The notes beneath the pieces are model-generated. The model saw only the letters and a list, made by a program, of their open reading frames with translations, was not told the origin of the DNA and did no database searches. Positions 1 through 64,000 of a stretch of DNA of 64,000 nt are shown in pieces. Source of the stretch: a virus. Lineage: Duplodnaviria > Caudoviricetes. The stretch lies in IMG/VR virus record IMGVR_UViG_3300033066_001917, positions 32,001 through 96,000 of that record; one strand, written 5' to 3'. Within the stretch, counting starts at the first letter, position 1, and the number at the start of each line of letters is the position of its first letter. The position numbers and the translations under genes were made by a program.

Positions 1-83
1 GACACAACGATAGAGATGGGCGGGGCACCAATCCCAATAGGACGGTTTGATAGAATCACATTCAGGTATGGTCATGCAACCTG

Positions 84-389
84 TTACTGGCTAGACCAAG
101 AATTTAGCCACTCTTTCAGATCTCCCCCATCGATCAGGTAAAGAATCAGCTCTCGAAGGGTATCCCCATAAGAGAACCATTCTCCCCGAAGGCGGGAGGA
201 GACGAAAATCTGGTGAAGTAAAGTTTCATCTTCCCGACTACCACGGGTCTCCACCAGGACTCTTAGGGGCGATGAGTTAAAAGTTTGCCCCTCTGATCTT
301 CGAGCCCCAACTTTGCGACGAGTATACCCAATTTTAACAGGACCCTCTGGAGGATCCGCTTGAATGAAGTATACGGTTGGAGAATCCAT
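84..389 (-). CDS. GIY-YIG family (T5orf172/MUG113-like) nuclease-domain protein
   Basis: VYFIQ...VKIGYT...E..LH..F...RLRGEWF pattern. Confidence 0.8.
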   Translation of the reverse strand: MDSPTVYFIQADPPEGPVKIGYTRRKVGARRSEGQTFNSSPLRVLVETRGSREDETLLHQIFVSSRLRGEWFSYGDTLRELILYLIDGGDLKEWLNSWSSQ

Positions 390-600
390 AACCCTGGCTT
401 ACGAGGGTTTGGTAACCCGAGCGCGAAAATAGCACAATGATATTCTCGCATCGAGAATAAGTCGCTTTTCATTCTCGATGAGAATATCCGGGGCGTTTAG
501 AGAACGCAACTCCTCAAGTCTTGCACAACGACGAGCAAGGATTGACCACCATTCTCTCTCCGTGCGTGGAACAACTGGAGATGGGGTAGGGACAGAGAAT

Positions 601-930
601 TTATTTGTTCGATCCGGGATCACCCTCCACACTACCCGGATTGCAGTTAGGGCAAGAGGTAGCGAAGTGTGGGTTGCCCCCATGATAGAGACCCCGACCA
701 CACAGTGCCCCGCACGGTGCACGGTGCTGGACCATTGTATCCCCGAAATTGTAAGAGGCCGCAACTTTGCAGGTTACCCCGCAAAGCTCGCACGGATGAG
801 TATGACCAACGCCGAAAAGGGTGGGGTAAAACGCACGGAAAATTGTTTCCATTTTTTCTGATGTCCGAACCATTTCGGGATATGGTACAAGGAATGAGCG
901 AACCAGATTTTCGTAGTCTTGTTTTGTCAT
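601..930 (-). CDS. hypothetical protein with CxxC pairs
   Basis: ORF tiles with its neighbours; CELCG, CGALC, CPNC. Confidence 0.55.
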   Translation of the reverse strand: MTKQDYENLVRSFLVPYPEMVRTSEKMETIFRAFYPTLFGVGHTHPCELCGVTCKVAASYNFGDTMVQHRAPCGALCGRGLYHGGNPHFATSCPNCNPGSVEGDPGSNK

Positions 931-933
931 TTG

Positions 934-1191
934 TCACTCCGCCGCGATCATGAGAGAACGAGCCTCATACTTATCCAGAACGAACTCATCGGTCCCAGCC
1001 CAGGCAGTTAGAACCATTCGGCGGATAAGGTTATTGACCAAATTAACCTCATCGGAGTCTCCCTGGAGTGTACCCATTGGAGTCCCAAAGCATACCTTGA
1101 AAGGAACTCGTAGGACACACTGCGTTCTCGGAGACGTTACAAGAAGGTAACTGGATTCAGTGTTGAGACTGATGGGGTACCAGACACCCAC
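934..1191 (-). CDS. hypothetical protein
   Basis: ORF tiling. Confidence 0.5.
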   Translation of the reverse strand: MGVWYPISLNTESSYLLVTSPRTQCVLRVPFKVCFGTPMGTLQGDSDEVNLVNNLIRRMVLTAWAGTDEFVLDKYEARSLMIAAE

Positions 1192-1371
1192 TTATGAATC
1201 ACTTTCGCTATCATCGGACGAAATAATAGACCCCACGATAGAACAGAGGGCTTCGAGGATGTCCACGAAAATATCGAAGCCCCACGAAGGGGATGTACCG
1301 GAGGAGCCTCGAAGCATCCAACCGAGAATCAGGAGGAAGAGAATGACACAAATGATGATGAGAATTTCCAT
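1192..1371 (-). CDS. small membrane protein (59 aa, MEILIIICVILFLLILGW...)
   Basis: translated by hand; below the ORF-track cutoff; hydrophobic N-terminus; fills the gap. Confidence 0.5.
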   Translation of the reverse strand: MEILIIICVILFLLILGWMLRGSSGTSPSWGFDIFVDILEALCSIVGSIISSDDSESDS

Positions 1372-1398
1372 AGTTACCTTCCAGCGAAAAGCCTACCC

Positions 1399-1656
1399 CT
1401 AACCAATGTCCATCCCTGCAGCCCGCCACTCGGCGATGCGAGCGTCGCGTACACGATTCGAAAGCTCCGGGTACCGAAGGCGGGAACTACCATCAGGGGT
1501 AAACATAGGGAGAGCCCCACGAGCCGCGCGGCGGAGATCAACCGCGCGGTTGATCTCCGCATAGAGACGAGTGCGAAGAGAATCCCCCTTGGGACCAACA
1601 GGAGCCTCGAAGAAAGCTCTTCGCAGAGAAGGAAGGTTGTCCGAAAGATTTTCCAT
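1399..1656 (-). CDS. hypothetical protein
   Basis: GAGG RBS before the ATG at 1656; ends in TAG. Confidence 0.6.
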   Translation of the reverse strand: MENLSDNLPSLRRAFFEAPVGPKGDSLRTRLYAEINRAVDLRRAARGALPMFTPDGSSRLRYPELSNRVRDARIAEWRAAGMDIG

Positions 1657-1663
1657 GGCTACC

Positions 1664-1831
1664 TCAGATGGTATAGCCGCTTTTGAAGGTTTTGACGGTA
1701 GCACCAGAAGGTGCCACCACTGAATATGTGTGGGAGGGGTACTTAGAAGACAACCACCGTGCGAGACGGCGGGATCCATCGTAAGACCGAAAACCCGGAA
1801 CCGAACCTCGACTGCTACGGATCGTGAACAT
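1664..1831 (-). CDS. small hypothetical protein (55 aa)
   Basis: translated by hand (MFTIRSSRGSVPG...); GAGG RBS; fills the gap. Confidence 0.5.
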   Translation of the reverse strand: MFTIRSSRGSVPGFRSYDGSRRLARWLSSKYPSHTYSVVAPSGATVKTFKSGYTI

Positions 1832-1837
1832 AAAACC

Positions 1838-2278
1838 TCAGGCTTTGATGGTGAGGGGGCGAGGCCAGTGGGGGGGCCATTGCGCGAAGGAGGAAGCGAT
1901 CTGGAGAGCCATCTTCGCGACGGTATCCGCCGGAACCATGTGCAGATTCCGCTGCGCAGCCACCGCTGGGTCCACGTCCAGGTGAATGAACTTGACCGTA
2001 GCCCCGACCATTTCGGCGAGAGCCACGTAGGGGGCGAGGTTCACGAGGTTCGTGTTCGTATTGTCCACCACGATGTCGAGCCCGCGATGAAGTGCCGCGA
2101 GGTACTTCCGGAGGGCATCCGCGTGGGCCTCGCCCAACTTACGCGGGTCGAAACGATAAACTCCGTCCGGGCCCGTGAAGTAGTGATCAGCGCTGATCAC
2201 CGTGTTGCCCGGGAGTTTCTCCCGAATGTAGGTGGACTTGCCGGAACCCGAAACCCCGATCATGAGAGTGACGATCAT
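1838..2278 (-). CDS. P-loop kinase, AAA_33 / polynucleotide-kinase-like
   Basis: GVSGSGKST Walker A, SADHYF, IVVDNTN; ATGA overlap with the upstream gene. Confidence 0.85.
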   Translation of the reverse strand: MIVTLMIGVSGSGKSTYIREKLPGNTVISADHYFTGPDGVYRFDPRKLGEAHADALRKYLAALHRGLDIVVDNTNTNLVNLAPYVALAEMVGATVKFIHLDVDPAVAAQRNLHMVPADTVAKMALQIASSFAQWPPHWPRPLTIKA

Positions 2279-2487
2279 ACGTGTGTAACTCCATATTCGA
2301 CGATGTAGCCAATGCGATCGAGGTACTCCAAGTAAACCTCGATTTGACGTTCCGTGCGGGAAACCAGAAGAAGGCGCTGGAAATCCGAGAAGGACATTCG
2401 GCCCTCGGAGAGGGTCCACGCTGGACCATCATCAAACCACACCCCGGGTTCATGCCTCGTGACTTGAAGGAAGTTGTCAGCACTCAC
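2275..2487 (-). CDS. hypothetical protein
   Basis: 4-bp overlaps with both neighbours. Confidence 0.6.
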   Translation of the reverse strand: MSADNFLQVTRHEPGVWFDDGPAWTLSEGRMSFSDFQRLLLVSRTERQIEVYLEYLDRIGYIVEYGVTHV

Positions 2488-2732
2488 AGGAGCTCCGACA
2501 AAAGGTAGAAGTCCACCATGTGAAGGCGGGCGAGGAGATCCGAGAGCTCCCCCTGGGGAAGCTTGTAGCTCTCCACCAGGAACGGAGTCGCGTAGGGGTG
2601 ACCCAACGGAAGGCGGGCGAGGAGAGTGTCGCGCACTTCCTCTTCGTCCAACCCCGCCTGGGTTGCCAGACGAAGCAACTGGGAAAGGCTGTAGACAACC
2701 GCAAGGGGCTCGGGGGAGCGGAGATTTTCCAT
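2484..2732 (-). CDS. hypothetical protein
   Basis: GAGG RBS; first gene downstream of the promoter motif at 2751-2777. Confidence 0.65.
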   Translation of the reverse strand: MENLRSPEPLAVVYSLSQLLRLATQAGLDEEEVRDTLLARLPLGHPYATPFLVESYKLPQGELSDLLARLHMVDFYLLSELL

Positions 2733-2750
2733 GACGTTTTCCTCACCCTG

Positions 2751-2777
2751 ATATCGATTGAGTGTGTTCGAAACCAA
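2751..2777 (-). promoter_or_regulatory. putative phage promoter TTG-N18-CGATAT
   Basis: one of 9 copies, each upstream of a gene start. Confidence 0.7.
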
Positions 2778-2931
2778 CCGAAATCTTCACCCGGCGTTTT
2801 TACGCACGGGATAGTTGATTCGAATCTTGGTTTCGGGTGGAAATCGGGACCGAACCAAAAAATAAGCCAGAGCCAAACAGATACCCCAGAGAAAAAGAAC
2901 GTAGATCATGGGAGGTAATCCTTTCACCCCC

Positions 2932-2958
2932 ATATCGACCAAAGGTAGGCAACCCCAA
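2932..2958 (-). promoter_or_regulatory. putative phage promoter TTG-N18-CGATAT
   Basis: motif copy upstream of a small ORF starting at 2909. Confidence 0.65.
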
Positions 2959-3005
2959 TTCTAAAATAGCCCAATCCAATTATCTACCTGTAAGGTAATG
3001 TAGTT

Positions 3006-3254
3006 ATGAGTACCCAATGGTCGGATAAAAAGGTTGCGTTTCATCAAGAGTGGTCCCGGGCAATGGAGGGTAGGTACTACATGCGTGGGGACAAGAAAAA
3101 GTGGTTTGCGCTTGAGCAACACTTTCTCGCTGCGGAATTGAAAGGGGACCCGGCGATGGACTATTATCTAGATTGCGCTCGAAAGTTCTGCGAGGAAACC
3201 ACAAATGGATACGCCGAATGGCCAAATGGGAAACCGTGGTTTTTAGTGGATTGA
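3006..3254 (+). CDS. hypothetical protein
   Basis: first ORF of the plus-strand block. Confidence 0.6.
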   Translation: MSTQWSDKKVAFHQEWSRAMEGRYYMRGDKKKWFALEQHFLAAELKGDPAMDYYLDCARKFCEETTNGYAEWPNGKPWFLVD

Positions 3255-3268
3255 GTGTAGAGTGGGCC

Positions 3269-3565
3269 ATGGATGAGGGTAGAAAATTCGACTCCGATAA
3301 ATTAAGGTATTCTCTTCTCCCTTGGGAAGCTGTTCAATCAACGGTTGAGGCTTTGGAGTATGGAGCCAAAAAATACGCAGTAGATAACTGGAAACATCTC
3401 CCCAACCCGGAGACTCGCTTTTTCGACGCCGCCATGCGACATCTTCTTGCATGGCATTCTGGGGAAGAAATGGATTCGGAGTCTGGGTTACCACACTTGG
3501 CTCATTGCTCGTGTTGCATTCTTTTCCTTCTCTGGTTTCAACTGACCAAAGTCCGTTCCCGGTGA
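3269..3565 (+). CDS. dATP/dGTP diphosphohydrolase domain protein (DUF5664-like)
   Basis: KFDSDKLRYSLLP...YGAKKY..DNW...AAMRHL.AW..GE..DSESGLPHLAH signature. Confidence 0.88.
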   Translation: MDEGRKFDSDKLRYSLLPWEAVQSTVEALEYGAKKYAVDNWKHLPNPETRFFDAAMRHLLAWHSGEEMDSESGLPHLAHCSCCILFLLWFQLTKVRSR

Positions 3566-3588
3566 GAAGCCACTAAGCCAGCTTCTTC

Positions 3589-3840
3589 GTGAACACTTCG
3601 GGAAAATCCCCCTATCAGGTATATCTCTACCCAACCCCTCCGAATTTAGCACGGTTTAGCCGGGCTCTTTTCAGAACTGGGGCTTCCCTTACCAGCACCA
3701 GGATACCCGAAAAAGCAGCTCACCCATGGTCTGCTTTGGTGTGGATACCCAAAAATCTGGTTGGGACTTTCCGGTCAATTTGCCTTCCGGAAAAAATTGA
3801 CGAAGTTCCCCTGTCGGCAGTAGGGGCGCGGTGGGGGTAA
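3589..3840 (+). CDS. hypothetical protein
   Basis: ORF tiling. Confidence 0.5.
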   Translation: MNTSGKSPYQVYLYPTPPNLARFSRALFRTGASLTSTRIPEKAAHPWSALVWIPKNLVGTFRSICLPEKIDEVPLSAVGARWG

Positions 3841-3843
3841 GCC

Positions 3844-4095
3844 ATGGGAGACCCTATGGAAACCGTTTTGACTACCTACGCCAGTCTTTTGGAACCGGAC
3901 ACCCCGTCGGACCTTAATTCCGATATGTCAGTTTTTCTCCTCGCCCTAGACCTTCATGGTCACGGTGGTATGGCCACCTGGGTTTGGGAAATGGTCACGA
4001 TGGCTAAACATCTTCGTGGAGAGGAATACGGCAGGAGAATCCTGAACACCTACCTGTCAATTGCGTTCTGCAACTCCAGCTTTGGTAAATGCTAA
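3844..4095 (+). CDS. hypothetical protein
   Basis: ORF tiling. Confidence 0.55.
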   Translation: MGDPMETVLTTYASLLEPDTPSDLNSDMSVFLLALDLHGHGGMATWVWEMVTMAKHLRGEEYGRRILNTYLSIAFCNSSFGKC

Positions 4096-4096
4096 A

Positions 4097-4729
4097 ATGG
4101 AAATAGAAAAAGGAGAGGACGGACTATGGTGGGTTGTTAAAGAAGGAGTTCGGACAACTTCGTTCACAACCAGAACGGAAGCCCGATTGTACCTAGGGCT
4201 ACCTACAACTTTAAGGTACGTAAATCCAGGTGACTTGGATGAAGCTTATTTTGATCGCCTCAGTCCCATAGAAGCTAGGATAGCATCCTTAAGGCTTCGC
4301 GGGGCAAGCCAATCAGAAATCGCGATTCAGGTCAACGTCACCCAACCTACCGTCGCCTATCACCTCCGCAAAGCAATTTGGAGAACTAGAATCCTCAAAA
4401 AATGCCCTGGTCTGGATCTGAAAAGTTTAACCGGACCTTTACAGGAGATTGTAGGGGTCAAGGACGCCGAGCTATTTTTGGATTTTGTTGCTCTAGCTTC
4501 CCAGTCTAAAGTATCAAGGAAGCATGGCCGAACACAAGGATTTGTTCGCCACAGAATCAAGAGGGTAATACAGATCTTAGAAGGCCATGAGAAGTTTGCT
4601 CAACTTCTAGAAGCCGCCCGATTGCGATTCAGGCACCCAGGGGCGTTCCGAGTCAGCACCGAACCAAACGAAGAGTTTGGTGATACTCAGCTTGCAGTGC
4701 GGACACCTTCTCGTCCATTGACTGAATAG
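4097..4729 (+). CDS. HTH DNA-binding protein (sigma region-4/LuxR-like, two HTH segments)
   Basis: LSPIEARIASLRLRGASQSEIAIQVNVTQPTVAYHL and SQSKVSRKHGRTQGFVRHRI. Confidence 0.7.
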   Translation: MEIEKGEDGLWWVVKEGVRTTSFTTRTEARLYLGLPTTLRYVNPGDLDEAYFDRLSPIEARIASLRLRGASQSEIAIQVNVTQPTVAYHLRKAIWRTRILKKCPGLDLKSLTGPLQEIVGVKDAELFLDFVALASQSKVSRKHGRTQGFVRHRIKRVIQILEGHEKFAQLLEAARLRFRHPGAFRVSTEPNEEFGDTQLAVRTPSRPLTE

Positions 4730-5105
4730 CCCGAAGTGCAGAGTTCTCCTTATTCACAAGGTGGTTGATGGCGGACTCCGCCAAAGCCACGACGTGTTTA
4801 CAAGCCCGCTTACGATTGGTCCAGTCTGGACAGGTGCAGTGGTGGCCCGTTGAAGGAAGAAACGTAATTCGTGTCTCCCAACCATTGAGGGTGGTGCCAC
4901 GAAAAGAATGAACCTCCCCATTGATTGTCTCCACCCGGAACAGGGAGATCCCCACATCTTTAGCCCTGGAGATGACCGCCGGATCCGCGCTGGGAATAAG
5001 ACGATCTCGAAGGATCCCACGGAGTTTACCCAACGATTCAGCCGCCATCACGAACCCGGCGCGAAGTGTTGGAAGATCGGGAGAGGCAGGGTAGGATGTT
5101 GTCAT
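4653..5105 (-). CDS. SWIM zinc-finger protein
   Basis: CTCPD...ACKH motif; start uncertain. Confidence 0.7.
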   Translation of the reverse strand: MTTSYPASPDLPTLRAGFVMAAESLGKLRGILRDRLIPSADPAVISRAKDVGISLFRVETINGEVHSFRGTTLNGWETRITFLPSTGHHCTCPDWTNRKRACKHVVALAESAINHLVNKENSALRAIQSMDEKVSALQAEYHQTLRLVRC

Positions 5106-5646
5106 GGGATACTGGTCTCTTACGGACGAGCAGAGGATCCTGCTACAAAAAATCGTGTTCAAAAGGAACGTTTTGGATCTTGGGGCGGGGGACCTGACCC
5201 TATCCGAATGGTGCCTTCGTGCCGGAGCGGCATCCGTCACCGCCGTAGACACTTACCTGGATCGCCGACGAATTGAAGGGGTGATTCCTGTGTCCTGTAG
5301 GTTTCAGACCTACCTAGAACAGACCGTGGGTGATCCGCCTCATGATGTGTTAGTTCTATCCTGGCCAACCCGTTACGAATGTCTTGGATTGGTGGATCTT
5401 TTGAAAAAACACCCATGTGTTGTGTATCTTGGGAAAAACACAGATGGCCAGTGGAGTGGAACTCCTGGTATGTTTGAGGTTCTACAAAAAAGAGAAATTC
5501 TCCATCATATTCCGGATACGAGAAACACAATGCTCGTGTACGGTAATGAACCCGTGGATCGATCCCCCGTTTTAGAGGAAAAAGCTGGTATGGATCGAGA
5601 GAACCTGTATTTTCAGGATTCAGAGAAAAGGACAAAAGATGCGTGA
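5104..5646 (+). CDS. class I SAM-dependent methyltransferase-like protein
   Basis: VLDLGAGD motif I followed by VTAVD; overlaps the thyX start. Confidence 0.7.
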   Translation: MGYWSLTDEQRILLQKIVFKRNVLDLGAGDLTLSEWCLRAGAASVTAVDTYLDRRRIEGVIPVSCRFQTYLEQTVGDPPHDVLVLSWPTRYECLGLVDLLKKHPCVVYLGKNTDGQWSGTPGMFEVLQKREILHHIPDTRNTMLVYGNEPVDRSPVLEEKAGMDRENLYFQDSEKRTKDA

Positions 5647-7492
5647 AGTGACTTTGGTCAAGGAGCCGACCATCATCCCTATTTTCCAGATGGCAGTTAT
5701 CCCCGAAGGAATGGAAGACTTTTATGAGTGGTTGGGCACCTATCGCCCCGAATGCCTCCCGGATCCTCCAGAGGGACAAAAAGGTGGATGGATGGATCTT
5801 TTCCCCCATGGTGGGGTGGAGATGGACGACTTGGGTCAGGAGAGAGAGCTAACTGGGAACGAAATGCTCGTAGAGTTCGCGGGGAGAAAATGCTACGATG
5901 AACACACCGAAGTTCTGACTCAAAATGGATGGGTTCGGTTTCCCAATCTCCAGAAAGGGAGTGCAGTAGCCGTTTTCTCTCAGGAGAAAAACGAAATTGT
6001 TTTTGAAGTGCCCACCGAATATATCCAGAAACGGCACAAGGGTTCGATGTACTGCGTTGAATCCAGAGCATTCTCCATTCGAGTAACACCAGACCACGAT
6101 CTGTTTTGTCGCCGAAAAGGTGTGTGGGGATTTGCTCCGGCCGAGGAGCTCGTAGGGAAAAAGTATGGGGTTAGGAGAGCCGCAACTTATGAGGGATCTG
6201 GATTCCAGAGTTGCTGGCCAGTACCCAAGGGAAAAGAAAAAGAGTGGGCAACCTTCCTTGGGTTCTTCTTGTCCGAGGGTTCCATTGTTGATGGAAAAAA
6301 ATATAAAACAGGATCGAGGGTGATTATCTATCAGAAACATGATGCAAGTGACCCCATCCTCGAAGCAGCCAGGGCACTGGGATTGAAACCGACAGTCAAA
6401 ATTGACGGGAGAAACAACGTAGCCGCGATAACGATTGGAAACACGCAACTAGCTAACTTGCTAGCTGAGAAATGTGGCGTTGGAGCCACCGAAAAAAAGA
6501 TCCCAAGAGAGGTTTTTGAGTGGCCAGTTAACATCCGCGAGGCTCTTCTAGATGCCCTCATGGTGGGAGATGGGACAACCACGAATGGACATCGGGTTTA
6601 CACGACATGCTCGGAGAAACTTGCTACAGATGTCCAGCAATTGATCCTCATGCTGGGGCGACCGGGGTCCATCTCATTCAGCGACCATGGTATCCGAACC
6701 CCATACCCAACCAGCTTCAAAAGCAATCATCCCATTTACCGGGTCCGAGAGGGGAGCCAGGTTGTTGCCACCGTCAACAACAAGGACCAACATGATTGGA
6801 CCCAAGAAGAGGCAGACGAAATTGTCTACTGCGTGACAGTGCCAAATCGTATTTTAGTCGTCCGTCGCAATAGAAAAGTTTTCTTCTGCTCCAACTGCTA
6901 CGACTCTTTTGGGACCAAAGCTGGGAGGAGAACAAACGCCTCCTACATCGAGCACACCCAACAAGGGATCATTCCGCATAGGTCCATCAAGTACCATGCG
7001 AAAATGACATTTTTCATATCTGGCATCTCGTGGCGAGTCAGTCACGAATTCATACGGAATTATGTCGGTAGCGATAGGGACCAGGAAGGATCCCCCTCCG
7101 AGGAATCCACACGCTATACTTTCCACCCTGGTCATTTCGTGATCTCCCCCAGAGATATTGAGGAGGGTAACGAGGAGTGGTTCCGAGAAGCAATGCAAGC
7201 ATCGTATGATCGTTATTGCCAGTATGTAGATACCGAATGTCGTAAGTATCAGGAAAGAACTGGTGCAGAACCGAAAGGTATGGACCGGAAGAGGATCTAC
7301 GAATCAGCCGCTGGCTATATGCCAAAACAGGTTTCTACTTCACTGGTATGGACAACGAACCCGGAAGCTCTGAAAAAGCTGTTTCTAGAACGAACGGATA
7401 ATTCAACAGATCTGGAATTCCAAAGATTCGCCAAAAAATGGCAAAAACTGTGTTGCGCCAGATGGCCCAACCTATTCCCAAAGGTAGGATAA
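5639..7492 (+). CDS. thyX: FAD-dependent thymidylate synthase ThyX-like protein containing an intein
   Basis: exteins read LVEFAGRK|CYDSF...TNASYI.H...H.S..YHA..TFFISGIS..VSHEFIR...SEESTRY, collinear with actinobacterial-type ThyX. Confidence 0.82.
   Translation: MREVTLVKEPTIIPIFQMAVIPEGMEDFYEWLGTYRPECLPDPPEGQKGGWMDLFPHGGVEMDDLGQERELTGNEMLVEFAGRKCYDEHTEVLTQNGWVRFPNLQKGSAVAVFSQEKNEIVFEVPTEYIQKRHKGSMYCVESRAFSIRVTPDHDLFCRRKGVWGFAPAEELVGKKYGVRRAATYEGSGFQSCWPVPKGKEKEWATFLGFFLSEGSIVDGKKYKTGSRVIIYQKHDASDPILEAARALGLKPTVKIDGRNNVAAITIGNTQLANLLAEKCGVGATEKKIPREVFEWPVNIREALLDALMVGDGTTTNGHRVYTTCSEKLATDVQQLILMLGRPGSISFSDHGIRTPYPTSFKSNHPIYRVREGSQVVATVNNKDQHDWTQEEADEIVYCVTVPNRILVVRRNRKVFFCSNCYDSFGTKAGRRTNASYIEHTQQGIIPHRSIKYHAKMTFFISGISWRVSHEFIRNYVGSDRDQEGSPSEESTRYTFHPGHFVISPRDIEEGNEEWFREAMQASYDRYCQYVDTECRKYQERTGAEPKGMDRKRIYESAAGYMPKQVSTSLVWTTNPEALKKLFLERTDNSTDLEFQRFAKKWQKLCCARWPNLFPKVG
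5891..6895 (+). mobile_element. intein (335 aa) with LAGLIDADG homing endonuclease
   Basis: block A CYDEHTEVLT, block B VTPDH, LAGLIDADG motifs FLGFFLSEG and LLDALMVGDG, block F VYCVTV, C-terminal CSN followed by Cys+1. Confidence 0.92.
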
Positions 7493-7496
7493 GAAC

Positions 7497-7826
7497 ATGA
7501 CGATGAAGAAAAACGACGTTATCAAGGAAGTAGCTCGCCGGAGTGGCCGAACCATTGAGGAGGTCACCTCGGTCCTAGAGCACCAAGCAGCGGTTCTCGC
7601 CGAAGCTCTGGTGCGGGATGGTGCGGTAAACGTGCCCGATCTAGGCAAAGCCAAGAAGGTTGTACGTAAGGCCGTAGCGGCTCGGCAATCCGTTAACCCC
7701 AAGACTCGGGAGCCCATGGTCATCCCCGCTCAACCCGAAACGGTCAGCTTCAAACTGAAGCTGAACAAGGGTTTCTCGGACAGGATTGACGCCGTGGGCG
7801 CCACAGCCCAGGCCCCAACAGCCTGA
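7497..7826 (+). CDS. HU/IHF-like histone-like DNA-binding protein
   Basis: MKKNDVIKEVA...VNVPDLG...AARQSVNPKTREPMVIPA. Confidence 0.9.
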   Translation: MTMKKNDVIKEVARRSGRTIEEVTSVLEHQAAVLAEALVRDGAVNVPDLGKAKKVVRKAVAARQSVNPKTREPMVIPAQPETVSFKLKLNKGFSDRIDAVGATAQAPTA

Positions 7827-7838
7827 AGGTTCTGACCT

Positions 7839-7880
7839 GGAAAAGTGGCCGGATTGGGAAACTGATCCGGCCACTTTTCC
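7839..7880. terminator. 16-bp stem hairpin between HU and tmRNA (probable terminator)
   Basis: GGAAAAGTGGCCGGAT...ATCCGGCCACTTTTCC perfect inverted repeat. Confidence 0.7.
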
Positions 7881-7904
7881 ATTTGTATAGGTAAGACTAA
7901 ATAC

Positions 7905-8278
7905 GGGATCGACAGGTTTCGACAGAGGAGTAGATAGGAAAGAGTTGTAGCCGTTGATGCCGGGGACAACGTTAACACCCCTGGTGACTCACAAATGCGA
8001 ACGACAACGACGTTCCTGCTTTCGCCGCTGCTGCCTGAGAGTAGCCGCTAGAGCCCTGAAGGTGCCACCCCTGCCGATGGATGTCCCTTCTTGAAAAACA
8101 AAATTGGATAGGCCGAAAGACAGGCGACGTGTCTTCCGGAGTAGAACCAAACAGACGCAACGGTCGGATAGAACCTGCCCCTGGGTGCTTCTGGCAGTAG
8201 ACAAATCAGCGGCAAGGCTACAAACACTCTGAATTGACATGACTTTGGACCGGGGTTCGATTCCCCGCGATTCCACCA
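7905..8278 (+). ncRNA. ssrA: tmRNA, tag peptide ANDNDVPAFAAAA (7997-8038)
   Basis: 5' GGGATCG pairs with 3' CGATTCC-ACCA including a G3.U wobble; T-arm GGGGTTCGATTCCCC; tag ORF ends AA-TGA. Confidence 0.95.
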
Positions 8279-8294
8279 AGGAAAAAAGCCACCC

Positions 8295-8543
8295 ATGAGA
8301 GTCCTCTTCAAAGCAGTCAGAGTTGACTTTTTCGTCGCCGACATTGGTGACACTCCTGTGCAAGATGTCATTGACGAACTAGAAAACGGCGAAGACCAGA
8401 CGGTGTCGGTCGAGACCGTCACCGTTGACCCAAAGACGCCCACGGATTGCGTATGGGACCCAAGAGATGGGTGTATGTACGATGTGGGTGCTAATGGAGA
8501 GGTTCCCCAATACTTACTATCGTACGAAGATGAAGACGAATAG
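8295..8543 (+). CDS. acidic hypothetical protein
   Basis: ORF tiling. Confidence 0.6.
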   Translation: MRVLFKAVRVDFFVADIGDTPVQDVIDELENGEDQTVSVETVTVDPKTPTDCVWDPRDGCMYDVGANGEVPQYLLSYEDEDE

Positions 8544-8565
8544 GGTCCTTGGGTAATATGAGGGG

Positions 8566-8901
8566 ATGAATACCCACCCCACATTTGAATCTTTCCACGC
8601 AGATGTTGTTCGCACTTCCTCTACCTATGAGGATCCTCTCCGCGAACTTTCAGTGATTGCTCTAGGTTTGGCGGGTGAATCGGGTGAGGTGGCCGAAATG
8701 GTCAAAAAGCACCTGGGTCACGGTCATGTCCTTGACAAAACAAAACTTGTCAAAGAACTAGGTGACGTTCTATTTTATTTGGATTGGGCTGCTACCCATA
8801 TGGGTATAACCCTAGCCGAAGTTGCTCAGATCAACATGGACAAAAGGCTGGAGAGATACCCACATGGATTCGAACAAGCACGCACCTACCACAATGGATA
8901 G
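8566..8901 (+). CDS. MazG-like nucleotide pyrophosphohydrolase
   Basis: LGLAGESGEVAEMVKK...ELGDVLFY...N.DK..RYP.GF. Confidence 0.92.
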   Translation: MNTHPTFESFHADVVRTSSTYEDPLRELSVIALGLAGESGEVAEMVKKHLGHGHVLDKTKLVKELGDVLFYLDWAATHMGITLAEVAQINMDKRLERYPHGFEQARTYHNG

Positions 8902-9694
8902 GGAAGATCGAAAATCCGTAGCCCTCAAAACCAGACGCATTATTAGCGATGGGATCTATGAGGGACCCGGGGGGCTTATCAACGACATAAGCTCTGATGT
9001 GTCTTATGCCCGGAAAAACACGACGTCCTTTGGACCCGTCATCTTAACGGGTCCGCAACGAGGAGTTAGATCCCTGACGGCACCCAAAATTTGGACGGAG
9101 AGAGTTGACACTCTGGTGGCAGCAGAAAGAATGGTAAAAGCAGGGGGCAGACCGGCCGTTCTTAACTTCGCTTCTGCAAAAAATCCCGGTGGTGGATGGG
9201 AGAGAGGGGCTACGGGACAAGAGGAGTCTCTAAGCCGTCGGAGTGCATTGGTAGCCGCGCTTGAAGGTAACAGCGAATACGCGGATACCGGAGAAAATAC
9301 CCTTTATAGATCGTGGGTCATCTATAGCCCCGATGTTCCTGTTATACGGGATGAGCACGAGATTCTCCTGGATACTCCGTGGAAATGCTCGTTCTTGACA
9401 TGCCCGGCCCCTAACCTGGAGGGGAAATTAAGCGAGAAATTGCTGGGGACCGTTGACCGTGTTCTTCGGCAAAGAATTGACATGATACTGAGAGTTGCCT
9501 CCATCCATGGTCATAGGAGATTGGTCCTAGGTGCCTGGGGATGTGGTGTTTTCAAAAACAACCCGAAAATGGTAGCCCTGGCTTTCAAATCTTTGCTAGA
9601 TGAGTACAATGGGTATTTCCAGGAAGTTGTTTTTGCAATCTTAGGGTCCGATGAGACCTATCAACCTTTTGCGAAAATATTTGGAGGAGCGTGA
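8894..9694 (+). CDS. TIGR02452-family microbial PARG-like macrodomain protein
   Basis: VLNFASAKNPGGG...GQEESL.R.S, IYSPDVPVIRD, LVLGAWGCGVF.N. Confidence 0.92.
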   Translation: MDREDRKSVALKTRRIISDGIYEGPGGLINDISSDVSYARKNTTSFGPVILTGPQRGVRSLTAPKIWTERVDTLVAAERMVKAGGRPAVLNFASAKNPGGGWERGATGQEESLSRRSALVAALEGNSEYADTGENTLYRSWVIYSPDVPVIRDEHEILLDTPWKCSFLTCPAPNLEGKLSEKLLGTVDRVLRQRIDMILRVASIHGHRRLVLGAWGCGVFKNNPKMVALAFKSLLDEYNGYFQEVVFAILGSDETYQPFAKIFGGA

Positions 9695-9981
9695 TGAACC
9701 TAGCAACAGTCTGCTTTACATACAAAGGTGGGAACAAAGAAAAAGCCCTTTTGATCACCAGAGATCAACTTTTTGATTGGATCCCATTGGGTGACAACCA
9801 ATGGATTCGAAGCAGATTTGGTTCCATGGACGAGGCCAAGAAACACGCGGATCATCTCAATGAAACGGTTGGGGATTCCTTGTTCGAAGCAGTGGCTGCG
9901 TCCGTGGACGTAAAATTACCCCACGTACCGAAGCACCCCAAAGTTGCGGACTGGGATGCGAATGGTTCGCCCGTCGAGTGA
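9691..9981 (+). CDS. hypothetical protein
   Basis: GTGA overlap with the upstream gene. Confidence 0.6.
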   Translation: MMNLATVCFTYKGGNKEKALLITRDQLFDWIPLGDNQWIRSRFGSMDEAKKHADHLNETVGDSLFEAVAASVDVKLPHVPKHPKVADWDANGSPVE

Positions 9982-10013
9982 CCAAAATAGAATGACCCAG
10001 AGTAAATGGGTCC

Positions 10014-11333
10014 ATGGTTCTCGTTGAAGATGTTCTAGTTGAAACCTCTTGGACTTGCTCTCACTGCAAAAATGAGATTGAGGGAGCTACCTCCCACGAG
10101 GGTCAATCTCTTATCTGTCCAAAATGCGGTGCACCTAAGAAAAACGAAGAGTATGTAATTCACGGTGACCCAACCAAAGACAAGATACTCGAAGAGGGTT
10201 GCGTTCCGGAAGGGAAAAACTGGGAATGTGAGTTCTGTGGGGGGGAATCCCGAACTGACAGAATCACATGCTCCCGTTGCGGAGCCAAGAGAAAGGCACC
10301 CCTAGCAACGGGCCACCAAGCCACCACGGATGTAATCCGTGAAACCACCCACCAAACAACCACCCCTCCGGTTTCTCCCGTAGAACCTGGAGACTTTGAG
10401 AGTAGAAAGGTGCCCCCATCAACACCTCTTCGGGCCGTAGGGTCGGGATCCAAAACCCGTTGGGTTGGTTGGTCCGCAACAGCTTGGGCCCTAGGGGTGC
10501 TAACCCTGGGAATATTGGCCGTGGTAGCACTGATCCTTGGGGTCGTGGCCGGGATTGGTTGGCTAATGACCCCGCAAAAAACAACTGCGATTGTTGAGTC
10601 AATCCAGTGGCAAAGGACGGAAACACTCCTGGAGCTTCGGAGACATCCCGGCAGTGGATGGCGTGACGACAATGGGAACGGGAAAGATGTCCTACGTTGG
10701 GGGTCATGTGAAACCCGTCAGGATGGAATGATGGATTGCAACCCCTACCGATGCAACCCACACATGGAGGAGGATACAACACAATGCACGGGGGGAAATT
10801 TTGAGCAGTACAATTGTCGGTTGGTCCCGGAAAACTACAACTGCCGTGACGTTCCTGATAGGTCCCGTTGTCGGGTGAACTACACCAACAACGGAAATGG
10901 CACGGCGAGACGCCAGACATTTTGTGAGACCAAACGTGAGTGCCAGACTCGAAATGTATCCCGTTGTGACACCAGAAGGGTCCCTCGGGTATGCCAGAGG
11001 CATTTGGTATACAATACTTGCTACAATCGCTGTCCCAGAATGAGAACTTGGTGCAATTATACCTATCAGTCTTGGGACGTGATCACGACGCAAGCCCTCA
11101 GTGGTAATGACCACTCTCCCCGTTGGTTCGGACTGACCACAACGGGTACAAACCAACGGATTGAACAATCCGAATCATTTCTGGTGAACTTCCGGGACAC
11201 AACGGACCACTCCAAAACCTGGACAACCCACCCGACAGTCCATGATTATGAGTCTTATCATGTGGGACAAAGGTGGGAACTATCTTGGGTGAGAGGTGGG
11301 CCTATCATGCCCCTTCGTCTTCTCGTGAATTAG
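10014..11333 (+). CDS. membrane protein with two N-terminal zinc ribbons and a Cys-rich C-terminal domain
   Basis: WTCSHC..CPKC, WECEFC..CSRC, long hydrophobic segment, Cys-rich distal domain. Confidence 0.8.
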   Translation: MVLVEDVLVETSWTCSHCKNEIEGATSHEGQSLICPKCGAPKKNEEYVIHGDPTKDKILEEGCVPEGKNWECEFCGGESRTDRITCSRCGAKRKAPLATGHQATTDVIRETTHQTTTPPVSPVEPGDFESRKVPPSTPLRAVGSGSKTRWVGWSATAWALGVLTLGILAVVALILGVVAGIGWLMTPQKTTAIVESIQWQRTETLLELRRHPGSGWRDDNGNGKDVLRWGSCETRQDGMMDCNPYRCNPHMEEDTTQCTGGNFEQYNCRLVPENYNCRDVPDRSRCRVNYTNNGNGTARRQTFCETKRECQTRNVSRCDTRRVPRVCQRHLVYNTCYNRCPRMRTWCNYTYQSWDVITTQALSGNDHSPRWFGLTTTGTNQRIEQSESFLVNFRDTTDHSKTWTTHPTVHDYESYHVGQRWELSWVRGGPIMPLRLLVN

Positions 11334-11337
11334 CCAG

Positions 11338-11364
11338 TTGGTTTCCCCTTCCCCTAATCGATAT
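11338..11364 (+). promoter_or_regulatory. putative phage promoter TTG-N18-CGATAT
   Basis: motif copy. Confidence 0.7.
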
Positions 11365-11381
11365 AGAGCTGAAGGGAAACG

Positions 11382-11759
11382 GTGAACGTCATGATGAACG
11401 ATAAGACCCGTGCGGAACTTTGTGAGGAAGCGGCAACGGAGCTTCGCCGTCTTCTCTGGGGCCCCAAGGCCCCCAAGACTTCACGCGGACGTGATTCGCA
11501 GACGGCGAAGAAGCGTGGACCGATCATCCAGATCTTCTGGGACCTTTCCCCGGATGATATCAAGAAGTCGGACAAGTCCTACGAGGTGGTCCACAGCCTT
11601 GTGGACATGGTGTGGGAGCGTGAGTACCTCATGAGCTCTCAGGGGGATCGTGTCGTCCAGGAGATGACCGATTTTCCCCGCATGTGCCAGAAGTACCTCA
11701 TCCTGTGCGATGTCGCTCTCATGGGGAAGAACCTCCTCGGCCCGAAGTCGACGGACTGA
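11382..11759 (+). CDS. hypothetical protein
   Basis: follows the promoter motif; GC-rich third positions. Confidence 0.65.
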   Translation: MNVMMNDKTRAELCEEAATELRRLLWGPKAPKTSRGRDSQTAKKRGPIIQIFWDLSPDDIKKSDKSYEVVHSLVDMVWEREYLMSSQGDRVVQEMTDFPRMCQKYLILCDVALMGKNLLGPKSTD

Positions 11760-11788
11760 AAAGTTCCGAGAAAACTAGAGAGGGACCC

Positions 11789-12010
11789 ATGAAATTCAAC
11801 GGCGTGAAAATGTTTGAGACCGTCGCAGCGGCCGAGTCCCAAGCCAGCAAGATGAACGCCAATAGCGGCAACCCCTGGGCGAAGTCGTACGTGACAACCC
11901 AGGTCTACAACGATGAGGGTGAGACGGGGTTCGGGATCATGAATCTCGGTGACCGCTCCGTCTATGGGGTCAAGGGGGAGTACGTGAAGGGAAGTCGCTG
12001 GGACACTTGA
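11789..12010 (+). CDS. hypothetical protein
   Basis: GAGGG RBS before the ATG at 11789. Confidence 0.65.
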   Translation: MKFNGVKMFETVAAAESQASKMNANSGNPWAKSYVTTQVYNDEGETGFGIMNLGDRSVYGVKGEYVKGSRWDT

Positions 12011-12019
12011 GGCAATAAC

Positions 12020-12046
12020 TTGAATCTTGTCCCCCTCGACCGATAT
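12020..12046 (+). promoter_or_regulatory. putative phage promoter TTG-N18-CGATAT
   Basis: motif copy. Confidence 0.7.
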
Positions 12047-12214
12047 AAGGGCGGAGAGAACAAAATGACGCATAAATGCGAAACTGCTCCCCGCCTTTAT
12101 CCCAGTCGGTACGGTAACGAAGGGGATGGTTCCCGCCAGCGGGATGTGCTCTGTTCACCCAAGGATGTGGATCCTGACACTTGCCCGTATCAACCCTACA
12201 ATGAGTGTGGTTGA

Positions 12215-12400
12215 ATGCTTACAGTGAAAGAAGCCTTGCGCCAATATGGTATGCTTGCCGGTGTTGTAGAACGTACGGATAAAGAAGAGACAAAAGTATA
12301 TGCGTTGTACCAGTTTCTGGTGAACTCTGGAGAAGACGTATGTGAACCAGAAAAAAGAACAACCAAGCTACCGCCGTGGTGGCACGAGGAAAAGGACTGA
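12215..12400 (+). CDS. hypothetical protein
   Basis: ORF tiling. Confidence 0.5.
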   Translation: MLTVKEALRQYGMLAGVVERTDKEETKVYALYQFLVNSGEDVCEPEKRTTKLPPWWHEEKD

Positions 12401-12461
12401 CACCAACGATTTTTCAAACCAGACAACCCTAGTTTGCGTATATAGAGAGGCAAGTAGGTAT

Positions 12462-12533
12462 CGGAGAGTAGCCTAGAGGTCAGGCGCCAGTTTTGGGAAC
12501 TGGATCAGGCAGGTTCGAATCCTGTCTCTCCGA
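12462..12533 (+). tRNA. tRNA-Pro(TGG)
   Basis: CGGAGAG/CTCTCCG acceptor stem, CCAGT-TTTGGGA-ACTGG anticodon arm, GGTTCGAATCC T-arm; CCA not encoded. Confidence 0.93.
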
Positions 12534-12546
12534 CTGATAGATAGAT

Positions 12547-12618
12547 GCGAGCGTAGTTTAGTGGCAAAACCTCTGGCCTACACCCAGAAGACTGCAGGTC
12601 CGATTCCTGTCGCTCGTA
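12547..12618 (+). tRNA. tRNA-Val(TAC), atypical (C33; TCC in the T-loop)
   Basis: GCGAGCG/CGCTCGT acceptor stem, TCTGG-CCTACAC-CCAGA anticodon arm, GCAGG-TCCGATT-CCTGT T-arm. Confidence 0.8.
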
Positions 12619-12664
12619 CCGAACCGATAACGTACCTATGGCCGAACCAATGTAAGAGGTTCGT

Positions 12665-13333
12665 ATGCCACTACGTTGCACGGATGATGAATTCAGAGCC
12701 CTAGCTCTCAAACACACTACTCGGACTGGAATTCTGCGTGAGTTGGGTCATCCAACCAACCAGGGTGTCTTCAATCGGTACGTGAATGAGAAAGCCAAAG
12801 CGTTGGGGTTGGATACCACCCATTGGATGGGAAGCAAAGGTAACCGGGTGGGGCCGAAGATTCCCCTAACGGAGCTTTGTGTCTCGGGTAGAGCGGTGTC
12901 CAGTGTGACCCTCAAAAAACGGTTGTTTAGGGAGGGGATCCTAGAGAATTGCTGCTCCAAGTGTGGGTTGGGTCCGGCGTGGCAGGGAGAGCCGTTGTCG
13001 CTGCACCTAGATCACATCGACGGATGCCATACCAACAACCAGCTATCAAACCTCCGAATCCTCTGCCCCAACTGCCACACCCAAACACCAACCTACGGAT
13101 GCAAACGCACCAGGGTTATCCGAAAATGTGCGTGTGGTGCAGTGATGCACCGACATAGCGGTCAGTGCTCGAAATGCTCCAACGCCTCGAAACCATCTAC
13201 TCCGAAAATCGAATGGCCTTCGGTCTCGGAGCTCACGGCACGAGTCGAAGCAAGCAGCCGAGTGCAAGTGGCAAAAGAGCTCGGAGTGTCCGACACAGCC
13301 ATCAGAAAACACCTCCGCAAACATCAAAAGTAA
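12665..13333 (+). CDS. HNH homing endonuclease (free-standing, next to tRNAs)
   Basis: CSKCG...LHLDHIDG.HTNN..SNLRILCPNCH; C-terminal zinc finger and HTH. Confidence 0.92.
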   Translation: MPLRCTDDEFRALALKHTTRTGILRELGHPTNQGVFNRYVNEKAKALGLDTTHWMGSKGNRVGPKIPLTELCVSGRAVSSVTLKKRLFREGILENCCSKCGLGPAWQGEPLSLHLDHIDGCHTNNQLSNLRILCPNCHTQTPTYGCKRTRVIRKCACGAVMHRHSGQCSKCSNASKPSTPKIEWPSVSELTARVEASSRVQVAKELGVSDTAIRKHLRKHQK

Positions 13334-13353
13334 ACACCACCAGGAGAATCGTC

Positions 13354-13713
13354 ATGCACGATTTCAATCTTCAGTCCTCCGTCTACGGTCGTGGTCCCAA
13401 CGAGTACAAGGTCGTCCTTGGTTGTGCCAACCTGGAGTACACGGGTGGGTATGAGCAGACATTCCGCGTCCGCGCCAACAACTGGCGCGAGGCCAAGCGG
13501 TACGTGGAGAACCTGGATCCCTTCCGCATCTGGAAGGACTACCCCAAGCTCCTGACGGAGTGTGGGGGAGATCCCTTCGTCCGCCGTGTCTTCGACCGCA
13601 ACCGCAAATATTTCGAGACCACCTACCGAGGGTCACGGCGACTGGAACCGTTTCCTTGCCGAGCGCGAGGAGTACCTCACTACCAATGGCTGGACGGTCG
13701 AGGAGTTCCTTGA
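13354..13713 (+). CDS. hypothetical protein
   Basis: AGGAG RBS before the ATG at 13354. Confidence 0.65.
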   Translation: MHDFNLQSSVYGRGPNEYKVVLGCANLEYTGGYEQTFRVRANNWREAKRYVENLDPFRIWKDYPKLLTECGGDPFVRRVFDRNRKYFETTYRGSRRLEPFPCRARGVPHYQWLDGRGVP

Positions 13714-13743
13714 CCGCTCCGACGTTTTCACGGAGAACTGAAT

Positions 13744-14094
13744 ATGACCATTCGCGACACCCCCAACCTGAACGCACTGGCGGCAGAGTTTCGTTTTCTC
13801 CGCGAGGCTGAGGAGCTTTACCTCCGCCTTCACTGGTACGAGACACATCGGGTACCTTCGGGTTCCGAGGTTTTTCCGTTTTTCGAGCCGTACGCCCCGA
13901 CGGATTTCATGTCCGAGTACGAGCGGCTTCAGGGGCATTACCAGGAGCTTCAGGGGCATTACCAGGAGCTTCAGGGGATCCTCTACTGTGGTAAGGGCAC
14001 GGTCTACGATCCACCCGAGTGGGTGACAACCCCGGCCGCCCACACTCTGTGGCGCCGAGCGCACGACTTCATGGGTTTCGACGATTCGGAGTAG
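13744..14094 (+). CDS. hypothetical protein with a heptad repeat
   Basis: GGAG RBS; ends in TAG. Confidence 0.65.
   Translation: MTIRDTPNLNALAAEFRFLREAEELYLRLHWYETHRVPSGSEVFPFFEPYAPTDFMSEYERLQGHYQELQGHYQELQGILYCGKGTVYDPPEWVTTPAAHTLWRRAHDFMGFDDSE
13926..13977 (+). repeat. 21-bp tandem repeat, about 2.5 copies (LQGHYQE)
   Basis: GCTTCAGGGGCATTACCAGGA twice plus a partial copy. Confidence 0.9.
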
Positions 14095-14097
14095 ATC

Positions 14098-14346
14098 ATG
14101 TTCACACCCCCTCAAAACCCCCAGGATTACCGCAATACCTTCTCATCCTGGCTTGCCAAAGACCCCAAGGCCAAAGAGATGTGGGTCAAATACCACACGC
14201 TCCGGACCAAACTCGATGCCTCGGTCTACCGTAAGGGTCCGGTCATGACCCCGGACGAGTTTGCATCCTACAACGAACTTGTTAGTTGGTTTCATCATCA
14301 GGGTGTGCGGATGCTTTGTACCTGCACCTTTCCTGTCAACGTCTGA
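14098..14346 (+). CDS. hypothetical protein
   Basis: GGAG RBS; in frame with the upstream ORF across TAG-ATC. Confidence 0.65.
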   Translation: MFTPPQNPQDYRNTFSSWLAKDPKAKEMWVKYHTLRTKLDASVYRKGPVMTPDEFASYNELVSWFHHQGVRMLCTCTFPVNV

Positions 14347-14353
14347 GGTTTCC

Positions 14354-14800
14354 ATGCGTACAAAACAACAGCTTGAGGCTGCGGCCGATACCCGTCGACT
14401 TCACCGGATCAAAGTCCAGGAGGACCGATTGGTCCGTCTGATCCGTTCCATGGGGGTTCATTGCTCCGTGGATCACACAACCCATGTCATGGAAGTGGGG
14501 TACATGACCCGGGAGATCCAAATGGGGGAAGGAGCCGTCAAAATGGGGGGCGTTTGGTATACCTACCCCAAGCGTCGCACTCGAAATGGTGGTAGTCAAC
14601 GGCTGATGGACTTCATCAACGGTTTTTGCCAGACAAAGGCAACCCTTCCTCCATCGCCACCCAAAACCCTTCGGACCAACATCCAAGGGTACATCCGAGG
14701 GGTGCAAAACAAACTGGGTCAAGACCCTGACTACGATCGCTACCTTACGGGACAACTGGATGCTCTGCGGTGGGTGCTCCGCGGAATGAAGAATCCATGA
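14354..14800 (+). CDS. hypothetical protein
   Basis: GAGG RBS. Confidence 0.65.
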   Translation: MRTKQQLEAAADTRRLHRIKVQEDRLVRLIRSMGVHCSVDHTTHVMEVGYMTREIQMGEGAVKMGGVWYTYPKRRTRNGGSQRLMDFINGFCQTKATLPPSPPKTLRTNIQGYIRGVQNKLGQDPDYDRYLTGQLDALRWVLRGMKNP

Positions 14801-14982
14801 CTTTTCGTCGCTATCGACACAGGCTGAACAGATTTCTGTTTTCTGGTTCAAACCAGAGGACGGCATTTCTGATGGCTTGCTCCGTCGTTCTTTTCTACTG
14901 TGGGGCATTTCTGGTCATTTGGTTTCAGTATAACTGACCGAAATCTGCTTTCTTACCGTAATACCTCATCGAGGAAGAAACC

Positions 14983-15372
14983 ATGAACACATCTAGCCTC
15001 TTTGCGGCCCGTCAACGTGGTGAGAAGTTCTGGGAAGACCAGAATTCTATTAGCGCCGAAGGGCTCCTATCCCTTGGAGTGGACGTTTCACTTCCCAAGT
15101 ACCGGATGCTGGTCCGTACCCCCAAGGGCACTTTTCCGCAGTGGCAGTTTCGGTACAAGAACTACCCCGACGAATACACCGTGATTCCTGGTGTTCGGGA
15201 GGTTATCACTGTCCTTCGTGTTAAAGGACAGACTGATGCCGGGTGTGCTCGATTTTTTCTTTCTCACAATATTCGGTTGGGTGGTGCCCCCATTGATTAT
15301 CTAGGAAAAGGTCGGGACCCTTGTGTTGTCCTGGAGTGTGCAATGGTGTTCGATGAACATGGCGCGCAATGA
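14983..15372 (+). CDS. MbcA/ParS/Xre-type antitoxin-like domain protein (orphan)
   Basis: FPQWQF...PGVREV...FFLSHNIRLGGAPIDYL..G pattern. Confidence 0.6.
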   Translation: MNTSSLFAARQRGEKFWEDQNSISAEGLLSLGVDVSLPKYRMLVRTPKGTFPQWQFRYKNYPDEYTVIPGVREVITVLRVKGQTDAGCARFFLSHNIRLGGAPIDYLGKGRDPCVVLECAMVFDEHGAQ

Positions 15373-15541
15373 GCACTAGAGAGCTTCGATCAAGAAAGAG
15401 ACATTTCAGGGTCTATGCATTTTCCGCCCTGCAGTTTCTTTCGGCTTTCTCAATTGGCTTTTTCGTAGATCCTCTACCCCTGGCTATCCTAGTGCTGGGG
15501 CTCCACACCGGAGTCAGTATCTACATCTACAGCAAAGTCCT

Positions 15542-15727
15542 ATGACAAAAATCATCATTCTGGAAGCGCCTTCGGGCGCCAATCAGTCGGAGTCGTGTAG
15601 AGAGTTCATTCGTCGACTTGGCGGAAAGCTACCTTGGACCAGCCCCCCATACGAAGATATGGATGCTGTTTTTCGAGCGGTGAAACTGGAGTCCATGGGC
15701 TTCAAAACTGGTTTCCATGTCGTATAG
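15542..15727 (+). CDS. hypothetical protein
   Basis: ORF tiling. Confidence 0.45.
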   Translation: MTKIIILEAPSGANQSESCREFIRRLGGKLPWTSPPYEDMDAVFRAVKLESMGFKTGFHVV

Positions 15728-15741
15728 GGGATGAGGGAACA

Positions 15742-16068
15742 ATGATGCGTGTGAATACAGCAAACGGTTGGCTGGACGTTCGATTTGAGCGTCAGGGTAT
15801 CTGGGAGATCATGGGGAACAGCGCTACCTCGGGTACCCGTCCAATGATGGACCGTATCAACCTGGGGTATTCCCCCAAAGGGGATGGTGTCGTCGACCTT
15901 GACGAAGGCCGAAGCGATGAGTCTCAGTGTTTCGGGATTTCGGGCCACATTCGGGTGGATGGGAAAGTGGATCTTATCGGGCGACGGATCCTAGCAAACT
16001 CCGAGCAGGAGATGGTGGAATCCCTTACCAAAGTCACTCTTCTGGCTTGGTGCCCTGGGGATCTGTGA
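15742..16068 (+). CDS. hypothetical protein
   Basis: GAGGG RBS. Confidence 0.6.
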   Translation: MMRVNTANGWLDVRFERQGIWEIMGNSATSGTRPMMDRINLGYSPKGDGVVDLDEGRSDESQCFGISGHIRVDGKVDLIGRRILANSEQEMVESLTKVTLLAWCPGDL

Positions 16069-16901
16069 TCACTACAATGGAAGTAGCGGATCTCGCGGAT
16101 TATCTGGAGAGGGAAAACATCACTCCGGAGCAGCGCGAGAGCCTAATCCATCAGGCAGAAGTGGCGGTGATTAAGGATCCTATCCTTCGCGATCGAATCA
16201 CTCAATCACTCATTCGTCACGCGCTGGATCTCCGAAACTTTCCTTCCTCCTATACTCTTTGGTCTGCCATCCGGCGATTTGCTTCGATGGTTCCAATTGA
16301 GCAATCGGACGTACTCCTGGAGTTCATGCGCCCGGAAGACGAATCGAAAACAATCCAAGCCGCTATGGAAGGGGTTTTCTCGATTTACTCTGTGGATCCT
16401 TTCAGAAATACCGATGTTTCAAATCGTTTGCGGAAACGAGTCCTGGAGCTAGCCACCATCTGGATCAATCCGGCGAAAGTTGTTTCTTCCGGAGATGCAG
16501 CCCTTGCTCTGGCCTGCTACAAAGCCTCCCTTGCCCTTCGGGCAGATCCAGAAGGGTCACTGTATGAAGGGATTCAGAGTCTCAACCGTAGAGTTATCTT
16601 GAACCTGGCAACGGCTGCTCGAAAAGTAATCGATGACCAGGAGGCCCGGATAATGAAACCCATCCTTGAAGGTTCCATGGAACCCGGCACGGATCTCGGA
16701 GAGAAAAGATTCTATCTTCCAGGGATCACACTTAAGTTCACATGCCCGAAATGTGGCCATACCTACGCTCGGGATATGGGTGATAACTACCTTTCCTACC
16801 CCAAAGTAGGTGTCCCCATTGTCCGATCTGCCCACTGTGGGGAATGTGAACACGAGTGGAAATATGAACTCAAGCTGAATGTATCTTTGGAGGTGCTGTG
16901 A
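16065..16901 (+). CDS. hypothetical protein with C-terminal zinc ribbon (possible internal start at 16653)
   Basis: GTGA overlap; CPKC...CGEC. Confidence 0.65.
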   Translation: MITTMEVADLADYLERENITPEQRESLIHQAEVAVIKDPILRDRITQSLIRHALDLRNFPSSYTLWSAIRRFASMVPIEQSDVLLEFMRPEDESKTIQAAMEGVFSIYSVDPFRNTDVSNRLRKRVLELATIWINPAKVVSSGDAALALACYKASLALRADPEGSLYEGIQSLNRRVILNLATAARKVIDDQEARIMKPILEGSMEPGTDLGEKRFYLPGITLKFTCPKCGHTYARDMGDNYLSYPKVGVPIVRSAHCGECEHEWKYELKLNVSLEVL

Positions 16902-17170
16902 TGGAACCCATGTTCTCTAAATACCCAGGTAGCCCATGGGATGAGGTTCCCGATGCTCCGGAGTTCTGTGTGGTTTGTAGTGGTAATCTCCCTGAAGACG
17001 CCGGGGGTGTGATTATAGGCTACGCGGACGATGGGTGCACGTGCTCCGAGAATTGCCACCAGAAGTGGATCCAGGATCAGGAAGAACACCGTAAAGCGGA
17101 GCAGGAAGCATCCATAGCTTTCGCGGAACACTGCGCCGAAATGGCGCGCATGGTAGAAGAGGGACAGTAA
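16898..17170 (+). CDS. hypothetical zinc-binding protein
   Basis: CVVC...CSENC; GGAGG RBS. Confidence 0.6.
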   Translation: MMEPMFSKYPGSPWDEVPDAPEFCVVCSGNLPEDAGGVIIGYADDGCTCSENCHQKWIQDQEEHRKAEQEASIAFAEHCAEMARMVEEGQ

Positions 17171-17172
17171 AA

Positions 17173-17577
17173 ATGGGTCAATATCATTACGTCATCAATC
17201 GGACAAAGAAGCAGTTTCTACACCCCCATCGCCTCGGAGACGGGCTCAAACTCATGGAGTTCGTGGGGTCGCGAGATGGTACCATCTCGGCTCTTGCTCT
17301 CCTCCTAGCCTGTTCGAACGGAAGAGGTGGAGGTGATTTCAGAGGGGAGGACCCTGACGGCCTCGTAGGTTCATGGGCCGGTGATTCCATCGCAATCGTG
17401 GGGGATTACTTCCGAGCGGAAGATATGCCGGATTACCCCCTCGATTTGGATTGGGAAGATCACTTCGAGGACATTAGCCCCCGAATCCGCAAAGTCATGG
17501 AGGGCAGTGGTATGTTCCAAATGACCCGCTCCTGGGCTTTTGAGGATAATCCAGAAGATAAAGGTCAGGGGTGGTGA
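17173..17577 (+). CDS. conserved phage hypothetical protein (MGQY...GLKL.E...GSWAGD..IVGDY type)
   Basis: recognisable motif pattern. Confidence 0.75.
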   Translation: MGQYHYVINRTKKQFLHPHRLGDGLKLMEFVGSRDGTISALALLLACSNGRGGGDFRGEDPDGLVGSWAGDSIAIVGDYFRAEDMPDYPLDLDWEDHFEDISPRIRKVMEGSGMFQMTRSWAFEDNPEDKGQGW

Positions 17578-17981
17578 AAGTCCTCAATCACACAGGGGTT
17601 CCGCTGACTATTTTCCACGTCAACGACGTGACCATGGATGAGGGGGGTACGTTCTTCCTCCGTGGGGAAACCCCTACGGAACCCGTGGTGGTTCTCCCAC
17701 CTGAACCCAGGGGGGCAGTGAAGCCCCCAAGAATGTTCATTCGTGAGGTTCTGTCGGTAGGAACCGAGGACATTTCAGTGTTTGCTGTATCCGGTGATCA
17801 GCCGAATGCCAAACGGCCCGAGTTCTATCGGATGGATGGCACCTACTGGATTGTCTCCCGGGAAAGAGCCATGGCCATGAGAGAAAAAGGGGAATACCTC
17901 GGAGATATCCTTGTCCCAGGTCGGCCCGTCCACAAACGAGATGGGACCATTGTGGGATACGCCGAATTTGCCCCGGCTTAA
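17574..17981 (+). CDS. hypothetical protein (paralogous to the C-terminus of 23368-24000)
   Basis: VLNHT...YWIVS...DILVPGRPV...G.IVGY. Confidence 0.65.
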   Translation: MKVLNHTGVPLTIFHVNDVTMDEGGTFFLRGETPTEPVVVLPPEPRGAVKPPRMFIREVLSVGTEDISVFAVSGDQPNAKRPEFYRMDGTYWIVSRERAMAMREKGEYLGDILVPGRPVHKRDGTIVGYAEFAPA

Positions 17982-18009
17982 AGCAACCACCTGACCACTC
18001 AAAAACATA

Positions 18010-18387
18010 ATGGATACCATGAGCGATCACGTCTACGCAGAGATTGATGGGTACCGACTCAGATTCAATCTGAACGGGGGGGATAAGGGTCCAGCACTCC
18101 CCCTTCGTTTTGGTGGGGAGTACGATACCATGGGATGGGACATCCCGAATGCCTGGGCCGTTGACCGGGAGAATCAGGCTTGGAAGGATTCCGGGGGTCA
18201 TGGGTTTGGTTTGAGACGGTGTACTCTTGAGTCCATGCTCTCCGATATGGATCCGGATGCATCAGCTCTGGCTGACTGGGTTCGTCAGAAAATGGGCATG
18301 AAACCCAAACTTCCAGGATGGATGGCCGCCGCGCTGTCATGTGGGTGGACACCCCCCGCCAACTTCAATCCAAACGACTATGAGTGA
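18010..18387 (+). CDS. hypothetical protein
   Basis: ORF tiling. Confidence 0.65.
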   Translation: MDTMSDHVYAEIDGYRLRFNLNGGDKGPALPLRFGGEYDTMGWDIPNAWAVDRENQAWKDSGGHGFGLRRCTLESMLSDMDPDASALADWVRQKMGMKPKLPGWMAAALSCGWTPPANFNPNDYE

Positions 18388-18697
18388 ATTTACATCTGCA
18401 GGTCCCGACTTCTTCAGTAAGCATATCGGGGTACTCAAAGCCATCCTCCAGTGGAAGCATAAGGATCTCCCTGCCTCCCTTGAAATGAAATACGAGACCA
18501 TCCCCCTCCCACAAGGAACGGAAATGTTCTGGGTGGATTGTCACACCAATGTAAACTTCTCCCACCCATGTTTCCTGGCAGTGGTGACAGAACATGGTGG
18601 ATTGATGGTACGTGACGTGAACTGGTGGCCCGAACCGCTTGAAGGTAATTGGATCCCCATTTGGGACCCTAGAAATACCTATGAAGATCTGAGTTGA
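18380..18697 (+). CDS. hypothetical protein
   Basis: overlaps the upstream stop. Confidence 0.6.
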   Translation: MSEFTSAGPDFFSKHIGVLKAILQWKHKDLPASLEMKYETIPLPQGTEMFWVDCHTNVNFSHPCFLAVVTEHGGLMVRDVNWWPEPLEGNWIPIWDPRNTYEDLS

Positions 18698-18720
18698 TTT
18701 TCGCCACCCTCAACCGATAT
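18694..18720 (+). promoter_or_regulatory. putative phage promoter TTG-N18-CGATAT
   Basis: motif copy. Confidence 0.7.
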
Positions 18721-18757
18721 AAGGGTGGTTGGGTCAACAATCCGAAAGGTAGCTGCC

Positions 18758-18964
18758 ATGAGCCGATATGATCATCTCAGCCCCAAAGAGTTCCGCGTGG
18801 CCCTCGAAAACGAGTATCTGCCTGAGGGTACTCACCAGGAGGTGAAAGACCGCATCTGGAATCTCACCTACGATAACTGCAAGGGTGAGTCCCGAGAGAC
18901 CTGGGAGTGTGTCTACTACGAGTACGTCGGGCTCGTAGAGCTCGTAACCCGAACCATGGGCTAA
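18758..18964 (+). CDS. hypothetical protein
   Basis: follows the promoter motif; AAGG RBS. Confidence 0.65.
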   Translation: MSRYDHLSPKEFRVALENEYLPEGTHQEVKDRIWNLTYDNCKGESRETWECVYYEYVGLVELVTRTMG

Positions 18965-18967
18965 CCA

Positions 18968-19342
18968 ATGCTTTTCGATGCAGAAACCGATCGATCCCTG
19001 AGAAGTGCCGGATACTGCCCACCCAATTTCCCAGCCTACTTTCTCCGGAGCGAAATTCAGGCCCTTCTCACAGGTACCTCCGTCTACTACGGGGGGCCAT
19101 GTGACCATTGCGGAGCTCCCGTCTATCGCTACAACCAGAAATGCTGCGATTCTGACTGCTCCACCATTCCAGATATCTCCCACCCACCGCCAGATTCTTT
19201 CAAGTCTACAACAATAAACCCCAACCCACTATCCGGACAGGGATTCGTGGCGTACCAACACCCTCCGATCTTGTCCGGCATCTTAAATGTGCCAGGGTTC
19301 TTCCTTTCTCATTCTCCGAATACCACTACCAAGTTGACTTGA
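18968..19342 (+). CDS. hypothetical protein
   Basis: ORF tiling; CDHC..CCDSDC. Confidence 0.5.
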   Translation: MLFDAETDRSLRSAGYCPPNFPAYFLRSEIQALLTGTSVYYGGPCDHCGAPVYRYNQKCCDSDCSTIPDISHPPPDSFKSTTINPNPLSGQGFVAYQHPPILSGILNVPGFFLSHSPNTTTKLT

Positions 19343-19551
19343 CACGTTGGCCGGATGAAGTATCCGTGTTTGCCCTGTGGGATGGGTTCTCTTTCTTTCG
19401 CCACGAGCCACGATTACTGTATTCCCTTAAGGCCATAACACCCCCGAACCAGCTAGACCTGTTCGACGTGGGTGACCTACCCGTAAAATACATCCATCCA
19501 GCGGAAGCCAAAGCGGCGGCATCGGGTGTGGCGCGCACTTTTGGGCTGTAG
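19339..19551 (+). CDS. hypothetical protein
   Basis: TTGA overlap. Confidence 0.45.
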   Translation: MTRWPDEVSVFALWDGFSFFRHEPRLLYSLKAITPPNQLDLFDVGDLPVKYIHPAEAKAAASGVARTFGL

Positions 19552-19862
19552 ACCTTTTAGAAATCGAACCCCAAAAAATTTCCAGCCCAGAATATCGGGA
19601 ATTTTTGATTTCCAAAGCTAAATGGAAATCGACCCCCAAGCCAGATATAGATAAAGACCGGGAAGTTGGACACCACGACGTGACCTGGAATCCCCTTTCC
19701 GGAACCCATTTCAAATCGGGATGTGTCATTTTCAATGCGGTTTCAATTCGCAAATTTTGACCCTGTTGGGACCCGGAAATAGTTTTCTATGCGGTTCTGG
19801 GGGTGGTTGGTGGTTCCATGTCTGGGTCCGCGGTCGTAAGCAAGTCATCATAGGAGTCGGGT

Positions 19863-20069
19863 ATGAAGTTCGATCCCACGAAGGCAACAAACGAAGAACT
19901 CTTGGACGAGCTTATTGCACAGGCCAAGCGTCAAGCGAGGTGTGAGTGTCGGGCTGGTCATTGTGAGCCGGGTGTCACCCATAACTACCGTGAGGCGGAT
20001 GAGGCTGCGGAGCGTGTCCTCACCCTGAAGAGTCAGATTCTTGGGGTCATGGAGGAGTATGGGCTATGA
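19863..20069 (+). CDS. hypothetical protein
   Basis: AGGAG RBS. Confidence 0.65.
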   Translation: MKFDPTKATNEELLDELIAQAKRQARCECRAGHCEPGVTHNYREADEAAERVLTLKSQILGVMEEYGL

Positions 20070-20416
20070 CGATTGGGGTCAAGGAGTCCCCCATCACCAT
20101 TTTTAGTAGTGGTGGGAAGCGCGACTACCCTACTGTGGAGTATGCCACGATGGCTGGGTGGGTGGATGAGTGGGATTTTGGTGGGTCTAGGGAGGAGGTT
20201 CAGGCTCTGGCCAACTCCTATCTATATCAGTTGATGGACGATCGGTCTCTCCTAGGGATGACGGGGCGGATTCTGGATCTCATTCGACTTAGGAACCTAC
20301 CTATGGGCCTGGGGGTACCGGCGGAAGTGGGGTGTATTGTGCGGGATAGTTCGGTGTGGATTGTGTATCGGAACCACCAAAACTCGGAAGGTATGGGAAA
20401 AGGCCATATGGCCTGA
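20066..20416 (+). CDS. hypothetical protein
   Basis: ATGA overlap; GGAGG RBS. Confidence 0.6.
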   Translation: MTIGVKESPITIFSSGGKRDYPTVEYATMAGWVDEWDFGGSREEVQALANSYLYQLMDDRSLLGMTGRILDLIRLRNLPMGLGVPAEVGCIVRDSSVWIVYRNHQNSEGMGKGHMA

Positions 20417-20438
20417 TTTGTCCGGGTCTATAATAGGG

Positions 20439-20466
20439 TTGGTTTCTGTGACCCATGGGTCGATAT
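20439..20466 (+). promoter_or_regulatory. putative phage promoter TTG-N19-CGATAT
   Basis: motif copy with a 19-nt spacer. Confidence 0.65.
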
Positions 20467-20488
20467 AAGGTTGAGAGGTAGGATTTCT

Positions 20489-20809
20489 ATGGGCGTTCTA
20501 GTGCGATTTTCTCCGGGTCTTCGTGACATGGCTCGGTGGCTTCTCCTTGATGGTCGGGTGGATGTTCCCTACCTGGAGGGGATCCTTCTTCGTGGGAGTA
20601 CCCACGATCTGATCACCCGGGCATGGGACAACCTGACGATGGAGGATCGGGAGCTGGCCCTTCGTCTTCTCCGGAAGCTTCCGGTGGATCGGTCGAAGTG
20701 CTCAAACCTTAAGGAAGCTGGGTTCGCGTGTGTCTATCTGGGTCCGGGTATGGAGCTCACCCACGACGCCTGGGATTACCTGCACCGTCGCTATCCGGTT
20801 AAGCCGTGA
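20489..20809 (+). CDS. hypothetical protein
   Basis: follows the promoter motif. Confidence 0.65.
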   Translation: MGVLVRFSPGLRDMARWLLLDGRVDVPYLEGILLRGSTHDLITRAWDNLTMEDRELALRLLRKLPVDRSKCSNLKEAGFACVYLGPGMELTHDAWDYLHRRYPVKP

Positions 20810-21012
20810 AAACCACCTACAGTGACCTTGAGCTGAGAGCCCTTGAGCTCTATGCCAGTCTCCTACCCCTCATCAAGAGGAAATTGGAAGCGAAAACCGC
20901 TGAAGACCGTCAAGCCATCACCCAAGCCATCCTTCACGAGATTGTCACTGCCCTCGAACATCCCCGGGTAGAGACCGACTCCCATGGAGACTCGCACGTT
21001 GCTTCTCGCTGA
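20806..21012 (+). CDS. hypothetical protein
   Basis: GTGA overlap. Confidence 0.6.
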   Translation: MKTTYSDLELRALELYASLLPLIKRKLEAKTAEDRQAITQAILHEIVTALEHPRVETDSHGDSHVASR

Positions 21013-21166
21013 GACTCTCGGCCCCATGTTTGCGGGTTACCCGGAGGGGTTTTTTCCCTTCGCCGAGATCCTCAATACTCTCATGGTGCGTGAGCGTGAG
21101 CTGGCCGTAGAGCAGTTTCAGCAGTAACGTCCAACCATTTTACGTGTGGAAAAGGTAACAATCAGT

Positions 21167-21312
21167 ATGAACATTCTCATTGGGATCAAAGAGACCCTCA
21201 AACTCCTCTGGCAGATTGCAGCCGCACCCATTGCGCTCCAGAAGTGGACCCATGGTACAGGGTGGGGGCCAGGGTTCGCCCGTATCGGTCAAGGTATCGG
21301 TCTCCTCGGTAG
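21167..21312 (+). pseudogene. 5' half of a phage gene split by the high-GC insert
   Basis: MNILIGIKETL...GIGLLG joins in frame to 23246-23366 when the insert is removed. Confidence 0.65.
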
Positions 21313-21401
21313 TGGCGTGATTCGCCTCGGGGTGGCGTGGTCTGGCTCCGACGCCTCGCAGGTGGCGTGATTTGAACGCCTCCGATGCAAATCACGCCAC
21401 C
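21312..21401. repeat. GTGGCGTG direct repeats plus a 14-bp inverted repeat
   Basis: GTGGCGTG at about 21312, 21332 and 21362; GGTGGCGTGATTTG...CAAATCACGCCACC. Confidence 0.75.
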
Positions 21402-21585
21402 CTCACCAAATGCCTACAGAGAAGGCGTTTGGCGCACGCTGGCGCACGGACAAATCGTCGTCGAGCGAGTGGCGCAGGCTCACGACGGCTCGCAGAACCG
21501 GCCTGCATGACGACCGAACGAGCGCGAACAGCGACCCCGCCGAGCCCGACCCGCTCGGAGCTCCTCCACGCGCGGCCGGGTTCCG

Positions 21586-21643
21586 AGGGGTGGCGGTCCG
21601 CCGCCCCATCGCCACCCCATCGCCATGGCGGACCGCCACCCCT
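21586..21643. repeat. 17-bp perfect inverted repeat (REP-like or terminator hairpin)
   Basis: AGGGGTGGCGGTCCGCC...GGCGGACCGCCACCCCT. Confidence 0.8.
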
Positions 21644-21733
21644 GCTTGTGATTTCGCATAGTTACGGTGGCTCGCGACGTGCTGTGCGGGGTGCCAAGCA
21701 CGTCGGAACCACCCACCATTTACTGGAGGCAAC

Positions 21734-22816
21734 ATGAAGGACACTGGCAGAATGGCATCAGATATGGACCCCGTCCCCGCCATCGACATCTTCGCGAGCG
21801 CGGGCGGCCTCACGCTGGGCTTCAAGGAAGCCGGTATCCAGACCGTCTGCGCGGTCGAGATCGAGAAGCATCGGGTCGCCACGTTCGCGCACCACACCCC
21901 AGGCGCGACCATCCTGAACGACGACGTCCAGCGCATCGACTTCTCGAAGTACACGGGGAAGGTCGAGCTGATCTACGGAGGCCCTCCGTGTCAGCCGTTT
22001 TCGTCGGGTGGGCAGCAACGTGCGGCGCGTGACGAACGCAACATGATCCCGGCATTTATCCGTGCCATCGCCACCGTTCGTCCCGCCGCGTTCTTCATGG
22101 AGAACGTGCCCGGACTGGTCACCGGGGAGCGCCGAGCCTATTTCCGCAAGATCCTCGCCGAGTACCGCGCTCTCGGGTTCTCCGTCGCGTGGAAGGTCAT
22201 CAACGCCGCCGACTACGGCGTGCCGCAGAAGCGCCGCCGTCTGTTCGTCGTCGGCATGCGCGGGCGCGAGTTCGCCTTTCCAGCGCCGAGCCACGGGCCG
22301 ACGGGACGCTTCCCGCACGTCGCCGTGCGCGACGTTTTGCCCTCGCACCAGATCGGCGAGCCGAACCTCTCGCGGGTGTTCTACGCCAAGACCCCTGACC
22401 TGCGACCGAGCCCCTTCGATGGGCACCTTTTCAATGGCGGCGGACGCGCGATCGACCGGAGCCAGCCGTGCCACACGATCCTCGCGTCGGCGGGGGGCAA
22501 CAAGACGCATTTCTTCGACGATGACGATTTGGTCGCGGAGTACCACCGACACCTGCGCGCAGGAGGCAAGCCCCGCACTGGCACATTGCCCGGCGCGCGC
22601 CGACTCACCGTCACGGAGTCGGCCATCATTCAGACCTTCCCGAAAGACATGGTGTTCATGGGTCCGCGGAGCGTGCAGTACCATCAGGTCGGAGACGCAG
22701 TACCGCCCAAACTGGCGGCGGTCATGGGGCGGGCGCTCGTGTGGCAAATGCGAGGAATCGCGGCTGGATCGCGCGAGGATTTCCCCGAGCCGATGCAGAG
22801 GGTACTGGCGCTGTGA
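21734..22816 (+). CDS. DNA (cytosine-5)-methyltransferase
   Basis: motif I IDIFASAGG, IV GGPPCQPFS, VI ENV, VIII QKRRR, IX-X RRLT...QTFP...VGDAVPP; GGAGG RBS. Confidence 0.96.
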   Translation: MKDTGRMASDMDPVPAIDIFASAGGLTLGFKEAGIQTVCAVEIEKHRVATFAHHTPGATILNDDVQRIDFSKYTGKVELIYGGPPCQPFSSGGQQRAARDERNMIPAFIRAIATVRPAAFFMENVPGLVTGERRAYFRKILAEYRALGFSVAWKVINAADYGVPQKRRRLFVVGMRGREFAFPAPSHGPTGRFPHVAVRDVLPSHQIGEPNLSRVFYAKTPDLRPSPFDGHLFNGGGRAIDRSQPCHTILASAGGNKTHFFDDDDLVAEYHRHLRAGGKPRTGTLPGARRLTVTESAIIQTFPKDMVFMGPRSVQYHQVGDAVPPKLAAVMGRALVWQMRGIAAGSREDFPEPMQRVLAL

Positions 22817-23259
22817 GCACCGCAGAGGACGCCGATGGTGGGCGCAACACCAACGTCGAGCAGGCGGTCGCCGCGGCGCTGGAGCGCATCGACGAGTTCG
22901 TTGCCGGGGATGAACTCAGCCCGCTCCCGGCGCCGCTCCGCGAGGCGTGCGACCGCCTGCTCGACAAGCAACGGGCCAGCGCGAGGACGGCGGGTCTCTT
23001 CTTCTCGTTCTACTGGTTGCTGGAACCTAAGTGGGACGGTGACAGCGTGCCCGTCGGAATTCGTGGGAAGTACGGGGACAAACTCCTGTCGGAGCAGTTG
23101 ACCCAACGCTCGATTACGCGGCACGACGCGATCACGGCCTTCGCAGAAAACCTCGGATGGAAGGGCAACGTACGGCAGTTCCGGTTGAGCCGGGACGAGC
23201 GGCTCAAAGACTTCATTGCCGCGCTGAAGAAGGCCGGGCCGAGCGGGAGGAGTTTTTAG
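22813..23259 (+). pseudogene. 3'-truncated gene coupled to the methyltransferase, probably the cognate restriction endonuclease
   Basis: GTGA overlap with the MTase; the frame runs off the insert end and stops within a few codons in phage DNA; endonuclease identity inferred from context only. Confidence 0.55.
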
Positions 23260-23366
23260 CCCTCTCCCCATTTATTGTGGATCGTTCTGCAGCTTTCTTC
23301 CAAGAGAATCCCGATCAGGCCCTGGACAATGCCAAGGCTCTCCTTGCCCAACTCGAAAGCATTTGA
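23246..23366 (+). pseudogene. 3' half of the split phage gene (EEFLALSPFIVD...LESI)
   Basis: phage-like composition; in frame with 21167-21312 after excision. Confidence 0.65.
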
Positions 23367-23367
23367 A

Positions 23368-24000
23368 ATGTCCCGCGAGAATCTATCTAAAGCTACGGGA
23401 GACCTAATCTCCTCCGCCGACAACTTCCTCAAGGGTCAGGGCACTATCGATGCGTTTGATGAAGCCGCTAAAGCCTATGAGGAGGCGGTCAGGGTTGAAC
23501 GTCTACGTGCTGATAACCTTACAGGATCAGAGCGTGGCAAAGTTTACGAGTACTTGCGATCTTGTAAACGAGAGACAAATAACTGGAAAGCCAAAGTGGA
23601 CAGGATCAGGGGGGTCCCGGCACCCCAAATCGTCAACCTCACAAGGGAGACGTTTACCCTAGCCAGTCCGGAGTGCATTGAAGCTTCCGGTTGCCCCTTT
23701 GACCCATTTGGATACTGCCTCAAAAGGGGTATGAAACTTCTGGTTGCGGGAACTATCCCCCCAAAGCTTCTTCCCAATCCTAGGGACTTGTCCGATATCC
23801 GGGTCGCCAATGAGGGGAGGGTTATCTCTATTCCCACATTCCCCATCTACCCCCCACACCCAACGGAAGGGATTCTCTATCTCGTACCAGAAGGGGTATT
23901 CATGACCGCGAACCGGCAAGACTTCATCACACCAGGGTCCCCGGTGTATAACGCTATGGGTGAGGTTATCGCCTATGCGAATATCCGGACAATGGCCTAG
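23368..24000 (+). CDS. hypothetical protein
   Basis: starts 1 nt after the upstream stop; C-terminus similar to 17574-17981. Confidence 0.7.
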   Translation: MSRENLSKATGDLISSADNFLKGQGTIDAFDEAAKAYEEAVRVERLRADNLTGSERGKVYEYLRSCKRETNNWKAKVDRIRGVPAPQIVNLTRETFTLASPECIEASGCPFDPFGYCLKRGMKLLVAGTIPPKLLPNPRDLSDIRVANEGRVISIPTFPIYPPHPTEGILYLVPEGVFMTANRQDFITPGSPVYNAMGEVIAYANIRTMA

Positions 24001-24005
24001 GGGGA

Positions 24006-24716
24006 TTATTTGGTGAGGGAGGTACGGATACGGGCCAGGGATGAGTCAACCTCCGAGGCGCTCATCCCTAATTCCAAAGCCATCTCTTTCCTGGTCTTCC
24101 CCAATTCTAAGCCCCCTACCAGACTCTCGATCCTTTCCCACCCCTGAGGGAAAAGTTCCCTTAGGATCTCCCTCCGCCCAAAGTCATCACTGCCTTCAGA
24201 CCCACTCACCTCACCCTCCACCACCATCCCATCCGTAGTCAAATCCTCGTGCAATGTCCTACGGCGATCTTTCCTAAGATAGTTCGACAGGACACACTTG
24301 ATGACGATATGGACATAGTGACCAAACGAGGACTTCGTTGCATCCCAAGGACAAGTCCCATTATCCCTAGCAAGTAGACCACGGTAAACTTCCTGAAGAA
24401 AATCCTCCGGGTCTATTCCCTGCTTCATCAGTGTCCCCGTAAAATTCCCAGCATAAAACAACTTGCGGACTTCATTCCCCCGTGCCGCAAGATCAATCCC
24501 CAAAGATCCCTTCACCCCACCGTCCCGCTTCAGTCGAACAGGGCCCAGACCCCGAAGGATAGTAGGGACATCTAGAGTTGGAACCCAACCAACCAACTTC
24601 ACCCCACATCCAATCCGAGGACTACCCCTCCGGATTACAACACGGCCACGATAAGGTGTAGGAGCATTCACTAACCAGGAATCCCACGGAAGCACGGTAG
24701 GGCTAATCTCAATCAT
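24006..24716 (-). CDS. phage-encoded RNA polymerase sigma-70 family factor (regions 2 and 4 only)
   Basis: region 2 IDPEDFLQEVYRGLL...WDATKSSFGHYV..V...LSNYLRK; region 4 GKTRKEMALELGMSASEV...LARIR. Confidence 0.82.
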   Translation of the reverse strand: MIEISPTVLPWDSWLVNAPTPYRGRVVIRRGSPRIGCGVKLVGWVPTLDVPTILRGLGPVRLKRDGGVKGSLGIDLAARGNEVRKLFYAGNFTGTLMKQGIDPEDFLQEVYRGLLARDNGTCPWDATKSSFGHYVHIVIKCVLSNYLRKDRRRTLHEDLTTDGMVVEGEVSGSEGSDDFGRREILRELFPQGWERIESLVGGLELGKTRKEMALELGMSASEVDSSLARIRTSLTK

Positions 24717-25330
24717 ATAACCTCGCAGTTGATTGTGTTACCCTTAACACAGATCACACCACCAACGCAACCCCATTCCCCAAATCAATTTCATTTTTTC
24801 GAAATCAAAATCAATGCGGGTTCAACTTTACGCGGCTCTTCGGCCCCGTAGCCCCGTAGCCCTGTTCCTGTCCATACCCTTCACCCGTATCCACGCTACC
24901 TACCCCCATGGTATCTACCACCCTTCCCCTACCCCCTCCAATCACCCCCTGCCAGGATGCATACCATTCCCGTCATTCTTACCTTTTCTAAACGGGACCT
25001 ATTACTGTCAACAATAACCACACCCCCCTTTCTCTGGCATTTCTCTGTTGGGGAGTGGGGGTTGATTTGATTGAATTTTACCGGGTTGATGCTAAACTTC
25101 CGTTGAACCCCTAGTGTTCACTGAACCCCAGGAAATGGTGGGTTTCAATTCCGGTGTAAAAGGGGGTACCGGATGGTGTTTAGGGGGTTAGAAGAATCAA
25201 GAATTGAGGGAATTGGACAGGGAGATTATTGTCCGGGGGGTTCAATTTGGGTGGTGGTGGGGTTGATTGGACACAGAGTTCCTTGGCTTCTTGACCCGTC
25301 TTGGGGTGTGGGCCCAAGCAGTTAGTTTGT

Positions 25331-26185
25331 TTACCAGGCATACCCCTTTGCTTCTTCGATGGTCATAAAGAAGTGGATTCCTTTGGTGCATTCCACGCGG
25401 ATATCGGGGTCATACTCCGGTTCTTTGACCCACTCGCCAACTTTGTAGGTGAAAGAACGAGTGAAATGAGAGAACAGAATCTCGTCAGATGTGGGGGAGT
25501 CGGAAACGATCCGCACAACTTTGGCTTTATCAGCTCTACATTTGCGTCCTATGAGGGAGCTTGTCCTTCTGGCTGACTTTGGTATGAGAAGCTCAACGAC
25601 AACGGGTTGGTGCGTGGCTGTGCGGACATTTTTGTAGGCGTGAAAATGCCCCGTTTCGGGCACGATCTGGAAGCTGGGTAGTTCGGCCCCGTCAATCCTG
25701 GCTCCCCTTAGGTTAGCTTTTTGAAAAATAGCCTCCTTCAGTTTTGCTCCCTCGAAATTGGTTTCATTGCAAGTAGCTCTGCTTAGGTTGGCTTGGTAGA
25801 GATCGGACTCGGTTAGGGTGGCCCTAGCTAGATCTGCGCTAGAGAGGTCCGCGTCGGAGATGTCCGCGTCGGAGATGTTCGACTTTCTAAGGATGGCCAT
25901 GACCAGGGTGGATTGGGTCAACTTTGCTCCTTGCAGGTTGGCTTCGAGCAAATTGGCCGCACCCATAAAGGCCCCTTGGAGCAAAGCATCCTGAAGGTTG
26001 CATTTCCACAGTTTTGCTTCCCCCGCGTCGGCTCCCCGTAGATCGGCCCGGCTAAGATTAGCCTCGGAAAAGTCCACACCACGGAGTTCTGCCCTGCTAA
26101 AATTAGCACCGGACAAATCCATCCCACGAAAGCTTTTTCCTCTCAGGTCTCTTCCCTGAAAGTTTTTAGGTTTGGTTGTTCCCAT
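25331..26185 (-). CDS. pentapeptide repeat protein with DUF5758-like C-terminal domain
   Basis: A(D/N)Lxx repeats; L.IP..A.R.S..GRKCRADKAKV...ECTKGIHFF. Confidence 0.9.
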   Translation of the reverse strand: MGTTKPKNFQGRDLRGKSFRGMDLSGANFSRAELRGVDFSEANLSRADLRGADAGEAKLWKCNLQDALLQGAFMGAANLLEANLQGAKLTQSTLVMAILRKSNISDADISDADLSSADLARATLTESDLYQANLSRATCNETNFEGAKLKEAIFQKANLRGARIDGAELPSFQIVPETGHFHAYKNVRTATHQPVVVELLIPKSARRTSSLIGRKCRADKAKVVRIVSDSPTSDEILFSHFTRSFTYKVGEWVKEPEYDPDIRVECTKGIHFFMTIEEAKGYAW

Positions 26186-26222
26186 GGGTTGGTTACACTC
26201 AACCCGGGGTGTAACCAACCCA
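26185..26222. terminator. 14-bp stem hairpin between the RNA ligase stop and the pentapeptide gene start
   Basis: TGGGTTGGTTACAC...GTGTAACCAACCCA. Confidence 0.55.
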
Positions 26223-26227
26223 ATTGC

Positions 26228-27442
26228 TCAAACCCCTAGGGTCTTGAGGACGGAGGTAAGGAGGGAATCCTTCCACCCGTTAGGGTTCTGGACTGTGGAC
26301 TTCCCCTGCTCACGTAGGAAGTCCACGTAGGTCAGGGAAGGATTCTCGCGGCGTGCAAAGCCGTACTGGATCGGGATCCCGTTGGTGTGAAGGGCGGTTG
26401 CCACGGTTTTGCGGTCGGCCGTGCCCTCCAGGGTGTCTACGTGGGTCTCGTAGAGGGTATCGTAGTTCCGGCACAGGTCCCGGAGACGATTCTGGATGCT
26501 ATCTCCCACGGCGCGAACCGCGGGGTTCAGGGTCATGGAGACATCGTCCCACTGGTTTCCCAGGATGAGGGCGAGGATCGACCGAGGGCTTTGGACGGTA
26601 TCCCCTTTGCTGTGGGCCGCAGCCACGTAATTCCGGCTTTTGACCTTCATCCGGCGGAAGCTCTGGGTATTCTCATCCCAGAGCTTGACGACGAGGCCCT
26701 CGAATCGCTTTGCGGGTTGCGCATGGACCCAGTTGAGAAGCTCGGTCACCGAACTGTGGCGGTGACGCTTCGGGGAATCCAGCCCGAGGCGCGAAGCAAC
26801 CTCGTGGGAATCCCGCTCTGTGCCCTTGACGTTATGGCGAACGGCCAGAAGGGTCACCCGCGAACAGTCTTGCGCCACACCCACCTCGTTGAAGGGGGTG
26901 GTGAGCTCGAAACTGTAGGTGTGATCCTTGTCAAATCCCTGCGCAAACTCGTCGAGGGGTTTCCCGGAGGTTTCCTCGAAGAGCTCACGGAAGCTCGAAC
27001 GGGTTAGGCTACCGACCCGTCCCTGGCCACGGGCCATGTTGCGCGTCCCGACGTGCCACCGATTGTCCTTGGGATCGAAGTAGACGAAGCAGAGAGTTCC
27101 ATCTTCTTTGGTTTCGAAGACGGCCGAGGGATCGGTGATGTCGAACTGGTCCTCGGGGCGGCCCTCGCCGAGGTTGAGGAATCGACGCATGGGCCGGGCC
27201 AGGACCACGGTATCACCGACCGGGTCATGAGGGTTGTAATCCTTCCGATCTTCGACCGGACGAATCACGGTTCCACGGCACTCACGGACGAGCGCATCGC
27301 TCGTTTTGCTTGCGAGCTGATCGTAGTTCAGGGACAGAACCACGTTCCCCGCATCATCATAGGCGGGGACGACCTTGACGCCGTGATTCTGAAAGAGCTC
27401 GGCGGGGGAACGATCCAGAAGAAACTTTTGAGCTTGAAGCAT
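26228..27442 (-). CDS. T4 Rnl1-like RNA ligase
   Basis: ECRG, RFLN.GE, motif I KEDGTL, FEL, EGLVV, KVKS..Y; GGAGG RBS. Confidence 0.9.
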   Translation of the reverse strand: MLQAQKFLLDRSPAELFQNHGVKVVPAYDDAGNVVLSLNYDQLASKTSDALVRECRGTVIRPVEDRKDYNPHDPVGDTVVLARPMRRFLNLGEGRPEDQFDITDPSAVFETKEDGTLCFVYFDPKDNRWHVGTRNMARGQGRVGSLTRSSFRELFEETSGKPLDEFAQGFDKDHTYSFELTTPFNEVGVAQDCSRVTLLAVRHNVKGTERDSHEVASRLGLDSPKRHRHSSVTELLNWVHAQPAKRFEGLVVKLWDENTQSFRRMKVKSRNYVAAAHSKGDTVQSPRSILALILGNQWDDVSMTLNPAVRAVGDSIQNRLRDLCRNYDTLYETHVDTLEGTADRKTVATALHTNGIPIQYGFARRENPSLTYVDFLREQGKSTVQNPNGWKDSLLTSVLKTLGV

Positions 27443-27477
27443 GATGACCTCCCTTTACTTTTTGTGGGCGGAAATGA

Positions 27478-27720
27478 TTACCGCGAAACACGGTGAAAGA
27501 AGCACGAGGAGAAGAAGATCATGTCTTCGATCACCGTGTTCCCCTCCATTTTGCCGTTGATTTCCAGGTACTCCACGCAATCACCTGAAGTCACATCCCC
27601 CTGAAGAACGCGGGTTTCCAGGGCCGAAAGTCGCTCCTTCAGCCCACCCATGCCGGGATCGCACCCAAGGGTGCCAAGATAGGAACAAACGTCGGAATTG
27701 GTGGCAAGACACTTGGTCAT
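27478..27720 (-). CDS. hypothetical protein
   Basis: GGAG RBS; follows the promoter motif. Confidence 0.65.
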   Translation of the reverse strand: MTKCLATNSDVCSYLGTLGCDPGMGGLKERLSALETRVLQGDVTSGDCVEYLEINGKMEGNTVIEDMIFFSSCFFHRVSR

Positions 27721-27740
27721 AACGTCTCCCTTTCGACTCT

Positions 27741-27767
27741 ATATCGATTGGGGTGATAGGATACCAA
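27741..27767 (-). promoter_or_regulatory. putative phage promoter TTG-N18-CGATAT
   Basis: motif copy. Confidence 0.7.
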
Positions 27768-27768
27768 G

Positions 27769-28221
27769 TCACCCGGTGCTGAATTTACCTATGTAGGCTT
27801 CCAGTTTCTCGCGGGTATTTTTGGCCCTCTCCACGGCTTCCGGTGTTGGCCACGGACAGGGGTTTCCCAGGTCATCGAAGGGTACGCAGAAGCAATCCCC
27901 CTTTTTCATGGCCGCCCGTTGCCCTCGGTTACCCAACCTGGAGATGAGGGATCCGTATTCACGATGATAGTAGGCCGCTGCCACGGGCGGTTTCCCAGCC
28001 ATCCGATAAATGACAAAGACCATGAACCCGCAAAGCAAAGCATTCCGGTTTTCATAGTTTCCGGCGAATTCGTCTTCCGTGGGTGGATCGGCCCGACGGT
28101 GGGTGGGGGCAGCATTAAAACCTTCCAATACCCCGCGAGTGGAGAATTCCGCGCAGATCCGCTCCAGATTTTCCGTCTGAGATCGGAAGTTTTCTCGGAA
28201 TTTAGCAATTGGATCAATCAT
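27769..28221 (-). CDS. hypothetical protein
   Basis: ORF tiling. Confidence 0.65.
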   Translation of the reverse strand: MIDPIAKFRENFRSQTENLERICAEFSTRGVLEGFNAAPTHRRADPPTEDEFAGNYENRNALLCGFMVFVIYRMAGKPPVAAAYYHREYGSLISRLGNRGQRAAMKKGDCFCVPFDDLGNPCPWPTPEAVERAKNTREKLEAYIGKFSTG

Positions 28222-28224
28222 GGT

Positions 28225-28518
28225 TTAGCTGCGTGTGAGGCGAATAAGGCTTTCGACCCCGTTGCGGGCGCAATCAAGTGCCCCACTGCCAGGATTGCGA
28301 GCGGCTTGACCAGCGTTGACCACGATCTGAGTGGCTACGAATTCGATCTTGTTTTCTTTGATGCCTTCGATCTTGGCCATCCTTCGAAGAGCACGGCGTT
28401 CTGCCGAACTCCAGGCGACATTCGTTCCGTTGATGATCGACTCGGCTAGAAGTTGGGCTTGGGGTGCATAGGGAAGAGCCGTTTGGATGAATCGGGAGAG
28501 TTCCGACTTAGGGGTCAT
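28225..28518 (-). CDS. hypothetical protein
   Basis: ORF tiling. Confidence 0.65.
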   Translation of the reverse strand: MTPKSELSRFIQTALPYAPQAQLLAESIINGTNVAWSSAERRALRRMAKIEGIKENKIEFVATQIVVNAGQAARNPGSGALDCARNGVESLIRLTRS

Positions 28519-28565
28519 GGTCCTTTTACTCCCGAGGGGGTTAGCATAGGTTTATGGGGTGGCTT

Positions 28566-28877
28566 TCAGTTGCAGTGGGGACAGGTATCGCAACCGCAGT
28601 TGCCCCCCCGGAGCGACACTTGAGCTTCGTGGAGATTCTGAGCCCGAGACCACCCCAGGCACCATGTCTCACCCATGCCCGGGTTGTATCCCTCACCGCG
28701 ACGGAAAGCCAGAAGCCCTTCGGTCTCCGCGACATCGTACTCTGCCGCACGAAGAGAGTCCTGACGCTCGCCGCGCTTGATGGATCGGCGAATTTCGCTT
28801 CGGAGAGTGGCGCTTCGCGACCCGACTTTCGAGCAGGAATCGGTTTTCATGTTTCCGCTGTACTTCATGTTGTTCAC
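28566..28877 (-). CDS. hypothetical protein
   Basis: follows the promoter motif; C-terminal CGCDTCPHC. Confidence 0.6.
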   Translation of the reverse strand: MNNMKYSGNMKTDSCSKVGSRSATLRSEIRRSIKRGERQDSLRAAEYDVAETEGLLAFRRGEGYNPGMGETWCLGWSRAQNLHEAQVSLRGGNCGCDTCPHCN

Positions 28878-28888
28878 CCTTCAATCCT

Positions 28889-28915
28889 ATATCGGTTGAC
28901 GCGGGGAAAAGTCAA
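28889..28915 (-). promoter_or_regulatory. putative phage promoter TTG-N18-CGATAT
   Basis: motif copy (TTGACT at the -35 position). Confidence 0.7.
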
Positions 28916-28916
28916 T

Positions 28917-29333
28917 TCAGAGAGGGTACCCCATTTCGCGATTTAGAGTCTTCGCGAGGCGCAGCCAGTTTTGGCCCTCGGTGGGATCGGAAATGGCCAT
29001 GTCCAGGAGTGCCTTGGCGTAGTTCTCCCGAATGACAATATCCCCTACGGCCTCGCAGTAAGGCAAGTCTCTAAGGGTGGGAAGAACCCACACCCGACAG
29101 GACAGCTCCGTCCACGACGGTTGCACATCCTTTTCAAGCTCCACGGAGAACCCGTGCTGAATCAGGGTCTCGTACACGTAGGGCTGCACTAGGTCACTCA
29201 CCACGAAAGTCCGCTGGGCCTTCGTGCGCTTTTTCTCTGCGATTTGCTGAAGGATATCGCGCATCTGTAGAGTGTTGAGGTTATTGAGCCCACGAGAAGC
29301 CCTATAAATCCGATCATCCATACTGAACCTCAC
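28917..29333 (-). CDS. hypothetical protein
   Basis: ORF tiling. Confidence 0.6.
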   Translation of the reverse strand: MRFSMDDRIYRASRGLNNLNTLQMRDILQQIAEKKRTKAQRTFVVSDLVQPYVYETLIQHGFSVELEKDVQPSWTELSCRVWVLPTLRDLPYCEAVGDIVIRENYAKALLDMAISDPTEGQNWLRLAKTLNREMGYPL

Positions 29334-29375
29334 TTTGCCTTACTTGTTTTTTACCCAATTCGACTGGGGTACTAC

Positions 29376-29573
29376 TTACTCCGACATTGCCTGATCATAC
29401 TTTTTTTGTCGCTCAAGACGCTCGATTTCTTCCCCTACGGCCCAATGGAATTCTCGGTACGCGGCTTCCAGAAGGTCTTTAGTCCCGATTCTATCTCCGG
29501 CTTGGCGGGCTTCAAAAGCCTGGAACATGAAGTCAACCATGGCCGTGAAGTTTCTATTAACGTTATTCATCAT
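29376..29573 (-). CDS. hypothetical protein
   Basis: GAGGG RBS. Confidence 0.6.
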   Translation of the reverse strand: MMNNVNRNFTAMVDFMFQAFEARQAGDRIGTKDLLEAAYREFHWAVGEEIERLERQKKYDQAMSE

Positions 29574-29577
29574 TCCC

Positions 29578-30138
29578 TCAATCGTTGGCCGCGCCAGAGT
29601 TCATGAGCTTCCAGAGTTCCGGTCCAGTCACCCGCCAACTTGGGATTCGACACGACCACTCGCCTGCGTCGTAGTCCAGGCTTCCCTGGTCGTAGCATCC
29701 TTCCGCAGAACGGGCCTTCCGGTTGGCAATGTGACCGCACCCACATCCGCAGAACTTGCTGGGGGTATCACGCTCCTCCCATTGGTTCTGGTCGCGGGCG
29801 AGTGGGTCGGTTTTGTAATCTACACCACGGTTGGGCTGCGGCCCGAAATGCGCCATTGCGTCACTATCGACTGGCTGGTACCACATGGCTGTGTCGACCA
29901 GACCAATGGCCGATCGCACGGTGAGTCCATGGACCGTGTAGCTGACATGATGATCGGGGAGGTCTTCCAGCCGGAGAACCTCTTCGACGGGATACCTCCG
30001 GGACCACCACCCGGTGTCTCTCGGGGTGAAATCTGTACTGGGAGTGGGATGGGGTCGACCGGAACCACCCACGGGAGTGTTCTCGAAACGATAGTAGCTA
30101 CGGGTACCGTCCGGGTGGATGAATGTTTCGCAGATCAT
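29578..30138 (-). CDS. hypothetical protein
   Basis: AAGGG RBS before the ATG at 30138. Confidence 0.6.
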   Translation of the reverse strand: MICETFIHPDGTRSYYRFENTPVGGSGRPHPTPSTDFTPRDTGWWSRRYPVEEVLRLEDLPDHHVSYTVHGLTVRSAIGLVDTAMWYQPVDSDAMAHFGPQPNRGVDYKTDPLARDQNQWEERDTPSKFCGCGCGHIANRKARSAEGCYDQGSLDYDAGEWSCRIPSWRVTGPELWKLMNSGAAND

Positions 30139-30148
30139 GGTGCGCCCT

Positions 30149-30391
30149 TTAGATGTGGAACATGATACATGGGGGTCGGTTGACATCCAACCACAGGTCG
30201 AATTCTTCCTGGTTCATTTCTCGGAGGGATAGTGCCCGGGAAGCGCAGAATTGTTGTTGTGCCTCCTGGATCCAGAGAAGGTATCCGAGCATCCCTCCCT
30301 CCCATTTCTCCAGGTCCACCAGAAGCATCTGGTTTGGGTCCAGACCGTGGTTGGCCGCGTATTTTTGATACCGTTTGGTCCAATTTGGCAT
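30149..30391 (-). CDS. hypothetical protein
   Basis: GAGG RBS; follows the promoter motif. Confidence 0.65.
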   Translation of the reverse strand: MPNWTKRYQKYAANHGLDPNQMLLVDLEKWEGGMLGYLLWIQEAQQQFCASRALSLREMNQEEFDLWLDVNRPPCIMFHI

Positions 30392-30408
30392 ATTGCTACC
30401 TCGTTCTT

Positions 30409-30435
30409 ATATCGAACTGGGTAGCGAAAAACCAA
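30409..30435 (-). promoter_or_regulatory. putative phage promoter TTG-N18-CGATAT
   Basis: motif copy. Confidence 0.7.
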
Positions 30436-30939
30436 TCATAGGAGGGGGAATTCGTGCCCCTCCCGCCCTAGACAAAGCCGCAGTACGGTCATTTGAAATG
30501 ACCGATAGACATCTTCTATTTTTGGCCCCGCGCCATACCGAATGGTTATGTGCGGTTTGTAGGTACTGTAATCTTTGCGGACGACAATACCTTCCCGGGC
30601 CAGTTCCCACAACATCCGCACGTGTAGGTTTGCGAATGGTGTCTCATCTTCTACGCTCCGATAGAAAGGAACCGGGCCCGAGATGGGTTCAAATTGGCCC
30701 ACGGTTGAAGTGGTGGCTTGGATTCTGGTGGTTTGACCCGCCACCCGTTCGACCGCATTCCTGATTCTATCAAGCTCCGATTCGGTGAACAGACACATTT
30801 GACCTAGATACACAACGGTGATATGGAGTCTGGTTGTTGGCTCTCCATGTGGTACAGACAGGTCACGGGCTACCGTCTCTGGAACGGGCAATTCAACCCA
30901 AACACTTCCCGGCACGACTAACCCCCTCGAATCCAACAA
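30436..30939 (-). CDS. 2H phosphoesterase (LigT / 2'-5' RNA ligase family)
   Basis: two HxT motifs, LHITVVYLG and YKPHITIRY; start uncertain. Confidence 0.85.
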   Translation of the reverse strand: MLDSRGLVVPGSVWVELPVPETVARDLSVPHGEPTTRLHITVVYLGQMCLFTESELDRIRNAVERVAGQTTRIQATTSTVGQFEPISGPVPFYRSVEDETPFANLHVRMLWELAREGIVVRKDYSTYKPHITIRYGAGPKIEDVYRSFQMTVLRLCLGREGHEFPLL

Positions 30940-31262
30940 CCCGCATCGGCCATTGTCCGGAGCATCTTGAGTCCTTGAGCCTCTGTGATGTCCTGGTCTT
31001 TGTGCAGGGTGTTGATGATATCCCGAAGGACTGCCACCTGAACATTAGAAACCGGAACCCCGATAGCCTGTCCCATCTCTTCGATGACTTCTTTCAGGAT
31101 GTCGTTTCTACCTTCCATGCAGGCTAGAAGGTCCATGATCTCCGGCTCCATCGCGCGTCGGAGATCCACGTGGCCATCCGTTGGATTCGGGTCTTCTAGG
31201 AGTCCACACAGGACTCCTAGTCGTTGATCAATGATGTAACGTGTCACCTCGTGGATATCCAT
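30918..31262 (-). CDS. hypothetical protein
   Basis: ORF tiling. Confidence 0.6.
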   Translation of the reverse strand: MDIHEVTRYIIDQRLGVLCGLLEDPNPTDGHVDLRRAMEPEIMDLLACMEGRNDILKEVIEEMGQAIGVPVSNVQVAVLRDIINTLHKDQDITEAQGLKMLRTMADAGCWIRGG

Positions 31263-31266
31263 ACTT

Positions 31267-31542
31267 TCACCTTCCCGGCCATTTGCTGATGATTACATTT
31301 AGGAGTTTGATGATTTCTCCGTGCCGAATGCGAAAATTCTCTGCGTCCTGTAGTTTCTCGGCTCGTCGGTCTTTGTTGCGGAGTCTGGAAGCCTCTCGAC
31401 GGAGGGCATTTTCCTCCCCTTTGTAGTAGGCAGACTTCCCCGTGATGATGTGGAGCAAAGATTCTCTGTCTGACGTGAGGGTCAAGATATCAGCGTCAGT
31501 GCGCAAGATAGCTTCCCTCACCTCTTCTGGCATGGAACTCAT
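31267..31542 (-). CDS. hypothetical protein
   Basis: ORF tiling. Confidence 0.6.
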   Translation of the reverse strand: MSSMPEEVREAILRTDADILTLTSDRESLLHIITGKSAYYKGEENALRREASRLRNKDRRAEKLQDAENFRIRHGEIIKLLNVIISKWPGR

Positions 31543-31574
31543 AGGTTATCTTACAATAACCATTTGGCCTTCGG

Positions 31575-31868
31575 TTAGCCAAAAGTCACGTAAAATTTAT
31601 CCCCGAAATGGTTTCTCAGAGTAGCCAGAGTCAGATGACAGGGGTGAGCATAGGTGAAGGATGTGATAACCACATCCTCATCCCAGACATCCACTTTGAA
31701 CTCCGGTGCATGGGTATCGACGACCACTGCCCCTGCTCCTGATTTGCTGGATACGAGTTTTGCCCACGAAAGAAGCTTCGCCACTTCTTCTGCGTTGGGA
31801 TCATTGATATCGTGGAAGTAGAGGATGAGATCCCGGTAAAAATAGCTAGGGATGGGTTTGATTACCAT
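31575..31868 (-). CDS. hypothetical protein
   Basis: AAGG RBS. Confidence 0.55.
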   Translation of the reverse strand: MVIKPIPSYFYRDLILYFHDINDPNAEEVAKLLSWAKLVSSKSGAGAVVVDTHAPEFKVDVWDEDVVITSFTYAHPCHLTLATLRNHFGDKFYVTFG

Positions 31869-31927
31869 AGATCACCTTCTGGTTGTTGGGCCCTGTCTTT
31901 ATCGGTTGGTGCTTACCGACGCCATAA

Positions 31928-32281
31928 TCACTTCCTGTGCTTGGCCATTAGCTTACGGACTTCAGCTCTATTTTCGTTTGCTTTGGAGGACCATCGATCT
32001 ACCCTCCTAATCTGATCACTTAACCTCTTTTTTCTGTAGGCTAACCTTTTCTTGTCATTTTTTATCCGTCTGTCCACATCCACCAGTGCCTCGAAAGGGA
32101 TCTTGAAATATCCGAGCTTTTGAAGGTACTCGTCTGTTATTTTTGTGGCAACGGGACCACAGGTTGATTGGTTCGGATATGTGATGTACACACCAGATGC
32201 GCGAAATTTTACCTTGCACTTCAATAGTACCATCTTTCCGTTTTGATTTTGTACCGTGTACCTGATCAATTGCCTACTCAT
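31928..32281 (-). CDS. basic hypothetical protein
   Basis: ATGA overlap with the helicase stop; GGAGG RBS. Confidence 0.6.
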   Translation of the reverse strand: MSRQLIRYTVQNQNGKMVLLKCKVKFRASGVYITYPNQSTCGPVATKITDEYLQKLGYFKIPFEALVDVDRRIKNDKKRLAYRKKRLSDQIRRVDRWSSKANENRAEVRKLMAKHRK

Positions 32282-35200
32282 GTCCACACCTCCGAAATCA
32301 TGTTGTAAAGCTCCTTACCCACTGAAAGGCCGGATACACCCACATCACCTACACCAGCCGCCATTAGGGCTGATTCAGAATCAAGTCCGTCGGTAGCCAT
32401 GCTTACCCCCACCTTGTGGAAGAGGAGACTCATAGCTTTCTCTTGGGAGATTACCGTGTATCTCGGAAGGTAGATGCGAATTTCCTTATCCTGGCCAATT
32501 CTATCCGATCGTCCTTTTGCTTGACGATAAACGATTGGGTTACATGCCGGGTTTTCGTGCCACCACTGCGAGGAAAAATGCACCAGAACGTTCAATCCGG
32601 TCTGGACGCATACCGGGTTGGTGATAAGAACTGGAGCCTTTGGCCCCACTACGTGTTTATCAATCCACGACTGACGTTTACCCGTGGGGACTTTGGCCGG
32701 ATCCAACACGGGCACCTTCCATCCAAACTTGGTTTCAATGAGCTTTTGCAAACGAGGGATAAGCTCCACGTGCCATGTAAGCACCAGGACGTTCCTACCC
32801 TCTTTGTACTCATTTTCAATTGTGGAAAGAAGCTCACGTTCCTTGGGGAGAGGAGCCAACCCTACGGGTTCTCCTCTAGCCACAAGAAGTCGTCCCTCCG
32901 ACTCCGGGTACCGGACTTCATAAGCCCCGTCCGGGGTATTTCCAGTATCCTTTGTCGCTCTGTCGAGATGAGAGGGGATCTCGGACACTTGCCCCCATAG
33001 CTTTCCTGCGAGGGGGGTGTATCTATCTTTCCTTACCTGATTGAGGAGTTCCCCCACAAGAAATAGGTGGACATTCTCCTGGTCCGGGTCAGGTTTGACC
33101 CTCACTACAATCTCACGGCATGGGGGAAGGTTTAGGGCTAGATCCGCTTTGTGGATCGTCACACAGGAAGCTAGCATTTTAAGGACAAATAGAGGGAGAA
33201 CCCCGGGAGCAGAACCAAGGTCTTTCTCCTTTCGTTCAACCCTATCCGACATAGCCCCGTATTCCACGATCTCTCCGGTGGACTTGTCCGTGTCTTGGAG
33301 GAGGCGCTTCCGATATCCATATCGGTCTACAAATGGTCTTCGGTCATCTCGGTCGAATTCCTCCCTAAAAGAAGGAAAAAGGGCCCACCAGTTGGCAAAC
33401 AAGGACTCGGCGTACCCATTCATAATAGACCCGGTGAGTAGGATGGTAGGTTTTCCCAATCCTGTAAGCCTGTGGGCAGCTCGTTCTTGGGCCGATCCAT
33501 CCGTACTATATTCGTGACCCTCGTCTAAAATAAGGAAATCGAAAGTCTCAGGTTTGTTGTGTGTGATATAAGTGGCCAGTGGGTAGCGCATAGGCTCCCC
33601 AATTGCTTGAAACAATTCTGTGCCACACTCCTCTTCCCGAATCCAGGTTGCGGTTTCGTTGAGGGATGATAGAGCCATGAATATGTGACCCGTATCTCCC
33701 ATAGGCCGATTCCGATACGTTGGGTGCCCGTCTGCCGTAGAAAGGTCTAGGTATCCATTTTCACATGACTCCTTGAAACTCGTCATCTCCCGCCAGAATT
33801 TCTTGAAGTTGTCATGTGTAGTTTCATCCCTCAATCTATTTTGGTGACTTGTGGGAAGCATCATGTACAGGTTTTTAGCCGCGTCCTGGCAATGCATTCC
33901 TGCCCCATATTCACCCAATTGGAATGCCACGGAACCAACCAGAAGTGTGGTAGCAACGTCCAGAGTCAAATCCGGATCATTGATTCCGGCTAGAAAGTGA
34001 ACGATGGCTTTTACCTCGGGGGCACTCCCGTACCCATAGCGTTCTGGGAACAACCCGACCAACCTTCGTGCAATATCTTTCACACGAGGCTGTTGTCGGA
34101 GATCCGCCATCAACTCCTTTCTTTTACTTTCTACTGAGGTTCTGTCCAATGAACCTTCCTCTTTTGAGGCTTTAAGCACCATGGAGGATAGGAGCCCACC
34201 CGTAAGAGCAGCCCTTACAACGGAGTTGGTTGGGTTTAGTTTGTAGAACGTCCTGGCTATTTCAAGCAGGATCTCCGCGTCCTCGGAGCTAGGCTTGATT
34301 GGTTTGAGGGAACATCGGCTTCTCTTTTTTGCCAAGTCTTCGTCAGGAAGCTTCCCCCCGCACCCAGGGCATGATTTTTCAACCCCAATCCAACCGTGGC
34401 CTAGTTTGGCCGCCTCACGGGATAGGATTCCAAGAATCCGTCCTCCTTTATAGGAGGCCATAGCATCAATGTCTGAAACCGACCGTAGAACCATCACTTT
34501 TGCGGATGGGTCTACGAATCTCATTTGTTCTTCCCAGGATTCTAGAAGGTGGGGTGGACAAACCACTAAAATCTTCTCAGAACCACATGCAAAAGCAGTG
34601 GCCAGCGACATTCCGCTTTTCCCGCAACCAATCTCACCTAAGAGAATGGCGGATTTCCCTTTCCTTCTAGCCATAGAGACATTGGGCCCCCCTAGAAGGC
34701 GAGTTAGGGCTCTAACCGCGTGCTCCTGAGCTTGAAATAGCGGTCTAGCGAGAATAGGCAGGGGAAAGTGATCCTTTGGGTTGGCCGGATCATATAGAAC
34801 TGGGCAATGGGACCTAAGAACTCTCAAAAGAGATTTGCCGTAGAGAGTGAGGAGATCCCCCGAAGTCATTCTGGCTGTATCAACGGATCCAGTTATCGAA
34901 GTAGAAGATTGGATCTCCTGTATTTTTTTTGTTTTGAGATCCAATACCGTGATGACAAGCCTGGGTCGCTGGGCTTGTACAACGGATGTGACTTCACCGT
35001 CTTTGTTCTTTTTTTCTTCAATGGTCTCGTATTCCCGGTCGAATACTCCTTTGACCAAAATGTCGGGAGCGCCGGATTTTGGGTCATCCGGTACAACCCG
35101 TTCCCCATTAAATACTCCGGCGGCAATACCCGCCGCAATGTGTGCAGGTTTTGGTGGGACGGCCACTGGATACTTTCTAGTAGCCAAAGACTCTGCAGAT

Positions 35201-36066
35201 GGGTCCGGAAGTACCGTTCTAATCGGTTTTACCTCTCCGCCGCGGGTGGAAAAGGACCATGGGATATACAGCTCTTTCACCCGAACGAGATCAACTGGCT
35301 GTAGCTCAAATGTGCCAAAGCCAATATTAACCTTGGTCCTGTATTGGAAATGACCAGGATAGTAACCCGGGGCAGGCAACTTCCATTTTGCAGAGGGTGT
35401 TCCAAGAACAGGGATTGTACTGGCATCCTTGGACCAACCTAGAATTTTTTGTTCCGTCTCAAGATCCCTCAACTGCAAAGTGTTAGTCCGTTTCCGACCA
35501 AACAGCACAACTTGTTTGTAGGTCGGAAAATCTTTCTCGGGAAAGGCAAAACACCCGATGTCATCATAGTTAGAAGCCAGAGTCTCTGCCGAGGCCGCCA
35601 GGGCAGTATAGGGGACGACGAAACAAAGGACACCCTCCGGGCACAAAGCGTCGGTGAACCTACGGAGAAATCTCTCCTCTAGTCTCTTGTATACTTTGTC
35701 CTGGTCATATGGGGGGTTGAGAAACAGAAGTGCCACACCCTGGTTGTCACTTTTACCTTTGGTCCATCGAACCTGGAAAGCGTCACCCACAATGGTATCC
35801 CCCCGACCGTAACCAACAGTGCGGCGGTGCGCATTTTTCAGAGACTCCCCCCTGCCCTGCTCCATTTCCACAGTATATAGCTCACACCCATTGTCAGTGC
35901 AGATTTTCTGGTAAATTTCGAGGATTGCCGACCCCTCCCCAGCACAAGGATCCATAAGAGCATATGGTTCATTGGGGTCCCAATCCAAATGACTAAGGAT
36001 GTGTGGGATGAGATGGTTGGGGGTTGGATAGTACCCGCCGACTGCTATGGAAGCTAACCTAGCCAT
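32278..36066 (-). CDS. N6-adenine methyltransferase (DUF6094-like) fused to an SF2/SNF2-like helicase
   Basis: GYYPTP, DPCAGEG, LNPPY; helicase motifs GEIGCGKS, DEGH, LTGS, TGLN, QAKGRSDRIGQ. Confidence 0.88.
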   Translation of the reverse strand: MARLASIAVGGYYPTPNHLIPHILSHLDWDPNEPYALMDPCAGEGSAILEIYQKICTDNGCELYTVEMEQGRGESLKNAHRRTVGYGRGDTIVGDAFQVRWTKGKSDNQGVALLFLNPPYDQDKVYKRLEERFLRRFTDALCPEGVLCFVVPYTALAASAETLASNYDDIGCFAFPEKDFPTYKQVVLFGRKRTNTLQLRDLETEQKILGWSKDASTIPVLGTPSAKWKLPAPGYYPGHFQYRTKVNIGFGTFELQPVDLVRVKELYIPWSFSTRGGEVKPIRTVLPDPSAESLATRKYPVAVPPKPAHIAAGIAAGVFNGERVVPDDPKSGAPDILVKGVFDREYETIEEKKNKDGEVTSVVQAQRPRLVITVLDLKTKKIQEIQSSTSITGSVDTARMTSGDLLTLYGKSLLRVLRSHCPVLYDPANPKDHFPLPILARPLFQAQEHAVRALTRLLGGPNVSMARRKGKSAILLGEIGCGKSGMSLATAFACGSEKILVVCPPHLLESWEEQMRFVDPSAKVMVLRSVSDIDAMASYKGGRILGILSREAAKLGHGWIGVEKSCPGCGGKLPDEDLAKKRSRCSLKPIKPSSEDAEILLEIARTFYKLNPTNSVVRAALTGGLLSSMVLKASKEEGSLDRTSVESKRKELMADLRQQPRVKDIARRLVGLFPERYGYGSAPEVKAIVHFLAGINDPDLTLDVATTLLVGSVAFQLGEYGAGMHCQDAAKNLYMMLPTSHQNRLRDETTHDNFKKFWREMTSFKESCENGYLDLSTADGHPTYRNRPMGDTGHIFMALSSLNETATWIREEECGTELFQAIGEPMRYPLATYITHNKPETFDFLILDEGHEYSTDGSAQERAAHRLTGLGKPTILLTGSIMNGYAESLFANWWALFPSFREEFDRDDRRPFVDRYGYRKRLLQDTDKSTGEIVEYGAMSDRVERKEKDLGSAPGVLPLFVLKMLASCVTIHKADLALNLPPCREIVVRVKPDPDQENVHLFLVGELLNQVRKDRYTPLAGKLWGQVSEIPSHLDRATKDTGNTPDGAYEVRYPESEGRLLVARGEPVGLAPLPKERELLSTIENEYKEGRNVLVLTWHVELIPRLQKLIETKFGWKVPVLDPAKVPTGKRQSWIDKHVVGPKAPVLITNPVCVQTGLNVLVHFSSQWWHENPACNPIVYRQAKGRSDRIGQDKEIRIYLPRYTVISQEKAMSLLFHKVGVSMATDGLDSESALMAAGVGDVGVSGLSVGKELYNMISEVWT

Positions 36067-36067
36067 G

Positions 36068-36862
36068 TTAACCTTTTACCGCGAAATAGCGATCAGTGCA
36101 CTGGGAAAGCACTTTGTTGAAATCATCATGACTGGATTTTAGTCCGAGGACTACATCTAAACCCAAGTCACTTCGCCCGATTACCTTGAATTCGTCCCCA
36201 CTACGATCCCATCGGCGATAAGTAGGTGTCTCAATGTCTATTGCTTCTTTGGCAATGCCCGCATCAATACAAGCCAGGAGAAGCTGAAGATGAAAACAAG
36301 GGTCGGGGATAATAGGGGCTCGTGTTCGATTGTCCAGGTATGAGCAAAAGAGGGAAGCGACAGCACAAAGCCCCCGAAGGTCGGATCTCTTTCGAGGTTC
36401 ACCATTCTGAACCCTTGTTTTCATGGCGTGGTCAACCATCAAATCTAACGGCAGTTTCTGTTCGTGTTCTTTTGACCATGGCACGGAGGGTGTTAGGGCA
36501 AACCGAATTTCCGTTGGGTCTACCATTCCCGGGTTGATGTCCCACAACTCCGGGAGATAGACTGTAGTAACGGACACACCCTCAAATCTCTGGGTTGCGT
36601 GAAGATACCGGGCACTCCGTAGAAATTCGAATGTCAACTGACTGTGTTTGGATCCTCCGGACAAGGCTTTGGCCCCCGTTTGAAGGTTTGCCATGAAGGG
36701 GCGGCCTTGTGTTTCGGTTGCGGCGAAGGCTGCAAATATTGGCCGCTCGTTGTCCCCCGCCTGAGGCCACAACCAATTCGATACAATGTAACCTAGAAGG
36801 GTAGCCTCGAAAACTCGGCCTTTCCCCTTCTTGTCTTTTTGTTCTATTTGGAGATTGATCAC
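36068..36862 (-). CDS. hypothetical protein coupled to the methylase-helicase
   Basis: stop lies 1 nt before the helicase ATG. Confidence 0.75.
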   Translation of the reverse strand: MINLQIEQKDKKGKGRVFEATLLGYIVSNWLWPQAGDNERPIFAAFAATETQGRPFMANLQTGAKALSGGSKHSQLTFEFLRSARYLHATQRFEGVSVTTVYLPELWDINPGMVDPTEIRFALTPSVPWSKEHEQKLPLDLMVDHAMKTRVQNGEPRKRSDLRGLCAVASLFCSYLDNRTRAPIIPDPCFHLQLLLACIDAGIAKEAIDIETPTYRRWDRSGDEFKVIGRSDLGLDVVLGLKSSHDDFNKVLSQCTDRYFAVKG

Positions 36863-36936
36863 GAGCCTATCTTACGAAACGAGGGTGCTGTTGAAGCCTT
36901 CTAAGGAGATAAATGCCGCGGATTTCGGACCCGAAA

Positions 36937-37323
36937 TCAAGAGCCAATCAGCATTTTCTTTACAAGATGGGCGTTCAATTGCCGATCAATCTCTCGATCG
37001 GAGTATAGGTTACCCACATCATAGTGGACTAACCAAGCCTCCTCCATGAAATCAACCAACCGGAACTCTTCCCCCCCAAAAAAGTAGTAGACAGAAGCCA
37101 TAGGGTGTGGTTTATTCTCTACCCTACACACACGGATAAAATGGTCGATAACTACCGGGGAGAACGTCACAACGATGGCGTCCCCTGCATGGATGGTGTG
37201 ACCATCAGTGTCTTTCTCAATCTCCATGACTGAGTCAACCCGATCTCTGATCCGGTCGGGATGGTCGTCCCCAGAAATGAAAACCTCACCCGGTCGTGGG
37301 TGCCGGTTGATGACCAGCTTCAC
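36937..37323 (-). CDS. hypothetical protein
   Basis: GTGA overlap. Confidence 0.6.
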   Translation of the reverse strand: MKLVINRHPRPGEVFISGDDHPDRIRDRVDSVMEIEKDTDGHTIHAGDAIVVTFSPVVIDHFIRVCRVENKPHPMASVYYFFGGEEFRLVDFMEEAWLVHYDVGNLYSDREIDRQLNAHLVKKMLIGS

Positions 37324-37508
37324 TTCCCACCGTTTTTCATTGTCATCTGCAACATTTTTATGGTGTGACGGTAGGCACTAGCTTTGCCCTCGCAGTAACC
37401 AATGTCCCTCGCCTCCCCATTGATGGAGTGCTCCTCCGCACTGGTTTCATTTACCTCGACTAGCTGCTCCAGGTCCTTGAGTATACGTTCAATGCTTTGT
37501 TTGTTCAC
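37320..37508 (-). CDS. hypothetical protein
   Basis: ORF tiling. Confidence 0.55.
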   Translation of the reverse strand: MNKQSIERILKDLEQLVEVNETSAEEHSINGEARDIGYCEGKASAYRHTIKMLQMTMKNGGK

Positions 37509-37655
37509 TATTTTCTCGTTTCAGTAGGTGGGCTGACGAAGGTTCAAGGCTCCACAGATGGCGTGAGACATGGTGATGTGTTTCCACCTTTTCCAGTTGG
37601 ACGCGCCAACCCTGTAGTGGAGGTTGTATCTCACGTTAGGTCCCTTGTCCCTTAC

Positions 37656-37994
37656 CTATCGTTTATCCCCATACATGGTCTCGTCCCGACTAGTCCACCA
37701 CTTGGGGCGATAGGGGCACGAGCCTTCAGGGTACCTCTTCAGGTAGGTTTTGTAGTCCTCACGCCATACGGCGTCGTGCTCACCCATAGTTTCTCGAATG
37801 GCTTGGCGAACCCTACCTAAATCCCCCATGGCCAATACGTGCGCCCACCCGGAAGAATAGTGCCAGTCTACTGATTGGCCGGATACCAGAGCGATGGTTT
37901 TGACCCACCGTTCAATCTCTTCCGCAGGGCCAATACCTGTTGTGAACATTAACTCACCATATTTGGCAACGGTCGGATCACACGTGTCATCCAT
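37656..37994 (-). CDS. hypothetical protein
   Basis: GQSVDWHYSSGWAHVL motif; ORF tiling. Confidence 0.65.
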   Translation of the reverse strand: MDDTCDPTVAKYGELMFTTGIGPAEEIERWVKTIALVSGQSVDWHYSSGWAHVLAMGDLGRVRQAIRETMGEHDAVWREDYKTYLKRYPEGSCPYRPKWWTSRDETMYGDKR

Positions 37995-38048
37995 GGCCTA
38001 TGTTACTTTCAATCGGTGAGATGTGGTTTTGGGAAATCCTGTGGGGGA

Positions 38049-38417
38049 TCATGACTCCCATGGGATTAGGTACAACCCTGGGGTTACTCCAACCCCCTGG
38101 AGCTCTGGATCCAGGTGATTGAAGGTCTCCCACGCCCCGTCTCGATCCGCGAACACTGGACCAACATCAAGTTCATCGAGTTTTACCGGACATCCAGGGA
38201 TGACAGCACAGGATGCTATCACCACCCCCACGTACCCAATGGGATACCCGTAACCGTCCAGGCCCGGCAACCCTACGAACCCATACAATTCGAGTTCGTC
38301 AATAAACTCCGGGTCCCCACCTTTGTGACGTGGGTCGCCTTTGGGCCAAGAGCGAATCACGTCGGCATGTGCCTTGGTGAATGGCACGCCGTAGATCAAT
38401 TTCATGGATGTGTACAT
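38049..38417 (-). CDS. hypothetical protein
   Basis: GAGG RBS. Confidence 0.65.
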   Translation of the reverse strand: MYTSMKLIYGVPFTKAHADVIRSWPKGDPRHKGGDPEFIDELELYGFVGLPGLDGYGYPIGYVGVVIASCAVIPGCPVKLDELDVGPVFADRDGAWETFNHLDPELQGVGVTPGLYLIPWES

Positions 38418-38419
38418 GC

Positions 38420-38695
38420 TTAGTAATCCTCTTGGCGGAGAACCATGTTCTTCCGTGGGTGGTAGAAGTGCCCTTCGGGTCCCAAAAGGTCCATCATTCG
38501 ACGGTGAAGCTCTTTTTCCTTTGGTCCCCGTCGTGCAACATAGGTGACCTGTCGCTCGTGAATGTTACACCAAAGGACAATATCTGAGAATTCCACGTGG
38601 AGAATTTGGTTGATGGTGGGAACAGGGAATATAGCGTCCCACATCTTGTAGTTCCAGTGGGCTTGGTAGGTGGATCGTTTTGCAGGATCTGTCAC
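38420..38695 (-). CDS. hypothetical protein
   Basis: ORF tiling. Confidence 0.55.
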   Translation of the reverse strand: MTDPAKRSTYQAHWNYKMWDAIFPVPTINQILHVEFSDIVLWCNIHERQVTYVARRGPKEKELHRRMMDLLGPEGHFYHPRKNMVLRQEDY

Positions 38696-38790
38696 GGTGT
38701 GTTATTTGAGTACAGGGGTTCTTGACCTATCCTTGACTCTTCTCATAGGTTTACGACGGGTCGCGTCATTGTGGTTGCGTAAGTGTCCCT

Positions 38791-39270
38791 ATGACACCAG
38801 AAATCATTATTGCCATCCTCCTCGAACTTTTTCCTCATATGTCCGGCAACAACCGACAGTGCATAGAAAACCATCAGGATAGGATTGTGCAACAGGTACA
38901 TGAGGCTACCGATGCCCCCTTGATTGAAGGAGTGCCCTCAATCCCGCCCGAGGTTCTCATGGTCGTCGGGTTTGTCGAGACTCATCTTGGTTGCGATGTG
39001 GGTGAGGGTGGTAATTGGGGCGCTCCAATTGATGCAGAGCATCGGCATACGGCTGGAACCCACATGCACGCTGCCTACTCCCTGGCACGAGGCTACCAGC
39101 GTTGTGGTTCGTGGGATGGTGCAATCATGCGCTTTCGCACCGGGCTTTGTAACCCAAGGCACAGTTCTAGTCCGGAGATAACGACCCTTGGATTAAGATA
39201 CCTCAGATTGGTTCACCACATCATCCGTAGGATTGAAGTTCGAGCCACGCCTGCCGGGATGGGGTGCTAG
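38791..39270 (+). CDS. putative lysozyme-like / SLT-fold protein
   Basis: IPPEVLMVVGFVETH resembles the transglycosylase catalytic-Glu helix; W.GAIMRF.TG resembles the C-terminal motif. Confidence 0.4.
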   Translation: MTPEIIIAILLELFPHMSGNNRQCIENHQDRIVQQVHEATDAPLIEGVPSIPPEVLMVVGFVETHLGCDVGEGGNWGAPIDAEHRHTAGTHMHAAYSLARGYQRCGSWDGAIMRFRTGLCNPRHSSSPEITTLGLRYLRLVHHIIRRIEVRATPAGMGC

Positions 39271-39280
39271 TTTTCATCCC

Positions 39281-40123
39281 TCACTCGTCCCGCCACATAC
39301 CACTCGAATTTGCCGCTTTCTCCGCTAGACTACTGAAAAGTGCGTAGCACTCCGCAATGGTTTTGTGCCGCGGTGCCTGGGGGCCATTTTGGGAGGGTCC
39401 CCATTCCCGGTTTAGTCGACCCATGAGGATTCGCAGAAGGCACAGTTCGGCAAACCCCCGGAGTACCTCATCCCTATCTTCCGGATCCACTTCTTCTGTG
39501 GCGCAAATGAGGGCGAAATTTACGAATCCCATCGCAAGTCCAATGCGCCCCGGATGATCCGGAATCATCACGTTCGGCAGACCGTATGAAGCCTGCCACA
39601 GAGTCTTCCGTCGGTCCATCTCTTTCCCATCTTCCCGAGCCCATTCGATTTCATGGGCAACCTGTGTGATGGTTTCGTCCAGGGCCTTGCGGAGCACCAT
39701 AGTGATGCTTTCCAGGGAATATTTCCCCACGGTCATCCTCATCATTGGGTCCCACACGTCACGGCGGATGAAAGCCAGACGTAGTGGTACAGGACGTTCA
39801 CCCTTACGGTCGATCACTTTGTGGAGACCGTAAGGGATGACCCTTTCCATCATCCCCCCGAAGTTTGCATTTTCGTCCAGGGGTTCGGCCGGATCCAACC
39901 GGATCTGCTCCCAGGCGATCCGCTCCATCCATCCGTCTCCCGGCTCGTAGCACCCGTTGTGCTCTCGGTCATATGTGTTGTGGATTGGGGGTGAGCGGGG
40001 TACCCATCGGGCTTCGGAACCCACGTCACTGGTGCGTTCGCTACCCGCTAGGATGATGACTACCACGTCTTCGTCACCAATGGGAAGTCCAGAGACTGCG
40101 CAAATGCCGTATTTATCACTCAT
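39281..40123 (-). CDS. hypothetical protein
   Basis: long ORF; CAVSGLPI N-terminus. Confidence 0.7.
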   Translation of the reverse strand: MSDKYGICAVSGLPIGDEDVVVIILAGSERTSDVGSEARWVPRSPPIHNTYDREHNGCYEPGDGWMERIAWEQIRLDPAEPLDENANFGGMMERVIPYGLHKVIDRKGERPVPLRLAFIRRDVWDPMMRMTVGKYSLESITMVLRKALDETITQVAHEIEWAREDGKEMDRRKTLWQASYGLPNVMIPDHPGRIGLAMGFVNFALICATEEVDPEDRDEVLRGFAELCLLRILMGRLNREWGPSQNGPQAPRHKTIAECYALFSSLAEKAANSSGMWRDE

Positions 40124-40167
40124 GGTTGCTAGTTACGACACTGCGCGAATGGTTGATACCTTAAAAT

Positions 40168-40455
40168 CTACTCGTCGGATTCACGCACCGAGAATCGGTA
40201 GGTGGCGCCATGCCCGGAATCTTTCGTGTAGGATGCACACCATCCTTTTTTACGGATCCGAGTCATGGCTTCTTGAACTGCGATTTCATCCCATTCTTTG
40301 TTCGTGACGGGGAGGGATACACCCTGTCTGAGATTTGCCCGGATAAAAACCAAAATCTCTTGGATTTGTGGTTCGAGGATTTGGATCCGTTCGACACGCA
40401 TTTCGTGGGGGGTGGGGAACTCAATGCTGTTTTCATCAAATTGTTCAAGGCTCAT
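40168..40455 (-). CDS. hypothetical protein
   Basis: ORF tiling. Confidence 0.6.
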   Translation of the reverse strand: MSLEQFDENSIEFPTPHEMRVERIQILEPQIQEILVFIRANLRQGVSLPVTNKEWDEIAVQEAMTRIRKKGWCASYTKDSGHGATYRFSVRESDE

Positions 40456-40463
40456 TGGCCATC

Positions 40464-40898
40464 CTACTTTCTTTTGATAAGATCAAAAGCAGCATATGCT
40501 GCTATCTCCCCGTCTGAATGGCGAACATAATAGGTTTCTCCATTCTTACTATCGATGACCCCGGGTGCACTGACTTTGCGGCGAACCACATAGGATTGCG
40601 GCGCCTCCACACAGAATGAGGGACTCATATGATCGGTCGTTTCGATTTCTGTTCCAACTTTCAGGTGGCGATATCGAAACCAACGGCCCACTTTGGGTGC
40701 TATGTCATACGCTAGATATGCTCCCCCAAGGTAAAGGACTCCAGCAGTAACAACCGCAACTGGTCCTAGCACAAGACCGATAAGGACCCCCAGAGCTTTC
40801 CCAGACAGAAGATAGCCCCCCAAGCCGCCACCCAGAATCGATCCGGCCAGACCTTTGGCAAATGTAGTGTGTTTTGGTAAAAATGCTGCGTTGTTCAT
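40464..40898 (-). CDS. membrane protein (glycine-zipper-like)
   Basis: GLAGSILGGGLGG hydrophobic segments. Confidence 0.65.
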   Translation of the reverse strand: MNNAAFLPKHTTFAKGLAGSILGGGLGGYLLSGKALGVLIGLVLGPVAVVTAGVLYLGGAYLAYDIAPKVGRWFRYRHLKVGTEIETTDHMSPSFCVEAPQSYVVRRKVSAPGVIDSKNGETYYVRHSDGEIAAYAAFDLIKRK

Positions 40899-40905
40899 AC
40901 CCGGG

Positions 40906-41745
40906 TTACTCTTTTGTTGGGCAATTTGAAGTGAAAATCCTCGCCCATGCCTCGGCACTCCAACCTACACGATCCGACACCTGCCCATCCCCCAACTCGA
41001 CCAATCTATCTTCCCCTTCCGTGTTTCTCGCGATGTCCACGCAAAAAAACGGACTGTCAATAACCTTAGCGCAATGCCTTAAGATATCCGGAACTACTTC
41101 CCTCCCCTCCGGTGAAAATGGTTCTCCGCGAAATACGAAAAATCTCTTCTCCGTTCCTTCTTCATACATTTCCACTCTACGCAGACACACTCCACCCTCT
41201 ACCATCCCCCGATAATACCTCATTTGCTCAAGGGTTTGTTGTAGCTGTTCGATGTTATGGACAAAAGGCCCCCGGCCTACTTTGAGTGACTTGACATAAT
41301 CCTTGACAAAGTAAGCACTCCACCCAAGTTGACCCATCAGGGATGTAAAATCTGTATTCTCTTCCACCACTACGGTTTCAGCCGTCCATCTTCGGAGAAG
41401 CGGGTACCAATTAGGAAGATGGTGACATTGGAGATATTTTTCATAGGATGTCAACATCATCCCGCCCTGTCCATGAACTCCTCGACACAGATTCAAGTAT
41501 TGCACTGCCGACAGCATCCATCCACGATAGACGATGATGTCACCTGGATTTATCTGGGGTCGTACCTTGAAATTTTCCGTTTCGAGGTTCCCGTCTAGGA
41601 TAGATAGGTCTACCTCCTTCAGAGCATCAACCTCCTCCAAGAACATTTCATCCGGCACCCTCGGATTAATGGGGTTGGAGGGGTGCAGAAATCTTAGGTT
41701 GCCATACATTTTCCGAAGGTATCCTGTTGATGGTTTTGGTGACAT
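40906..41745 (-). CDS. ATP-grasp domain protein (R2K/DUF4343-like)
   Basis: YRGWML, FVKDYVKSLK, EKRFFV, FFCVDIA...LVELGDGQVSD. Confidence 0.88.
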   Translation of the reverse strand: MSPKPSTGYLRKMYGNLRFLHPSNPINPRVPDEMFLEEVDALKEVDLSILDGNLETENFKVRPQINPGDIIVYRGWMLSAVQYLNLCRGVHGQGGMMLTSYEKYLQCHHLPNWYPLLRRWTAETVVVEENTDFTSLMGQLGWSAYFVKDYVKSLKVGRGPFVHNIEQLQQTLEQMRYYRGMVEGGVCLRRVEMYEEGTEKRFFVFRGEPFSPEGREVVPDILRHCAKVIDSPFFCVDIARNTEGEDRLVELGDGQVSDRVGWSAEAWARIFTSNCPTKE

Positions 41746-42603
41746 ATGAGCTTCGGTTGGAACGGTACTTTTAGGCAGGGTGCTTGGAGAGACTTCCGGT
41801 TTTTTGTCCTACATCAGCGAAAAGACGTTCTTCCTCGTTTGACTACGATCAACGCAGAACTGAATCGCATTGGTCGAATACGTATTCTTTATGCCAGAAA
41901 TAACCCGGATGACCCTAATAGTCCTCTTTCGGAAGCTAGGGTTGGTCTTGATGTAACCCCCGGGACCAGTTTGTGCAAGCTTTTGCAGGCTTACATCGCA
42001 AATGGGGGTAATCCCTTTGACATATCAATGTTTCTTACTCCGGACGCTTTTGAGCTGATCGAGGATGGGGAAAATGCTGGGGGTTTGCGAGAGACGCAGC
42101 CTTATGGCGGGGCGGCTTGGTCGGCTTCTAGAGATCCTATTGTTGGTGGTCTTCATACGGGAGGGTGGATTCCACTGTGGCGATATCCCCCTCGGAGATT
42201 GGGTACCAATCGCTCCTACCCGGAGAAATCTACCGAAGTGGCAAGGGATACCAGAGCCATGAGGCAATGGATCTCTAAAGAAATTCGAACCCTTCGCAAC
42301 GACTTAGAGGCTAGAATCCTCAAACTTTGCGATTTGCGAGAGCAACTCATGCAAGAGGCAAACGAGCTTCTTCCGCAAGCCGTTGGTGGGGTTGTCCCAG
42401 GCGTTAGCTATAATTCCAATCTTTACGCTGTTAGCCATCACGTTAGTGCGATTACCGATGCAATAGATAGTATCTTTTACACCACCACACCTGAGGGTAT
42501 GTTTGATTTTTCTAACCCCCGATCTACTGGACCAAATCCCGAGTATCCAACACTCATGGATGATGCCCCGGATGGGGAAGAGGATTGGACGGCTCTGGGG
42601 TGA
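41746..42603 (+). CDS. putative virion structural protein
   Basis: first gene of the structural operon; assigned by position only. Confidence 0.6.
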   Translation: MSFGWNGTFRQGAWRDFRFFVLHQRKDVLPRLTTINAELNRIGRIRILYARNNPDDPNSPLSEARVGLDVTPGTSLCKLLQAYIANGGNPFDISMFLTPDAFELIEDGENAGGLRETQPYGGAAWSASRDPIVGGLHTGGWIPLWRYPPRRLGTNRSYPEKSTEVARDTRAMRQWISKEIRTLRNDLEARILKLCDLREQLMQEANELLPQAVGGVVPGVSYNSNLYAVSHHVSAITDAIDSIFYTTTPEGMFDFSNPRSTGPNPEYPTLMDDAPDGEEDWTALG

Positions 42604-42630
42604 TGCCCCTATTATATTTAAAGGAGATCC

Positions 42631-43707
42631 ATGTCTCAAGATTTTCAGCTCGCTTGGCCATGCCCCCATCTGCAAACTGAGCATGATCTGTCCCTACAAC
42701 CGGATCGGATGTCTCTTGTCACACGCACTCCTATTAACGGGATTGGTGCGATGGTGGTTCGGGCTAATGGTGTTGATATCCCAACCAACGGAATCAGTTC
42801 GAAGGCTTTTCTTCAATCTGGTCTCCGAGAACCTTACCTAGTCAGTCGGGGCAATACGGATCTCACCATCACCACTCAAAGCACCACAAAAGTTGTAAAC
42901 CTTACGCCCGGGTATGTTAGGGTACAAGACCTTGTTTCTGTTCTTCAAAGGTCCCTAGGATCCAGTGTTGTCGTCGGGAACAACAACGGGTTTCTAACGC
43001 TTACAGAGCAACTGGAACTTGGCCCTTTCTCTACCCTTCGAGTAACCGGAACCGCGGCCTCCTCAATTGGTTTTGGTTACCAGTGGGGTTCTGCCGGGCA
43101 GGTTGTTGTACCTCCATGGTCATTGTTCGGTCTTGGCGATGGGGGTTATCAAATTCGATTTTCCAAACCTATTCGATCAGGTTCTATTTTCAGCGTCACG
43201 TATCCCGTGGCTCCAACACAATGTCTTCGGTGTCGGGCTACAGGTATTGAGAATGACGTTCGAACGGGGGTTCGTGGGGATGCCAGGATGGTATCTGACA
43301 ACAACCTTTTGTATCAGATGTGCCTCAAGGTTATCCTCACCAACCTGCGTAGTAACATCTACTACCCCTGGTATGGGTCAAACATTAAGGCTTCAGTAGG
43401 GACGAAAGCTCAGAGTGGATCCGCACTCGCAATCCAGCAATCGGTTCGAACCGCTTTGTCTAATCTCCAGAATCTGCAGTCAGCCCAATCAAATTTTCAG
43501 TTGGTATCCCCTAAGGAAAGGCTGTTTGCCGTGGATCGTGTTCAGGTAACCGAGTCAGAAGTGGATCCTACGGTATTCCTTGTAGACGTTGCGGTGAGAA
43601 GTTACTCAAGTGATCCGGTAAGCATCACAATTGTTTATGCCGCTCCGGGCACGTATGCACTTCCCGGTACCAACGGGTTGTCACTTGGAATGGGAGGAAA
43701 TTCGTGA
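42631..43707 (+). CDS. baseplate wedge protein with gp25/GPW-like C-terminal domain
   Basis: LLYQ..LKVILT..SN.YYPWYGS...ERL..VD.V; directly upstream of the baseplate J-like gene. Confidence 0.72.
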   Translation: MSQDFQLAWPCPHLQTEHDLSLQPDRMSLVTRTPINGIGAMVVRANGVDIPTNGISSKAFLQSGLREPYLVSRGNTDLTITTQSTTKVVNLTPGYVRVQDLVSVLQRSLGSSVVVGNNNGFLTLTEQLELGPFSTLRVTGTAASSIGFGYQWGSAGQVVVPPWSLFGLGDGGYQIRFSKPIRSGSIFSVTYPVAPTQCLRCRATGIENDVRTGVRGDARMVSDNNLLYQMCLKVILTNLRSNIYYPWYGSNIKASVGTKAQSGSALAIQQSVRTALSNLQNLQSAQSNFQLVSPKERLFAVDRVQVTESEVDPTVFLVDVAVRSYSSDPVSITIVYAAPGTYALPGTNGLSLGMGGNS

Positions 43708-46700
43708 CCGTAACATTTGTATCTCCGGATGGCCTGGATAGGGAACACCTAGTTTTCAGCACCACGTCCGGGACTCGCTTTTTTCACGGGACCGTACCAT
43801 CAGGAACCGTCGATATCTTAGTATCCCTCCGCGGTGGTGCCTACACAACGGATCCATCTCTGGTGTATTTTGATGGTGGTACATCTTTCACCATCCCCAA
43901 TCCTTCTGCTTTCCCTAATGGTCTGGATCTCTTTGGGGGCGAGAACGTCATCGGAGCTAAGGCTGTTTCCCTTACGGGAGGGTCCTCTCTTCCTGCTACG
44001 GCAACCGTTTATCTTCTTCCATCTGGTGCTACACCTTTTCCACCCCCCTCTGGCATCTCTGTTGTTCGAACAGATTCCTCCGTTGTCATCCGGGCTCGTG
44101 GTTTGGATGATTCTCGCATTACGGGCTACAATTTTTACGCCTCTTTGGAGCCAGGAGGGGGGGTTGCGGGTTACACAAGATTGAATGTATATCCGGTTAC
44201 AACCTATGAGTCTTCGGACCTCACTTCTACGCTCTACACACTAACATCAAACAACCCCGTTGGAGCCGCCGACCCGACTTATGTTCGGGCCATTATACGA
44301 CAAGAAAACAGTTCCGAGGTGGTTCAATCTACGGACGTTGACAGTAGAGTTGAGATTCCGGATGGTGTTTCTACCCTGGCAACCTTAGTGACGCTTTCAT
44401 CAGTGGAAAGGATTCGTACCTATTCTTTCACCCACAATCGTCTGTTCAATGAATCCAGCGATCCAGCCACTATATTCGTGGGGTCCTTTGCTTCTCTACC
44501 GCCCTCTCAACCTCTATATTATGTGGTGACTGCCGTCTATTATGACGCGGTGACCGGCATCGAGTATGAGTCCTACTTCTCAACCGAAGTTGTCGCGAAC
44601 CCCGTTGATGTGAGGATTGCAACGACTGGTCTCCCTGTTGTTTCCAGGCAACAGGTTCTCCAGAATGCCGTTACTTCTATCTATGGTCGCAACAGCACCG
44701 TGGCAATTCAGCCCGGGAGTGTAATTCGGGACACCGTTCTTGACCCTTTCGCTACTGAAGCCGAGAGGCTGAGGTTTATCGTTGATTTCATGTATCGAGC
44801 AAGTTCGTTTGATACCTTGCTGCAAATCGACGATCCAAATGGCACTGGTGTAAGCATTCAGCCCACATCTTCGGCCTATAAAACTGCTCTGGCTTCTGCT
44901 TTCTTTCTTAGTAATCCTGCTGATGTCCAGCCCATTATTGATGGGGCATTTGATAAGCTAGCAGCAAATTTCGGTGTTCCCAGACCATCGGGAGAACGTG
45001 CTATTGGTGAGGCTAGGTTTTATACCCCGGTCACCCCCACCCGCACTTTAAGTGTTCCACTTGGTACTCGTGTCTCGGGTGGTGGTGTTCAATTCCGAAC
45101 AACCCGTGCCGCCGAGCTCCCACTGGAAAGTTTGGCTAGTTATTACAATCCAGTTACCAGAACGTATTCGGTCACCGTCCCCATTCAGGCGGTATCCGTG
45201 GGATCCTCTGGGAACTTGGATCGGGGGGCAATTCGATCCGGAGCTCCTTACGGTTTCAGTGTCACCAATGATTCAGAGACTTTTGGTGGGATGGATGTAT
45301 TTTCCAACGCACAGTTAGCCGCCCTCGCTCGCAGCGTCCTATCTTCCGTGGATACGGGCACGGCACAAGGGTACAGACAAACCGCGGCTCGTACTCCGGG
45401 TGTTATTCAAGTCGCCGTTGTAGGCGCCGGAAGTCCCTACATGCAGAGGGACTTTATCAATGGATCGCATGTGGGCGGCAAAGTGGATGTATGGACACAA
45501 GGGGTTAGGACATCCACAATTACCGACACTTTTGCTTTCTCATATCAGACAAAAAGAGACGTGCAATTTGTCGTGGTTGGGGATCCTCTGCTATATCAAT
45601 TTCGAGCAATAGATCCTAACCTGTCCCCATCGAACCCGCTAGCTCAAATGCTAGATTATCCTTCCTTGGGTCTTGGATTGAAAAACATTACTACAGGACA
45701 GGAATTTGACCTGACGGACGTAGAGATTGTTTCTTTCGACACAATCCGTCTGTCTACTGCCGTAGGGGTGGTTCAACCGGGGGTGACACTATCCGATGTT
45801 GTACTCGGTGACTTCCGGTACAGAATTGGAGACAAATATATTTTCTCCCGACAGCCGGTATCTTACGTGGCCTCTGTTGTTGGCGAGGAAAGTGGCGCGC
45901 TAGATGGTAGCACTTTTTATTTGGTTCACCCTAATAGTCCATTGGGTCTTGGGCGATCCACGAAAGCCGGAGATTATCTCCAGGTAATCTCCCCAAGTAC
46001 CAGTGGGGCTGTTGGGGCTAGTGGTCGTCTCATCACGGAGAACAACGAGCTTCATGTTCTTACCGGATTTTATGTTGAGTATGTGTTTGCATTGGGGGCT
46101 GATCCCCTTTCTCTAGTTGTTAAAGACAGTACTGGGACTACCACATACCTCGGGCCGCATACTCCTACCGGCACGCCAGACTATGAGATCGTTGAGGGTA
46201 CTCAAACAACACCCCTTGGAATTCGGCGGACAACTTCGAGCGCTATTCCGGATGGGGGTAGTGTTCTTATTGATTATGTCCACGACGAGAATTTTGTTGT
46301 GACATATCAAGTGAATCTTGTCACATCATCTTTGCAGGCAAATCTGGATACTTCCAGACATGCCACGGCCGATGTTCTGGCAAAAGATTCCATTCAAGTT
46401 CCTGTTAATATCGCGGCTACCGTTGTTCTTCAGCGGGGTGCTTTGCAGAGTACGGTGGATCAGACAATTCGTGATAACTTGCAATATCTTGTGTCGAACC
46501 TTCGGCTGGGGACTCCTTTGAGGCGTAGTGATGTTATCTCCGCGATTGATCAATCCTCCGGGGTCAGTTATGTTATTGTTCCACTCACAACCATGGCTAG
46601 AGCTGTTGGATCTACAGTTTCAAGAGAAGATATTGTCACTTCCGATCTTGGGTCATACACGCTTATCCCAGCGTGGTCCACATCTTCGGTACAAACGTGG

Positions 46701-47126
46701 TTGCTTACTAGAGGCTTAAGCTCTCCTCCGTATCCGGGGGGTGCACCTACTGGGGGCTTTTCCGGGGTTTTTCAGGACGATGTAAGTCTTATTCTGCAAT
46801 CTTCCAACCCCGAGCAACTGTCACAGGGTTCGGGTAGGGCTTACATTCAGGGGGATTCAGGTATATCAATTCCCGGTTATTCGGACGATGCTACCCTTCG
46901 GACTTTGGGGTATGTGACTCCCACGGAGATCCAACAAGCTAGGTATGATCTGACAAAAGGTAGAATTCTACTTTCCTTGCCTTTGGGGGATTCACCTTCC
47001 AATCACGACTATTGGGTTACTTATATTGTGGCAACGTCCTCCGGGGACCACGACATTGCCCCGACTCCCGTAGAGTATCTCGTTTTAGGTGATGTGTCTT
47101 TCACCTATGACGAAGATAGAGTATGA
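43704..47126 (+). CDS. baseplate wedge protein (baseplate J / gp6-like)
   Basis: PGSVIRD, DKLAANFGV.R...A.G..F, VPLGT.V....F.T, G..GN, GG.D, GGKVDVW. Confidence 0.82.
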   Translation: MTVTFVSPDGLDREHLVFSTTSGTRFFHGTVPSGTVDILVSLRGGAYTTDPSLVYFDGGTSFTIPNPSAFPNGLDLFGGENVIGAKAVSLTGGSSLPATATVYLLPSGATPFPPPSGISVVRTDSSVVIRARGLDDSRITGYNFYASLEPGGGVAGYTRLNVYPVTTYESSDLTSTLYTLTSNNPVGAADPTYVRAIIRQENSSEVVQSTDVDSRVEIPDGVSTLATLVTLSSVERIRTYSFTHNRLFNESSDPATIFVGSFASLPPSQPLYYVVTAVYYDAVTGIEYESYFSTEVVANPVDVRIATTGLPVVSRQQVLQNAVTSIYGRNSTVAIQPGSVIRDTVLDPFATEAERLRFIVDFMYRASSFDTLLQIDDPNGTGVSIQPTSSAYKTALASAFFLSNPADVQPIIDGAFDKLAANFGVPRPSGERAIGEARFYTPVTPTRTLSVPLGTRVSGGGVQFRTTRAAELPLESLASYYNPVTRTYSVTVPIQAVSVGSSGNLDRGAIRSGAPYGFSVTNDSETFGGMDVFSNAQLAALARSVLSSVDTGTAQGYRQTAARTPGVIQVAVVGAGSPYMQRDFINGSHVGGKVDVWTQGVRTSTITDTFAFSYQTKRDVQFVVVGDPLLYQFRAIDPNLSPSNPLAQMLDYPSLGLGLKNITTGQEFDLTDVEIVSFDTIRLSTAVGVVQPGVTLSDVVLGDFRYRIGDKYIFSRQPVSYVASVVGEESGALDGSTFYLVHPNSPLGLGRSTKAGDYLQVISPSTSGAVGASGRLITENNELHVLTGFYVEYVFALGADPLSLVVKDSTGTTTYLGPHTPTGTPDYEIVEGTQTTPLGIRRTTSSAIPDGGSVLIDYVHDENFVVTYQVNLVTSSLQANLDTSRHATADVLAKDSIQVPVNIAATVVLQRGALQSTVDQTIRDNLQYLVSNLRLGTPLRRSDVISAIDQSSGVSYVIVPLTTMARAVGSTVSREDIVTSDLGSYTLIPAWSTSSVQTWLLTRGLSSPPYPGGAPTGGFSGVFQDDVSLILQSSNPEQLSQGSGRAYIQGDSGISIPGYSDDATLRTLGYVTPTEIQQARYDLTKGRILLSLPLGDSPSNHDYWVTYIVATSSGDHDIAPTPVEYLVLGDVSFTYDEDRV

Positions 47127-50100
47127 CCGAGCGAAACGAAACAGGCATTGACCATATCATCCCTGAAAGCGTACGGGGACCCGAACCGCAAAATCCAGTT
47201 GTTGGTGAAGGGCAGACTTATCTGGACAGAGTTTCGGCTTTGTCTGGACAAATTGTCAATGTTTTCCTCAATAGCCTTCCGTCAAACTATGTCTCGGAGA
47301 TTGAGGGGCCGAATTATGTTGCTCATTTCCGCGCTGTAGCCGAAGAACTAGCACGCATCCAACTGACTTTGACGGATGCTTATGAAGATACAGACTTTGA
47401 TTTCACGCGATCCGAGGTCTTATTCCAATTCCTTGGTTCGTTGGTTTTCCCGGACGGTGAAACAACAGGAATCCCGGATCCAACATCTTTGGTGATAGGT
47501 GGGGTTCAAGGGGGGGACACGGCTTACCGATCCTTCCTCAAGCGGATGGTGACCCTCCTCCTTAAGGGAAGTAAAGCATCTACGGTTTTAGAGGGCATTC
47601 GGGCTTTGACGGATGCCGAGATCAATCTTTTGGAGAGGGCTCGGCATATCGGCCAACCCGGTGTCGGTTGGGTTTCCGAAAAGGATCAGTTCACAGTCGA
47701 TATTGAGGTTTCAAAGCACCGTAGGACTTCTCCTACCGAGGCATCAGGTGTTTTGCGCCATTACCACCCTGTAACAGTAGACAACGAAGGCAACGGGGTA
47801 TCCGGAGAGGCCGTTTATGACGCTGGGTCCGGTCCTACTCATACCCACGCAATAGAGTCCTGGTCCGTTCTTCGATCCAATGGAACGGGTCAACCTAGCC
47901 ACACACACTTTTTGTTGTCCGATTTTGCAACGGCACCGTTTGCTTTGCAAACTAACGTACCTTTGGTTACTTCCGCTTTAGGACCCGGAAGTGTTCTCTA
48001 CACATACACCAACCTATTTCGTGAAATTCTAAGTCCCGTTGTGGCTGAGAGCACACCTACGTGGGACCTGTCCACCTACCGATACGAAGACCTTAGGCGG
48101 AATTGTTATGGGTTGGCTTACATTTCCAATACGGGTTCGATTCTGGCAGGCCGGTATCTTTTTAGCGACCCCCAAGCCAGCTTCCAGAATATATCGTTGG
48201 GATCTGAATTGAAGTTGACTTCTGGCCCCAATGCCGGTAACTATGAGGTTGCGGAAATCCTCACATTTCCATACGGGAATGATCCGGATCATTTATATCC
48301 CTACACTACTTCCCCTACGGGTCTCTCGGGGTATCTTACGGTTAACGATGGTGCCCTAACGGACACGTCACAGAATTTCGGTCTGGCCGTACCCAACGAG
48401 CTTTTGACCATTACTTCTGGCCCCAACGCCGGGACCTATCGCCTTTCGATGCTTCTGGGACCCACAGGGGGACCCGTGGGTGTGCCTATTGGTCCTTTGG
48501 CTACCACTGGCCCAGCAACATCTGTAACGGTCTACCCCTCTATTCTTCGGTCTAGAACCAGATTCCCTCAAACTGGGTCCGCGATCCCCTATCAGCTAAC
48601 GGTGGACCGACTGGGCCGCAATGAAATTCAGGTGGTTACTGGTGAGGACGTTTCTTCTCAGTTCTACACCCCTGGTGGCCCCTTTGATACCATTCTAACA
48701 TCCCACGGACCCTTGGTGAGATTGGATGGTAGTCCCGCCACTATCCGAGATGTTACGGTGACAGTCAATGGGAGTCCCGTATCCGTAAATTCGGTCAATC
48801 CGATCACAGGACAAGTGACTCTTTCCACACCACAAGCCGGGGCGCTTCCGGGGGGGATAACCGTTCTGATCTCCTATCGGTGGGTTGGAATCACTAAGGT
48901 ACCCTTGAGGGGGTTAAACAACCCTGGGTTCAACATTGGTCGGTGGGATTATAGTGGCACATCTCTTACCGGCAGATTTAGGGTGGGGGTTGTTTTGGGC
49001 GTTGGGTCCAGGATGCCACAACCCAAAAGAATAGCTCACAGGTATCTTGGGTTTGAAAAACCCTACACCGCTTCCCTCAACAGTCCAACAACGTTGCGGT
49101 TGAATAACGCTCCGGGTAGGTTTACGGTTGAACCGGCCGAGAATAGCGGGGCTACCTCCTCCTGTAGGTTCCTGCACGGGGACCAAACGCCATCTCAACA
49201 GGGTTGGGTATCTGTTGGGAATTTTACGGGTACGGAGGGTCAAGCGTCCTATGGGATTACCAAACCCGTGGCACCTTCCGTGGCCTACTGGAAGGGCCCT
49301 TTACCAACACCCACTTCCTCAAATGTGGCCGTGGCGGCGAGGTTTACTCCTGGGGTTGGTGTTGCCGATGGTGTGTTTTCTGGTTGGGGTTTTGGTTTTC
49401 ACGATGATGATCACCTATTTTTCGCCGGGGCTTTGATTGTTCCTAACGATGCAGATGGCGTATCCCTTCGACATCTTGGGATTCTAGTTCGACCCGGGGA
49501 TCCGTCTCAAGTTGAATCCTGGGTGGTTGGTCCATTTGCAGAAGGTGTCGTGCGCGGCCGATCCGGATCTAACGTTGTTACTTTCAACACGGAAGAGATT
49601 CCAACTTTACTTTCTGTCGGAGATAGATTCCAAATCAGATCGGGTGCCCAGGCTGGCACCTACACTATTGTTGATGTTTATTCCGCTAACGGCACAACCA
49701 CGGTTCTAACCAACCCTGCTTTCCCTGCAAACCCAGAGATTTTTGGGAACCAGAGGATCCTTGCTACGTTTGAAGTGAGGTGGGACGTTGGATCTCCAAC
49801 CTGGAGGTTGATTTTCAACACCCGAACTAAATCCACGACTCTCTTCTATGGTGGAGCCTCCGGATGCCAACTAACGAATGGCACATCTGTACCAGCCAAC
49901 CCTTCCGCCTTAGGTCCGGATGTTGTTTTGGGTTCAGGGGGATCCGTTTTGTGGGGGTCGCCCAGCCGCCTAGCTTCCGGGGATTCGAATTGGGTATTTG
50001 TTCGCGCAACATCATCCCCCGATGGATATGAGCAATTTTCGAACGGGGCTATTGTTAATACCCTGATGACCGAGTCCCCAGAGGATTCCGGTTGGTACCC

Positions 50101-52516
50101 CACCACTCCCTTTGGTTACCCTTCCCTATCCGGGGGGTCACTGACTATTACGAAGCCACCGGCTTCCGGTCCCCTAGGAACCAGTTATGGTTATCGGTAT
50201 GACGATCCGTTTTTAACGGATCGTCGGGTGGTTGCTTTTGATGCTAAACTATCAGTTTCTAGGGACACGTCCGGATCCGGCGGGGCCTCACTGGTTCTTA
50301 ACAACGGCAAAAGAGAGGTTCGCCTAGGTACCATCCTTTATCGTGATGTCTCCACTACCCGGGAGATTTTTGAGGTACCCTCCATTTCTCTAGTTGGATC
50401 GGTCGGTTATGGATCTCAAGATTGGGTTGGATCCGGAGCTGACACCCCCAATGTCTACCCCAATGGTCATGAAGTTCTCTTGGGGTCAACCTCCACAGGA
50501 TGGTCTATAGCTGCTCCCTACACCTCTCTTTCGGGTGTGGATGGTCGGTTTCTGGAATGGGTTTTGGGGGTGGGGTCCTACACGCCTGGGGTGAATGGTC
50601 GTATTGGGTTGTCTCTCACAATGATGGCAGGGGGAAGGTCTGTCGTTGCAGATTTTGCGTTTGTTAGTGGTGTGGCCCGGATTAGTTTAAGGGGCACACC
50701 AACAGGAGCCAGTGTTGCTACTTACAACATCCCCTGGTCTGATGGTGTTAGACGCATATATCGACTTGAATATGATGGGTCTACTACGATTTCCTTTTAT
50801 GTGGATGGTGTTCTAGCTGGCACTTCGGCTCTATCCTCGTATACAGCATCGTCTGAAACCGGAGCAAAGATTGCCTACACTAGATCGTCGTTGGTGGATA
50901 CTTGCAGGTTTGAGGCAACTCTGTTTTCCCTTTGTTACTCCTCAACTCTTGATGGGGTATCCGGTCTTGGGAGGACTTTTGGGCTGTGGCTGGGAGGTGA
51001 TCCTCTAGATATCAACCAATGGAGAATTCCACGTTCAGATGGCACGGATTATCCAAACAGTGATGCCACGAACGCAATTCCGGTACCCATGGACTGGCGA
51101 TCTCAGTGCTGGGTGCGGATTTTCATGGACCCAACTTTTGGGGCCTCTTTTATCCGACCAGATCAAAACCCACCCCCTGGATACATTGGTGATTTTGCTA
51201 CCCAATCAATGAACCCCTCTGCCGGGTGGGCCACGATAGATTATGCCGAACTACCGCGCTCTTCCGTGTCTAGAGAGTTCGGTCACGCTTCTTTTGGGCC
51301 ACTCAATCCGAGCGCCTCCACCATTCAAAGCTGGGACGAGGTCAAATACCAACTCTTCACCTATACCTCGGTTCAACGAAATGCGCCGAGAAGGATGGTA
51401 CTTGGGTGGCGTTCGCTGATTTCCAGCGGTGATTACTTGCGAGACACAACACCGGAGGTGGTTGTTATTGCTTCGGATACAACCACCGTCGTTGATCTGA
51501 GAGCATGTGACATTGCTGTTGACCGGGTGTTTGTTGTTGCCGTAGACGGTGTGATTGTTCCAACCTCGGGTTGGTTGTTCAATAGGCAAACGCAAAAGCT
51601 TACTCTGACAACTCCGCTCCCCTCGGTTGGGTATCCCGTTCAGGTTACATTTGCCGCTGGTTTGCCCGCTACTGTTACCTCTTTGCAGACTCAACCCCTT
51701 CGAGAGTCCAACACAATTCTGAATGAAGGCACACCGCCTGTTCCATCCGGTCAAACCGGGTCTTGGACAGTCACAACGGTATCCGGAGACGGGGGGCCAA
51801 CACCGGCTTTCCCCCCCGCTATCCCCAGCAATCCAAGTTACTTTCTTAGAGACCAGTATCTGGTACGTCAGTTCAATGACGACCCCGTTGCTCGCCCTTA
51901 CGACAGGTTGGATTTTTTTCAGCTATCAGAGGGAACCTCTTTACCCCTGTCTGGTCCCTGTGACAATTGCGGCACACCCACCGGGATTGCATTGTCAGGA
52001 ACGATGTTCTCCGAACATTTTGGCCCTGGGGTTGGGGACGGGCTGTTTGGTGGGATGCTTATGTTATCCGGAGGGAGCTCGATTGCGGGTGGTGTTGTGG
52101 GGCCCGCTGTTTACTCCGGTCCATTTTCCCCAGGATTACCGTGGTCTGGTCCCCTACCACCGACTACGTATCCAGTATTGACAGGACCAGAGATATTCTG
52201 GGATATGTCTTTTTCAGGATCCGAAATTTGGGGTGGGACAACGGATCAAAACTATGCCTCTAATGGTCCGGCAGCGGTAAGCCCATCGGTGGTTGGTTCA
52301 CTCAATGGGTCCGTGTGGTCTTCCATGGTCATTTCCTCCGAGTATTCGAGGTTGGCCCCCTGGTCCGGTTACGCGGAAGACTTGAGTACCATGTCATTTC
52401 TTTATGGTGGAAGTTCTCTCCAGCCTTCCGGGATACCGGACTCCGGTGATGGTATGGTGCTCTTTGGTGGATCCCCACTCCCGGCGGATAATCCCGCGGT
52501 GGTGACTATCCTATGA
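47123..52516 (+). CDS. large baseplate/tail structural protein (1797 aa)
   Basis: N-terminal LPSNY...YRSFL...LL.GS resembles baseplate I/gp7-like proteins; G/S/T-rich beta-type body. Confidence 0.7.
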   Translation: MTERNETGIDHIIPESVRGPEPQNPVVGEGQTYLDRVSALSGQIVNVFLNSLPSNYVSEIEGPNYVAHFRAVAEELARIQLTLTDAYEDTDFDFTRSEVLFQFLGSLVFPDGETTGIPDPTSLVIGGVQGGDTAYRSFLKRMVTLLLKGSKASTVLEGIRALTDAEINLLERARHIGQPGVGWVSEKDQFTVDIEVSKHRRTSPTEASGVLRHYHPVTVDNEGNGVSGEAVYDAGSGPTHTHAIESWSVLRSNGTGQPSHTHFLLSDFATAPFALQTNVPLVTSALGPGSVLYTYTNLFREILSPVVAESTPTWDLSTYRYEDLRRNCYGLAYISNTGSILAGRYLFSDPQASFQNISLGSELKLTSGPNAGNYEVAEILTFPYGNDPDHLYPYTTSPTGLSGYLTVNDGALTDTSQNFGLAVPNELLTITSGPNAGTYRLSMLLGPTGGPVGVPIGPLATTGPATSVTVYPSILRSRTRFPQTGSAIPYQLTVDRLGRNEIQVVTGEDVSSQFYTPGGPFDTILTSHGPLVRLDGSPATIRDVTVTVNGSPVSVNSVNPITGQVTLSTPQAGALPGGITVLISYRWVGITKVPLRGLNNPGFNIGRWDYSGTSLTGRFRVGVVLGVGSRMPQPKRIAHRYLGFEKPYTASLNSPTTLRLNNAPGRFTVEPAENSGATSSCRFLHGDQTPSQQGWVSVGNFTGTEGQASYGITKPVAPSVAYWKGPLPTPTSSNVAVAARFTPGVGVADGVFSGWGFGFHDDDHLFFAGALIVPNDADGVSLRHLGILVRPGDPSQVESWVVGPFAEGVVRGRSGSNVVTFNTEEIPTLLSVGDRFQIRSGAQAGTYTIVDVYSANGTTTVLTNPAFPANPEIFGNQRILATFEVRWDVGSPTWRLIFNTRTKSTTLFYGGASGCQLTNGTSVPANPSALGPDVVLGSGGSVLWGSPSRLASGDSNWVFVRATSSPDGYEQFSNGAIVNTLMTESPEDSGWYPTTPFGYPSLSGGSLTITKPPASGPLGTSYGYRYDDPFLTDRRVVAFDAKLSVSRDTSGSGGASLVLNNGKREVRLGTILYRDVSTTREIFEVPSISLVGSVGYGSQDWVGSGADTPNVYPNGHEVLLGSTSTGWSIAAPYTSLSGVDGRFLEWVLGVGSYTPGVNGRIGLSLTMMAGGRSVVADFAFVSGVARISLRGTPTGASVATYNIPWSDGVRRIYRLEYDGSTTISFYVDGVLAGTSALSSYTASSETGAKIAYTRSSLVDTCRFEATLFSLCYSSTLDGVSGLGRTFGLWLGGDPLDINQWRIPRSDGTDYPNSDATNAIPVPMDWRSQCWVRIFMDPTFGASFIRPDQNPPPGYIGDFATQSMNPSAGWATIDYAELPRSSVSREFGHASFGPLNPSASTIQSWDEVKYQLFTYTSVQRNAPRRMVLGWRSLISSGDYLRDTTPEVVVIASDTTTVVDLRACDIAVDRVFVVAVDGVIVPTSGWLFNRQTQKLTLTTPLPSVGYPVQVTFAAGLPATVTSLQTQPLRESNTILNEGTPPVPSGQTGSWTVTTVSGDGGPTPAFPPAIPSNPSYFLRDQYLVRQFNDDPVARPYDRLDFFQLSEGTSLPLSGPCDNCGTPTGIALSGTMFSEHFGPGVGDGLFGGMLMLSGGSSIAGGVVGPAVYSGPFSPGLPWSGPLPPTTYPVLTGPEIFWDMSFSGSEIWGGTTDQNYASNGPAAVSPSVVGSLNGSVWSSMVISSEYSRLAPWSGYAEDLSTMSFLYGGSSLQPSGIPDSGDGMVLFGGSPLPADNPAVVTIL

Positions 52517-52529
52517 TTCAGGGCATTCA

Positions 52530-53183
52530 ATGAACCTAAACTACAAAGATACTGTTGTTGCTCCCAAAGATGCTGTTCATCACATGATGCACATCCATGA
52601 AGATGAGGTTGTTCGAAAACCAAAAGGCCACTTTACCCTCGAACTTCGCGATCTAAAGGGCAATCTTTTGGACCGAAGGGAATCCGACAACATCATCACT
52701 TTAGACTGTGGTGTTTTTTCGGCTATGCATTTTGCAGCGGGTCCCAACCCATCACCCGCCGTTAGCGGATTAACCATGCTGTGTGTCGGGTCCGGGGCTA
52801 CGGGCTCTATTTTGAGTCCGGACTCTCCAGACCCGAGGCAAAGAATGCTCAATGCCGAGGTAACTTTGGGGCGTAAGCCGGTCACTGCCATTTATCGGAC
52901 AGGATCCGGAGCAGTTTCGTCCGTTCCTACTCACGTTGTAGATTTTACCGCCACTTTCGGAGAGGGTGAGGCCGTGGGACCCCTGAACGAAATGGGGCTG
53001 CTTCGTACGATTTCTCAAAACCCTCTAGTTCGAACACCAATTACACCCACCCCTGTTTTCCCGGCCTATGACCCTACGGTTAACCTTACTTTGTTCGATG
53101 TGATGATAAATTACGGTACCTTTGGTGTTATTACCAAACCGTCTGCGGCAAGTTTATCTTTTACATGGCGACTGACCTTCTGA
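52530..53183 (+). CDS. tail fibre / baseplate-attachment protein
   Basis: NIIT...VGSG...L..E..RK...F.ATFGEGEA.GPLNEMGL...ITK...L.FTWRLTF. Confidence 0.72.
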   Translation: MNLNYKDTVVAPKDAVHHMMHIHEDEVVRKPKGHFTLELRDLKGNLLDRRESDNIITLDCGVFSAMHFAAGPNPSPAVSGLTMLCVGSGATGSILSPDSPDPRQRMLNAEVTLGRKPVTAIYRTGSGAVSSVPTHVVDFTATFGEGEAVGPLNEMGLLRTISQNPLVRTPITPTPVFPAYDPTVNLTLFDVMINYGTFGVITKPSAASLSFTWRLTF

Positions 53184-53215
53184 GTATTCTTCTATTCCCC
53201 GCAGAGGACTGACCC

Positions 53216-56200
53216 ATGCCAAACTACCGCCGTTACTTCACAGGTACAAGTGTCTCCAGGGATTTAGATCCGGGGGAACGATCTTGGGACGCCGTCATCT
53301 TCCAGTCTGGAAAACCCGTTCTAGATGCCGAACTTAATCTCCCACAATCGGCGGCAGACTACAACAGGTCTCTACTGGCCACCAAAGGTCTCCCTTCTGG
53401 TTTTGTGAGGTCACAATCAACTCTCAATTCCGCCGAGGACTTTGATTTCCCCCCCGCCGATCCTTCGGTGGCCAACAAATTTCTTATGCTGGCACAAACG
53501 GCTTTGGTGGCCGGAATGCCTGTAACGGTGGATCTAACCGCGGATACTACCGGGGGCTTCAACGTCATCACCCTTCCGGCACCTACAACTCATAGCAGTC
53601 CGGCCGACGTTCGAAGGACGGATTTTGTTTTTCTTGAGGTTTGGAGGGCCTTAGTATCCCCTTCCCCTAGAGCAACCGGGAGTATCACCATCAACAACCC
53701 TCTGACAATAGCTGATGGTGATACTGTGACGGTAAACACAACGGCGGTTGGAGGACCCTCGGTTGTGTTTACCGCAAGAACAGTTCCGGCTGTGGCGACC
53801 GATTTCCTAATCGGAGGGAGTGCAGCCACGACGGCCTCTGCTCTTGTAACGGCAATCAACAATCCTGTGAACGGTCTGTATCCGTCTTATGTTTCGGCTA
53901 GGAACAATGGTACAAACACAGTAACAGTGAATGCAACTTTTGGTGGGACAACAGGGAATACCATCACACTTGCCACGTCGGCTCCGGCTAATGTTACTTT
54001 GTCCGGTGGTACACTGACGGGGGGTGCCAATACAGGGAACAAGCCCACTCAGAACTCTCTGTATCATCACGGAAACGTTTTGAGTCTGACGGGCTCGAAT
54101 CTCGCGGAAGATTTGGTTGACCCTGCTTTGAATGTTGAAACCGCGCGTAGGATTCAAACTCAGTACAGGATTCGGGTCTATTCGAGCCAGTCTACCGGGG
54201 TAAATCCTAAAACCCAACCCGATGGTTTTAGTAACTCGGGGGTTTTAGCTCAGGGGTCCACGGGAGCTCCGGTAGCTTTGTATCCTTTCGTGCCCGCGGA
54301 TAAAACAACCGTAGCCTCTAACTCAAGCGCTGTAGCTTATGGCTTTGAGGATCCGGGTTTGTGGATTGCCGGTCGAGGTGATTCCGGTTCTGCAACGGCT
54401 CTGGGAACTGTGGATGGGTATGTTTACGCTATCCCTATTGCCATGATTTTTCGCCGATCCGATGCTACCGGGACTGGAGGCTTTGATCCGTTTAACAACG
54501 CACAGGGAGCACTCCCCATTGCTCATGCTAACAATTTCCCCAACACAAATCTTCCCGGTGGCCCCTACCTGATTCCTACGGCAAAAAGTGACAGACCTGA
54601 TGGGTTGTTTGCCGACATCATTGTTCGCTCCGACTTATTGGACATTAGGCGCCACGTGTCCCTTTCAGGTTTCGATTCGGAGACCGAATTGAAACTGCAA
54701 CTTCAGGGGTTGATGGATGGGTCCATCAATACTTGGATGGGGGATGCTTCGGACCTTGGGATGATAGGAAACGGAACTGGTGGTATGTCTCCCACTCCGT
54801 TGATGTGTGATGAGATTGGTCGGGAGAATTCCAACGGTGGTGTTGCACCTATTTCTGGGGATACCACCGTTGGAACAACGATCCGTAACTTTGATCACAT
54901 CGCCAGAAGGTTCGCCAGCCAATCCGTTGTGGAGAGGGTGGTTTTCGAGGTTCCAGTTGCCGGGCCTTATGCAACCGGGATTTCGGTTACCAAGTCCGGT
55001 GGTACCTCAAATTGGCACGAAGATGATGAGATCACTATTGACTTTGGGGATCTGAATCCAACCACCCTTCAGACTTGGGGCACCGCGTCTGTACCCGGAG
55101 TTGCAGTTACTTCGTTTTGGCCTTCGGGAACTATGGTGACGGATGTTCTCGTGTCCTATCACGACGACGGTCACAGTACATCTCCGGTCTCTCAGGAAGT
55201 AGTTTTCAAAAGGATAGAGGGTATTGGAACCCCGCAAATTAAATTCATCCTGGACGCCAATTTGCAAACAGTGAACGGTGGTGGTACCGTTGGCAATGGC
55301 CCCATGGTAGATGTGGGCGGGTCGGATCTTGGTTCCGATCGTAGGCTTTTTCTAGAGTTAGAGGTCACGTATCCAACGGGATATGGCCTTACCAAAACTC
55401 CATTGGATCAAGCCCCGGAACCAACTCCTGGGTCCAATTACCCTGGCTATGATAACGGCGGGTCCATTGTTGAGAATGATAGGACTCAGCGACCCCCTGA
55501 GATGCGCTCTACTTGGGTACCAAAACCTGCATTTAGAAACGGCTTTCGTGAAGTGACATTGGAGCAGATTTCTGCTCCCTCTGGGACTTTCATCACGGAC
55601 AATCTAGTTACACGAAACGGTTCTAGTGTCTATACTCCCCGTCGAGTATGGTCCTCAACAGGGCTTACGGCTAACGCCGGAGCAGCAATTGCCGCTTACG
55701 GGAGCTCAACCCGCCTTGTGACGCTAACCGGAGCTCCGGTAGCAAATCAAACGGAAGTAGCTGTAACTTATTATAGCCAGGATCCAATTCCAAACTCTGG
55801 TGCAGATGGCTATCAAGTAGGTGTGTACTACAACGCCTATGCTCCACAGACAGCAGGTGCACAGTCCGGTGGCGTTCCCACCACACTCCTCCCCACCGAG
55901 GTTCCCATCGAAGTCTTGGCCGTGTCTGGAACCATGATGACGGGGCAGACGGGTAAGGGTAGCTCACAACTCCCTTATCCTTATGTCAACCCGCTGGAGC
56001 AAATCGCAACGGCTACCGATCCCCCTATCGGGTCTGACCCAAAGGAATGGTATTTCAGTGCTACGGCTGACGTATCCGTAAGTGACTTCAACGCCGGAAC
56101 AGGGCTTTTGAGTCTCCACAATTTTGTGCCCGTAGACGGATCTAATAGGATCGTTCTTGGATCAACCACCGCCGGTCGGGGCACAGAAACAGATGCCGAA

Positions 56201-56488
56201 GGCCGGGTCTATTATGATTATGTGAACCATGAAGGTTACAAGCCTGCAAGCATGTCCCAGCCTTTAGTTGGAGCAGTGCGGCACAAAAATTTCACCCCTT
56301 TGCTTGTTCGATCTCTCGTGGACACCCGGCTGTTTAGGAAGGGGGACGTTCTTCTCGTGGTGCTCAGTCGATTCGCCGACCTGGACCGGCAGAATTCGAT
56401 TGGCTTCACTGATGTCCCTTCAATTAGGACTGCCGCAGCCATTTATCGGTGCAAGAACCTACCACTTCTCCCTTCCCCCCCAGTTTGA
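53216..56488 (+). CDS. tail / baseplate structural protein
   Basis: N-terminal VIFQSGKPVLDAELN, RTDFVFLEVW and DRPDGLFAD motifs typical of large myovirus tail proteins. Confidence 0.72.
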   Translation: MPNYRRYFTGTSVSRDLDPGERSWDAVIFQSGKPVLDAELNLPQSAADYNRSLLATKGLPSGFVRSQSTLNSAEDFDFPPADPSVANKFLMLAQTALVAGMPVTVDLTADTTGGFNVITLPAPTTHSSPADVRRTDFVFLEVWRALVSPSPRATGSITINNPLTIADGDTVTVNTTAVGGPSVVFTARTVPAVATDFLIGGSAATTASALVTAINNPVNGLYPSYVSARNNGTNTVTVNATFGGTTGNTITLATSAPANVTLSGGTLTGGANTGNKPTQNSLYHHGNVLSLTGSNLAEDLVDPALNVETARRIQTQYRIRVYSSQSTGVNPKTQPDGFSNSGVLAQGSTGAPVALYPFVPADKTTVASNSSAVAYGFEDPGLWIAGRGDSGSATALGTVDGYVYAIPIAMIFRRSDATGTGGFDPFNNAQGALPIAHANNFPNTNLPGGPYLIPTAKSDRPDGLFADIIVRSDLLDIRRHVSLSGFDSETELKLQLQGLMDGSINTWMGDASDLGMIGNGTGGMSPTPLMCDEIGRENSNGGVAPISGDTTVGTTIRNFDHIARRFASQSVVERVVFEVPVAGPYATGISVTKSGGTSNWHEDDEITIDFGDLNPTTLQTWGTASVPGVAVTSFWPSGTMVTDVLVSYHDDGHSTSPVSQEVVFKRIEGIGTPQIKFILDANLQTVNGGGTVGNGPMVDVGGSDLGSDRRLFLELEVTYPTGYGLTKTPLDQAPEPTPGSNYPGYDNGGSIVENDRTQRPPEMRSTWVPKPAFRNGFREVTLEQISAPSGTFITDNLVTRNGSSVYTPRRVWSSTGLTANAGAAIAAYGSSTRLVTLTGAPVANQTEVAVTYYSQDPIPNSGADGYQVGVYYNAYAPQTAGAQSGGVPTTLLPTEVPIEVLAVSGTMMTGQTGKGSSQLPYPYVNPLEQIATATDPPIGSDPKEWYFSATADVSVSDFNAGTGLLSLHNFVPVDGSNRIVLGSTTAGRGTETDAEGRVYYDYVNHEGYKPASMSQPLVGAVRHKNFTPLLVRSLVDTRLFRKGDVLLVVLSRFADLDRQNSIGFTDVPSIRTAAAIYRCKNLPLLPSPPV

Positions 56489-56498
56489 GGAATGACTG

Positions 56499-59400
56499 AT
56501 GCCTAGAGTAATAGACCCCTCCACAATCTCCATGGGCGCTGGTACCTCGGATTCTTCCGGTGGTTCTCAACAACCCTTGACCGCTCACTTATTCGATGCG
56601 GGTGCCTCGCACGCATCAGCTTCCGTGACAAATGAGGATCCTTATGGATTGTGGTCCGGTAGAAGTGTGCAGAATGCGCTGGGGGACATATCATCCCTTA
56701 TCCCACCCACACCCGGCCCTATTGGTTCTTCCGGTGTGGCTTGGCTTGGGTCTACCAATTCCGGTGTTCCTGATTGGGGAATCTTAAAGTTACATGATGG
56801 GATCCTAACCCCAACTGGTAATACCACGGCCGATGTCCGTGGGGTTTATCCTTACTACTATCGGGCTCCTTTGAGTTCAGGTGGTGTCGGGATGACCGGA
56901 GCAGGAGTGGATAGCGCGACAGACCCAACATTCAATTACTACGACGGTGTCTCATACGCCTCGTATACAGGTTGTGGGGAAGGTAAAGCCCATGCAGGAT
57001 TCGCGACCGTTTCGATGGGGGGTGCTCCGGCCGATGGTTATCCTTCCTGGAGGATCCTTCCTCCTATCACCAACCCAGCAGTGGTTGTTAGTGGAATCGT
57101 TAGTCCGGCAGATCGTGGTGTCCTTGCACTGGTAAAATGGTCGGCTGGTACAACCTCTCTTCCCGGAGCATTGACCACTACATCTGCTGTTTTGGACCGA
57201 TGCCCAGCGGCCCTTCTTCTTGGGAAAGGGTTGTCGGGTGATGATGGAGAACCAGGGGGCATTTTCGTTGAAGAAAGTGGTGATGGGCGTGCCGTAGGGA
57301 CCATCACCTATGGTGCCAACCCAGCAGCTCCGTATACAATCACGATTGACCTTACTTCAATTGGTCTTTCCGTTGCAAGGTTCAATGCTGTTGCTGTTGC
57401 GACCGGGGCCCCCATGGAGTTCGTTCGCTCCGGTACGGCTTCGGTTACAGCATCCAATTTAGCTACGGCTATCAATGCCGTTCTATTCCCCGGTGTCCTT
57501 GTGGCTAGGCCCTCTGGAACCACGGTCACCGTTACTTTGGCGAGACCGGGCACGGAAGGTAACTTGGTGAATTTTGCAGATGGTTCCGGAGTCCTCACTC
57601 TGGTTCAACCTACGGGTGGCACCAGCTCCAACAATAGTCCTTACAATGTCCCCGGTCGGGTTGGGGGTCAATATAACCTGGACGAACTACACACTGGAGC
57701 TAGTACCACGTCTGGTCCAAGTCCTTTTCTCAATCCCGCAGCGGGACAAGTTCGTCTCCTTAGTGATTCTAGGGCTTTTCCAGGTGCCGTAACCCCCACA
57801 ACCGCGGGTGGTATCCCTATTCTGGGTGCTACCACATCGGCAATCGGGACAAACGCTGCTACCTATCTGCCTTACGGATTGGGTGGGGGTACCGACGGTA
57901 ATTTTTTCGCGTACCGTCTTCCATACCTTGCGGATTACAGTGTAGCAACGGGGCTGGTTAATACCCCCTCTGGTGAAAAGGTCAGATACACTACTAAGAT
58001 AGGTCCGGCTACGGCTGGGTCTTTGACCAGTGCGGGTGCCTACGATGATTTCCAACGAGACTTCTGGCCCTATCAGGTAGCCCGATACCGACACAGGTTT
58101 GTGATTGGCACAGGAGCTCCCGGGTCCTTGCGTCGTGATGGTAGTTACGCTCTGGTTCACTTCCGAACGGAAGCGGCGTTTGAGGCATACGTTCGCGACG
58201 GTGTCATCCCTACAGATGACCACTTGTATTCCGTAAACATGGTCTCCTGGGCTGGTTCGGCCCAACTTCTCAACCTCCTGGATGACACGTCCCCGGCAAC
58301 AATTTCAACGTCCTACCACCTACACGCATCTGAAATCGAAGAGGATCCCAATAATGGTGTGGCCCCAACATTAGGTGGTGGTAGTAGCTGGACTCTCACC
58401 TCAACACTTGACTCCACTTGGTATTCGGGAATTCGGTATCTTGTACCCAGGTCCCCTGGTGCTCCTTCCTCTCCTGCTCTGGGGATCACTGGATTGAATA
58501 TTTCCTTCTCCGGATTGTTCAATGCTACGTATCGAACACACGATAAGATCCCTCTTTCTGGACCTTTGTCCGCGGATAACAGAGCGTATGCCCTGAACAT
58601 GAACCCGGCTTTCATCTCCCTGTCTTCTTTCATTGGTCAGGGAACAGAAACCCCTGTGGCAAGTGGGATCTCGATTGGGTCTATGGCTCTTTTCCCAGGT
58701 GGGTTGGGTGAGGTCCGTCGCCAAAGAATTGAGTTGGGGTACGCGGATCTGACGGGTGGATCGGACTCTCCATCCACTGGAACTTCGGCGACCATAGTTG
58801 CAGGGTCTGTGTTGGCAACTAGTATCACATTCGAGGGTGATACGGATACTCCTGTATTTACCCAGAATGCTAAACTTCGTGTGTTCCTTCGGCGTCCTCT
58901 TGGTGTGGACCCAACAACGGGATATCCCCTCCCTTATGTCGGTGGTAACACCGGATCTTCTCGCGGGTTCACCATCTCGGAAACCGTTGGAGATCAAATC
59001 CTATATCACTCCATGAAGGAAACCAATACGGCACCCTCTTCTGAGACTGTTATGTATGGGAATCCGGCGGATCCTGCCAAAGTTGTATTCAATGCAACAA
59101 AGGACAGATCCGAGAGGTTTTTGGATGAAGTCTATAGGTATCCGCAAGACTGGTCCCCACTACCTAGCGGAAACGATTTGGATCAACTCTTAGGGCCCGG
59201 TCTGCCACACGGTGTTTCAGTTGTAAACGTTCCGGTTCGCCCCGTTGCGGCATCCAGTTATGAGGGGTATTACAATCAGGGTTACCACTCGGATCCGACC
59301 TATTTGACAACTCATCCGGAAGCCCAAGTGGCGGGGATGCCCGCCCGAAATCCTTCTTCTTTGGAGGGGTTGCTTGCTCCGGCTCCAAGTCGTGGAGTTC

Positions 59401-59966
59401 TTATCTATCCCCAGAAAGACTACTCCGCGGGCTACACTCCTGTAGGTGCTGATTACACGGGGTGTTCTGGATCCCGGGTCTACATTAGGGCTTTCAACGG
59501 TCGTTCGGCTAACGTGGGTGCAACCACCCTTCGATTCAAAATCTGGGGGGTTGAGTTGGTAGACTTTGCCTATTCCGCTCCGGGCCCCGGAAACGCAAAT
59601 CTCTCTATCGGAATCAAGATCCCGGGTAAAACTTCATGGATGGATGCGGGTAGGGCTGATGGGGATGGTCCATCAAAGCAGGATCCCGCTCTGGATGGGG
59701 CAGGATGCCTTGTGGTCGGTGCTAACACATTTGATGCTACTGACCCGGAAACACAAATCCGATACGCTCAGATCGAAGTGAATCTGGGAGCCTCGGGCGC
59801 TCTCTTCCTCAACACGGAAACTCCAGCAAGGTGCCCTATTCTTTTTGCCATAGGGTTCAATGATACCGTTGCGGCCAAAGCCTATAACTTTGAGCAGGGT
59901 GGGGAGGACGGACCAACGGTTTCGTGTCGTGGTTTTGTAGGTGTCGACCTCATCTATCCGGCCTGA
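56499..59966 (+). CDS. virion structural protein (tail fibre/spike-like)
   Basis: H..D.GASHASAS and VQNAL motifs; G/S/T-rich; last gene of the operon. Confidence 0.65.
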   Translation: MPRVIDPSTISMGAGTSDSSGGSQQPLTAHLFDAGASHASASVTNEDPYGLWSGRSVQNALGDISSLIPPTPGPIGSSGVAWLGSTNSGVPDWGILKLHDGILTPTGNTTADVRGVYPYYYRAPLSSGGVGMTGAGVDSATDPTFNYYDGVSYASYTGCGEGKAHAGFATVSMGGAPADGYPSWRILPPITNPAVVVSGIVSPADRGVLALVKWSAGTTSLPGALTTTSAVLDRCPAALLLGKGLSGDDGEPGGIFVEESGDGRAVGTITYGANPAAPYTITIDLTSIGLSVARFNAVAVATGAPMEFVRSGTASVTASNLATAINAVLFPGVLVARPSGTTVTVTLARPGTEGNLVNFADGSGVLTLVQPTGGTSSNNSPYNVPGRVGGQYNLDELHTGASTTSGPSPFLNPAAGQVRLLSDSRAFPGAVTPTTAGGIPILGATTSAIGTNAATYLPYGLGGGTDGNFFAYRLPYLADYSVATGLVNTPSGEKVRYTTKIGPATAGSLTSAGAYDDFQRDFWPYQVARYRHRFVIGTGAPGSLRRDGSYALVHFRTEAAFEAYVRDGVIPTDDHLYSVNMVSWAGSAQLLNLLDDTSPATISTSYHLHASEIEEDPNNGVAPTLGGGSSWTLTSTLDSTWYSGIRYLVPRSPGAPSSPALGITGLNISFSGLFNATYRTHDKIPLSGPLSADNRAYALNMNPAFISLSSFIGQGTETPVASGISIGSMALFPGGLGEVRRQRIELGYADLTGGSDSPSTGTSATIVAGSVLATSITFEGDTDTPVFTQNAKLRVFLRRPLGVDPTTGYPLPYVGGNTGSSRGFTISETVGDQILYHSMKETNTAPSSETVMYGNPADPAKVVFNATKDRSERFLDEVYRYPQDWSPLPSGNDLDQLLGPGLPHGVSVVNVPVRPVAASSYEGYYNQGYHSDPTYLTTHPEAQVAGMPARNPSSLEGLLAPAPSRGVLIYPQKDYSAGYTPVGADYTGCSGSRVYIRAFNGRSANVGATTLRFKIWGVELVDFAYSAPGPGNANLSIGIKIPGKTSWMDAGRADGDGPSKQDPALDGAGCLVVGANTFDATDPETQIRYAQIEVNLGASGALFLNTETPARCPILFAIGFNDTVAAKAYNFEQGGEDGPTVSCRGFVGVDLIYPA

Positions 59967-60763
59967 TTGTCTAGATAAGACAACCATTCCTCGTGATTGT
60001 CTTTGTAGCTTCCTTTTATCCCACCTTTTCTTTTTTCTAACAGGCAGAAAGCTTGTGGGGTCATCCTCTTCCCTTCGGATATCCAACAGGGCACCCTCAA
60101 GGTTTTCGCATAAGCCATGGTATCAATAGATTTCCCCTGATATCCCTTCGTTCCGATATATGGGGGATCAATGTAGACCTTCCCTTTGGCGGGTTTGACA
60201 AGAGCAATGTCGGAGCATATCCCGGTGATTCCTACCATAGATGCTGATAGTTGTGCGACTCTATCATAGAGTGTTTCCGGGGATGGTCTCATGGGGAAGT
60301 GGTTACATTTAGGGCCACATCCACAAGTTTTCCGAAAACCTTCGTGCTCCCATTTTCCATTCCACCCGATAGCCCTTCCCCCCCAAGACCCAGCTTGAAG
60401 GACCAAAAATACCGCGGGTCGATCTTTTTCATCCGGTATCTGATTAGACAGCCACCGGAAATGATCGTGCATTCGATCTTTCGCTGGAAAATCCCGGATA
60501 AGGTTACCTAGGGTTGATAAAGGGAAAGTCCCGCAACCGATCTCTCTCCATACCTCACCCCAAGGACCAGCATCCACCATAAAGATTTTTGATGTGGGGT
60601 GCCCTCGTCGAGCCAGCTCTAGGGAAACAGAGCCCGCCCCACAGCAAAGATCCCAAAAGTCGTCTTCCGGGTTGGGCCTAATGAGGTCTATAATCTCACC
60701 AGCAAACTTTGCTTTCCCACCCTGGTATGGGGTGGGACTGGGGGGCACATAGTTTACTTTCAT
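59954..60763 (-). CDS. D12-class (Dam-like) DNA adenine methyltransferase
   Basis: PYQGGK, DLCCGAGSV, VYIDPPY. Confidence 0.88.
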   Translation of the reverse strand: MKVNYVPPSPTPYQGGKAKFAGEIIDLIRPNPEDDFWDLCCGAGSVSLELARRGHPTSKIFMVDAGPWGEVWREIGCGTFPLSTLGNLIRDFPAKDRMHDHFRWLSNQIPDEKDRPAVFLVLQAGSWGGRAIGWNGKWEHEGFRKTCGCGPKCNHFPMRPSPETLYDRVAQLSASMVGITGICSDIALVKPAKGKVYIDPPYIGTKGYQGKSIDTMAYAKTLRVPCWISEGKRMTPQAFCLLEKRKGGIKGSYKDNHEEWLSYLDNQAG

Positions 60764-61524
60764 TACGCCCTTAAGAATTTCAGTTCGCAAAACCCATGCC
60801 CAATGTAAAACTTAGCATCCTTCTGGTTGAAATTTGTAACCTCGATATCAAGTGGGGATGTTTGATCTACAGTGTGGGAGATGACTTTCGTGGTAACTTT
60901 GACCCCTATTCCGGCATATGCCGGGTGATCTATTACCAGAATCTCCATACCCGCGGAGAACTTAATTCTCTCCATAGTTAGCACGGAAATGGTGGCCATG
61001 GGGGGTATGTGGATGTAATCCGAACCGCTTATGATGGAGGATGGATTTTTTCTTGGGTCCGCAACTGCGCTTTGAACTCTTACTAGCTTAATATTCCCAC
61101 TTGCTCTGGGAAAATAAGATTTCCCCAGTAGACCGTACTGTGGTTCCCCCGCCGGATGATCTACATAATCCACCAGTACGTCCCCTACCAGAATTGCATC
61201 AGAAGTTTTGGTCTCTTTAGGGGCAGGTAGATTGGGTGTGGATCCTTTTGGTTCCGGTGCTCCAGGGGAGAGGGCTTGAATCTGTTTAGTCAGATCCATT
61301 AGCCATGTTCCCCAGTCACTAACCAATTCTCCAGTCTCCAGATCCTCTTCCCTATCCTCGATGAATCGAAGAATGGGGGTGATATCTCGCAGGGGATACA
61401 AGTCGTCCACAACCTCGATAAGGCAATCCACCAGGGGTCGATTGCCAATGAGATATTGGTTCAAAGCATCTCCCAATTGGTGATTTTTTTCTCTAGCCCA
61501 TGTAATCTGATCGTGAGGATCCAT
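60763..61524 (-). CDS. protein with a degenerate dCTP deaminase/dUTPase-like C-terminal domain
   Basis: IPP..T..VLTMERIKF...LDIEVTN...FYIGHGFCELKF; catalytic motifs not evident. Confidence 0.55.
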   Translation of the reverse strand: MDPHDQITWAREKNHQLGDALNQYLIGNRPLVDCLIEVVDDLYPLRDITPILRFIEDREEDLETGELVSDWGTWLMDLTKQIQALSPGAPEPKGSTPNLPAPKETKTSDAILVGDVLVDYVDHPAGEPQYGLLGKSYFPRASGNIKLVRVQSAVADPRKNPSSIISGSDYIHIPPMATISVLTMERIKFSAGMEILVIDHPAYAGIGVKVTTKVISHTVDQTSPLDIEVTNFNQKDAKFYIGHGFCELKFLRA

Positions 61525-61561
61525 GATGCCTTTTACCCCTCTATCACGACCTACTTAGGAT

Positions 61562-61990
61562 ATGACGGAGCAGATCAAAGAGATCCGCGGAATTTTAGCA
61601 GTATTGGACCCATGCTTTCCCCTGGACAAGTCCATACGTTATTCAGGTCTTGAGTTGTTTGAAGACCGTGGTTGGAGGATTCTCCCCCAGGAGTCAATTG
61701 GTGACCCAAGTCTCCATACGGCTCTTATTCTTGATTTTGGTAATGGGGTTGTGAAGTTGTGCCCACACACTATTCGGGCCGAGTTTTGCTCGGTGGGATC
61801 CGAAACGAGGGACGGGATTCTAAGATCGATGGGAATGCAAATCCTGGAAGAATCAGGAACCACCAACACAACGGTATTGTTGAGGGTTCCTAAAACCCAA
61901 TCCGTTTTGGATTCTTTGGTCTACCTGAAAAACTCAGGTATTACCACTTCTTTGGATTTGATTTTTGTTCAAGCCGTAGTTTCGACTTGA
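61562..61990 (+). CDS. hypothetical protein
   Basis: isolated plus-strand ORF. Confidence 0.6.
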   Translation: MTEQIKEIRGILAVLDPCFPLDKSIRYSGLELFEDRGWRILPQESIGDPSLHTALILDFGNGVVKLCPHTIRAEFCSVGSETRDGILRSMGMQILEESGTTNTTVLLRVPKTQSVLDSLVYLKNSGITTSLDLIFVQAVVST

Positions 61991-62352
61991 GGGGCTTCAG
62001 GCTGCGGTGCTTCCGTCGGGATGGCAACAGTTGCCACCCCGAGTTTCTCGGTCCGAGCTTTGACCCAAGTCCGAAGCGTAGGGGGGCTTACATTGAGGGT
62101 TTTCGCCGCCTTGTAAACGACTCCACCGGCTTCCCCCAAGGCTTTGTCAATGACCGACTCCTCAACGCCACGAAGGGTACCATACCGCTTCCGAGCCACA
62201 TTCTCTGGCCAACAAGCCGGGTGCGCCTGAACTCGCTGGTGCAGGGCTTGGCGGGTGATGCCAAGCGCAGCCGCAGCTTTCACCATGTTGCCACCCTCCT
62301 TCTCCAGTGCAGATTTGGTCGCCGACATCTCATCATTGCTCAGTGTTTTCAT
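61969..62352 (-). CDS. DNA-binding protein with two tandem Fis-type HTH domains
   Basis: ALEKEGGNMVKAAAALGITRQALHQRV and ALGEAGGVVYKAAKTLNVSPPTLRTWV. Confidence 0.85.
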   Translation of the reverse strand: MKTLSNDEMSATKSALEKEGGNMVKAAAALGITRQALHQRVQAHPACWPENVARKRYGTLRGVEESVIDKALGEAGGVVYKAAKTLNVSPPTLRTWVKARTEKLGVATVAIPTEAPQPEAPQVETTA

Positions 62353-62376
62353 ATGTCTCTCTCTTTCCTTGCGGAG

Positions 62377-62449
62377 CGTGGCCGATGGGAGTCGAACCCA
62401 CTAACACCTGGATTTAGAATCCGGGCCCTTGCCGTTCGGGCACGACCAC
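62377..62449 (-). tRNA. tRNA with CUA anticodon (amber suppressor)
   Basis: GTGGTCG/CGGCCAC acceptor stem, CCCG-AACGGCA-AGGG D-arm, CCGGA-TTCTAAA-TCCAG anticodon arm, GTGGG-TTCGACT-CCCAT T-arm, G73. Confidence 0.88.
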
Positions 62450-62567
62450 GGTTGATACTTACGTCCTGGCTTTTACTCTGACTCGAAATCCGAAAGAAAA
62501 TCTTCTCCCATGATGTCTCTTTTTTTAACCCAATCCAGAAGTTTCTGGCGACCTCACGCTCATAATT

Positions 62568-62792
62568 TCACCTCACTCTAAAAATGCGATAGGTTTGATC
62601 CCCTACTGTCCGGTCCACGTACTCTCCTTTTTGAGTTAAGGGGTCGAATTCGATTCTGATTCTCCGACCAAAATCAAGTCGAAGTAGCTCTTCGAAAATG
62701 CTATCTTCGCTCGGGTCGTACTCACAAAGACCACATATAGAGTTGGTCTTCACATTCCCACACACTGCGCAAATTTCTTGTCTCATACTCAT
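62568..62792 (-). CDS. small zinc-ribbon protein
   Basis: CAVC..CGLC; ATGA overlap. Confidence 0.6.
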   Translation of the reverse strand: MSMRQEICAVCGNVKTNSICGLCEYDPSEDSIFEELLRLDFGRRIRIEFDPLTQKGEYVDRTVGDQTYRIFRVR

Positions 62793-64000
62793 TTTGGTGT
62801 TGTTGGACTTCCCGGAACGCTTGGTTGAGCCGTTGCCGCAGATTGTTTAGATAAGTGCCTCAGAAATTTTACGGACCCAAGTACCTCGTCTAGGGGCTCG
62901 TGCCTCAACCTACGGCACAGATCGTTAACATATGCGTGGGTCAAGTCATTTTCTTCGACCGATTTGACAATTGGTCCCCACATATCCGGGTTAACCCCAT
63001 AATGGTGGAGGAGATGACTGACAAGTTGGTGCGTTTCTTCTTTTGTGGGTACCGGGAATTCAATTGGTACATCAATCCTATCCGATCGAAGAAGGGCTGC
63101 ATCCAGTTTCGTAGTGTCATTGACGGTCAGAATGATGGCTGTTTTGGGGTGTGTCCCCTTTAATCTCTCCATGAGAAAAAGAATTCTTGCCCCAACGTCC
63201 TCTACTGGTGCCCGGTCCATATCGTCTACAACGAGGGTGTTTGGTTTGAGTACATCGAGTAGGTAACCAAAATCTTTTATCGCCATGAGATGGAGGGATG
63301 AGGCGTCAATTTTAACCGTTCTCCCTTCAAATTTCTGACCAAATTTAACCGCGAACGTGCTTTTACCTGTGCCGGGGGGGCCTAAACAAAGATAACATCG
63401 GTGGATACCGTCCTTAAGAAACTTGCGGTGCCTTGACGATAATACCTCAAGCTGATTTTCCGCTCTTTGGGACAGGATTGCTTGCACTGGGGGTATGTCC
63501 AGAACCGAAGTTTCTGATTTCCAACCACCCGGCTCTCGGACGACAGAAACGTAGATGCCGTTGGGGTGCTTCACCCACATTTCATTCACAACCATATCAA
63601 GGTTGAGGCCCCTTGATATGAAAAACCCACCATCTAAAACCAATCTGCCCATATACTGACATTCACGGAACGCCAGTCGGTCTCCGTTTCGGTTCACCGC
63701 TTCCACCATTGTTTCATTTTCCCCTACGGGAAGGCGGTTGATCCTAAAATGCTCCTTCATATCCGAATCAAAAAATAGTTTGACAAAGGTCTCACTTTCC
63801 TTTTCAATCATGTCGTATCTTTCTACCAGATCCCGGAATCGGTCACCATGCGCCCTGGCTTTGAGTGCGGCATCGGCGACGGCTAGACCTTTTGCTACCA
63901 TCTGAGCATACGTGTCTTCAGAGGTTGGGATTTTGTCCGCAACAAATGTACCAAACCTTAACAGGGGTAATGATCTGATGACTAGCTGGCGGGCTTTTGA
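62789..64000 (-). CDS. AAA+ ATPase (5' end probably outside the window)
   Basis: GPPGTGKS, LVVDDMD, TVN...LDAALLRSDRID; frame stays open to the window edge. Confidence 0.9.
   Translation of the reverse strand, partial: SKARQLVIRSLPLLRFGTFVADKIPTSEDTYAQMVAKGLAVADAALKARAHGDRFRDLVERYDMIEKESETFVKLFFDSDMKEHFRINRLPVGENETMVEAVNRNGDRLAFRECQYMGRLVLDGGFFISRGLNLDMVVNEMWVKHPNGIYVSVVREPGGWKSETSVLDIPPVQAILSQRAENQLEVLSSRHRKFLKDGIHRCYLCLGPPGTGKSTFAVKFGQKFEGRTVKIDASSLHLMAIKDFGYLLDVLKPNTLVVDDMDRAPVEDVGARILFLMERLKGTHPKTAIILTVNDTTKLDAALLRSDRIDVPIEFPVPTKEETHQLVSHLLHHYGVNPDMWGPIVKSVEENDLTHAYVNDLCRRLRHEPLDEVLGSVKFLRHLSKQSAATAQPSVPGSPTTPK

What the first reader, a model, noticed from the sequence alone, without database searches (positions are those of the whole stretch)
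21313..23245. High-GC restriction-modification fragment inserted into a phage gene: intact methylase, amputated partner
Seen: composition jumps to strongly GC-rich at about 21313 and back at about 23245. Deleting the 1933 bp joins GGT AG|G GAG GAG TTT and restores one 88-aa ORF (MNILIGIKETL...GIGLLG-R-EEFLALSPFIVD...LESI). There is only about 1 nt of junction ambiguity, and no target duplication, transposase or integrase. The cargo is a complete C5-MTase with its upstream region and the first ~144 codons of its coupled gene. Inference: a very recent illegitimate capture of DNA from a high-GC bacterium that gives protective methylation while leaving the putative nuclease broken, i.e. an orphan methylase being born and a pointer to the host. 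An assembly chimera or artificial insertion would look the same.
Basis: partly seen in the sequence, partly recalled or inferred. Interest (0 to 1): 0.82.

Follow-up and report, generated by a model that had tools for sequence, protein, structure and literature searches.

The report
Truncated restriction-modification transposon in a phage
A huge wastewater/river phage carries the left 1.9 kb of a bacterial jumping gene whose cargo is a restriction-modification system, so the phage keeps an intact DNA methylase but only a dead stub of the nuclease; it is a clean natural example of a known way for phages to gain protective methylases.

Summary
The GC-rich block is real (GC 0.66 against 0.53) and is not an assembly or artificial chimera. 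Independent public assemblies from two studies bridge the junctions, and a third run holds the insert at 100% identity without the phage.

The "restored 88-aa gene" is a coincidence. A related phage contig with the empty site (L031) has two separate genes there, of 94 and 69 aa. The foreign DNA (21308/9-23236/46) replaced 219 bp of phage DNA.

The left junction lies exactly on the terminal inverted repeat of an IS1-family cargo transposon. I found 30+ further copies of its ends in high-GC metagenome contigs. Complete or partial copies carry different restriction-modification systems plus a DDE transposase. One mini-copy has an 8-bp target duplication.

The right junction is a 10-nt microhomology inside the nuclease gene.

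The cargo is an intact Dcm-type C5 methylase and codons 1-144 of a ~379-aa nuclease. That nuclease folds like EcoT38I, and its catalytic core is lost here.

The closest named relatives of both genes are in Planctomycetota.

The phage has 58 GAGCTC sites (56 expected), while it avoids many other palindromes.

This scan has noted IS1/IS1595 restriction-modification transposons before on other DNA, one of them inside a phage. Verdict: a real new member of a known kind, of moderate interest.

The parts
21167..21307 (+). First 47 codons of a phage 94-aa small membrane-protein gene. It is cut here and now runs on into the insert as a 67-aa frame that ends at 21370.
   Evidence: Identical to the first 47 residues of P0172, the 94-aa gene at L031 5552-5836.
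21308..21323 (+). Terminal inverted repeat (tip of the left end) of the IS1-family cargo transposon: GGTAGTGGCGTGATTC.
   Evidence: In L028, L043 and 30 metagenome loci, homology always starts exactly at GGTAG and the outside flanks all differ. The phage empty site shares only the G at 21308.
21308..21640 (+). Left-end module of the transposon, about 330 nt. It holds four copies of the GTGGCGTGAT motif (21311, 21331 and 21361 on +; 21390-21401 on -) and a perfect 14-nt hairpin at 21361-21401.
   Evidence: It is 72-77% identical to the left ends of L073, L080, L081, L087, L090, L091 and L099, which carry other cargo, and 96% identical to L028.
21586..21643 (.). Perfect 17-nt inverted repeat upstream of the methylase gene; role unknown.
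   Evidence: I3. It lies in the stretch shared by element left ends and by non-element methylase loci such as L036, whose homology starts at 21564.
21734..22816 (+). Intact Dcm-type C5 cytosine DNA methyltransferase, 360 aa. It is now an orphan in the phage.
   Evidence: PF00145 4e-60. TIGR00675. The closest relatives are also 360 aa, at 89-99% identity. GC3 is 0.83 against 0.57 in the neighbouring phage gene.
22813..23259 (+). Stub of the partner restriction endonuclease: 144 foreign codons plus 4 phage-derived codons, then TAG.
   Evidence: Full-length relatives are 355-385 aa and sit directly after the methylase. The model of P0121 has pLDDT 90.9 and its best PDB match is EcoT38I (7edb_A, E 1.3e-9). 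The nuclease core lies at about residues 195-320, so it is absent here.
23237..23246 (.). Right junction: 10-nt microhomology GGCCGAGCGG shared by the nuclease gene and the phage 69-aa gene.
   Evidence: Three-way print of window, L031 and partner homologues. The copy in run X2 stays identical up to 23246 and then runs on unlike.
23238..23366 (+). Last 42 codons and stop of a phage 69-aa gene that lost its first 27 codons and its start.
   Evidence: L031 5833-6042 encodes the whole 69-aa gene. Homology to the window resumes at L031 5913 = window 23237.

Best explanation
The block is the left 1.94 kb of an IS1-family cargo transposon (a 'transporter IS'). Its passenger is a Type II restriction-modification system: a C5 methylase followed by a nuclease of EcoT38I-like fold, weakly annotated as RE_SacI_N.

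While the phage replicated in a high-GC host that carried the element, the transposase joined the element's left tip to phage DNA at 21307/21308, inside a small 94-aa gene. The other side was closed by a join at a 10-nt microhomology (GGCCGAGCGG). That join lies between codon ~144 of the nuclease gene and the next phage gene. It removed the rest of the nuclease gene, the transposase gene, the right end and 219 bp of phage DNA.

Either a whole element inserted first and was then trimmed (slightly favoured), or only the cut left end was captured in one step.

The phage lineage now carries an orphan methylase that should protect its many unprotected target sites, plus a catalytically dead nuclease stub.

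Shown: the anatomy, both junctions, the empty site, a bacterial copy and the transposon family. Inferred: the order of events, methylase activity and its specificity, and the host taxon.
For: (1) The junctions are real.
- In run X19, a 7567-nt contig covers 20000-21514 and an 18464-nt contig covers 22465-24500. Both have 0 differences, and depth is about 25 on flank and insert alike.
- In run X1, from another study, a 950-nt contig covers 22544-23493 with 0 differences. A second contig ends at 21317, 5 nt past the left junction.

(2) A bacterial copy exists. Run X2 covers only 21369-23246 at 100% identity, has no phage flanks, and runs on unlike beyond 23246.

(3) The empty site exists. L031 3462-5693 matches window 19107-21308 at 97.3%, and L031 5913-8249 matches window 23237-25651 at 94%. 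The 219 nt between them encode the end of a 94-aa gene and the start of a 69-aa gene.

(4) The left junction is a transposon tip.
- The mini-element L028 has GGTAGTGG.. and ..CCACTACC inverted ends flanked by the same 8 bp, CGCCTGCG.
- All 30 metagenome hits and one IMG/VR contig begin their homology at GGTAG, with unrelated flanks.

(5) The family is defined.
- L080 is a complete 4289-bp element. It holds a left end, a C5 methylase, an NgoMIV-type nuclease (PF09015 2e-104), and a conserved 1.63-kb right module.
- That module holds a 320-aa DDE transposase, P0173. It scores PF03400 DDE_Tnp_IS1 at 26 bits (cutoff 24.1) and NF033558 transpos_IS1 at 1.9e-14, and its GC3 is 0.95.
- Other copies carry a XamI-type nuclease with an N6 methylase, Type IIG-like fusions, or other C5 methylases.

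(6) The right junction shares GGCCGAGCGG.

(7) The partner is a nuclease. Its fold matches EcoT38I, and the core lies beyond residue 144.

(8) There is a plausible benefit. The 200-kb record has 58 GAGCTC sites against 56 expected, whereas ACCGGT (4/38), ACATGT (0/21), GCCGGC (0/21), CAGCTG (0/19) and AGGCCT (0/19) are purged.
Against: - No phage copy with a full-length element or its right end was found (one search showed none), so the two-step route is not shown.
- The 8-bp target duplication rests on one mini-element. The L043/L054 copy has no clean duplication.
- The IS1 assignment rests on weak profile scores. The NCBIfam score of 54 is below the equivalog cutoff of 100.
- In X1 the left junction is bridged by only 5 nt.
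- X19 may be the sample the record was assembled from.
- Methylase specificity is only guessed from the partner's fold and a weak precomputed RE_SacI_N label. My own hmmscan of the partner found nothing.
- The transposon tip was not found above chance in 401 Planctomycetota genomes, so the host taxon is unproven.
- L031 is mosaic: only 4.6 kb of it matches the window.
Confidence: 0.78

Rival explanations
1. One-step capture. A transposase-cut or strand-transferred left end of the element, on host DNA, was joined to a broken or replicating phage genome. The other side was closed by microhomology annealing. No full-length element was ever in the phage. This is a sub-case of the best explanation, and its odds are counted inside it.
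For: Only the truncated form was seen in X19 and X1. No right-end/phage junction was found in IMG/VR. There is 1 nt of overlap at the left junction and 10 nt at the right.
Against: Loss of exactly 219 bp of phage DNA and of the whole right part is explained just as well by a later deletion. IS1-type elements normally insert both ends (established knowledge of the family).
Confidence: 0.3
2. Purely illegitimate double recombination with host DNA, with no transposase involved. The match of the left junction to the transposon tip is then chance or microhomology.
For: The window has no transposase, right end or target duplication. The right junction is a plain microhomology join.
Against: The left junction falls within 1 nt of the exact terminus at which 30+ independent copies of the element end. 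For a random break in kilobases of donor DNA this is a chance of well under 1 in 100.
Confidence: 0.1
3. Clean 1933-bp insertion into a single 88-aa phage gene, as the finding states.
For: Deleting 21313-23245 gives an open 88-aa frame.
Against: The empty-site relative has a 94-aa gene and a separate 69-aa gene, with 219 nt that the window lacks. The 88-aa frame is a 1-in-3 in-frame accident.
Confidence: 0.02
4. Assembly chimera or artificial insertion.
For: An abrupt GC step with no duplication. The IMG/VR record is a metagenome assembly.
Against: Independent Logan assemblies of runs from two studies carry the junctions with 0 differences, at the same depth as the phage flanks. Only 1 nt (left) and 10 nt (right) are shared with the phage at the joins, too little for a 31-mer graph to join by mistake.
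Confidence: 0.02

Closest known systems
Transporter insertion sequences (tIS) of the IS1 / IS1595 families (Siguier, Gagnevin & Chandler 2009, cited in PMC2853133; concept summarised in PMC9330008)
   Same: A single DDE transposase, short inverted ends beginning GGT.., an 8-bp target duplication, and passenger genes inside the element.
   Different: The copy in the window has lost its transposase and right end. The family has a conserved 330-nt left module and a 1.63-kb right module, with interchangeable restriction-modification cargo between them. Profile scores to IS1 are weak.
Transposon-like restriction-modification units with inverted repeats and 8-bp target duplication (Furuta, Abe & Kobayashi 2010, PMC2853133: Xanthomonas oryzae unit; Neisseria gonorrhoeae unit with a COG3677 transposase-like gene)
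   Same: Restriction-modification genes bounded by terminal inverted repeats and an 8-bp duplication, with a transposase-like gene in the unit.
   Different: Those are single chromosomal cases found by genome comparison. Here many copies carry at least six cargo types, and one truncated copy sits in a phage with a bacterial copy and an empty site both on record.
Orphan (solitary) DNA methyltransferases of phages, thought to derive from host restriction-modification systems (my own knowledge, e.g. Murphy et al. 2013; not read here)
   Same: A phage-borne methylase without a working cognate nuclease. The presumed role is self-protection from host restriction.
   Different: Here the stub of the nuclease gene, the vehicle (a transposon end) and both junctions are still visible, so the route of acquisition can be read.
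EcoT38I restriction endonuclease (PDB 7edb/7e8r). It recognises GRGCY^C and SacI recognises GAGCT^C (both sites from my own knowledge). Pfam RE_SacI_N is the precomputed weak label on relatives.
   Same: The full-length partner model matches EcoT38I over its whole length (Foldseek E 1.3e-9, probability 1.0). The gene follows a C5 methylase and, in L007, precedes a Vsr gene.
   Different: About 10% sequence identity and TM only 0.41-0.44. Specificity was not tested. The window keeps only residues 1-144 of the helical N-terminal domain.
IS1-promoted adjacent deletions (classical genetics; my own knowledge)
   Same: An IS1-type element is associated with loss of neighbouring DNA.
   Different: In transposase-made deletions the breakpoint is at an element end and the element stays whole. 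Here the breakpoint lies inside the cargo at a microhomology and the transposase gene itself was lost.

Membership tests
C5 cytosine DNA methyltransferase (Dcm type, Pfam PF00145) | Full-length catalytic domain with the conserved motifs (FxGxG, PCQ, ENV, QxRxR, GN/DxVP) | tested here: met
   PF00145 4e-60 in one stretch over 4-322 of 324 profile positions. The motifs FASAGG, PPCQPF, ENVPG, QKRRR and GDAVPP can be read in the translation. It has the same 360-aa length as its closest relatives.
C5 cytosine DNA methyltransferase (Dcm type, Pfam PF00145) | Methylation activity and target site | not testable with these tools
   Needs a methylome or an enzyme assay. GAGCTC or GRGCYC is only inferred from the partner's fold.
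Complete Type II restriction-modification system | Cognate restriction endonuclease gene intact next to the methylase | tested here: not met
   Only 144 of about 379 codons remain. The PD-(D/E)XK-like core at about residues 195-320 is absent.
Complete Type II restriction-modification system | Partner is a restriction endonuclease | tested here: met
   Model pLDDT is 90.9. The best PDB match is EcoT38I at E 1.3e-9, followed by weak MspJI, BsaWI and FokI hits. The M-R(-Vsr) gene order is conserved. My own Pfam, NCBIfam and PDB sequence searches were negative.
IS1-family transposon / transporter IS | Terminal inverted repeats at both ends | tested here: not met
   The window has only the left repeat, at 21308-21323, and no right copy. 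Both ends are present in L028, L080 and L043+L054. The window therefore holds a truncated copy, not a whole member.
IS1-family transposon / transporter IS | Short target-site duplication (8-9 bp) | tested here: inconclusive
   L028 has an 8-bp duplication, CGCCTGCG. L043/L054 has none. It cannot be assessed in the window because the right side is deleted.
IS1-family transposon / transporter IS | IS1-type DDE transposase | tested here: inconclusive
   It is absent from the window and from the whole 200-kb record. In the complete element L080, P0173 scores PF03400 at 26 bits (cutoff 24.1) and NF033558 at 54 bits (cutoff 100). Candidate D67, D137 and E206 sit in ELDEVW, TTDGFK and VERSN. There was no hit to the IS1595 profile.
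IS1-family transposon / transporter IS | Passenger genes inside the element | tested here: met
   C5 methylase + NgoMIV-type nuclease (L080). XamI-type nuclease + N6 methylase (L090). Type IIG-like fusions (L077, L085, L087, L099). Other C5 methylases (L043, L095)..
Phage orphan methyltransferase | Methylase in a phage genome without a functional cognate nuclease | tested here: met
   The record is a phage: baseplate wedge, clamp loader, helicase and RNA ligase PHROGs, and IMG/VR virus record. The methylase is intact and the nuclease is truncated.

The most novel reading that the evidence does not exclude
The retained 144-codon nuclease stub may not be junk. It keeps the family's invariant N-terminal block (S56 to V120 of the alignment). 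It ends at a TAG that is in frame with the next phage gene, in a phage that encodes an amber-suppressor tRNA. It could therefore be made, alone or as a read-through fusion, and act as a dominant-negative subunit or DNA-site decoy against the host's full-length nuclease. That would be a second, protein-level anti-restriction function beside the methylase.
Probability: 0.06. Interest if true: 0.75.

Novelty: new member of a known kind. Interest (0 to 1): 0.48.

Why it matters
Phage orphan methylases are common, but how they are acquired is usually erased. Here every step can still be read:
- the vehicle, a transposon that ferries restriction-modification systems;
- a bacterial copy that is 100% identical;
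- the empty site in a related phage;
- the two different junction chemistries;
- the dead nuclease stub.

The finding also ties a huge uncultured wastewater/river phage to hosts that carry this transposon family. It shows that the family's passengers are interchangeable restriction-modification systems, and that some copies sit next to phage or prophage genes. Together this supports the view that defence genes and their antidotes travel on the same small mobile elements.

Tried and rejected
- **Phage GenBank collection:** blastn of the flank and of the insert found no match.
- **Neighbouring phage gene:** IMG/VR held no relative of it.
- **Exact methylase protein:** it is not on record in the contig index. 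The contig that run X2 continues into beyond 23246 could not be fetched.
- **Possible right end at 24752:** rejected on reading the sequence.
- **Tip pattern in IMG/VR:** 19 of 21 hits were chance.
- **Tip pattern in Planctomycetota genomes:** 5 methylase-bearing MAGs and 401 sampled genomes gave only chance-level one-mismatch hits, about equal to the reversed-pattern control. So the element's host genome was not identified among those searched.
- **Full-length insertion or another empty site in IMG/VR:** none found.
- **Partner nuclease by sequence:** Pfam, NCBIfam and PDB searches found nothing. Only the fold search worked.
- **Promoter and terminator scan of the insert:** nothing found.
- **Taxonomy from an element-flanking gene (L079):** it gave a viral RecT-like protein, not a host marker.
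- **Runs with a share of about 0.38:** these hold the ~96-98% mini-element (L028 type), not the phage. They are no evidence for the phage's habitat.
- **Empty-site joint:** none was seen in the four runs laid. This is not evidence of absence.
Full report
**Setting**

The window is bases 32001-96000 of a 200,245-bp IMG/VR virus record that CheckV rates 38% complete, so it is a very large phage. PHROG matches confirm a phage: baseplate wedge, clamp loader, helicase, RNA ligase and a thymidylate-synthase-like protein. Earlier notes of this scan on other parts of the genome call it a huge wastewater/river phage with a suppressor tRNA.

**Observation**

- GC is 0.50-0.55 along the window but 0.62-0.72 between about 21300 and 23250.
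- The block 21308-23246 has GC 0.66 against 0.53 and 0.54 in the 5-kb flanks.
- GC3 of the methylase gene is 0.83, against 0.57 for the next phage gene.
- Deleting 21313-23245 in silico gives an 88-aa open frame.
- The block holds an intact 360-aa Dcm-type C5 methylase at 21734-22816.
- Overlapping its stop is a gene start at GTG 22813 with 144 foreign codons.

**Real or artefact**

I laid public Logan assemblies of four runs on 20000-24500.

- Run X19 has a 7567-nt contig over 20000-21514 and an 18464-nt contig over 22465-24500. Both have no differences, and depth is about 25 on flank and insert alike.
- Run X1 is a riverine metagenome from another study. A 950-nt contig covers 22544-23493 without a difference. 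A second contig ends at 21317, 5 nt beyond the left join.
- Run X2 is activated sludge. It covers only 21369-23246, at 100% identity, has nothing on the phage flanks, and runs on unlike beyond 23246.

So the phage-insert junctions exist outside the IMG/VR assembly, and the same DNA exists without the phage. A chimera or artificial insertion is very unlikely. X19 may be the source sample, and the X1 left bridge is short.

**The empty site**

A protein search with the truncated N-terminal frame found P0172, a 94-aa protein on an 8249-nt Logan contig, L031.

- L031 3462-5693 matches window 19107-21308 at 97.3%.
- L031 5913-8249 matches window 23237-25651 at 94%.
- The 219 nt between these stretches are absent from the window. 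They encode the hydrophobic tail of the 94-aa gene and the first 27 codons of a separate, overlapping 69-aa gene.

The window's foreign DNA therefore replaced 219 bp. L031 is otherwise mosaic relative to this phage, as is usual for regions of small accessory genes.

**The left junction is a transposon tip**

The closest methylase cluster is P0001, at 99% amino-acid identity. It lies on about 1.8-kb contigs (L028, L029) seen in many samples. L028 aligns to window 21308-22972 at 96.5%. It is bounded by inverted ends, GGTAGTGGAGTGATTC on the left and its complement on the right, and these are flanked by the same 8 bp, CGCCTGCG.

The window's homology starts at the same GGTAG. The empty site shares only the G at 21308 with it.

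- A scan of IMG/VR for the tip found one true pair of ends, on a 148-kb high-GC contig around a different C5 methylase.
- A scan of the metagenome contigs gave 30 loci. All are true ends, in contigs of GC 0.61-0.75. Homology always begins at GGTAG and the outside flanks are unrelated.

**The family**

- L080 is a complete 4289-bp copy. It holds a left module of about 330 nt (75% identical to window 21308-21640), a C5 methylase, an NgoMIV-type nuclease (PF09015 2e-104), a small gene, and a 1.63-kb right module. That right module is 96-97% identical in L082, L083, L086, L087 and L094, and 93% over the 232 nt that L090 holds.
- By codon-position GC, the real gene in the right module is a 320-aa protein, P0173 (GC3 0.95).
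- P0173 matches DDE_Tnp_IS1 (26 bits, cutoff 24.1) and NCBIfam transpos_IS1 (1.9e-14, below the equivalog cutoff).
- P0173 has more than 1200 representative relatives at E below 1e-30.
- Other copies carry a XamI-type nuclease with an N6 methylase (L090), ~890-aa Type IIG-like enzymes (L077, L085), ~1100-aa N6-methylase fusions (L087, L099) and other C5 methylases (L043, L095).

This is an IS1-family transporter IS whose passengers are restriction-modification systems. The window holds only its left module and part of the cargo. No transposase or right end is present in the window or the 200-kb record.

**The right junction**

The insert and the phage share GGCCGAGCGG at 23237-23246. Up to that point the reading frame follows the partner gene of relatives. 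One is P0169, which is 96% identical over the last 48 residues of the stub and runs on to the C-terminus of the family. This is a microhomology join inside the cargo, not a transposase product.

**The partner**

- Full-length relatives are 355-385 aa and always lie directly after the methylase. In L007 a Vsr gene follows.
- Sequence profiles gave nothing in my hands. The collection's precomputed label is a weak RE_SacI_N.
- An AlphaFold model built on 44 sequences has pLDDT 90.9: a helical N-terminal domain (to about residue 190) and an alpha/beta core at about 195-320.
- Foldseek places the model with EcoT38I restriction endonuclease (E 1.3e-9, probability 1.0), with weak hits to MspJI, BsaWI and FokI.
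- The near-invariant acidic residues (D233, E247) lie in the core, beyond codon 144, so the stub cannot cut DNA.
- The nuclease gene is also broken in two bacterial copies: by the element's own right end at codon ~53 in L028, and by an unrelated 155-nt MITE in L032. So loss of the nuclease with retention of the methylase recurs.

**Donor and host**

All named relatives of the methylase above 60% identity are Planctomycetota MAGs: Phycisphaerales 76%, then Isosphaeraceae, Gemmataceae and Gemmatales. The closest partner genes lie in the same loci. The transposon tip itself was not found above chance in 401 sampled genomes of that phylum, so the taxon is a lead, not a result. Transposition into phage DNA requires the phage to replicate in a cell that holds an active element. 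The X2-type organism is therefore the best host candidate.

**Benefit**

The 200-kb record strongly avoids many 6-bp palindromes:
- ACCGGT: 4 observed, 38 expected
- ACATGT: 0, 21
- GCCGGC (the NgoMIV site): 0, 21
- CAGCTG: 0, 19
- AGGCCT: 0, 19

GAGCTC is not avoided, at 58 observed and 56 expected. If the system is SacI- or EcoT38I-like in specificity (an inference), the phage was fully exposed to it. A cognate methylase would then be of immediate value.

**Mechanism**

The left junction was made at the transposon terminus, so it is a transposase product. The right junction was made by microhomology-mediated joining.

I slightly favour two steps: insertion of a whole element into the 94-aa gene, then a deletion between the two GGCCGAGCGG copies. 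That deletion would remove the rest of the nuclease gene, the transposase, the right end, the target duplication and 219 bp of phage DNA.

A one-step capture of a cut left end is nearly as likely. Nothing found here separates the two.

**Comparison with what is known**

- Transposon-like restriction-modification units with inverted repeats and 8-bp duplications, one with a transposase-like gene, were described by Furuta et al. 2010 (PMC2853133).
- Passenger-carrying IS1/IS1595 elements are an established class (the Siguier et al. 2009 reference cited there; PMC9330008).
- This scan has itself noted IS1- and IS1595-type restriction-modification transposons on other DNA, one intact in a phage.

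The present case is a new member of that kind. Its value lies in the completeness of the record, not in a new principle.

Noticed in passing
window 62376-62449 (-) and 23257-23259: ARAGORN calls a tRNA with anticodon CTA (amber suppressor). The nuclease stub ends at TAG and is in the same frame as the next phage gene (23368-24000, which also ends at TAG). Read-through would therefore give one ~395-aa fusion.
   Followed up: partly
window 7905-8278 (+): A phage-encoded tmRNA gene with tag peptide ANDNDVPAFAAAA.
   Followed up: no
whole record G000 (200 kb): Extreme avoidance of several 6-bp palindromes (ACCGGT 4/38, ACATGT 0/21, GCCGGC 0/21, CAGCTG 0/19, AGGCCT 0/19, GCATGC 1/14.5, TTATAA 0/10), while GAGCTC is at expectation. 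This is a restriction-avoidance fingerprint that could help to find the host.
   Followed up: partly
L028 / L029 (Logan contigs; window-equivalent 21308-22972): A 1.76-kb transposase-less mini-element: both ends, the methylase and 53 codons of the nuclease. It is seen at depth 114 in one wastewater run and at a word share of about 0.38 in about 15 runs from 7 or more studies. It is a widespread MITE-like orphan-methylase cassette.
   Followed up: partly
L032 2389-2544: In a JGI contig (87% nt identity to the insert) the nuclease gene is split by an unrelated ~155-nt MITE with ~33-nt inverted ends. This is a third independent inactivation of this nuclease gene.
   Followed up: no
L043 5037 to L054 538 (IMGVR_UViG_3300033070_001349, 65456-68270): A 2.8-kb copy of the same element family carrying a different C5 methylase, in a 148-kb GC-0.70 viral contig. 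Its flanks show no clean target duplication.
   Followed up: partly
L079 852-1829 (-) and L101 8221-9144 (+): Element ends lie next to a viral RecT-like gene and a Mu-like gpT major head gene. So copies of this transposon family are often in or beside (pro)phages.
   Followed up: no
P0182-P0324 (relatives of transposase P0173): Most close representatives are 530-670 aa, with the transposase domain at the C-terminus behind a ~290-aa N-terminal extension of unknown nature.
   Followed up: no
L007 5830-7042: In this Planctomycetota MAG the homologous methylase is split into two overlapping frames (5830-6507 and 6470-7042). This is either a frameshift or a long-read sequencing error.
   Followed up: no
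L031 1-3461 versus window before 19107: The empty-site relative is mosaic. Upstream of window 19107 it carries unrelated small genes, some of them related to the first 1 kb of the phage record.
   Followed up: partly

What the first reader, a model, noticed from the sequence alone, without database searches (positions are those of the whole stretch)
62377..62449. Amber-suppressor tRNA (CUA) in a phage that is not visibly recoded
Seen: a full cloverleaf with loop TT-CTA-AA, canonical D-loop GG and TTCG T-loop, short variable loop, G1-C72, G73 and one C.A mismatch in the anticodon stem. ORFs in the window are long and intact under code 11 and many end in TAG. Established: CUA tRNAs occur in TAG-recoded phages, where genes carry in-frame TAGs. 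Inference: here suppression looks regulatory or offensive rather than a code change, for example timed read-through of specific genes or sabotage of host TAG termination, possibly working with the phage tmRNA. It could also be a precursor state to recoding. The charged amino acid cannot be determined from the sequence alone.
Basis: partly seen in the sequence, partly recalled or inferred. Interest (0 to 1): 0.85.

Follow-up and report, generated by a model that had tools for sequence, protein, structure and literature searches.

The report
Phage amber tRNA unlocking a gated operon
A large wastewater/river phage that uses the normal genetic code carries a genuine UAG-reading tRNA whose most likely job is to switch on a neighbouring tRNA-recycling (Pth2) operon through a tiny UAG-interrupted leader, which suggests what the puzzling 'orphan' suppressor tRNAs of big phages are for.

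Summary
The tRNA is real: window 62376-62449, minus strand, anticodon CUA. ARAGORN and Rfam both call it (42 bits). It is letter-identical in contigs from four independent studies.

The 200-kb phage fragment is not recoded. Reading through TAG does not raise coding density, no protein domain spans a TAG, and the baseplate genes are intact under code 11.

The tRNA lies at the end of a same-strand gene row. That row opens, just past the window end, with a leader MNHFY-UAG-LNRSRGPP. The leader's Pro codons and the bases after them pair with the ribosome-binding site of a 146-aa gene that is translationally coupled to a Pth2 peptidyl-tRNA hydrolase.

In 81 distinct phage Pth2 loci, 60 carry a suppressor tRNA. 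Of 72 such tRNAs, 71 are on the Pth2 strand. The anticodon always fits the stop codon of the gate: UAG/CUA 44, UAA/UUA 3, UGA/UCA 1, UAG/UUA 1, and no misfit. Cultured Bxz1 and Myrna show the same pairing.

My best reading is that the tRNA is the key of a read-through switch, not a code change. I found no paper describing this. This scan has reported the same module before, on this genome and on other DNA. The amino acid inserted and the purpose of the switch remain unknown.

The parts
62376..62449 (-). tRNA with anticodon CUA (amber suppressor); no encoded CCA, discriminator G73
   Evidence: ARAGORN; Rfam RF00005 at 42.3 bits; cloverleaf read; identical in contigs of four runs.
61969..62352 (-). 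127-aa protein with two Fis-type HTH domains, starting 24 nt downstream of the tRNA on the same strand
   Evidence: Pfam HTH_8, E 3.6e-16, two stretches. One contig of an RNA-library run spans this gene's 5' half, the tRNA and 60 nt upstream (record 3). This is only a weak hint of co-transcription, because DNA can be present in such libraries.
62568..62792 (-). 74-aa Cys-rich small ORF between the AAA ATPase and the tRNA
   Evidence: ORF list; no Pfam match. Whether it belongs to the module was not tested.
62789..64000 (-). AAA+ ATPase gene (415 aa), running past the window end to window-equivalent 64036. Upstream of it on the same strand, outside the window (window-equivalent = L001 position + 58000): Pth2 at 64062-64397; ORF-X (146 aa) at 64394-64834; leader ATG at 64933, gate TAG at 64916-64918, RGPP codons at 64892-64903; promoter-like site at 65565-65593
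   Evidence: Pfam AAA, E 7e-11. Pth2 PF01981 at 46 bits. Leader and hairpin read and folded. Promoter-like TTGACA-17-AATAGT, with no convincing terminator between it and the tRNA. Of these, only the ATPase lies partly inside the window.

Best explanation
This is a functional amber-suppressor tRNA that works as the trans-acting key of a one-codon translational gate on the operon it belongs to. The gene row on the minus strand is: promoter-like site, 194-aa gene, leader, ORF-X (146 aa), Pth2 peptidyl-tRNA hydrolase, AAA ATPase, 74-aa ORF, tRNA(CUA), HTH gene. The leader reads M(VTSVM)NHFY-UAG-LNRSRGPP. Without suppression, ribosomes stop at the UAG. A hairpin, whose 5' arm is the last Pro codon plus the 10 bases after it, then keeps the ribosome-binding site of ORF-X closed. 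With charged tRNA(CUA), ribosomes read on to Arg-Gly-Pro-Pro, a motif shown by others to arrest ribosomes robustly. They stall on the 5' arm, the hairpin opens, ORF-X is translated, and Pth2 follows through the overlapping TGA/ATG. Shown here: the tRNA, the gate, the RGPP motif, the predicted hairpin, the coupling overlap, the recurrence of the layout, and the match between anticodon and gate stop across phages. Inferred: that the tRNA is charged, that read-through and stalling actually happen, and that they switch the operon on. Why Pth2 output is tied to suppression is unknown. My guess is that it either scales peptidyl-tRNA clean-up to the amount of read-through, or delays the operon until the phage's own tRNAs are mature.
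For: The tRNA is canonical and invariant in four independent studies. The operon and leader are read, and Pth2 is confirmed. A near-identical strain (X2) has a 1-nt deletion just after the RGPP codons. It keeps MNHFY-TAG-LNRSRGPP but changes the downstream frame, so the peptide up to RGPP is what is kept. The hairpin hiding the ribosome-binding site is predicted. In at least 13 of 21 leader loci the Pro-Pro codons (CCUCC) pair with the GGAGG of ORF-X. The same leader type precedes ORF-X and Pth2 in about 23 loci, for example MVMIHFW-TAG-ICPRGPP in L081 with tRNA(CUA) 44 nt after Pth2. In 81 distinct phage Pth2 loci, 60 carry a suppressor tRNA and 71 of 72 such tRNAs are on the Pth2 strand, a median 691 nt after its start. 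Gate stop and anticodon pair as TAG/CUA 44, TAA/UUA 3, TGA/UCA 1 and TAG/UUA 1 (possible by wobble), with no misfit. Suppressors make up 82 of 403 tRNAs in these loci, against 1 of 37 in this genome overall. The base after the gate stop is a purine in 62 of 65 gates. Cultured Bxz1 and Myrna and the huge phages LR756500 and LR756501 carry ATG-(0-2 codons)-TAG at the Pth2 start plus tRNA(CUA) downstream. RGPP and RAPP are experimentally robust arrest motifs (PMC12992588, PMC10951233).
Against: Nothing here shows expression, charging or read-through. The only RNA evidence is one contig in an RNA library that may contain DNA. The hairpin's folding z-score is modest: -2.5 for the 126-nt region and -1.1 in the shorter segment. 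The base after this gate's UAG is C, the minority context among gates. Known RAPP/RGPP arrest peptides are longer, and many sit on secretory or membrane proteins, whereas here the nascent chain would be only 14-19 residues. In this phage Pth2 has no early UAG of its own, and the tRNA lies 1.6 kb from it, further than the median. Fifty-five phage genes end in TAG and have no nearer back-up stops than other genes (median extension 20 codons, against 16 and 14), so an efficient suppressor would be costly. The record is only about 38% complete by CheckV.
Confidence: 0.62

Rival explanations
1. The tRNA is a general suppressor that makes ribosomes read through many UAG stops, of host genes or of the phage's own. 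Pth2, and perhaps the tmRNA, only clean up the stalled ribosomes and dropped peptidyl-tRNAs that result. On this reading the UAG gate is a feed-forward dosage device and not the tRNA's reason to exist.
For: The phage carries a tmRNA, a Pth2 and an RF1-like factor. Tying Pth2 output to read-through makes sense if read-through creates work for Pth2. The suppressor tRNAs come from many tRNA types, as expected if any inserted residue will do.
Against: Eighteen percent of the phage's own genes end in TAG with no extra back-up stops. No host is known, so host TAG use cannot be checked. The tight linkage to Pth2, on the same strand and with a matching stop, is not required by this idea. The authors of XacN1 found nothing beyond its amber stops (PMC5852040). 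This reading is compatible with the best explanation and not strictly exclusive of it.
Confidence: 0.15
2. The gate measures termination and not the tRNA. The tRNA is always present, and the variable is how well RF1, or the phage's own short RF1-like factor, competes at the UAG. The leader would then report release-factor activity or A-site competition.
For: The genome encodes an RF1-like protein (prfA 176 bits, prfB 121, prfH 75). It starts at domain 2, has GGQ, has PPN where RF1 has PxT, and needs a +1 shift at GGAGGG-N-CUU-UGA-C. The residues before the gate stop are conserved (HF[WY], [YF]L), which could tune termination.
Against: The gate stop changes together with the anticodon of the neighbouring tRNA, including a UGA gate with UCA tRNAs where RF1 plays no part. 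Most module-bearing loci were not checked for a release factor.
Confidence: 0.1
3. The tRNA is a first step towards, or a leftover of, TAG recoding (code 15). The missing 60% of the genome may hold TAG-interrupted late genes.
For: Borges et al. (bioRxiv 10.1101/2021.08.26.457843) saw suppressor tRNAs in standard-code relatives of recoded phages and proposed this route. TAG is the rarest stop here. The record is a fragment.
Against: GC content is 51% and TAG still ends 55 genes, so TAG is not depleted in the way that model requires. Coding density gains nothing from TAG read-through in any 10-kb bin beyond what the TGA and TAA controls give. None of five candidate TAG-joined ORF pairs has a domain across the junction. 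A 17-kb run of large ORFs at window 42.6-60 kb is intact under code 11, and one of them, at 43704-47126, matches baseplate wedge phrog_6. The same module sits in complete standard-code genomes of cultured phages.
Confidence: 0.08
4. The gene is a decayed or non-decoding tRNA that happens to read CUA.
For: There is a C.A mismatch in the anticodon stem, a 3-bp D stem plus a G.A pair, C at position 10, and the lowest Rfam score of the window's three tRNAs. This genome also holds several non-decoding tRNA look-alikes, according to earlier notes.
Against: All universal positions are in place: U8, A14, GG, U33, A37, TTCGA and C61. The acceptor stem has seven pairs. The sequence is invariant while flanking DNA varies. 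A matching UAG gate lies in the same operon, and the pairing recurs.
Confidence: 0.05

Closest known systems
Suppressor tRNA(CUA) of TAG-recoded ('code 15') phages: crAss-like, Lak and others (bioRxiv 10.1101/2021.08.26.457843; PMC9523058)
   Same: A phage-encoded CUA tRNA in a phage whose host presumably uses the standard code. The idea that the tRNA times the expression of certain genes is also shared.
   Different: Those phages carry in-frame TAG in many structural and lysis genes, read as Gln. Here no conserved gene carries an internal TAG. The only conserved target is one codon in a leader, or in relatives in the first few codons of Pth2, where the inserted residue is probably irrelevant.
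'Orphan' suppressor tRNAs of standard-code jumbo phages: XacN1 (two CUA; PMC5852040), Atu_ph07 (UCA; PMC6102473), phiKp24 (UUA; PMC8386662), and the Bxz1 'tRNA-OTHER'
   Same: The situation is the same: standard code, many tRNAs, one suppressor, and Pth genes in the same genomes.
   Different: Those papers found no target (XacN1) or only speculated. Here a specific cis target is proposed. I verified the pairing in Bxz1 and Myrna. I did not check XacN1, Atu_ph07 or phiKp24.
RAPP/RGPP regulatory arrest peptides: ApdA, ApdP, ApcA and Streptomyces lividans examples (PMC7897499, PMC10951233, PMC12992588); SecM-secA logic
   Same: A short upstream ORF ends in Arg-Gly/Ala-Pro-Pro. It lies before a structure that hides the next gene's ribosome-binding site, and the stalled ribosome opens that structure.
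   Different: Here the arrest motif lies behind a stop codon and is reached only by read-through. The input would therefore be a suppressor tRNA, not secretion or membrane insertion. The nascent chain is far shorter, and stalling has not been tested.
Laboratory amber suppressors (supE, supF, su7 of E. coli; T4 psu1): recalled from memory, not tested here
   Same: An elongator tRNA body with anticodon CUA. A purine after UAG favours suppression in those systems, and the gates here are followed by a purine in 62 of 65 cases.
   Different: Those are single-mutation derivatives of a known isoacceptor. This tRNA has no close paralogue in the genome (best 76%, to an Arg-UCU tRNA) and no match in E. 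coli.
tRNA-Pyl (the label ARAGORN gives)
   Same: Only the CUA anticodon.
   Different: This tRNA has the GG D loop, the TTCGA T loop and a 5-6 nt variable loop, all of which tRNA-Pyl lacks. It is not a member.

Membership tests
Canonical elongator tRNA (Rfam RF00005) | Cloverleaf scoring above the family's gathering score, with the universal positions U8, A14, G18G19, U33, T54-Psi55-C56 and a 7-bp acceptor stem | tested here: met
   42.3 bits against 29; ARAGORN cloverleaf; positions read directly.
Amber suppressor tRNA | Anticodon CUA at positions 34-36 of a 7-nt loop flanked by U33 and a purine at 37 | tested here: met
   Loop UU-CUA-AA; unchanged in four runs.
Amber suppressor tRNA | Is aminoacylated and inserts an amino acid at UAG | not testable with these tools
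   No reads of charged tRNA and no proteome are available. No GlnRS/GluRS-type or TrpRS/TyrRS-type synthetase is encoded in the 200 kb, so a host enzyme would have to charge it.
tRNA-Pyl | Small D loop without GG, no T-Psi-C sequence, 3-nt variable loop, 6-bp anticodon stem | tested here: not met
   GG and TTCGA are present and the variable loop is 5-6 nt.
TAG-recoded (code 15) phage | In-frame TAG inside conserved genes, and coding density that rises when TAG is read as sense | tested here: not met
   Coverage 0.888 against 0.901, no more than the TGA and TAA controls. TAG-joined ORF pairs are no more frequent than TGA-joined pairs: 6 of 55 against 17 of 167. No domain spans a TAG. Only about 38% of the genome is available.
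Stop-gated Pth2 / suppressor-tRNA module (defined in this scan, not published) | A PF01981 Pth2 gene with a suppressor tRNA on the same strand within a few kb downstream | tested here: met
   Pth2 at 46 bits. The tRNA lies 1.6 kb downstream on the same strand. The pattern is seen in 60 of 81 loci.
Stop-gated Pth2 / suppressor-tRNA module (defined in this scan, not published) | A stop codon that matches the tRNA's anticodon, placed either in the first codons of Pth2 or in a leader before the operon | tested here: met
   Leader MNHFY-TAG with tRNA CUA. Forty-nine of 49 loci that have both a gate and a suppressor are compatible.
Stop-gated Pth2 / suppressor-tRNA module (defined in this scan, not published) | An ORF-X family gene between the leader and Pth2 | tested here: met
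   phmmer E 7e-8 to 1e-4 against six other loci. Shared core R..LLAYAFLRG.PY...E...W. The pairwise BLASTP to the L081 copy alone is not significant.
RAPP/RGPP arrest peptide | An R-[AG]-P-P motif in a small upstream ORF, followed by a structure hiding the downstream ribosome-binding site | tested here: met
   RGPP at L001 6903-6892. Hairpin predicted. It is the only such stop-proximal RGPP preceded by a Met in the whole genome.
RAPP/RGPP arrest peptide | Demonstrated elongation arrest at the motif | not testable with these tools
   This needs toeprinting or a reporter assay.

The most novel reading that the evidence does not exclude
The suppressor tRNAs of large standard-code phages exist mainly to operate a self-contained sensor circuit. 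A phage tRNA reads a matching stop codon placed in front of an RGPP arrest motif whose Pro codons double as an anti-Shine-Dalgarno element. Only then are ORF-X and a Pth2 hydrolase made. The circuit would let the phage measure the working state of its own tRNA supply, or the competition between tRNA and release factor at the ribosomal A site, for example under host attack on tRNAs. It would be a natural, portable, tRNA-operated translational switch that has arisen with all three stop codons.
Probability: 0.35. Interest if true: 0.85.

Novelty: new variant of a known kind. Interest (0 to 1): 0.72.

Why it matters
Suppressor tRNAs keep turning up in big phages that do not use an altered code, and published genome papers could not say what they read (XacN1, PMC5852040). 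This locus, with the 81 related loci examined here, gives a concrete and testable answer. The tRNA pairs with a single deliberate stop codon that gates a Pth2 operon, either directly in the first few codons of Pth2 or through a read-through-dependent arrest leader.

If confirmed, this would have several consequences:
- It would be a minimal natural example of tRNA-controlled gene expression.
- It would add a new input (stop-codon read-through) to the arrest-peptide family.
- It would correct the annotation of Pth2 starts and 'tRNA-OTHER' or 'tRNA-Ser' genes in hundreds of mycobacteriophage records.
- It would offer a compact orthogonal switch for synthetic biology.

The idea can be tested at once in cultured, harmless systems such as Bxz1 or Myrna on Mycobacterium smegmatis.

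Tried and rejected
1. Close relatives through the AAA ATPase. I therefore could not read the contigs of the 62-98% identical relatives or check their tRNAs. Loci recovered through the ATPase in IMG/VR and metagenomes are distant (about 30% identity) and lack both Pth2 and a suppressor. The ATPase is therefore not a fixed part of the module.

2. An exact 31-nt tRNA pattern in viral contigs gave no hit. blastn of the tRNA gave only a 76% match to a phage tRNA-Cys and nothing in E. coli genomes, so no isotype could be assigned by similarity.

3. The first Pth2 alignments gave no IMG/VR loci or were too diverse to search with. Narrower alignments worked.

4. Five ORF pairs joined by TAG were tested as possible read-through fusions, in the window and at genome 170-177 kb. 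No Pfam or PHROG domain crosses a junction, so they are neighbouring genes.

5. An apparent 'MMPKT-TAG' in front of the RF1-like gene is an artefact. That stretch is read in the other frame before the +1 shift site.

6. In this sequence the leader is in frame with ORF-X, which suggested an N-terminally extended protein. Two strains have a 1-nt deletion after RGPP that breaks the frame, so I dropped this reading.

7. ORF-X function. There is no Pfam hit in any of 22 members. The AlphaFold model has pLDDT 82, but Foldseek gives E > 2 and VIA-align gives Z <= 5.2 on a helical model. That is below what counts as a match.

8. Early-TAG mini-ORFs before other genes of this genome are about twice as frequent as for TGA or TAA: 14 of 68, against 13 of 136 and 9 of 98. 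Most are ends of upstream genes, and I make no claim from this.

9. Parts of the stretch had no cover in the RNA-library run. That says nothing about expression.

Full report
**The observation.** ARAGORN calls a 74-nt tRNA at window 62376-62449 on the minus strand with anticodon CUA. Rfam's tRNA model matches 62377-62449 at 42.3 bits, against a gathering score of 29. Read 5'->3' on the minus strand, the molecule has:
- a 7-bp acceptor stem (G1-C72, one U.G pair);
- U8, a short D arm with A14 and GG;
- an anticodon stem with one C.A mismatch, and the loop UU-CUA-AA;
- a 5-6 nt variable loop and a GGTTCGACTCC T arm;
- discriminator G73 and no encoded CCA.

ARAGORN's 'Pyl' label follows from the anticodon alone. 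The features that define tRNA-Pyl are absent.

**Is the anticodon real?** The stretch occurs in runs of 11 studies, from wastewater, river and activated sludge. I laid contigs of four runs from four studies on it. They show many differences in the flanks, the nearest 9 nt upstream of the tRNA, but none inside the tRNA. One 429-nt contig from a metatranscriptome library spans the tRNA and the start of the next gene. Such libraries can contain DNA, so this is only a weak hint of transcription.

**What the genome is, and its code.** The window is part of a single 200,245-bp IMG/VR virus record that CheckV rates about 38% complete. It carries 37 tRNAs and a tmRNA. It also has a baseplate wedge gene and an Rnl1-like RNA ligase.
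- Greedy ORF coverage is 0.888 under code 11 and 0.901 if TAG is read through. The control read-throughs give 0.907 (TGA) and 0.891 (TAA), and no 10-kb bin stands out.
- With a codon-bias gene set of 303 genes, stops are TGA 167, TAA 81 and TAG 55.
- In-frame coding-like extensions after the stop are no more common for TAG (6 of 55) than for TGA (17 of 167).
- Five candidate TAG-joined ORF pairs have no Pfam or PHROG domain across the junction.
- A 17-kb run of large ORFs at window 42.6-60 kb is open under code 11; one of them matches baseplate wedge phrog_6.

The available 200 kb therefore uses the standard code. The unseen part cannot be judged.

**The neighbourhood.** The tRNA is the second-to-last gene of a same-strand row. 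In L001 coordinates (window = L001 + 58000) the row is:
- promoter-like site 7593-7565;
- a 194-aa gene;
- a short leader;
- a 146-aa gene, which I call ORF-X (6834-6394);
- a Pth2 peptidyl-tRNA hydrolase (6397-6062; PF01981 at 46 bits), whose ATG overlaps the TGA of ORF-X;
- an AAA ATPase (6036-4789);
- a 74-aa Cys-rich ORF;
- the tRNA (4449-4376);
- a double Fis-type HTH gene (4352-3969).

No convincing terminator lies in between.

The leader reads ATG..AAC CAC TTC TAC TAG CTC AAT CGA TCC CGT GGA CCC CCC, that is M(VTSVM)NHFY-UAG-LNRSRGPP. It is the only place in the whole genome where a Met-initiated mini-ORF, a stop and R[AG]PP follow each other. The last Pro codon and the next 10 bases (CCUGUAAUGAUG) pair with CAUCAUUACAAGG, which contains the AAGGA ribosome-binding site of ORF-X.

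In this sequence the leader frame runs on into ORF-X. In two near-identical strains a 1-nt deletion directly after the Pro codons shifts that frame, while MNHFY-TAG-LNRSRGPP is untouched in the strain that could be read in full. What is kept is therefore the peptide up to RGPP, not a fusion protein.

**Relatives.**
- Searching through the ATPase reached only distant loci without Pth2 or suppressor.
- Searching through Pth2 was productive. A profile search finds 708 relatives at E < 1e-10.
- Two IMG/VR scans gave 96 loci, 81 of them distinct.
- ARAGORN finds a suppressor tRNA in 60 of the 81 loci. Of 72 suppressors, 71 lie on the Pth2 strand, at a median 691 nt after the Pth2 start.
- Suppressors are 82 of 403 tRNAs in these loci. 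They are 1 of 37 in this genome as a whole and 0 of 47 in two tRNA-rich stretches of phages whose Pth2 locus lacks a suppressor.

**The gate.** In most loci the Pth2 reading frame begins ATG-(0-3 codons)-stop, just before the conserved core. In about 23 loci a leader of the form M-x(2-8)-stop-x(1-10)-R-[GA]-P-P precedes an ORF-X gene and Pth2. Some loci have both.

The stop matches the neighbouring tRNA:

| Gate stop | Suppressor anticodon | Loci |
|---|---|---|
| TAG | CUA | 44 |
| TAA | UUA | 3 |
| TGA | UCA | 1 |
| TAG | UUA (compatible by wobble) | 1 |
| any misfit | | 0 |

- Fifteen loci have neither a gate nor a suppressor.
- Six have a gate but no suppressor within the few kb fetched.
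- Eleven have a suppressor but no gate by my strict patterns.

Leader examples:
- MVMIHFW-TAG-ICPRGPP in L081, a 320-kb phage, with tRNA(CUA) 44 nt after Pth2;
- MIHFW-TAG-IFSRGPP;
- MMHFW-TAA-IRGPP with a UUA tRNA;
- MKHHL-TGA-IHTCRGPP with two UCA tRNAs.

The base after the gate stop is a purine in 62 of 65 gates. From memory, that is the context known to favour suppression in E. coli. This phage's gate has C there.

Cultured phages show the same cassette. Bxz1 has ATG-TAG-GTG at gp154, with a CUA tRNA annotated 'tRNA-OTHER' 300 nt downstream. Myrna has GTG-TAG-GTG at gp84, with a CUA tRNA annotated tRNA-Ser. So do the huge phages LR756500 and LR756501.

**The arrest-leader mechanism.** RAPP and RGPP are experimentally robust arrest motifs that EF-P does not relieve (PMC12992588; PMC10951233; PMC7897499). 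I folded the stretch from the Pro-Pro codons to the ORF-X start in 21 leader loci. In at least 13, the Pro codons themselves (CCUCC) pair with the GGAGG of ORF-X, although the sequence in between differs. A ribosome parked on Pro-Pro would cover exactly that arm.

The ORF-X genes form a family that includes this phage's 146-aa protein. phmmer gives E 7e-8 to 1e-4 against six other loci, and the shared core is R..LLAYAFLRG.PY...E...W. The pairwise BLASTP to the L081 copy alone is not significant. The function of ORF-X is unknown:
- no Pfam hit in any member;
- a confident helical model, pLDDT 82;
- no structural match above background.

**Which amino acid?** This cannot be told.
- The tRNA has no close paralogue in the genome; the best match is 76%, to an Arg-UCU tRNA.
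- It has no match in E. coli.
- No GlnRS/GluRS-type or TrpRS/TyrRS-type synthetase is encoded in the 200 kb.
- Across the module, the 75 distinct suppressor tRNAs are heterogeneous: discriminator G 32, A 28, U 12, C 3; several have long variable arms; 27 encode CCA.

This fits gates placed where the inserted residue does not matter, in a leader or in a non-conserved N-terminal tag.

**Other translation genes.** The genome also encodes an RF1-like factor (PF00472 at 102 bits; prfA 176, prfB 121 and prfH 75 bits). It starts at domain 2, keeps GGQ, and has PPN where RF1 has PxT. It could compete with the tRNA at UAG; I did not test this. The tmRNA tag frame ends in TGA, so the amber suppressor would not extend it. 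I found nothing that links the tmRNA to the tRNA.

**Most likely working.**
- Shown: a canonical CUA tRNA; a UAG-interrupted RGPP leader in the same gene row; a predicted hairpin over the ORF-X ribosome-binding site; the ORF-X/Pth2 start-stop overlap; recurrence of the layout; and agreement between anticodon and gate stop.
- Inferred: the tRNA is charged by a host enzyme; it reads the leader's UAG; the ribosome then stalls on RGPP and opens the hairpin; ORF-X and Pth2 are translated.
- Unknown: why. Two readings seem reasonable. One is that Pth2 output is scaled to the amount of read-through. The other is that the operon is held back until the phage's tRNAs are mature.

Confidence is about 0.97 that the tRNA is real, about 0.9 that it belongs to the stop-gated Pth2 module, and about 0.6 for the whole chain.

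**Rivals.**
- Global or 'offensive' suppression, with Pth2 as clean-up, is compatible with much of the evidence. It does not explain the tight linkage, and it would be costly for the 55 phage genes that end in TAG.
- A sensor of release-factor activity is possible, but the gate stop follows the tRNA's anticodon, including a UGA gate.
- A step towards recoding is unlikely, given ordinary GC content, ordinary TAG use and the presence of the module in complete standard-code genomes.
- A dead tRNA is unlikely, given its invariance and its matching gate.

**Known or new?** Suppressor tRNAs in recoded phages are well described. Suppressors in standard-code jumbo phages have been reported without a target (PMC5852040, PMC6102473, PMC8386662). 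PTH2 in jumbo phages has been noted without any link to suppressors (PMC7824862). Five further full-text searches found no paper that connects phage suppressor tRNAs with Pth2, early stops or arrest leaders. The held library is not complete.

This scan has already reported the same module on this genome (the leader) and on other phages. My results agree with those notes and were obtained from fresh searches. I class the tRNA as a new variant of a known kind: a phage suppressor tRNA used as the key of a single-codon switch.

**Limits.**
- There is no experimental evidence of charging, read-through or stalling.
- The phage is uncultured, its host is unknown and the record is a fragment.
- My gate patterns are simple regular expressions, and a few ORF-X starts are probably mis-set.
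- The related loci are not phylogenetically independent, so the counts overstate the number of independent events.

Noticed in passing
L083 2733-2806; L093 3092-3167; L094 5574-5649; L092 6280-6356 (minus strand): Near Pth2 genes that lack a stop gate lie odd tRNA-like genes that ARAGORN calls Ile(AAU). Their anticodon loops contain the shared string UAAUGA, and the loop in L093 is 9 nt. They are not ordinary decoders, and their loop spells two stop codons in sense orientation.
   Followed up: no
L081 5698-7350: Directly after the tRNA(CUA) of this 320-kb relative lies a Ro60-like gene (vWA_Ro60 E 1e-16, TROVE E 8e-8). This places an RNA quality-control protein next to the suppressor module.
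   Followed up: partly
genome C1 163607-164116, minus strand (L078 1438-2116): A short RF1-like release factor begins at domain 2 (MSVHVEIRAAEGGDD). It has a GGAGGG-N-CUU-UGA-C +1 frameshift site, keeps GGQ, and has PPN where RF1 has the PxT codon-reading motif.
   Followed up: partly
window 7997-8038: The tag reading frame of the phage tmRNA (ANDNDVPAFAAAA) ends in TGA, followed two codons later by TAG. The amber suppressor would not extend the tag.
   Followed up: yes
L001 5955-6824 (window-equivalent 63955-64824): In one strain (run X15, a 12-kb contig) the stretch between the ATPase and Pth2 is replaced by 1405 other letters, and most of ORF-X by 429 other letters, while the leader and the ATPase are kept. 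The inside of the module is a hot spot of replacement.
   Followed up: no
L075 3971-3979 and 4657-4729 (Bxz1 NC_004687); L098 2471-2479 and 2963-3034 (Myrna NC_011273): GenBank annotation starts the Pth2 gene at the GTG right after an ATG-TAG or GTG-TAG. It labels the CUA tRNA 'tRNA-OTHER' in Bxz1 and 'tRNA-Ser' in Myrna. About 200 cluster C mycobacteriophage records probably share this.
   Followed up: partly
window 5546-5575: A mini-ORF MNPWIDPPF-TAG lies in frame 21 codons before a 617-aa gene with a thymidylate-synthase-like C-terminal part (phrog_85), just upstream of the tmRNA. It may be a second amber-ended leader or may be chance.
   Followed up: no
window 26228-27442, minus strand: An Rnl1-like RNA ligase (phrog_562, E 3e-28) adds to the tRNA repair and translation toolkit of this phage.
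   Followed up: no
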